Positions 1 to 24,000 of a DNA stretch of 24,000 nucleotides are shown here, piece after piece; the stretch's first letter is position 1, and each line of letters starts with the position of its first letter. Under the pieces are notes generated by a model. It made no database searches, was not told where the DNA came from, and worked only from the letters and a program-made list of their open reading frames with translations. The translations under genes and the position numbers were made by a program. The stretch is taken from positions 1,677-25,676 of the forward strand of contig QMYR01000008.1 in NCBI GenBank assembly GCA_003662765.1. The letters are read 5' to 3'. The DNA comes from Candidatus Thorarchaeota archaeon. Lineage in GTDB: Archaea > Asgardarchaeota > Thorarchaeia > Thorarchaeales > Thorarchaeaceae.

Positions 1-144
1 TCACACAAGTACATCAAGGTGCGTGCGCTCCGAAGCTCGAGGGCGAACGCATCAAAAGAGGTACTGTTCAAAGAACTCTGCAGGCAGGCTGGAGCAACAC
101 TCGTAGGAGTTAGAGGCAATACTGCAGTCATCTATAAATTGTAG
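1..144 (+). CDS. 3' end of a YhbY/CRM-domain-like RNA-binding protein (gene begins upstream of the window)
   Basis: Frame 1 is open from base 1 to TAG at 142-144. The tail HKYIKVRALRSSRANASKEVLFKELCRQAGATLVGVRGNTAVIYKL resembles, from memory, the C-terminal half of YhbY/CRS1-type proteins (ELIKVK...ETGA..V..IG...VLYR). It is absent from the ORF track because no start codon lies in the window. Confidence 0.4.
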   Translation, partial: SHKYIKVRALRSSRANASKEVLFKELCRQAGATLVGVRGNTAVIYKL

Positions 145-171
145 TGCGATCAACACGTTACAACGATAATC

Positions 172-200
172 TTTTATGCGGACTCCCAAGTTGCGAGTCC
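172..200 (+). promoter_or_regulatory. TATA-like box (TTTTAT 172-177) followed by palindrome GGACTC-N9-GAGTCC (180-200), upstream of the S19e operon
   Basis: An A/T box is followed directly by GCGGACTCCCAAG. The same 13-mer, with one mismatch, follows a TATA-like box at 7216-7236. Confidence 0.3.
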
Positions 201-272
201 AGCCTTCTGAGGTGGGCTGCCCGCGCAGTTGATGTGCGGTGAGCCTTGCTGAATGAACATGGTGACTGACAA

Positions 273-725
273 ATGCCCACAATCTACGACATCCCGGCAA
301 ATATCTTCATCCGCCGTCTTGCCCAAGAGCTCAAGACGAGAAAAGAGATTCAGCCACCCGAGTGGGCTCCATTCGTCAAGACTGGCGCTCATAAGGAGAG
401 AGGCCCAGACAATCCAGACTGGTGGTATATTAGGTGTGCCAGCATTCTGAGGAAAGTGTACCTCAGAGGACCAATTGGGACTGAGCGCCTTAGGGTGGAG
501 TACGGTGGACGGAAGAGAAGGGGATGCAAACCGAACAGGTTTTACAAGGGCAGTGGAGCAATTGTCAGAACAGCACTACAACAGCTCGAGCGAGCTGGCT
601 TTGTGAAGCGGCGCGGGAACAAGGGACGAGAGCTGACAGATATCGGCCGGTCTTACTTGGACAAGCTGTCAGCTGTGATCAAACGAGAACTCGAGAAGGC
701 GATTCCTGAACTAAGCAAATACTGA
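273..725 (+). CDS. rps19e: 30S ribosomal protein S19e (eS19)
   Basis: 150 aa with ATG start and TGA stop. Typical eS19 sequence: PPEWAPFVKTGAHKERGPDNPDWWYIRCASILRKVY...GSGAIVRTALQQLE. It sits at the head of the conserved archaeal S19e-L39e-L31e-aIF6 cluster. Confidence 0.95.
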   Translation: MPTIYDIPANIFIRRLAQELKTRKEIQPPEWAPFVKTGAHKERGPDNPDWWYIRCASILRKVYLRGPIGTERLRVEYGGRKRRGCKPNRFYKGSGAIVRTALQQLERAGFVKRRGNKGRELTDIGRSYLDKLSAVIKRELEKAIPELSKY

Positions 726-734
726 GTCTACTGA

Positions 735-1076
735 GTGGTGAATCGTGTGAGCGAAGATGAGCTTGAGGCAATCCGCCAGCGGAAGCTTGCTGCCCTTAGA
801 GAGCAGGCTCTCCGCCAGCAAGCAGCCGAACAGAGGGCTGCGGAGGCGGAAGCTCAGAAGGAGGCCATCCTCAGGCAGATTCTCACACCAGAGGCGCGTG
901 CGCGACTGACCAATATCAAGATGGTTCGCCCGCAGTTCGCAGAGCAGATTGAACTGCAGCTCATCCAATTGGCCTCGGCAGGAAGACTCAGATCAAAGGT
1001 GACGGACGAACAGCTCAAGGCGCTCCTGCAGCAGATACGCGGTAGGGAGCGCGAACCGAAGATCACATTCAGATGA
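735..1076 (+). CDS. PDCD5/TFAR19-like DNA-binding protein (MTH1615 family)
   Basis: 113 aa with GTG start. It has a charged helical N-terminus and the family core [41 protein letters not shown]. It occupies the usual position between S19e and L39e. Confidence 0.85.
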
Positions 1077-1102
1077 ACGAGGTTGCTGCACGAGGTGAAG
1101 AG

Positions 1103-1258
1103 ATGGCAAGAAACAAGCCGTTGGGAAAGAAACTGAGGCTGGCAAAAGCCCTCAAGAGCAATAGCAGTGTCCCTACATGGGCAGTCATGAAGACTGGCGG
1201 AAAAGTCAGAAGAACACCCGCGCAGCGTCACTGGCGTCAGACAAAACTAAAGCCATAG
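1103..1258 (+). CDS. rpl39e: 50S ribosomal protein L39e (eL39)
   Basis: The track ORF starts at 1073. The internal ATG at 1103, preceded by GGTGA, gives the canonical 51-aa [51 protein letters not shown]. Confidence 0.9.
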
Positions 1259-1272
1259 CCAGGTGTACATAG

Positions 1273-1677
1273 ATGACTCCCGAGGAACAGCCAGAACTTG
1301 AGGGTGTTGAGGAGATCTCCGAAACCGAAGAGGTTGAAGAGGCAATAGAGGAAGAGGCCGAAGCGGAAGAGGAAGTCACTGAAGTTCCAACAGAGGCACC
1401 TCCTGAGGAAGAGGAGGAGATTGTTGACGAACGGATATACACGGTTCCGCTCCGCAAGGCCTACTGGACTGGTAGTAGATTGCGCAGGGCGAAGAGGGCG
1501 GTGAGAATCCTTAGGGAGTTCGTTGAGAGACACATGAAGCCAGAGGAGATTCACATCCAGCCCGAGGTCAACGAGAAGATCTGGTCGAGGGGAATCCAGA
1601 AGCCGCCACGAAGAATCCGAATTCGTGCAACCAAGAACTCGGAGAACCTTGTGCGTGTCTACTTGGCGGAGGGATAG
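1273..1677 (+). CDS. rpl31e: 50S ribosomal protein L31e (eL31) with ~50-aa acidic N-terminal extension
   Basis: The C-terminal ~80 aa (RIYTVPLRKAYWTGSRLRRAKRAVRILREFVERHMK...IWSRGIQKPPRRIRIRA) are typical eL31. The first ~53 aa are Glu-rich low complexity. The stop is TAG at 1675-1677. Confidence 0.9.
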   Translation: MTPEEQPELEGVEEISETEEVEEAIEEEAEAEEEVTEVPTEAPPEEEEEIVDERIYTVPLRKAYWTGSRLRRAKRAVRILREFVERHMKPEEIHIQPEVNEKIWSRGIQKPPRRIRIRATKNSENLVRVYLAEG

Positions 1678-1686
1678 CCTACGACA

Positions 1687-2349
1687 ATCGCCCGAACCGA
1701 CTTTGAGGGCGATTCGAATGTAGGAGCGTTTGCAATTGCCACAGACCGCTTTGTATTCGTGTCACCAAACATGTCTGAGAAGTCACTAGCCGTAATCAAG
1801 AAGACGTTCAACCTTCCGTTGGTCATGTCTACAGTAGCCACATTGGATGCAGTCGGGATTATGTCGTCAGCCAACTCGAATGGTATCATTGTACCATACA
1901 CTACCACGGACGAGGAATTGGCACAACTCAGGAAGAGCTCGGAGGTCCCCGTGGATTGGATTGATAGCAAGATGACGGCATTGGGAAACATTGTCCTCGC
2001 GAATGATAACGGCGCGATATGCCATTCGGAGTTCGACTCAGCTGCCCGACAGAAAATCTCGGATGTCTTGGATGTTGAGGTGGTGCCAGGAACCGTGGCG
2101 CGACTTCCAATCGTGGGCTCGAATACAATCGCAACAAACGTGGGAGCCGTTGTTCATCCCCTAGCCACAGAGGAGGAGATGGAGATGATAGCAGAGCTGT
2201 TAAAAGTGGACGTTGAGGCTGGAACCGTGAACCGCGGAAGTCCGTACACGAGACTCGGTGTCATTGCGAACACCGATGCGATGATAGTGGGCTCCGAAAC
2301 AACCGGTGTCGAGTTGGCACATATCTCACAGGTATTGGGACTGGTATAG
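1687..2349 (+). CDS. eif6: translation initiation factor 6 (aIF6); 5' boundary unresolved
   Basis: aIF6 family sequence runs throughout (TALGNIVLANDNGAICH, LPIVGSNTIATNVGAVVHP, GVIANTDAMIVGSETTGVEL). The first canonical start is GTG 1759 (ATG 1771). The conserved N-terminal strand IARTDFEGDSNVGAFAIATDRFVFV is encoded at 1687-1758 in the same frame, immediately after the L31e TAG. The only candidate starts there are ACG 1681, ACA 1684 and ATC 1687. Confidence 0.85.
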   Translation: MARTDFEGDSNVGAFAIATDRFVFVSPNMSEKSLAVIKKTFNLPLVMSTVATLDAVGIMSSANSNGIIVPYTTTDEELAQLRKSSEVPVDWIDSKMTALGNIVLANDNGAICHSEFDSAARQKISDVLDVEVVPGTVARLPIVGSNTIATNVGAVVHPLATEEEMEMIAELLKVDVEAGTVNRGSPYTRLGVIANTDAMIVGSETTGVELAHISQVLGLV

Positions 2350-2598
2350 GTGATGCAGATGAGTTCGAAAGTTTGGCGTGCGAAGGGAGAATATCAGAAG
2401 AACAAGAGGCGATTCACATTCAGTAGGGAGCTTCTGGCATTGAATGAGTCACAAGTTCGCGAGAGAATCCTCTCAGAACTTGGCAGCCGTCATCGTGTCA
2501 AACGGAGAAACATCGTGATCAGCGAAATTAGAGAGATCAAGCCAGAAGAAGTTCAGAGCCTTGAGTTAAGAAAGATGCTTGGTGTGGAGAGCGTGTGA
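2350..2598 (+). CDS. rplX: 50S ribosomal protein LX (L18Ae/eL20 family)
   Basis: 82 aa with GTG 2350 or ATG 2353. KVWRAKGEY...FSRELLALNESQVRERILSELGSRHRVKRRNIVISEIREI matches the LX pattern, and the gene lies in the conserved position after aIF6. Confidence 0.85.
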   Translation: MMQMSSKVWRAKGEYQKNKRRFTFSRELLALNESQVRERILSELGSRHRVKRRNIVISEIREIKPEEVQSLELRKMLGVESV

Positions 2599-2599
2599 G

Positions 2600-3034
2600 A
2601 TGAGCGCAGAGCAACAGCGTGCCCTGCAACAGCTCTCAGCAGAACAACAGATTGTGTCATCGAACATCGAGCTGATTAAGCAGCGAATGGAACTCACGCA
2701 AGCGTACATTCGGGACCAACGAACTGGCCTAAAGACTCTCGAAGAGCTGGAGAGCAGAGCTGCTGGAGAGGAGATTCTACTCCATGTCGGCGGCGGACTC
2801 TTGATTGAGGCAAAGATAACAGACCCGAACAAGGTGATCAGGGACATCGGCAGTGGTGTACGCGTGGAGTCCACGCTCACCGAGGCCAAGGAGAAGGCCA
2901 GTGAGATAATCAAGCGGCTGGAGGAGCAATACAACAACCTTGCAAAGGAGTTGGAGAAGCTCGGTGCTCACGCTGCAGACGTTGATGCTCGGTTGAGGCA
3001 GCTCCTTGCAGATATTCGGTCCGGGGAGAAGTGA
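2600..3034 (+). CDS. pfdA: prefoldin alpha subunit
   Basis: ATG 2600 lies one nt after the LX stop. The layout is coiled coil, beta hairpins (EILLHVGGGLLIEAKITDPNKVIRDIGSGVRVE), coiled coil. The gene lies in the conserved position before ftsY. Confidence 0.85.
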   Translation: MSAEQQRALQQLSAEQQIVSSNIELIKQRMELTQAYIRDQRTGLKTLEELESRAAGEEILLHVGGGLLIEAKITDPNKVIRDIGSGVRVESTLTEAKEKASEIIKRLEEQYNNLAKELEKLGAHAADVDARLRQLLADIRSGEK

Positions 3035-3948
3035 AGCCTGTGTTTGAGAAGCTTCGCGGAGCACTTGACACTGCAATCACAAAGGCGACCACAAAGGAAC
3101 TTAATGAGAAGAATCTTGCCGATGCCGTCTGGCAACTTCAGCTAGTCCTCATCCAGAACGATGTGGCTGTTGAAGTGGCCGAGAGAATATGTGACCTGAC
3201 CAAGCAGAAGATTCTTGGCAAGAGGACCGGCCGTTTCGAAAATGTAGTCAGACTGTTCAAGAGCGCAATCTACGAGTCCATTCTCGATGTATTGGCACCA
3301 GAACATCCTCTCGACGTAATTCAATATGTTGAGAAGAAGAGAGAATCGGGCGAGCCAACAGTAATCATGTTTGTGGGAGTCAATGGAACTGGGAAGACAA
3401 CGACTCTCGCGAAGATGGCGTATTTGCTAAAGAAAAACGGCTTCTCTGTCGTCGCAGCCGCAGCCGATACGTATCGTGCGGGAAGCATAGAACAGCTGGA
3501 GCAGCATGCTAGTCGCCTAGGAATCAGAGTAATAAAGCAGAGCTATGGGGCTGATGCCGCAGCCGTGGCGTACGACACGGTGGCACATGCACGAGCAAAG
3601 CGTACTGATGTAGTCCTGATAGATACAGCTGGGAGAATGCAGAGCAACAAGAACCTCTTGGCTGAGATGGCAAAGATTGCACGAGTCGCGGAACCGGATC
3701 TCAAGATCTTTGTCGGAGACGCACTCGCAGGAAACGACGCTCTCTCCCAAGCAAAGGAGTTTCACGATGCAATCAGCATTGACGGAGCAATTCTGACGAA
3801 GGTGGATGCTGATCCTTCAGGAGGCGCTGCTTTATCAATCGCCTTTGTGACAGGGAGTCCAATAGTCTACGTTGGTGTCGGGCAAGAATATGATGATCTT
3901 CAGCCCTTTGACCCTGAGTGGTTTGCCCGGCGGCTGGTTGGCGATTGA
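3031..3948 (+). CDS. ftsY: signal recognition particle receptor FtsY
   Basis: The GTG start overlaps the pfdA stop (GTGA). SRP-GTPase motifs are present: GVNGTGKTTT, DTAGR, TKVD, and GVGQEYDDL at the C-terminus. Confidence 0.95.
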   Translation: MKPVFEKLRGALDTAITKATTKELNEKNLADAVWQLQLVLIQNDVAVEVAERICDLTKQKILGKRTGRFENVVRLFKSAIYESILDVLAPEHPLDVIQYVEKKRESGEPTVIMFVGVNGTGKTTTLAKMAYLLKKNGFSVVAAAADTYRAGSIEQLEQHASRLGIRVIKQSYGADAAAVAYDTVAHARAKRTDVVLIDTAGRMQSNKNLLAEMAKIARVAEPDLKIFVGDALAGNDALSQAKEFHDAISIDGAILTKVDADPSGGAALSIAFVTGSPIVYVGVGQEYDDLQPFDPEWFARRLVGD

Positions 3949-3953
3949 GAGCC

Positions 3954-3990
3954 TGTGCATCTTCATAGATGCACATGGTGAGTTTTATTA
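3954..3990 (+). terminator. hairpin TGTGCATCT-TCAT-AGATGCACA (3954-3975) followed by a T-rich stretch
   Basis: A perfect 9-bp stem with a 4-nt loop begins 6 nt after the ftsY stop and is followed by GAGTTTTATTA. That T/A run could alternatively serve as the argF TATA box. Confidence 0.35.
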
Positions 3991-4039
3991 CACGGTACCT
4001 TTCAGTCTGCGTCTAACGACAGTCTGAGAGGTTACCGAG

Positions 4040-4963
4040 TTGAGTCTACGAGGTAGAAACTTCATTGACCTGTCGCACTTCGAGAGATACGAATTGCGCA
4101 GGATACTGGATACAGCACATGATCTGAAGCGTAAGCAGAAGAGAGGAGAGCCGCATGAGCTTCTAAAGGGCAAGTCCCTTGCCATGATTTTCATGAAGTC
4201 CTCAACACGGACAAGAGTTTCATTTGAAGTTGGCATGACACAACTTGGCGGCCATGCACTCTATCTTCAGCCTAGTGGAACCCAACTGGGCAGGGGCGAA
4301 ACAATCGGCGATACGGCGAAGGTGCTGAGCAGGTACTGTGACGCCATCATGGCTAGGGTCTATGGTCACAATGAGGTAGTGGAACTAGCGGAGCATGCCA
4401 CCGTCCCTGTGATCAACGGTCTCTCGGACTTACTTCACCCCTGTCAGATAATGGCTGACATGATGACGATCGAAGAACACAAGGGTTGTCTCAAGGGACT
4501 CAAGATAGCCTATGTGGGCGATTCCAACAACGTGAGCAATTCAATCATGCAGGGCTGCACGATTATGGGAATGAATGTGACAATTGGTTCTCCCAAGGGG
4601 TACACGCCAGTCCCGGAGATATTGAAACGCGCAACCGAGCTGAGCGAGCGCTATGACACGGCACTCGAAGTTGTGAATGACCCCTACGAGGCCGTGAAGA
4701 ATGCAGATGTGATATACACTGATACGTTCTTCAGCATGGGCCAAGAGAGAACGAAAGAAAAGGAAGAGGCGCTGATGCCATTCCAAGTGAATCAGGCACT
4801 TGTTGATGCGGCCAAGAAGGATGTCATAGTGATGCATTGCTTGCCGGCCCACAGGGGTGAGGAAATCACAGACGAGGTCATGGACGGACCTCATAGCGTC
4901 GTCTTTGATGAGGCTGAGAACAGGCTCCATGCTCAAAAGGCAATCCTCGCATTGATTGTATAG
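4040..4963 (+). CDS. argF: ornithine carbamoyltransferase
   Basis: 307 aa with TTG start. Motifs SSTRTRVSFE, HPCQIMAD, DTFFSMGQE and HCLPAHRGEE favour OTCase over ATCase. Confidence 0.9.
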   Translation: MSLRGRNFIDLSHFERYELRRILDTAHDLKRKQKRGEPHELLKGKSLAMIFMKSSTRTRVSFEVGMTQLGGHALYLQPSGTQLGRGETIGDTAKVLSRYCDAIMARVYGHNEVVELAEHATVPVINGLSDLLHPCQIMADMMTIEEHKGCLKGLKIAYVGDSNNVSNSIMQGCTIMGMNVTIGSPKGYTPVPEILKRATELSERYDTALEVVNDPYEAVKNADVIYTDTFFSMGQERTKEKEEALMPFQVNQALVDAAKKDVIVMHCLPAHRGEEITDEVMDGPHSVVFDEAENRLHAQKAILALIV

Positions 4964-4974
4964 GGGCATAGAGT

Positions 4975-5934
4975 ATGTCCGTAGAGGTCTTCTCAATAGG
5001 CAGAGTCAATATCGATGTTTGCCTCGGAGTTGATCGACTACCTGCATCTGAGGAACATCGTATTGCCAAAGATGGATGCATCTCAGCAGGAGGCTCGGCA
5101 GCGAACTTTGCTGCACAGATGGCGAGGCTGGGTGTCAAGACCGGCCTTATCAGTTGTATTGGAAACGACCTCTACGGGCAGACTATGCTTAGAGACCTCG
5201 GACGAGCTGGCGTTGACACAAGTACTGTACTAGTGCTCGACAAACAGCCAACGGGCATCTTCCTAAGCATCGTTGACGATGCTGGCAAGCGTAACGTCGT
5301 GGTTCAACCGGGTGCCAACAAGTTTCTTGAGAAGCACGTTCTCGATGAGAGTCTCCTTGTTCGCGCAAGCACGATACACATGGCTGGCGGGTTCCCGATG
5401 ATGACGGAGAGAGCCGCCGAGATCGCCACAGTCAACGGGATAGTGTTCTCCTTCGATCCTGGGCGCGCAGCATCGTCGGTAGACTTCAAGAGGGTGCTTC
5501 CTCAAACGGATCTGCTATTCATGAACGAACACGAGGTCAAGACCTACGCAGGCATAAATCCCAATGAGAGAGCTCTAAGAAGATTCGCGAAGACGTTTCC
5601 AGGAATACTCGTTGTCAAACTGGCTCAGAGAGGAGCGGTTGCAACAGACGGTTTCGAGTTCTGTAAATCAGAGGCTTTCAATGTCAAAGTGGTGGACACG
5701 CTAGGTGCGGGGGACGCATTCGCGGCAGGTTTTGTTGCAGCGTGGACACGATGTGAGAAGATAGAGCAGGCGCTTCACATGGCGAATGCTGTTGCTGCTC
5801 TGACAATACGAGAGCGTGGAGCACAAAACGGTCAACCGTCGCTCGACGAAACTGCCAAGTTCCTCTCCGACCACGGAATCTCAATAGATAATGTGCTGCG
5901 AACTTTCAGGCGAGGCAAGAAAAGAAGGAGATAG
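4975..5934 (+). CDS. PfkB-family carbohydrate/nucleoside kinase (ribokinase-like)
   Basis: 319 aa. An N-terminal GG dipeptide region (AGGSAANFA) and the C-terminal anion-hole motif DTLGAGDAFAAGF are present. The substrate is not inferable. The protein ends in a basic tail, RRGKKRRR. Confidence 0.85.
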   Translation: MSVEVFSIGRVNIDVCLGVDRLPASEEHRIAKDGCISAGGSAANFAAQMARLGVKTGLISCIGNDLYGQTMLRDLGRAGVDTSTVLVLDKQPTGIFLSIVDDAGKRNVVVQPGANKFLEKHVLDESLLVRASTIHMAGGFPMMTERAAEIATVNGIVFSFDPGRAASSVDFKRVLPQTDLLFMNEHEVKTYAGINPNERALRRFAKTFPGILVVKLAQRGAVATDGFEFCKSEAFNVKVVDTLGAGDAFAAGFVAAWTRCEKIEQALHMANAVAALTIRERGAQNGQPSLDETAKFLSDHGISIDNVLRTFRRGKKRRR

Positions 5935-6012
5935 TGCAGCCATATTACGTGGGTAGTATTCTACTTTTTGTTGGCAGAACACGTGAGCAATAGCTGTCGG
6001 AAGGTGTGACAG

Positions 6013-7188
6013 ATGCATCCGCTCCTAGAAGAGGTTCTTAGCAGCACAGCAAGCACAAGGGGGAACTTGAGTCCTCCGAGGACGGCAAGACGTAGAGGAA
6101 CAAAGAGCGAAACAACAGATGAGGAACTTGCAGGTCTGCTGGAGTCGGTCACTGCAAGGATACTTGTCGTAGGAGTCGGCGGTGCCGGCAACAATGCGAT
6201 TACAAGACTGATGGAGGTGGGGGTAGAAGGCGCCGAAACCCTTGCAGTCAATACTGATGCCCAAGACCTATACTACTGCAATGCCCATCACAAGCTGCTC
6301 CTCGGCAGGGAATGCTGCGGAGGACTGGGTGCAGGAAATGATCCGGATGTGGGAGAGGCTGCTGCAATCGAAACCTACGATGTGATCAAGGATATAGTTC
6401 AAGCAGACCTTGTGTTCATAACTGCCGGTATGGGCGGTGGAACCGGCACTGGGGCAGCACCACTGATTGCAAAGGCTGCACGTGAGAATGGGGCGCTGAC
6501 CGTGGCGATTGTCTGTCTTCCTTTCGAGGTTGAGGGCGCGACGAGGAAGAAGAATGCCACAAGGGGGCTCAATGCACTCATGGAACACGTCGACACTCTG
6601 ATTGCCATTCCGAACGAGAAGCTGCTAGAAATCGCACCTGACCTGTCACTGTCGGAGGCCTTCATGGTTGCAGATGAGGTATTGGTCAGGGCCGTGAAGG
6701 GAATCGCAGAATTGGTTTCTCGCCCGGGCCTAGTGAACCTCGACTTCGCGGATGTCAGAACCACGATGAGAAACGGAGGCGTTTCTATAATCGCGCTCGG
6801 CGAGGGACAGGGAGAGAACAGGGCTGAAGAGGCCGTTTATAATGCCCTTCAGAACCCGCTCATTGACGTGTCAATTGAGAATGCAAGAAACATTCTCATA
6901 AACGTGAGCGGCAGCGCAGACCTGCAGCTGGCCGAGGCTAAGAGAGTCGTGGAACTGGTCACCGAACAGGTCCATCCTGGAGCAGAGATTATCTACGGGG
7001 CGCTGATAGTGCCAGAGCTTGAGGATCGTCTCCGGGTCACAATCATTGCCTCTGGAGTGAGCTCACCGTATGTCTTCGACGCCGGGACAGAGTCTGTCGC
7101 CCCCCTAGCTGATGAACTCGGTGAACTGGAACAAGATGAGGGAGAGAGTGGGCACGGTTTCGATGAGCTGGGTATCGCACGTCTATAG
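6013..7188 (+). CDS. ftsZ: cell division GTPase FtsZ
   Basis: Motifs GVGGAGNNA, NTDAQDL and the tubulin signature GGGTGTGAAP are present, with an acidic C-terminal tail. GGAAGGTG lies upstream of the ATG. The position upstream of secE-spt5-L11 is conserved in many archaea. Confidence 0.95.
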   Translation: MHPLLEEVLSSTASTRGNLSPPRTARRRGTKSETTDEELAGLLESVTARILVVGVGGAGNNAITRLMEVGVEGAETLAVNTDAQDLYYCNAHHKLLLGRECCGGLGAGNDPDVGEAAAIETYDVIKDIVQADLVFITAGMGGGTGTGAAPLIAKAARENGALTVAIVCLPFEVEGATRKKNATRGLNALMEHVDTLIAIPNEKLLEIAPDLSLSEAFMVADEVLVRAVKGIAELVSRPGLVNLDFADVRTTMRNGGVSIIALGEGQGENRAEEAVYNALQNPLIDVSIENARNILINVSGSADLQLAEAKRVVELVTEQVHPGAEIIYGALIVPELEDRLRVTIIASGVSSPYVFDAGTESVAPLADELGELEQDEGESGHGFDELGIARL

Positions 7189-7215
7189 CCTCACGCGATG
7201 TGGCTACTCAGGAAG

Positions 7216-7251
7216 TATTAAAAGCGGACTGCCAAGATGCTCAGGCAGTCC
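7216..7251 (+). promoter_or_regulatory. TATA-like box (TATTAAAA 7216-7223) followed by palindrome GGACTGCC-N10-GGCAGTCC (7226-7251), upstream of secE-spt5
   Basis: A perfect 8-bp inverted repeat directly follows an A/T box. Its 5' arm, GCGGACTGCCAAG, recurs at 178-190. Confidence 0.35.
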
Positions 7252-7289
7252 TGTAGTCGTGCGCGAGAGCCGCAGGCAGGTTGATACTC

Positions 7290-7472
7290 ATGGGTGTGAG
7301 CCAGTTCATCAACGATAGTAGGAGAATCTTAAGGTTGGCCACCAAGCCCTCAAGAAAGGAGCTCTGGATGAGCACTAAGGTCAGCCTTCTCGCCATGGTA
7401 CTGGTAGGTATGCTTAGCTTTGTGGTCCAAGTAATAATGACCACCGTGACTGGTAACTGGTTTGGCTCATAG
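7290..7472 (+). CDS. secE: preprotein translocase subunit SecE (Sec61 gamma)
   Basis: ~60 aa. RRILRLATKPSRKELWMSTKV is followed by one TM helix (SLLAMVLVGMLSFVVQVIM). ATG is at 7290; the track uses TTG 7281. The gene lies in the conserved position before spt5. Confidence 0.8.
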   Translation: MGVSQFINDSRRILRLATKPSRKELWMSTKVSLLAMVLVGMLSFVVQVIMTTVTGNWFGS

Positions 7473-7510
7473 ATGCGCAAATACGTGGAGCAGAAGGGAG
7501 ATTGGACAAA

Positions 7511-8167
7511 ATGCCGAAGACTAGCATATTCGCTGTGAGAACTACGATTGGCCAAGAACGTAGTGTGACAGATCTCATAACAACAGCAGTCATAGGCGAA
7601 CAGGATGTCTGGGAGTGCCCCTTCTGCTCAGAGCAGTTCTCATCAGAGGAGATTACACTTGAGCATATGAAAAAATGCCCAAAAAAGAAGGGTGACGCCA
7701 AGCCGAAACTCGTGTCTCGGAACCCATTACTGGGTCGTGTCAAGGCCATTCTTGTACCAGAAACGCTCAGAGGCTATGTCTTCATTGAAACAGAGGAGTA
7801 TAGAGACGTAGAGATTGCGATATCCGGAGTGCCTCATGTGAGGGGAAGAGTCAGCGGAAAGGTCAGCACTGAAGAGATTGACAGATACCTCGTGCCGAAA
7901 CCGGCAGCTGAAGGAATCGCAGTTTCTGACATTGTGGAGATAATCTCAGGACCGTTCAAGGGCGAACGGGCACGTGTGACACGAGTGGATGCAGCAAAGG
8001 AGGAATTGATTGTCGATCTCATCGACAGCCCCCACACCATACCCATGAGGATACACGCAGACTTCACCAAGCTCGTGGAGAAGGCTCAACGGGAAGAAGC
8101 CATGGAAGCTGCCGAAACTGCGGCCGAAGAGGAGGAGGAAGAGGACTCGTTCTGGTCGCGGCAATAG
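7511..8167 (+). CDS. spt5: transcription elongation factor Spt5 (NusG) with an inserted zinc-finger-like segment and an acidic tail
   Basis: The NGN domain is recognisable (IFAVRTTIGQERSV...LRGYVFIETEE...VPHVRG), as is the KOW domain (DIVEIISGPFKGERARVTRVD). ATG is at 7511. A ~45-aa insertion carries CPFC-x12-H-x3-C. The C-terminus is Glu/Ala-rich. Confidence 0.9.
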   Translation: MPKTSIFAVRTTIGQERSVTDLITTAVIGEQDVWECPFCSEQFSSEEITLEHMKKCPKKKGDAKPKLVSRNPLLGRVKAILVPETLRGYVFIETEEYRDVEIAISGVPHVRGRVSGKVSTEEIDRYLVPKPAAEGIAVSDIVEIISGPFKGERARVTRVDAAKEELIVDLIDSPHTIPMRIHADFTKLVEKAQREEAMEAAETAAEEEEEEDSFWSRQ

Positions 8168-8420
8168 ACCAGTGAACACCTGTTGTGCATGCAGTCGGAG
8201 CAGTCATGTAAACTGGCCGCCGCTCCACAAGCCTTAAAAAACGACCCGGCGACGAGAGGCCAGTCCCTTAATTTGACATCGACGCATCGACGTCATGTCT
8301 GGGGTGAAGAACGATGAACAAGCATGCAGTAGACCGAGCAGGTGATCAATCTACTTCTTACCTGCAGGTCGACCCAACTGGCCTTGTCAAGAACGGGCCG
8401 GGAATACTGCATGAGGAGTC

Positions 8421-8930
8421 GTGATGGTTTTGGGTGACAAGATAACAGTAGAAGCACTAGTAGAGGGCGGCAAGGCATCAGGAGGTCCGCCAATCGGTCC
8501 GGCACTTGGTCCGACCGGTGTGAACATCTTCCAAGTGGTCACAAAGATCAACGAGGCCACGCAGCCTTTCGCAGGTCTAAAGGTACCAGTGAAGATCATT
8601 GTCGACCAAGACACAAAGGAGTTCGAGGTGGAGGTTGGAGTCCCTCCGACGAGCGCATTGATTCTCAAGGAGATTGGCGCGCCCAAAGGGTCAGGTACGC
8701 CCAACACAGACTTTGTGGGCAACCTGACAATCGATCAGTTGAAGGAGATTGCCAAGGCCAAGGCTTCAGAGCTGTCCGCATTGGACATGAAGGCTGCGGT
8801 AATGACGATATCAGGCACTTGCGTGTCCATGGGAGTGACCATTGAGGGGAAGCCCGCCAAGGAATTCCAGAGAGAGGTTCGCGAGGGTGTTTGGGACGAA
8901 CACCTCCAAGAACCACTGAGGGAGGAGTGA
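8421..8930 (+). CDS. rpl11: 50S ribosomal protein L11 (uL11)
   Basis: GTG 8421 or ATG 8424, preceded by GAGGAG. Family motifs: GGKASGGPPIGPALGPTGVNI and FEVEVGVPPTSALI. Confidence 0.95.
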   Translation: MMVLGDKITVEALVEGGKASGGPPIGPALGPTGVNIFQVVTKINEATQPFAGLKVPVKIIVDQDTKEFEVEVGVPPTSALILKEIGAPKGSGTPNTDFVGNLTIDQLKEIAKAKASELSALDMKAAVMTISGTCVSMGVTIEGKPAKEFQREVREGVWDEHLQEPLREE

Positions 8931-8935
8931 GCCAG

Positions 8936-9598
8936 ATGTCGTTCAATATTGATAACATCGAGGCGGCGGTGACTGAGGCTCGGGCCAAGGGAAAGGAACG
9001 GAAGATCAAGTTCGAGCAGAGCTTTGATCTGGCGGTGAATTTCCGGAAGAAGGAGCTGGACGTTTCGAAGCCAGAGAACAGGTTCAACCAGGAGGTTCTG
9101 CTCCCCCACAAGCTGTACCCCCCGGCCAAGGTCTGCGCCTTTGGGGATGGTGAGTTTGCTGCGAAGGCCAAGGAGGCGGGGGTCAATCGAGTAGTATCGA
9201 AGGAGGAGATTCCCAAGATTGCAGAGGAGAAGAAGACGCGGAAGGCGTTGGCCAAGGCGTTCGACTTCTTTATCGCCTCGATAGACTCCATGCCACTGGT
9301 TGGTAGATATCTCGGTCAAGTCCTTGGTTCGCGTGGAAAGATGCCCAAGCCGTTCCCACCCCAAGCTGATCTCAAGCCAGTGGTCGATCAGTATCAGCGC
9401 ACAGTGAGGGTACGGATGCGAAACACACCCACCTTCCATGTGAAGGTCGGCCACGAACGAATGAGTGACCGGGAGATTGCAGAGAACGTGGCGGCAATCC
9501 TCGGGTTTGTAGAGAACAAGGGGCAGCTCGACAAGGTCGCAAGTGTGGTGATCAAGACAACCATGGGGCCCTCTGTGAAGGTGTCCTCGTGGAGGTGA
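8936..9598 (+). CDS. rpl1: 50S ribosomal protein L1 (uL1)
   Basis: ATG 8936 lies 5 nt after the L11 stop, with GGAGGAGTGA upstream. The track ORF start at 8891 overlaps L11. Family sequence: FDLAVNF...PH, FDFFIAS, LGSRGKMPKP. Confidence 0.95.
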   Translation: MSFNIDNIEAAVTEARAKGKERKIKFEQSFDLAVNFRKKELDVSKPENRFNQEVLLPHKLYPPAKVCAFGDGEFAAKAKEAGVNRVVSKEEIPKIAEEKKTRKALAKAFDFFIASIDSMPLVGRYLGQVLGSRGKMPKPFPPQADLKPVVDQYQRTVRVRMRNTPTFHVKVGHERMSDREIAENVAAILGFVENKGQLDKVASVVIKTTMGPSVKVSSWR

Positions 9599-9604
9599 TA
9601 GCTA

Positions 9605-10624
9605 ATGGCAGTTCAAGAGCGCCACATACCACAGTGGAAGATTGAAGAGGTTGACAAGCTGGCAGAGGCCATCAAGAAGAGCAAGATGGTGGGCCTCGTA
9701 AATGTGGAGGGAGTGGGTGCCAAGCAGCTGACCAGTATCAGAAACAGTCTGCGAGGAAGCGCCACAATCCGCATGGCCAGAAACACACTCATGATTCGAG
9801 CCATCAAGAAATCGGGCGTCAAGGGAATCGAGGAGCTTGCCAATCACGTGCGAGGGCCTGTTGCCTTTGTCTTCAGCGACCAAGACCCCTTCATGCTGGG
9901 CAAGTTTCTCAGTGAGAACAAGACATCAGCCCCCGCCAAGGGAGGCCAGATTGCACCAAAAGACATCATAGTCCCAGCAATGAACACAGGTGTTGCGCCC
10001 GGTCCGTTCATCAGCGAACTGGCAGCACTTGGCATTCCGTCCCGTGTCAAGGGTGGCGTGATTCACATCACCGAGGACACCGTGGCCGTGAAGGCGGGTG
10101 AAGTAATCTCAAACGCCATGGCCCAGATGCTTAGCAGACTTGGGATTGAACCCATGGAGCTTCAACTGAAGCTCGTAGCGGCATATACAGATGGCACGGT
10201 TCTCACAAGCGAGAGCCTCGATGTTGACCTTGAGGAGCTATTCCAGCAGGTCATACTCGGGCACCAGTACGCTGTCAATCTCTCAATCAACGCGGGATAT
10301 CCGACCAGCGATACGATCCCACTGATCATCGCAAAGGCCGATATGGAAGCAAGAACCCTCGCGCTGAATATTGGGTTCTTCGAACCGGACTTGGTTCGGG
10401 AGTTCCTTGCGAAGGCGAATGCCGAGGCCTTTGCCTTGGCATCACTATTGGCTGAGAAGAGTCCCGATGCAATACCCTCCGAGGTCCTGAGTCAGGTTCA
10501 GGCAGTCGCCGCGGCTCCAGCAGCCGCACCGGCCGACGCCGGCGCAGAGGCGAAGGAAGAGCCTGAGGAGGAAGAGGAGAAGGAAGAAGAAGCAGTAGCA
10601 GGCCTCGGTGGCCTGTTCGGGTAA
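9605..10624 (+). CDS. rplP0: 50S ribosomal stalk protein P0 (uL10)
   Basis: 339 aa. IPQWKIEEV is followed by the uL10 core, then an Ala/Glu-rich hinge and the stalk C-terminus [13 protein letters not shown]. Confidence 0.95.
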
Positions 10625-10644
10625 GTAAAGGTGAGGTAAGAGAA

Positions 10645-10956
10645 ATGGAGTACGTATATTCGGCCCTTCTGCTCCACAAGGCAGGCCAGGAGATCAACGA
10701 AAAGAACATGGAGGCCGTTCTCACTGCAGCAGGCGTGAAGGCTGACAAGGGCAGGATCAAGGCCCTGCTTGCAGCACTCGAGGGCGTTGATATTGATGAG
10801 GCCCTGAAGAGTGCAGCCGCCATGCCAGTGGCAGCCGCTCCCGCCGCAGGTGCGGGCGCCGCCGAGGCAGCTCCTGCAGCCGAAGAGGAGAAGAAGGAAG
10901 AGGAAGAAGAGAAGGAAGAGGAGTTCACAGCGGGTCTTGGAAGCCTCTTTGGCTAG
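10645..10956 (+). CDS. rpl12: 50S ribosomal stalk protein P1 (L12e)
   Basis: 103 aa. [19 protein letters not shown] is followed by an Ala-rich hinge and the acidic tail ending GLGSLFG. AGGTGAGG lies upstream. Confidence 0.9.
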
Positions 10957-11002
10957 ACAGAGTGAACTCTTCAAAGAACAAGACTCAATGGGCGGGCGGG
11001 TT

Positions 11003-11035
11003 GCGAGCCTGTCCGCTCGTCATCTCCTATTTTTG
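11003..11035 (+). terminator. stem-loop GCGAGC-CTGTCC-GCTCGT followed by a T5 run (11030-11034)
   Basis: A 6-bp stem (one G-U) and the oligo-T tract TATTTTTGATT lie downstream of the P1 stop. Oligo-T is the usual archaeal termination signal. Confidence 0.3.
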
Positions 11036-11063
11036 ATTCATCGAGTGAGTGCCTCGCGGAAAG

Positions 11064-11070
11064 GTTTATG
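11064..11070 (+). promoter_or_regulatory. TATA-like box GTTTATG about 30 nt upstream of tRNA-Arg
   Basis: The spacing to the mature 5' end (11097) fits an archaeal TATA box at about -27 to -30. It is followed by CCGGACTG. Confidence 0.3.
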
Positions 11071-11096
11071 TCCGGACTGTCGCCGTGAAGACACAA

Positions 11097-11231
11097 GGGC
11101 CCGTTGCCTAGTCTGGACCCGGATGAATCATCGTTCGGGAGAAGAATAGGGCGCTAGCCTTCTAGGGGCGCGTGTATGACACGACCGAGGATAGTTAGAG
11201 GTCGCCGGTTCAAATCCGGCCGGGCCCGCCA
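11097..11231 (+). tRNA. tRNA-Arg (anticodon TCT) with two introns
   Basis: Hand-folded. Acceptor stem GGGCCCG/CGGGCCC. D arm GCCT-AGTCTGGA^TA-GGGC. Anticodon arm CTAGC-CT[TCT]A^A-GTTAG. T arm GCCGG-TTCAAAT-CCGGC. Discriminator G, with CCA encoded. The cloverleaf needs removal of ~29 nt in the D loop (about 11118-11146) and ~28 nt at canonical 37/38 (about 11165-11192). Boundaries are good to +/- 2 nt. Confidence 0.85.
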
Positions 11232-11232
11232 T

Positions 11233-12960
11233 TCAATTCGTTTGTTTCTGGAATCTCAATGTGCGCGCTAGCCAACTAGGAATCTCGATTCCAAGTGCTG
11301 ACTCAATCTCGGCAATGCTCTTCCAAGAAACTGCACCCTTGAGTCGTGCTGCTCGCTTGGCACCAATGCCTGGAATGCTCTTCCACTGAGCAAGTGTCGC
11401 ATTGTGAATTGAGAATGGAAATGGCAGGACACTGACCGACCGTGGACCGTGACTCACAACGAAGACATCAGTCACGCCTGGCATGTTTCGTCCTTGGGGC
11501 ATATGGCAGAGTAGCGGGTACGAACCGAGTGGCCTAAGGAGCAGTGAGTTGCCCTCCACACGTTCAACGAATGCGGAATGAATCACAGTTCCAAGAGGGG
11601 CGACCCGTTGTATCATTGCAATGTCAATCTTGGATCGTATCTCCTGCTTGTGCCGATAGAAGGCCTTACGGCGGATACGTGCGTATCGTGTCCGACCCAA
11701 GCGGGTCCCCTCGAAACCAATAACCTGCCGAATGTTAATGCGACGTACCATCAGCCCCTCTTCCAGTAGAGTCTTGAGGAATTCCATATTATACTCCAGA
11801 GTTCTGCGGCTCTCTCCAGGCAGGCCGTACAGAAGATTGATTCCCGGAAGAAGATGAGGTAGTTCCCAAGGGGGCGCCTCCGCGCCAACATCGTTGATGA
11901 TGCGAACAGCCTTGAGCGCCTCTTCTGCATCGACCTTGAGATTGTTCCTTCGCTTGACTTCAGAATCGAGAGACTCGACTCCAAACGCCGCGACATCACC
12001 CACTGTGTGATACTTCATGATGATACGGGCTACTTGGCGGCTCTCAGCAGGATGATGAGCGACTGTACCAGGATTGACGTTGTCAATGTGAAGAGCAAGG
12101 GGATAGGGCGCTACGTGTCGAACCCTAGAAAACAGGTCCTCTATTGCCTCAGGATTGGGGGACGGAAACTCCTCCAGCCCAATCTCTGTAGATCCATACG
12201 TGAACATGTCGGCCTGACGACCAAGGCGAAATGCACGCACACCGATAGTGTAGAGTGCCTCGACCTCCCGTGCGATGTCATTGGAGTCCCGCATCTGCGG
12301 CATTCCGTAGCTGGGCTCTACACAGAAGGAACAACCACCTGTGATAAACCGCGGGCACCCCCGGTACGTTTCAATCTCGCAGATCAGGTGTTTACGCTGA
12401 TAGCCTGGATGCTGTGTCACTATGCGTGCCCCGCGAACTGCATACTTCTCAATCTCAGTCATATTCTCACGCATGATGTCGCTGGGCACTGACTCCAAGT
12501 CGCCACTGAGGATGACATCGCGCATGAAGATCTCTGCATCACCACTCACAATGTAGTCAAACGGAGGAGAGAGCACCTCAGAACTGAGGGATATCTTGCC
12601 ACCCTCTAGCCCACAACCGAATCGGGCCCACGGACCCACCAATAGTTTCGGGATGTGTGAGATACACTCATGTGAAAACAGCTGTCGTGCCTCACGAATA
12701 GAGATTGGGGTGCCCCCAAGGTACTTACCAGGAACTATCATGCCAGCAATTAGGAGAAGAAGATCGGCTGTTGACCACAGGTTCCACGCTGCGTCGAAGC
12801 TGGTCCGTACTTGATCAATCGTCTGATACAGTACCTCGGTCCTTGGAGAATGTGTCCATATCGCGCCGGCTATGTACCTGGGATAGATACTGATATACGG
12901 AGGAACACCCAAACATGTAGGCTCATCAACATAGCCGTCGACTATGATGACACGCTTCAG
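11233..12960 (-). CDS. radical SAM protein with C-terminal helix-hairpin-helix (COG1031-like); 5' boundary unresolved
   Basis: A Cys triad is present in YRGCPRFITGGCSFCVEP, and an HhH motif (IPGIGAKRAARL) lies near the C-terminus. The track start is TTG 12912. The family-typical N-terminus KRVIIVDGYVDEPTCLGVPPY continues upstream in frame to CTG 12958-12960, which directly follows the thiL TGA. Confidence 0.85.
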   Translation of the reverse strand: MKRVIIVDGYVDEPTCLGVPPYISIYPRYIAGAIWTHSPRTEVLYQTIDQVRTSFDAAWNLWSTADLLLLIAGMIVPGKYLGGTPISIREARQLFSHECISHIPKLLVGPWARFGCGLEGGKISLSSEVLSPPFDYIVSGDAEIFMRDVILSGDLESVPSDIMRENMTEIEKYAVRGARIVTQHPGYQRKHLICEIETYRGCPRFITGGCSFCVEPSYGMPQMRDSNDIAREVEALYTIGVRAFRLGRQADMFTYGSTEIGLEEFPSPNPEAIEDLFSRVRHVAPYPLALHIDNVNPGTVAHHPAESRQVARIIMKYHTVGDVAAFGVESLDSEVKRRNNLKVDAEEALKAVRIINDVGAEAPPWELPHLLPGINLLYGLPGESRRTLEYNMEFLKTLLEEGLMVRRINIRQVIGFEGTRLGRTRYARIRRKAFYRHKQEIRSKIDIAMIQRVAPLGTVIHSAFVERVEGNSLLLRPLGSYPLLCHMPQGRNMPGVTDVFVVSHGPRSVSVLPFPFSIHNATLAQWKSIPGIGAKRAARLKGAVSWKSIAEIESALGIEIPSWLARTLRFQKQTN

Positions 12961-13953
12961 TCACTTCCACTCCTTGAAACTGTCGTAGCCTCTCATGGTG
13001 ACCGGAACGGCACCTGCAGGACTCAGCCATGTGACCCCCGAGCCCTCCCGCACCCGGCCAATACGCTGCAGTCCAAAGGTGCTGGCTCGGGCAATCTCGC
13101 GGGCCACCTCCCAATGCTTCTCGGGGATTGTGACGACAAGTGCAAACTCTTCGCCGCCAGCCATCACAAGGTCCATCAAATCAATCCCGTGTTTCTCAGC
13201 GAACTCCCGAACACCGCCGGCGGCGGGAATCCTCTCGAGTTCGAACGCCACATTGCTATGCGCAGCCATCGTGTTAAGTGTGATTCCAAGGCCGTCGCTA
13301 CAGTCCATGGCAGAAGTCACTGCCCTCTGAGCCGCAAGGAGGCGTACCAGATTAAAGTCAATCACCGGCTTGTAGGCGGCAATCAGGGCTCTTTGAGAGA
13401 GTGAGCCGTGTACCTCAAGACCTTCCAGAAGCATCTTGAAGGCAACTGATGTCAGCCCGAATCTGCCGCTGACTGCGATTATGTCACCCGGACGTGCACC
13501 AGCACGAGGGACTATCTCATCAGGATGGGCTGTGCCGAGGGCCACACCAGTCAACACAACATCATCGCTGGTTCCTACGTCCCCTCCCACAAACTCCACA
13601 TCATTCTTAATACAGTACTGCGACAGACCACGCACAATCTCCTCTGCGGAGTCCGCAGGATAGTCGCTAGGCACAGCCAGCGAGAGCATCATCGCTCTTG
13701 GACGGACACCCTTCGCGACAATGTCGCTCAGTGTCATGACTGCTAGTTTCCGGCCCATCTGTGCTTCGGACATCCCCGGTAGTCGATCCGTTGATGCAAC
13801 AAATGTGTCCACATTGATGACAATGTGTGTGGAATCGTCGATGGGAATATCACAGGCATCCTCATCCCAGCCCAGTCTTGAGCCTTGGGGTATCCGGACG
13901 AAACCCGAGATTCTCTCAAGGAATGCGCGCTCACCAAGCTTACCCGTCTTCAT
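12961..13953 (-). CDS. thiL: thiamine-monophosphate kinase ThiL (PurM/AIR-synthase-related superfamily)
   Basis: 330 aa with ATG start. The ThiL-like pattern is GERAFLERI...WDEDACDI...VINVDTFV, LSDIVAKG, VGGDV, RPGDIIAVSG, DCSDGL and AGGEEFALVVT. Confidence 0.8.
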   Translation of the reverse strand: MKTGKLGERAFLERISGFVRIPQGSRLGWDEDACDIPIDDSTHIVINVDTFVASTDRLPGMSEAQMGRKLAVMTLSDIVAKGVRPRAMMLSLAVPSDYPADSAEEIVRGLSQYCIKNDVEFVGGDVGTSDDVVLTGVALGTAHPDEIVPRAGARPGDIIAVSGRFGLTSVAFKMLLEGLEVHGSLSQRALIAAYKPVIDFNLVRLLAAQRAVTSAMDCSDGLGITLNTMAAHSNVAFELERIPAAGGVREFAEKHGIDLMDLVMAGGEEFALVVTIPEKHWEVAREIARASTFGLQRIGRVREGSGVTWLSPAGAVPVTMRGYDSFKEWK

Positions 13954-13990
13954 GTCTGTTCAGTCGCCTTGAACCGTCGCCCATCATAAA

Positions 13991-13999
13991 GTTTTATAA
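13991..13999. promoter_or_regulatory. TATA-like box GTTTTATAA between divergent thiL and tRNA-Thr
   Basis: It lies ~33 nt upstream of the tRNA-Thr 5' end (14029) and ~40 nt upstream of the thiL ATG (13953) on the other strand. The near-symmetric A/T box could serve either direction. Confidence 0.35.
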
Positions 14000-14028
14000 C
14001 TGAGACCACTCGCTCAGCCCAGAAACGA

Positions 14029-14134
14029 GCCTCGGTGGCCTAGTGGTTAGGGCATCTGCCTCGTAAGCAGAGGATCGCGGGTTCGAACTCATCTGTGAGT
14101 GTCACAGACGAAGAAACTCCCGCCCGGGGCTCCA
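14029..14134 (+). tRNA. tRNA-Thr (anticodon CGT) with an intron in the T loop
   Basis: Hand-folded. Acceptor stem GCCTCGG/CCGGGGC (one G-U). D arm GCCT-AGTGGTTA-GGGC. Anticodon arm TCTGC-CT[CGT]AA-GCAGA. T stem GCGGG (14077-81)/CCCGC (14119-23). The T loop TTCGAA(C/T) is interrupted by ~30 nt (about 14088-14118), which contains the hairpin TCTGTGA-GTG-TCACAGA. Discriminator T, with CCA encoded. Confidence 0.85.
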
Positions 14135-14542
14135 TTCAATTTCTTCTTGATGGATAGTTACTACGAGTGTGACACCGCGCAAGACTGCGGAATTGTGCAG
14201 TCTTCCATAATGTTAAGTGCGCTCGTGAAGGGGCTCTATAGATACGAGGTGATATGAGAAAATGTTTAGACGCAGCCAAAAGAAGAACAAGAGAGCTGCA
14301 CGCAGGAGATCACTCCCACCTTTCGAGTGGTACGCAGCGGCCACCAGATAGAGTGGCGCTAACCTGCAACAGTCCATTTCGTTGTCTGGGAGCAACCTGA
14401 CAACATTGAAACAAGAGAGGAATACTACGGCTTGTGACGGCGAGAGCCAAGCGTTCGAAATCTTGAATAGGTTCCGACATCTTTAAGTGGCTCAGCCCGC
14501 CGTCACTTGCTGAAACACATCTGGCACTTCGCCAGAACTTGC

Positions 14543-14673
14543 GCGGAGGTTGCCAAGCCAGGTCAAAGATGTGAGATGGGAGAACACTCCCAACGCTCAT
14601 GTCAACTGCAGGCGCTAGGTTGAGGGCCTAGTCCCGCAGGGGTTCGCGAGTTCAAATCTCGCCCTCCGCACCA
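14543..14673 (+). tRNA. tRNA-Leu (anticodon GAG) with an intron in the D arm
   Basis: Hand-folded. Acceptor stem GCGGAGG/CCTCCGC. The D region TTGCCAAGCCAGGTCAAAG^GCG is interrupted by ~43 nt (about 14569-14611), which contains the hairpin TGGGAG-AACA-CTCCCA. Anticodon arm CTAGG-TT[GAG]GG-CCTAG. Long variable arm TCCCGCAGGGGTTC. T arm GCGAG-TTCAAAT-CTCGC. Discriminator A, with CCA encoded. Confidence 0.85.
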
Positions 14674-14736
14674 CTTCTCATTCTCCCAATTCCCATCATT
14701 CCTGCTTAGGTGAGGTCTGACTACGAGCAATGGCAA

Positions 14737-14744
14737 TGTATAAA
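14737..14744 (+). promoter_or_regulatory. TATA-like box TGTATAAA upstream of the oxidoreductase gene
   Basis: It lies ~48 nt upstream of TTG 14790, and GGTAGGTG (14778-14785) could act as a Shine-Dalgarno element. Confidence 0.35.
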
Positions 14745-14789
14745 CGGCGACCTAGTTCCAACCCCCAGTGAATAGCAGGTAGGTGCCAG

Positions 14790-15782
14790 TTGTTGGTTTT
14801 ACTCAAGATAGGCATTATCGGAATCGGAAATATGGGGCGAATCCATGCCCGAATTCTCAGCAGCATGGGGTTGCTGTCGGCAATTGCAGACACGGACTTC
14901 TCACGGGCAGAGTCCGTTGCCAAGACGTACGGTGCGAACCCCTTCGATAGCTATGAAGCGATGTTGGATGAGATGGACTTAGATGGTGTTGTCATATCGA
15001 CACCCACGCGCACACATGCAAGAATAGCTCAAGCAATTGCTGAGAACTACGATAGTGTGAGGGGGATTCTGATTGAGAAGCCTCTTGCAAGTACGCTTGA
15101 TGACGCGATTCGTGTGGCAAGAACCCTACAGCAGAGAGAGATTGTGGCCATCGTATCGCACTCTGAGATCTATAATCCAGTTGTTAAGAGAACATTGTCG
15201 CTGATACATGAGGGTGCTGTTGGCGAGATAAGATCCGTCATTCATGATAGAAGAGGATTTGTTCAGCCTGCAAGAATCCCGTCACTGGGCGATGTGTTGG
15301 AGGACATTGGAGTTCACGACTTTGATATCATGGCGAGACTGAGCCATGGTCCCGCACGCCTCTACGCACAGTGCAATACGTCAGAAGGAGTCTACAACGC
15401 CGCCACAGTCATCGTCAAGTTTGATAGTGGTACGGAACATGTGTTTCATCTCTCAAGACAGTACGTCGGGCGCAGACGTTCGATGGACGTTTCAGGTACG
15501 AAAGGTACCCTCTTCATCGACCTCTTCGGCCAGATAATACGCGTTCAGGATCTGGACGAGGAGCCGCTGGCAGACGGCCGGGCAATACGGCTGCCTGAGC
15601 GAGGCGCAACGATAAAGGTCTATGGAGAGCCGGTCCAAGAGGTGCTGAATGACTTTGTACGTTGTATTCAAAGTGGGGAGAGGCCTCGCGTCAACCTTGA
15701 TGATGGAATCTCAGCCCTAAAGATTGTCGAGGCAGCCAGACAGAGCGCAAGAACTGGGAAGATTGTTGACATAGAGATATAG
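14790..15782 (+). CDS. Gfo/Idh/MocA-family NAD(P)-dependent oxidoreductase
   Basis: 330 aa. The N-terminal Rossmann motif is KIGIIGIGNMGRIHARIL, with EKPLA at the end of the dinucleotide-binding domain. The substrate is not inferable. Confidence 0.85.
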   Translation: MLVLLKIGIIGIGNMGRIHARILSSMGLLSAIADTDFSRAESVAKTYGANPFDSYEAMLDEMDLDGVVISTPTRTHARIAQAIAENYDSVRGILIEKPLASTLDDAIRVARTLQQREIVAIVSHSEIYNPVVKRTLSLIHEGAVGEIRSVIHDRRGFVQPARIPSLGDVLEDIGVHDFDIMARLSHGPARLYAQCNTSEGVYNAATVIVKFDSGTEHVFHLSRQYVGRRRSMDVSGTKGTLFIDLFGQIIRVQDLDEEPLADGRAIRLPERGATIKVYGEPVQEVLNDFVRCIQSGERPRVNLDDGISALKIVEAARQSARTGKIVDIEI

Positions 15783-15784
15783 AG

Positions 15785-17071
15785 TCAGGATGTCACTGCA
15801 GCCAGCAGGTAGCTCCGGTACGCCTCCGTGATTCGCACACCTACAAACAGACCCGGGTCCAATCTATCGTGCACTATAATCGAATTGTAGTACTGATCTC
15901 GACAGAGCGTGCCACCTCGAGGGGCTGGACCAGTAACGAGGACAGGACCAGACCAGCCAACCCACTGTCGATGTTCATCCAGAATCATCTCGTTGACCAT
16001 TTGGGAGAGCCGCCTGCTTCTGTCCTTCTTGACAGATGTGGCCACTTTGTGGCGTGAGCGGGACGCCTTTGTTCCTGGGCGATCACCATACTTTGAGATG
16101 TTCACCACCTGCGGACGAACATCCCGAATGACACGCAATGTCGCATCGAAGTCGTCATCAGACTCGCCAGGAAACCCTACGATTATGTCAGTCGCTATGG
16201 TCGCACGTGGAAACATGGACCTAATGGTGTCCACAACATGTTTCCACTCATCGACCGTGTAGCGGCGGGCCATGGCCCTGAGGATCGCATCGCTACCCGA
16301 CTGAAGGGGCATGTGAAAGAACTTGAAGAAGTGGTCGGATCTCATTACCTTAAGCAATTCATCGAGAGAGTCGGCTATGAGATTCGAGTTGAACATTCCG
16401 AGCCTGAAGCGATGCTTGCCCTCAATTGTATCAAGGGCAGTCAGAAGCTCCACTAGAGATTCGCCAGTGTCATGACCGAATGCTGCTGTATCTTGGGCTG
16501 TCAGACGTATCTCGCGATATCCAGTATGAACTGCTCTCCTAACGACTGATATAATCTCCTCAATTGTGTAGCTCCGCAGGACACTCCTTGCAAGTCGAAC
16601 TGCACAGTAGGTACAGCTTCCAAGACAACCCTCACAAATGGGGACTGTACAGACTACCGTATCCGGAGGACCCTCGAAAAACCGTAGCTTTGAGGTCAAA
16701 TCCGATTTCAGATGAACAATGCCCCGCTCGCCCCTCACGACTCGTTCGACAATGTTTCCCAATGTGTCAATCGACTGCGGACCGAGAATAGCGGCGAAGT
16801 TGGGGATTGCGTCAACCACCCGATTGAATGATATCTTCGGCAGACATCCAGTCACTATGACCGGCCTTTGCAGAGCAGCCAGCTCTGTCAGGCGATACAC
16901 TATTCGATCCTCCGTGGGCTCCTTGACACCGCATGTGTTTATGATGATGAGGTCTGCAGCATCGATTTGTTGTACTCGTCTAGCCCCTAGCAGATGGAGC
17001 CTTCCAACAATCATGTCGGAGTCTGCGGCGTTGAGCGAACAGCCGTAAGTTTCCAAATAGAATCTCATCAT
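15785..17071 (-). CDS. methylthiotransferase, archaeal/eukaryotic MtaB (CDKAL1-like) type
   Basis: The start is taken at the ATG ATG at 17071/17068 (MMRFYLETYGCSLNAAD). The N-terminal MTTase cysteines are present (YGC, NTCGV, TGC), as are the radical SAM motif CLGSCTYC and a C-terminal TRAM-like domain. The longer track ORF (to 17170) would overlap the upstream gene. Confidence 0.9.
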   Translation of the reverse strand: MMRFYLETYGCSLNAADSDMIVGRLHLLGARRVQQIDAADLIIINTCGVKEPTEDRIVYRLTELAALQRPVIVTGCLPKISFNRVVDAIPNFAAILGPQSIDTLGNIVERVVRGERGIVHLKSDLTSKLRFFEGPPDTVVCTVPICEGCLGSCTYCAVRLARSVLRSYTIEEIISVVRRAVHTGYREIRLTAQDTAAFGHDTGESLVELLTALDTIEGKHRFRLGMFNSNLIADSLDELLKVMRSDHFFKFFHMPLQSGSDAILRAMARRYTVDEWKHVVDTIRSMFPRATIATDIIVGFPGESDDDFDATLRVIRDVRPQVVNISKYGDRPGTKASRSRHKVATSVKKDRSRRLSQMVNEMILDEHRQWVGWSGPVLVTGPAPRGGTLCRDQYYNSIIVHDRLDPGLFVGVRITEAYRSYLLAAVTS

Positions 17072-17084
17072 AGTTCCCAACCAG

Positions 17085-17372
17085 TCATCCGCCTTGAACA
17101 TGGGGCAGTAGGGCAAGCTCGTCACCATCGTGGACTCGTGTTTCCAGCCCATCGAGTGTGTTGACATCACGTTTGTTTAGCATGACTATGAAGTTCCCAC
17201 TGATACCTTCATCGTCCTTGAGAAGAGAGTGAAGCTCCGGCCCAATCCTATCTACCAAGTACTCAATCACGTCTTTGACACGGGATTCTTCTGGGACATC
17301 GATGCTCATCTCTCCGGTACCACAGACTCTCCGTATGGGGCCGAACAGTTTGAAGCGTATGTTCAACGCCAA
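17085..17372 (-). CDS. MoaD/ThiS-family ubiquitin-like small protein (SAMP-like) ending in Gly-Gly
   Basis: 95 aa with a beta-grasp-like pattern (IRFKLFGPIR...DVIEYLV...MLNKRDV...VHDGDELALLPHVQGG). The diglycine is the last residue pair before the stop. Confidence 0.7.
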   Translation of the reverse strand: MALNIRFKLFGPIRRVCGTGEMSIDVPEESRVKDVIEYLVDRIGPELHSLLKDDEGISGNFIVMLNKRDVNTLDGLETRVHDGDELALLPHVQGG

Positions 17373-17389
17373 TCCCCCGTGTTACTATT

Positions 17390-17767
17390 TCATTTCAATG
17401 CAGAGGCTAACTCGTCCACCATCGATTCGATTTCTGCCACTACAGTTTCCAAATCCTGTGGCGAGGCGTTGTCGATGTGTACACCGACAGTGACAACAAC
17501 GGGTGTATTGAGTGCCTTTGCCAACCGTTCGGCCAGCGGACCTGAAACTACATAGTCCTTGTGTCCTGGCAATGATAAGGTACTCATGGTCACTATGGAT
17601 GCGTCACGGAATTCGCTTTTGGAGGGATAGGCAACTGAAACGGCACCCACGTGAGGCACATCCCCACCGTAGATCATCACGGAGAGGCTCTTGCCAATCC
17701 ATTTTGCCTCTGCCATGAGGGCAAACCTGCCAAGCTCTCTGCGAATCATCAACGGGAAGACATCCAC
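17390..17767 (-). CDS. small conserved protein, LpdD-like (prenyl-FMN chaperone-like family); tentative name
   Basis: 125 aa. The motifs GGDVPHVGAV, PGHKD and VTVGVH, in that order, resemble the gallate decarboxylase accessory protein LpdD family as I remember it (GGTNPHIGDV...HKD...AGIH). The start is GTG 17767 or a downstream ATG. Confidence 0.45.
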   Translation of the reverse strand: MDVFPLMIRRELGRFALMAEAKWIGKSLSVMIYGGDVPHVGAVSVAYPSKSEFRDASIVTMSTLSLPGHKDYVVSGPLAERLAKALNTPVVVTVGVHIDNASPQDLETVVAEIESMVDELASALK

Positions 17768-17789
17768 ACAATCAGTGCAATAGGTCCCT

Positions 17790-19334
17790 CTACTGAGTCT
17801 TCTTCAACCTTTGTTGGTACATACGCCACGACAGAGTCAGCGTGGTGGGATGTGCAGCCTTATATTCGTCTAGCAGACCCACAGCCGTGTTGTGTGGCGC
17901 ACTCTTTACGAGTTCCGGATTCGTATAGGCTTCCTCGGAGATCTGTTTCAGTGCGGCTATGAACCTGTCTAGGTCCTCTTTCGACTCGGATTCGGTAGGT
18001 TCTATCATCAACGCCTCCTCCACTATGAGTGGGAAGTAGACGGTGGGCGCATGGACACCGAAGTCGAGGAGACGCTTGGCAACGTTCATGGCTGTGACAC
18101 CGGTTTCCTCCTTCAGTTGCTTCGCAGAGATTACACACTCATGCATACGCGGTGCATCCTTGGAGAACGGCAGACTAAAGCCTCGAATCTGCTTCACATG
18201 ATGAGCCACGTAGTTCGCGTTTAGAACTGCAAGCTCTGACGCACGCCGCAGTCCCTCATGGCCGAGGGCATAGATGTATGCGTATGCACGAATAAGAACT
18301 CCGAAGTTGCCATAGAAACCATGAACCTTCCCAATCGACTTTGGACGATCATAGTCCAAGTCGAATGACCCGTCACCACGGCGTACAATCCGTGGAACTG
18401 GTAGGAAGTCAGCCAGTTCTCTCTTCACCCCAACAGGGCCGGCACCAGGTCCACCGCCACCGTGTGGTGTTGAAAAGGTCTTGTGGAGATTGACATGCAC
18501 AACGTCAAATCCCATGTCCCCAGGCCGTACAATCCCCATGATGGCATTGAGGTTCGCACCATCGTAGTAGACGAGACCCCCTGCATCGTGGACAATGCCA
18601 GTAATCTCTTCAATGTTCTTCTCAAAGACGCCAATGGTGTTAGGATTAGTGAGCATCAACCCCGCGGTAGCAGGACCTGCTGCCTCTTTTAGAGCATCTA
18701 GGTCAACAAGGCCCTCGTCATTCGATGGTAGCACAACGACCTTGTACCCAGCCATTGTAGCAGACGCGGGGTTTGTACCGTGTGCAGCATCAGGGATTAT
18801 CATCTCATGGCGCTTGTCCCACTCTCCAGTGACCTGCCGATGATACTCGCGAATCAGCATGACTCCTGTGAACTCCCCATGTGCTCCAGCCGACGGCTGA
18901 AGTGTCACCTCGTCCATACCGGTGATCTCTCCAATCCATTGCTCGAGTTCCCACATCAGCTCTAGCGCGCCCTGCACAGTACGTGGGTCCTGACCAGGAT
19001 GAAGCCATGCAAAGCCAGGCATACCTGCAACAATCTCGTCAACTAGGGGGTTGTACTTCATCGTACAACTGCCCAGTGGGTATGTACCGAGTGTGACTGA
19101 GTAGTTCATCTGCGAGAGCCGCGTGAAATGACGCACAATCTGCATCTCTGGGGTTCGAGGGAGATTCAATGGGGCACTACGTCTAGCCTCGGAAGGCAGA
19201 AGGCTGTCAACGGAACCCAAGAGGTCCCGAATCTTTGGGTCCACTGGTGGAGGAACATGTGATCTCACACCCTCCACAGATTTCTCGAATATTACGGGCT
19301 CGTTCCAAGATGCTTGATGAAATGTACCGCTCAT
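17790..19334 (-). CDS. gcvPB: glycine dehydrogenase (decarboxylating) subunit 2
   Basis: 514 aa. The PLP region is HVNLHKTFSTPHGGGGPGAGP, and the rest is typical P-protein beta-subunit sequence. The start lies 2 nt after the gcvPA stop. Confidence 0.95.
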   Translation of the reverse strand: MSGTFHQASWNEPVIFEKSVEGVRSHVPPPVDPKIRDLLGSVDSLLPSEARRSAPLNLPRTPEMQIVRHFTRLSQMNYSVTLGTYPLGSCTMKYNPLVDEIVAGMPGFAWLHPGQDPRTVQGALELMWELEQWIGEITGMDEVTLQPSAGAHGEFTGVMLIREYHRQVTGEWDKRHEMIIPDAAHGTNPASATMAGYKVVVLPSNDEGLVDLDALKEAAGPATAGLMLTNPNTIGVFEKNIEEITGIVHDAGGLVYYDGANLNAIMGIVRPGDMGFDVVHVNLHKTFSTPHGGGGPGAGPVGVKRELADFLPVPRIVRRGDGSFDLDYDRPKSIGKVHGFYGNFGVLIRAYAYIYALGHEGLRRASELAVLNANYVAHHVKQIRGFSLPFSKDAPRMHECVISAKQLKEETGVTAMNVAKRLLDFGVHAPTVYFPLIVEEALMIEPTESESKEDLDRFIAALKQISEEAYTNPELVKSAPHNTAVGLLDEYKAAHPTTLTLSWRMYQQRLKKTQ

Positions 19335-19336
19335 TC

Positions 19337-20731
19337 CTATGCGCCTCCCTCAACAATGTCGCGAATCGCAGAAACCATCTTGTCAATGGACTCACGAGTG
19401 TGTAGTTCTGTCACAGAAAACAGCATTGCTTCGCCTAGGCTCGGAAACTGTGATGTCAGTGGAGTCCCGCCGTGAATACCACGCTCAAGAAGCATTTCGT
19501 GGACCGCGGCCACCGACACAGTATCGAACTGAACTGCAAAGTCACGCCAGACAGTTTCTCCAATAGCTGGTGCAGTCACACCCTCTACTCTGTCGAGCTG
19601 CCTCGCTGCGTAGTTGGAGTTGTAGAGGATTGCTTCGGCCACCTCGCGTAGGCCATCGGGGCCCATGGTTGCCAGATAGATTGCCGCATTCACCGCCATG
19701 AGGGCCTGATTTGAACAAATATTGCTCGTGGCCTTCTCTCGTCGAATGTGTTGCTCACGCGCACTAAGTGTCAATACGAATCCGCGTCTGTGTGGTTCGC
19801 TCACTGTTGTGGTCATCCCGACAAGCCGTCCAGGCATTTGATAGACGAGCTTCCTGTCACCCTTGCAAGCAAATACCCCAAGCATGGGGCCTCCAAAGGA
19901 CATCGTATTTCCGAGAAACTGCCCCTCTGCAATCGCGATGTCGGCACCAAACTCGCCAGGGGCCCGCAGTAGGGGAAGAGAGAGTATGTTGACTCCGGCC
20001 ACAAGGAGAGCGCCTGCATCGTGTACGGTTGCCGCAATCTCATCGAGCTGTGTTTCAATGAAGCCTAGATAGCTGGGATTCTCGACGTAGACCCCAGCCA
20101 CGGTGTCATCGAGCCGCGAGCCGAGATCAGTGAGGGACATCAGCCCAGTCTTGGGGTCGAACGAGATGGGCTCCACCCTGATTCCTACGGGCTCGGTATA
20201 CGTCCGAAGGACTCGAAGAGCCACGGGATTGAGAGTTCCCGGAACTAGGAATCTGTTCCGTCGTTTCTTGACACGCGCAGCCATCCGTGCTGCCTCGCCA
20301 AGGGATGTCGGAAGGTCGTACAGACTGCTGTTGACAACATCCATCTGAAGTATCTCAGCTACCAGACTCTGATACTCGAACAGTGTCTGCAGCATCCCCT
20401 GGCTTACTTCGGGTTGATAGCTGGTGTAGGCGGTCACAAACTCAGACCTCTGACCCAGAGCAGACACGGTTGCGGGGATATAGTGAAGACCAGCACCACC
20501 ACCAAGGAATACATTTCCGTCCAGTGCAGGTCGATTCTTGGCCGCCAGTTGCCCGAGGCGAGTCATGACTTCGTGTTCGCTATGCGGCCCAGGAATCTTG
20601 AGTTCACGACGAAGTCTGAATTTCTCAGGAATGTTTACAAGCAGGTCCTCCAGCAATTCCAAGCCCATCGCCGCTAGCATCTCTTTCTCGGTTTCACGGG
20701 TTGTCGGTAGGTATGGGTGTTCTAGTCCCAT
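19337..20731 (-). CDS. gcvPA: glycine dehydrogenase (decarboxylating) subunit 1
   Basis: 464 aa. The N-terminus HPYLPTTRETEKEMLAAMG...IPEKFRL and the motifs TAYTSYQPEVSQG and REQHIRREKATSNICSNQAL match the family. Confidence 0.95.
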   Translation of the reverse strand: MGLEHPYLPTTRETEKEMLAAMGLELLEDLLVNIPEKFRLRRELKIPGPHSEHEVMTRLGQLAAKNRPALDGNVFLGGGAGLHYIPATVSALGQRSEFVTAYTSYQPEVSQGMLQTLFEYQSLVAEILQMDVVNSSLYDLPTSLGEAARMAARVKKRRNRFLVPGTLNPVALRVLRTYTEPVGIRVEPISFDPKTGLMSLTDLGSRLDDTVAGVYVENPSYLGFIETQLDEIAATVHDAGALLVAGVNILSLPLLRAPGEFGADIAIAEGQFLGNTMSFGGPMLGVFACKGDRKLVYQMPGRLVGMTTTVSEPHRRGFVLTLSAREQHIRREKATSNICSNQALMAVNAAIYLATMGPDGLREVAEAILYNSNYAARQLDRVEGVTAPAIGETVWRDFAVQFDTVSVAAVHEMLLERGIHGGTPLTSQFPSLGEAMLFSVTELHTRESIDKMVSAIRDIVEGGA

Positions 20732-20830
20732 CTGAACATCACCAGACGCTGTTGTGACAGGACTGCAGACCGCCAGATAGCCTTTCGCCTTTGGTCACTA
20801 ACGAGTATGTGCCACGGCGACTGGGAATCA

Positions 20831-20840
20831 TTTTTAAATT
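20831..20840. promoter_or_regulatory. A/T box TTTTTAAATT in the divergent gcvPA / trm112-like intergenic region
   Basis: This is the only strong A/T box in 20732-20881. It lies ~45 nt upstream of GTG 20882, and AGGAGGG lies just upstream of that start. Confidence 0.3.
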
Positions 20841-20881
20841 GTACAGACGAAGACGCCGTAGTGCCCGCAGGAGGGCAGTAA

Positions 20882-21223
20882 GTGAAGAGATGGCTCATGG
20901 ATATCCTCGCGTGCCCGGACCCCGAGTGCAGGAGCGAGCTAGAGCTCGAAGTGTTCGCCTTGCACGAGGAAACTTCTGAGGACGGCACAACCTATGAGGA
21001 GATTGATGAGGCACTCATAACATGCCCGAATTGCGGAAGGTGGTATCCGGTAATCGACGGGATTGCTTGTCTGCTCCCTGACGAACACCGGATTACCGGA
21101 AAGCAGAGAATCGAGGAAACGGCGTTCCTCGAGAGGTGGAAAGACCGCATAGACGCGAAGATAATTAACAGCGGTAGACCGTTCGGTCTGAACTCTACAC
21201 ATGACACTGTATCAGCCAGCTGA
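20882..21223 (+). CDS. Trm112-like zinc-ribbon protein (DUF343 family)
   Basis: 113 aa. LMDILACPDPEC...LITCPNCGRWYPVIDGIACLLPDE is the Trm112/YcaR signature (two Cys pairs and DGIP-like LLP). A ~45-aa C-terminal extension follows. Confidence 0.8.
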   Translation: MKRWLMDILACPDPECRSELELEVFALHEETSEDGTTYEEIDEALITCPNCGRWYPVIDGIACLLPDEHRITGKQRIEETAFLERWKDRIDAKIINSGRPFGLNSTHDTVSAS

Positions 21224-21299
21224 AGCCCCGTGGTGTAGTGGTCCAGCATGGCGGGTTTTGGCCCCGCCGACCCAGGTTCGAATCCTGGCGGGGCTACCA
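21224..21299 (+). tRNA. tRNA-Gln (anticodon TTG), no intron
   Basis: Hand-folded. Acceptor stem AGCCCCG/CGGGGCT. Anticodon arm GCGGG-TT[TTG]GC-CCCGC. T arm CCAGG-TTCGAAT-CCTGG. Discriminator A, with CCA encoded. It begins on the base after the Trm112-like TGA. Confidence 0.95.
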
Positions 21300-21303
21300 C
21301 CTT

Positions 21304-22158
21304 CTACTTCTCGCGAAGACTGGGATGTTCGGCGGAATCGTCAATCTGAACCTTGAATAGACGCTTCACCTGTGACAATACTAGACGCTCGCCATTCACC
21401 AGTACGTTCACGGAGATATGGTCTTTCAGACCGGTCGTCGAGATCTTCTTTTGGAGCACTGCCTGAACTTGGAAGACGCCTGCCGGATTGTCCATCGCCA
21501 CGGTGATCAGAAGGGGAGTCGACTCGCCCCTTTCCAGAATGACCTCTTCGATCGCCAAGGCGCTGACAGAGTGAATGTCAACCTTACCCTTCTGATAGGG
21601 GATTATCGTACGGCCCTTCGTCATATCGCATCCGTCCCCAATCTTGGTCACTCCGGCCTCAAAAGTCAGACACTGTGTGTCATCGTCATGTGCGTAGATT
21701 CCGTGAAGCGCGAAAGAGAGGATATCCGTCGCCTTCCCCGGGTCCTCGTAGATCTCGGCCAGTTTTGCCTCCAGAATGGGGTGGGCAAGCTGTACTGCAG
21801 CCTGAGGATGCTCATTGCGGTGGATGACCATCCCGATATCATGAAGGTAGGTAGAGGCAAGCACGACAAGTTTGGCATCATCGATATCGCCTATGCCCTC
21901 GGCGACGACATTGGGAATGAATGACTCCTCGAGTATCTCGAAGGCCTTCAGGGCATTCCACGTAGCAACCTCGGCATGGGTGGGGCCGTGGTCCGTGTAG
22001 CCCAGTCTCGAAACGGCCATGCGATTGGCTGTTCTTAGATACGATTGAACACGTGGAGAGTTGCGAAGATACTGGTACATCTCCATTGCCTTGGTGCCCG
22101 GCTCCAAGAGGTCACCAACGCTAATCTTCTCTCGATCAAACACAAGTTCAGGGTTCAT
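21304..22158 (-). CDS. HD-domain metal-dependent phosphohydrolase
   Basis: ~284 aa from ATG 22158; the track uses TTG 22173. H...HD signature: DHGPTHAEV and STYLHDIGMVIHRNEH. Confidence 0.8.
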   Translation of the reverse strand: MNPELVFDREKISVGDLLEPGTKAMEMYQYLRNSPRVQSYLRTANRMAVSRLGYTDHGPTHAEVATWNALKAFEILEESFIPNVVAEGIGDIDDAKLVVLASTYLHDIGMVIHRNEHPQAAVQLAHPILEAKLAEIYEDPGKATDILSFALHGIYAHDDDTQCLTFEAGVTKIGDGCDMTKGRTIIPYQKGKVDIHSVSALAIEEVILERGESTPLLITVAMDNPAGVFQVQAVLQKKISTTGLKDHISVNVLVNGERLVLSQVKRLFKVQIDDSAEHPSLREK

Positions 22159-22233
22159 CGTTATACACCCCAAAGGGGCATAACCGACACAACCATCCTG
22201 TGATAAGGCTTGTGTAGTGACCAGCTGGAATGC

Positions 22234-24000
22234 CTATACCTCACCAGCCTCCTCCTGAAGCGATAGGAGGATGCGGTCGGTTGCAGTGACGGCCTGCTTG
22301 ATTGTCTTGAGGTACTCTTGGCGTGTCTTCTCAAATGCAGCCCTGCTGATCTTCTGTTTCTTCTTTCGAAGAAGGAGCTGCCTGAGACCAGCCTTGGCAC
22401 CCTCGATTCTCTCCTCTTGTAGCTCAAGCTGACCTATCACGTCACGATATCGTGAGCCGTATGATATGAGTTCCTCTTTCAGCGAGGCGAGCTGTGCATC
22501 TAGCTTCTCAAGCTGCGCCTTGATATCGCGCTCGCGAACCATGAATTCTCGTTTCGAAACTTTTCCTCTCTTTCGAGCAGACTCGAGCTTTTCGAGGTCC
22601 AAGTTGAGGGCGGTCTTCTTGGAGTAGGCCTTTGCGAACTCACTGAGTAGTTCTGGCGGGGCACCAGCTTGCCTCACAACTGCGGCCTCTTCCTCTGGCG
22701 ACATCTCACCCTCGACGGGCAGCTCCACCTTCCGCACTGAAACGTAGAGCGCAGCAACAAGGCCAATTATCAATGCAAACAGGAGCGGCCGCGCAAGAAT
22801 GGCTGGCGTCATCTGATACACGAGTGAGATTTCAATCGGATTCCGTTGTGTGGTGTTGTAAGCAGTATAGCGGAGTATTGCGTCAAAGCCCCCGTAGAGT
22901 AGTCTGTACTCACCTGAGGCTTGAATCACATTCACTGACACTGGAACAACAATATCAACTGTGTGGGTCTTGACTAGGATCTCGTCTATCGTGCTCATTG
23001 GAAACTCAATCTCGTTGCCATCAGTAGCCGATTTCTGGTACTGCGGCAGATACAAATCATACTCCACATAGAAGGTGTAGTGGTAGTTGGGCATGAAGCC
23101 CTCGTCACCGAAACGATCCTTCTTCAGATTAATACGCTGCTTCAACGTTTCGTTCCAGTTGTAGTCGCTTGGCTGCGATGAGGCCAAGATCCCCAGTCTG
23201 TCATAGATGCGGACGTTGGACATGTAGGCCGGAAACGTGTAGGCAATGTCCGTTTCTCTTGCTGGACCAACGTTGTCCAGTGTAATAGTTTCCTTGTAGT
23301 GCAACCAGCCCCAAGGGTCAATGCGAATTTCAGTCTTGCGAGTGGCCACGATGTCAGGCGTGAAGGACTTCATCAGGAGTGTGAACTCCTCGTAAGTGAA
23401 GGGGTTGACATTGTAGTAGACACCCTCAGGGTTAGTGCCGTTGTAGAACGAGTCTCCGCTTCTGAAGGCCATGGATATTGACAGTCGGTCGATGACGTAG
23501 GGCAACATCGGGTACTTGTAGAATTGAAGACTGTAGATGTTATCATCATAGTTATAGATCTCCTGAAGAGAGTGGAAATACATGACAACAGTAAACTTGT
23601 AGGAGTCACCCGCCTCGACAGGTGAGGCGAAATAGACGCGCCAGCGATACATTCCACCTTCATCAGGGAGCTTTAGCACATCAAGCGGGTTCTCGGACGA
23701 GTCCTCAGCTTCGATGGAGAGAAAGTTATTCCTGTATGTGTCAGGGAGATACACTTCAATCGCTGAGATGGGAAGTGCGTTCTCGTTCTTCACCTTGATC
23801 TCGTCTGTCGACTTTACACCATGATACATGAGGGTCGTGATCGTACGGGATATGGTGAGCGACATTCCGAGAAGTGGGTTGTAAGGAATATGCACGGTCA
23901 CATTCCGGGAAATCACTACGGTCACATTGGACGCGTCGGTGGCATTTAGCCAGACCGTGTGTACACTCCCCGACTCATAAACAGACGCATCCAGTGTGAA
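22234..24000 (-). CDS. ribophorin I / OST1-like membrane protein (5' end lies beyond the window)
   Basis: The frame stays open from TAG 22234-22236 to base 24000; the GTG at 23925 in the track is internal. The layout is a beta-rich ectodomain, one TM helix (ILARPLLFALIIGLVAALYVSV), then a ~165-aa charged coiled-coil tail. Several local stretches match eukaryotic ribophorin I from memory (listed in the corresponding finding). Confidence 0.7.
   Translation of the reverse strand, partial: FTLDASVYESGSVHTVWLNATDASNVTVVISRNVTVHIPYNPLLGMSLTISRTITTLMYHGVKSTDEIKVKNENALPISAIEVYLPDTYRNNFLSIEAEDSSENPLDVLKLPDEGGMYRWRVYFASPVEAGDSYKFTVVMYFHSLQEIYNYDDNIYSLQFYKYPMLPYVIDRLSISMAFRSGDSFYNGTNPEGVYYNVNPFTYEEFTLLMKSFTPDIVATRKTEIRIDPWGWLHYKETITLDNVGPARETDIAYTFPAYMSNVRIYDRLGILASSQPSDYNWNETLKQRINLKKDRFGDEGFMPNYHYTFYVEYDLYLPQYQKSATDGNEIEFPMSTIDEILVKTHTVDIVVPVSVNVIQASGEYRLLYGGFDAILRYTAYNTTQRNPIEISLVYQMTPAILARPLLFALIIGLVAALYVSVRKVELPVEGEMSPEEEAAVVRQAGAPPELLSEFAKAYSKKTALNLDLEKLESARKRGKVSKREFMVRERDIKAQLEKLDAQLASLKEELISYGSRYRDVIGQLELQEERIEGAKAGLRQLLLRKKKQKISRAAFEKTRQEYLKTIKQAVTATDRILLSLQEEAGEV

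Follow-up and report, generated by a model that had tools for sequence, protein, structure and literature searches.

A probable Thorarchaeota Ost1/ribophorin I orthologue with a four-helix cytosolic domain and a lineage-specific FKBP/Ig extension

The Ost1 subunit of Asgard archaea is a 'eukaryotic signature protein' cited for a pre-eukaryotic, ribosome-coupled Sec61-OST-TRAP translocon. A preliminary description, made from the letters of the DNA, had assigned an open frame at the end of a Thorarchaeota stretch of 24,000 nucleotides (hereafter the window) to a homologue of ribophorin I (RPN1/Ost1) with a membrane helix and a cytosolic tail. We asked whether this frame encodes such a subunit, and whether its tail is of the kind that binds ribosomes.

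The frame lies on the minus strand, contains no internal stop and is, as first described, open to the window edge; its stop codon occupies positions 22234-22236 (Table 1). A 563-aa ORF can be drawn from a GTG codon, which is merely the first in-frame start codon within the window, the gene being longer. The homologue P0001 comprises 985 aa and is 97% identical to the window protein across all 588 residues, and the contig carrying it (L001) is collinear with the window at ~93% nucleotide identity. Of this length of ~985 aa, the window covers just the C-terminal 60%, and ~397 N-terminal residues lie outside. In comparison with the closest orthologue, 96 codons differ synonymously only and 16 change the amino acid, and 100 of the 117 nucleotide differences fall at third positions, a pattern indicating that purifying selection acts on the gene. 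The relatives of the protein are Thorarchaeota MAGs, which confirms the Asgard-like lineage initially proposed for the contig.

Table 1. Features of the Ost1-like gene and its product within the window; residues are numbered from the window edge.
Feature	Residues	Positions	Strand	Evidence
C-terminal 588 codons and stop of a probable Thorarchaeota Ost1/ribophorin I gene of ~985 codons; 5′ ~1.19 kb past the edge		22234..24000	-	Translation, P0001 identity, L001 collinearity, purifying selection
C-terminal end of an Ig-like (Big_7-type) domain begun outside the window; three NxS/T sequons	1-35	23896..24000	-	Big_7 matches, model strands, sequons
Ribophorin I-type extracellular domain, beta-sandwich lobes	46-397	22810..23865	-	Foldseek, hhalign, profile matches
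Single TM helix, then R/K (positive inside)	399-425	22726..22806	-	Hydropathy, model helix, RPN1 alignment
Acidic low-confidence linker	426-448	22657..22725	-	pLDDT <50 at 427-444
Cytosolic four-helix domain homologous to the Lokiarchaeal OST1 ribosome-binding domain	449-585	22246..22656	-	8whn_A match, family profile, model, conservation

The AlphaFold model of the window protein (mean pLDDT 87) consists almost entirely of beta strands between residues 13 and 397, in line with the long beta-rich ectodomain described before. Strands 13-21 and 27-35 form the end of the Ig-like domain, and full-length homologues show Big_7 matches at ~340-410 (Pfam). When the model was compared with the PDB by Foldseek, the best 8 of 1191 matches were all human RPN1 (8B6L chain O; 8PN9, 6S7O and 6S7T, chain E) or yeast Ost1 (6EZN chain A, 6C26 chain 1, 7OCI, 8AGB), with confirmed chain identities, E-values of 6e-31 to 5e-18 and TM-scores to the target of up to 0.67. 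The closest match in structure is human RPN1, aligned over ~597 columns that take in the tail region (E 6e-31) at an identity of just 14-16%; yeast Ost1 has the luminal fold in common with the window protein (TM-score to target 0.62-0.64, E 4e-22 to 5e-18). The next class in the ranking, integrin calf domains, reached E 1e-7, and the model of the full-length protein gave the identical ranking. These results show that the ectodomain, as modelled, has the RPN1/Ost1 beta-sandwich fold, and not one whose nearest neighbours are unrelated S-layer or adhesin-type domains.

Alignment of the family profile with human RPN1 by hhalign yielded P 6e-5 over 342 collinear columns, though at a probability of just 65%, pairing window residues 48-408 with RPN1 34-442, which covers the luminal part and reaches the first residues of the TM segment. 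Three RPN1 stretches quoted in the preliminary description proved verbatim correct (RPN1 111-139, 231-254 and 438-458), and the local matches claimed for them fall in regions that are likewise paired in the profile alignment, each pair scoring higher than shuffled controls (z 5.5, 3.3 and 2.7). The suggested check with the Ribophorin_I profile gave a divided answer. The Pfam scan of the window protein, which as a search with one divergent sequence has low power, revealed no direct PF04597 match at E<=1, unlike human RPN1, and the NCBIfam scan revealed no ribophorin match. Orthologues with 50-55% identity narrowly pass the PF04597 gathering score of 25 bits (P0014 25.1 bits, P0011 28.7 bits), and 4 of 16 family members match by themselves, with a best E of 2e-10. 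Moreover, the ectodomain profile recovers 190 relatives, the named ones belonging to other Asgard lineages, and half of those sampled (5/10) match PF04597 at E 2e-13 to 2e-24, proteins of ~570-670 aa being among them. Searched against PDB sequences, the ectodomain profile did not reach the RPN1/Ost1 chains (hmmsearch; only VP40 and titin, E>0.4), and the whole-family profile retrieved only 8WHN and FKBPs, RPN1 being absent. The Ost1 of MK-D1 was likewise overlooked by one study and detected by another.

The single hydrophobic helix noted earlier was recovered by hydropathy and by the model, the Kyte-Doolittle maximum (residues 400-418) lying inside the AlphaFold helix, and its start aligns with that of the RPN1 TM segment (438-442, hhalign). 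All six sequons of the window protein lie in its ectodomain, the tail being free of them. At the N-terminus, which falls outside the window, the full-length homologue P0001 shows a hydrophobic helix (residues 3-18). The topology is type I, comprising a large exoplasmic domain, one TM helix and a cytosolic helical domain. In this respect the arrangement is eukaryote-like as proposed, but it was not complete: the ~397 N-terminal residues that had been missed add FKBP and Ig-like domains absent from RPN1.

The tail comprises 164 aa (E 14.6%, L 13.4%, K 11%, A 11%, R 8.5%), in agreement with the K/E/R-rich helical tail of ~165 aa reported before. The coiled coil attributed to it gave way to a four-helix bundle homologous to PDB 8WHN (PMC11417166), the cytosolic domain of the OST1 of MK-D1 (Candidatus Prometheoarchaeum syntrophicum, WP_147663064.1). 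The modelled helices span residues 449-477, 483-512, 516-547 and 553-585; phmmer matches residues 438-581 to 8whn_A with E 2e-6, and the family profile matches 8WHN with E 4.8e-9. The homology extends over all four helices, and the MK-D1 and Thorarchaeota tails are alignable with modest similarity (30-37 bits). Both proteins are of Asgard origin and lead from an extracellular domain through one TM helix into the helical domain; the MK-D1 protein differs in its length of 607 aa and in an extracellular part (33-425) that leaves no room for the Thorarchaeota extension of ~400 aa. Human RPN1 also continues from a single TM helix into a ribosome-binding cytosolic domain of four helices (PMC11417166), whereas yeast Ost1 (476 aa, single TM helix) lacks the cytosolic helical domain kept by the window protein. 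Direct comparison of the window tail with that of human RPN1 gave no significant similarity (hhalign P 0.078), so that the link of the window tail to eukaryotes rests on 8WHN, fold and position.

The cytosolic domains of MK-D1 OST1 and of the human protein bind ribosomes in pull-down experiments (PMC11417166). The homology to 8WHN, the near-invariant basic loop RKKKQ(K/R)ISR in the family and a net charge of ~ +9 suggest that the window tail may do likewise. Compared with the closest orthologue, a single substitution lies in the tail and 15 lie elsewhere in the fragment. Matches to GvpG (E 0.018) and SUN2 (E 0.14) remained below the cutoffs and, lying in the charged helical tail, were set aside as compositional noise.

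Near-identical and orthologous contigs reveal what precedes the window fragment. On the extracellular side, the full-length protein is extended by a signal/anchor helix, by a beta domain that encloses an FKBP fold (P0001 residues ~140-240) and by the Ig-like domain. All 48 testable Thorarchaeota genomes encode FKBP and Ig-like domains in the same frame as the Ost1 part, the scan being based on one peptide pattern (DPWGW...) that a second, divergent unfused paralogue would escape. Full-length homologues exceed the FKBP_C (PF00254) cutoff of 21.1 bits (P0001 28.3, P0060 36.1, P0073 50.8), and the family profile matches FKBP2, FKBP14 and plant FKBP chains. Of the FKBP12 pocket residues, Y26 and Y82 remain, W59 is replaced by Y, and F36, D37, R42 and F46 are not retained, as far as a weak alignment shows (hhalign, P 4.6e-5). 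Searched by itself, the N-terminal module found just 8 fragments, from short Thorarchaeota contigs, and no free-standing homologue, a weak negative given that the full-length family was also unlisted. The ~600-aa Ost1 proteins of other Asgard lineages lack the FKBP module, as does eukaryotic Ost1.

Taken together, the frame probably represents the C-terminal part of a Thorarchaeota Ost1/ribophorin I orthologue, a non-catalytic OST subunit, an assessment that includes its placement at AglB/STT3 and Sec and its docking to the ribosome. The protein would reside in the cytoplasmic membrane beside the catalytic AglB/STT3 and the Sec translocon, where the basic four-helix domain would attach to the large ribosomal subunit and thereby allow nascent chains to be glycosylated while emerging, as by mammalian RPN1 at the ER; the FKBP module might serve as a proline-isomerase or chaperone-like part beside the translocon exit. 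The window contains no STT3, Ost3/6 or Sec genes. An Alg7/MraY-superfamily GT4 gene lies divergently upstream of the Ost1-like gene in four Thor/Sif contigs, which is weak evidence within Thorarchaeota because the whole neighbourhood is syntenic. Among relatives, a Lokiarchaeal Ribophorin_I gene has Sec61beta, Trm112 and GT4 as its neighbours, and another relative lies in a same-strand cluster with STT3. The N-glycans of the one Asgard archaeon studied have no clearly eukaryote-like traits (PMC11284389), which counts against this reading.

The OST role would fall away if the protein served chiefly as a folding catalyst anchored on the outside of the membrane or as a surface protein, built on a ribophorin-like scaffold and independent of OST and ribosome. 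The FKBP_C scores of 28-51 bits, the fixation of the module at every testable locus and the lack of an adjoining OST catalytic gene in the Thor contigs would fit this. Conservation is, however, highest in the ribophorin module, the TM helix and the near-invariant tail, the last of which has a homologue with demonstrated ribosome binding; several canonical residues of the FKBP pocket are not retained, and it is relatives without the FKBP module that adjoin STT3 or Sec61beta; we consider this explanation quite unlikely. A milder alternative retains the OST subunit and takes the tail as a generic oligomerisation or regulatory helical domain that makes no ribosome contact in Thorarchaeota, so that coupling would not be co-translational. 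It draws on the insignificant similarity to the human tail, on yeast Ost1, which functions with a chain ending just past its TM segment, and on the sole ribosome-binding evidence being a heterologous pull-down with the Lokiarchaeal protein. Given that the tail is clearly homologous to 8WHN along its four helices, and given the conserved basic loop with its positive charge and the scarcity of substitutions in the tail, we regard it as rather improbable.

The notion of an unrelated S-layer or adhesin-type beta-domain protein resembling RPN1 by chance is hardly credible. It could invoke the missing direct Pfam match of the window copy and the integrins, S-layer SbsB and aminopeptidases lower in the Foldseek lists, but more than 10 orders of magnitude separate RPN1/Ost1 from all other folds, the hhalign columns are collinear, the tail is homologous to an OST1 domain and profile transitivity reaches PF04597; the Foldseek ranking, hhalign and the PF04597-matching relatives refute this identity. 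The preliminary description had tied the failure of its assignment to a missing profile match together with an unrelated fold; the latter is clearly false, and the former holds only narrowly, for the window copy and not for those orthologues and more distant relatives that match PF04597. The ribophorin I assignment is supported.

The identification is correct and concerns an already known kind of protein. Asgard Ost1 has been reported before, according to a passage in PMC10307638 that cites its ref. 3, and ribosome binding by an Asgard OST1 tail was demonstrated experimentally in 2024 (PMC11417166). The preliminary description had thus overstated the significance of the locus for ribosome-coupled N-glycosylation before eukaryotes. 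Its statement that homologues outside eukaryotes are reported only from Asgard archaea is disputed by the report of OST1 in TACK archaea (PMC11417166). The window copy adds a well-conserved Thorarchaeota Ost1 with a tail of the ribosome-binding type under strong constraint, but its added value is small, experiments on the Lokiarchaeal protein having already opened the question.

The part that could matter is the lineage-specific FKBP/Ig extension. We found no description of an FKBP-Ost1 fusion in the searchable literature, and the fusion is the sole aspect of this gene that may be new. Human FKBP11 (PDB 9N9J; PMC12804085) likewise places an exoplasmic FKBP fold beside OST, whereas in Thorarchaeota the FKBP fold and the OST subunit form one polypeptide. 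FKBP11 is a membrane protein in its own right that is recruited in trans; it binds ribosomes through a C-terminal helix of its own and is regarded as an adaptor rather than an isomerase (PMC12804085); with E 0.017 for the family profile against FKBP11, the resemblance is a functional analogy only. We tentatively propose, as a possibility open to considerable doubt, that Thorarchaeota Ost1 permanently bears its own extracellular FKBP module as a folding helper wired to the exit of glycosylation and translocation, a cis-encoded counterpart of the human FKBP11-OST-A association. The fusion also suggests that folding catalysis and N-glycosylation may be linked at the archaeal translocon, a proposal open to test. 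In the NCBI annotation these proteins are named 'FKBP-type peptidyl-prolyl cis-trans isomerase', and their Ost1 identity is missed.

Translation of the minus strand between positions 22234 and 24000 yielded 588 uninterrupted codons, ending in a stop codon at 22234-22236. The frame has no upstream boundary by base 24000 and is therefore open at the window edge; the 563-aa ORF that mechanical ORF calling begins at a GTG merely represents the first in-frame start codon within the window. In the AlphaFold model of the fragment (mean pLDDT 87), residues 13-397 form nearly exclusively beta strands, followed by the sole strongly hydrophobic segment of the protein (residues 400-418; helix 399-425 in the model) and by 164 final residues rich in E, K, R, L and A. 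In addition, six N-x-S/T sequons are located in the ectodomain and none in the tail, a distribution that fits an outside position of the ectodomain and an inside position of the tail. By translation, hydropathy and model, the preliminary description of the ORF as a beta-rich ectodomain, one hydrophobic helix and a charged helical tail was accurate.

A database search with the window protein returned 68 relatives. The best of them, P0001, is 97% identical across all 588 residues and has a length of 985 aa, while nearly all others comprise ~930-1010 aa, and their source MAGs are Thorarchaeota or Sifarchaeia. Read as its reverse complement, the window matches L001, the contig of P0001, collinearly at ~93% DNA identity. 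The window carries the C-terminal 60% of the gene, with about 397 codons lying past base 24000. Compared with the P0001 orthologue, 96 codons differ only synonymously and 16 change the amino acid, 100 of the 117 nucleotide differences fall on third codon positions, and the four-helix domain of the tail shows a single substitution. The excess of synonymous and third-position changes indicates a functional gene under purifying selection.

The window copy did not match Pfam Ribophorin_I (PF04597) at E<=1, the check proposed in the preliminary description. Likewise, an NCBIfam scan of the window protein gave no match, and hmmsearch with an ectodomain-only profile did not reach RPN1/Ost1 chains. 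The fold is informative: the best eight Foldseek matches of the window model in the PDB (E 6e-31 to 5e-18) are all RPN1/Ost1, namely human RPN1 (8b6l_O, 8pn9_E, 6s7o_E, 6s7t_E) and yeast Ost1 (8agb_E, 7oci_A, 6ezn_A, 6c26_1), whose records name 'Dolichyl-diphosphooligosaccharide--protein glycosyltransferase subunit 1'. Integrin calf domains follow as the next class from 1e-7, and RPN1/Ost1 also ranks first with the model of the full-length homologue. Using hhalign, window residues 48-408 of the family aligned with residues 34-442 of human RPN1 (342 columns, P 6e-5, probability 65%; the RPN1 sequence used is identical to PDB residues 25-607). Moreover, PF04597 was matched independently by 4 of 16 family members (best E 2e-10) and by five of ten relatives (E 2e-13 to 2e-24) sampled from the 190 that an exhaustive ectodomain-profile search returned; those named belong to Ranarchaeia and Lokiarchaeota/Promethearchaeota. 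The three human RPN1 stretches quoted in the preliminary description proved verbatim correct. The corresponding hhalign regions are 228-254 (quoted, 231-254), 110-139 (quoted, 111-139) and, for the third, the TM segment start at 438-442, and all three window/RPN1 pairs exceed shuffled controls (z 5.5, 3.3 and 2.7). Fold, profile alignment and PF04597 transitivity thus support the proposed ribophorin I/OST1 identity despite the missing direct Pfam match, and we regard the window protein as very probably an Ost1 orthologue.

Residues 438-581 of the window protein match PDB 8whn_A, 'Ribophorin 1 superfamily protein' (E 2e-6; family profile 4.8e-9), which is the OST1 cytosolic domain of the Lokiarchaeon MK-D1 (PMC11417166). 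These matches place the window tail in the 8WHN domain family. Homology to 8WHN and the helices of the model indicate a four-helix bundle instead of the coiled coil initially assumed. Helices 3 and 4 are joined by a basic loop of almost invariant sequence, RKKKQ(K/R)ISR, and the net charge of the window tail is about +9. Direct hhalign comparison with the human RPN1 tail revealed no significant sequence similarity (P 0.078). What ties the tail to eukaryotes is 8WHN, the tail's own place behind the homologous TM helix, and the Foldseek results, in which RPN1 chains with the tail align over more columns and score better (597 columns, E 6e-31) than a tail-less chain (448 columns, E 8e-23).

Positions of protein segments and genes (P0001, full-length homologue; L001, its contig; other L numbers, further homologous loci)
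Feature	Position	Strand	Basis or content
P0001 N-terminal hydrophobic helix (signal/anchor)	residues 3-18		model
P0001 beta domain with embedded FKBP fold	after N-terminal helix		model
P0001 Ig-like domain	between FKBP-bearing beta domain and ribophorin module		model
P0001 ribophorin module	residues 443-794		model
P0001 TM helix	residues 797-821		model
P0001 four cytosolic helices	residues 846-982		model
Window protein, four tail helices	residues 449-477, 483-512, 516-547, 553-585		AlphaFold model
Coding region of missing ~397 N-terminal residues	L001:10001-11191; corresponding region in L002-L004, L008-L057		
Information processing and cell division run, left half	window 273-10624	+	S19e, L31e, eIF6, prefoldin, carbamoyltransferase, PfkB kinase, Spt5, L10/P0
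FtsY-type SRP receptor GTPase	window 3031-3948	+	
FtsZ	window 6013-7188	+	
ThiS/Urm1-like protein	window 17085-17372	-	collinearity with L001
LpdD_chaperone-family protein	window 17390-17767	-	collinearity with L001
Trm112p	window 20882-21223	+	collinearity with L001
289-aa ORF, 61 nt downstream of Ost1 gene	window 21304-22173	-	sub-threshold HD-domain match (E 0.006), no NCBIfam match
PF00953 gene	L001:8748-9782	-	
PF00953 genes	L002:4758-5789; L003:4763-5800; L004:4794-5813; L006:6833-8200		

Beyond base 24000, full-length homologues contain FKBP_C above the Pfam cutoff (about residues 150-220) and a Big_7 Ig-like domain (about 340-410) before the ribophorin module, in line with the P0001 model (pLDDT 84.7). 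Structures of FKBP2, FKBP14 and plant FKBPs are also matched by the family profile. In species-representative genomes, a scan identified 51 loci spread over 51 genomes; nearly all of these carry the label Thorarchaeota, SMTZ1-45 and AB_25 among them. Wherever upstream sequence is available (48 loci), extension and ribophorin module share one frame, as does the tail, save for one locus that is cut off at the 3' end. This rules out an assembly artefact and establishes the fusion as a fixed feature of the Thorarchaeota lineage. More distant relatives (550-640 aa) match from residue ~35-60 on and lack the extension, which is thus missing in the ~600-aa Ost1 of other Asgard lineages; in contrast to the Thorarchaeota protein, the 607-aa OST1 of MK-D1 is likewise devoid of it. 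In a weak alignment the FKBP pocket retains Y26, Y82 and an aromatic residue at W59 but not F36, D37, R42 and F46, and it thus appears canonical only in part. With the N-terminal module as the sole query, only Thorarchaeota fragments were returned. Of the 'complete eukaryote-like topology' originally proposed, TM helix and tail are borne out, whereas the window shows only part of a larger fusion protein.

Asgard Ost1/ribophorin I is already on record (PMC10307638, citing its ref. 3), a ribophorin I tree includes Thorarchaeota (bioRxiv 10.1101/858530), and a 2024 paper described the structure and ribosome binding of one Asgard OST1 tail (PMC11417166). The window gene is therefore a correct identification of an already known protein type, and the novelty implied by the preliminary description was overstated. 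Since OST1 has been reported from TACK archaea as well (PMC11417166), its restriction to Asgard archaea outside eukaryotes is not fully accurate. Whereas one 2024 paper considers Ost1/ribophorin I absent from P. syntrophicum MK-D1 (PMC11284389), OST1 of this strain (WP_147663064.1) was identified and its cytosolic domain crystallised (PMC11417166); divergent Asgard Ost1 proteins thus evidently escape routine detection. Public annotation of the Thorarchaeota homologues reads solely 'FKBP-type peptidyl-prolyl cis-trans isomerase', and no description of an FKBP-Ost1 fusion was found in the literature searched. Our modest additions are the Ost1 identity of proteins annotated as FKBP isomerases and the fusion itself, which is coded outside the window.

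No STT3, Ost3/6 or Sec genes are present within the 24,000 nt, which encode glycine-cleavage P-protein subunits, radical-SAM enzymes and an AIR-synthase-like protein, among others. The ThiS/Urm1-like and LpdD_chaperone-family ORFs lie between the P-protein genes and a MiaB-type radical-SAM gene. An FtsY-type SRP receptor gene is found ~18 kb away from the Ost1 gene. In L001-L004, a ~285-aa gene without Pfam matches occupies the position of the 289-aa ORF, and the gene directly beyond the window edge, divergent and upstream of Ost1, encodes PF00953 Glycos_transf_4 (MraY/WecA/Alg7 superfamily). This superfamily includes enzymes initiating dolichol-linked glycan synthesis, and the proteins near Ost1 score far under MraY equivalog cutoffs. 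Within Thorarchaeota the adjacency by itself is weak evidence for a glycosylation role, because the entire neighbourhood is syntenic. At the Lokiarchaeal locus L006, Sec61beta, Trm112 and a PF00953 gene flank the Ribophorin_I gene, and in another lineage one strand (L005:3115-7818) encodes, in this order, STT3 (687 aa), ORFs of 119 and 141 aa and, downstream of them, Ribophorin_I (605 aa). These two ORFs, devoid of Pfam and NCBIfam matches, could be small OST subunits. The independent arrangements at L005 and L006 speak for an involvement in N-glycosylation and translocation.

Beyond the demonstrated homology of fold, topology and tail to ribophorin I/Ost1, we propose that the window protein would serve as Ost1 in a membrane-bound OST centred on AglB/STT3. 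The extracellular lobes of the protein would lie on either side of the catalytic subunit and the cytosolic bundle would dock onto the large ribosomal subunit, with the OST acting on chains emerging from SecYEG/Sec61, in the manner of RPN1 in mammalian OST-A. We slightly favour such a ribosome-coupled mechanism. The Thorarchaeota-specific FKBP/Ig extension would bring a module of proline-isomerase or chaperone-like type to the exit site. A folding module encoded in cis on an archaeal OST is a tentative and rather unlikely reading. Human FKBP11 offers a loose parallel: it binds ribosome-associated translocons beside OST-A (PDB 9N9J; PMC12804085), but as a separately encoded membrane protein, and was argued to be an adaptor, not an isomerase (PMC12804085).

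Finally, L052 (CAYTND010000390.1), a contig of 2.7 kb assigned to a 'Pirellulales bacterium' bin, and the protein P0232, labelled 'Deltaproteobacteria bacterium', carry fragments of the Thorarchaeota Ost1 gene family; their source contigs are probably mis-binned.
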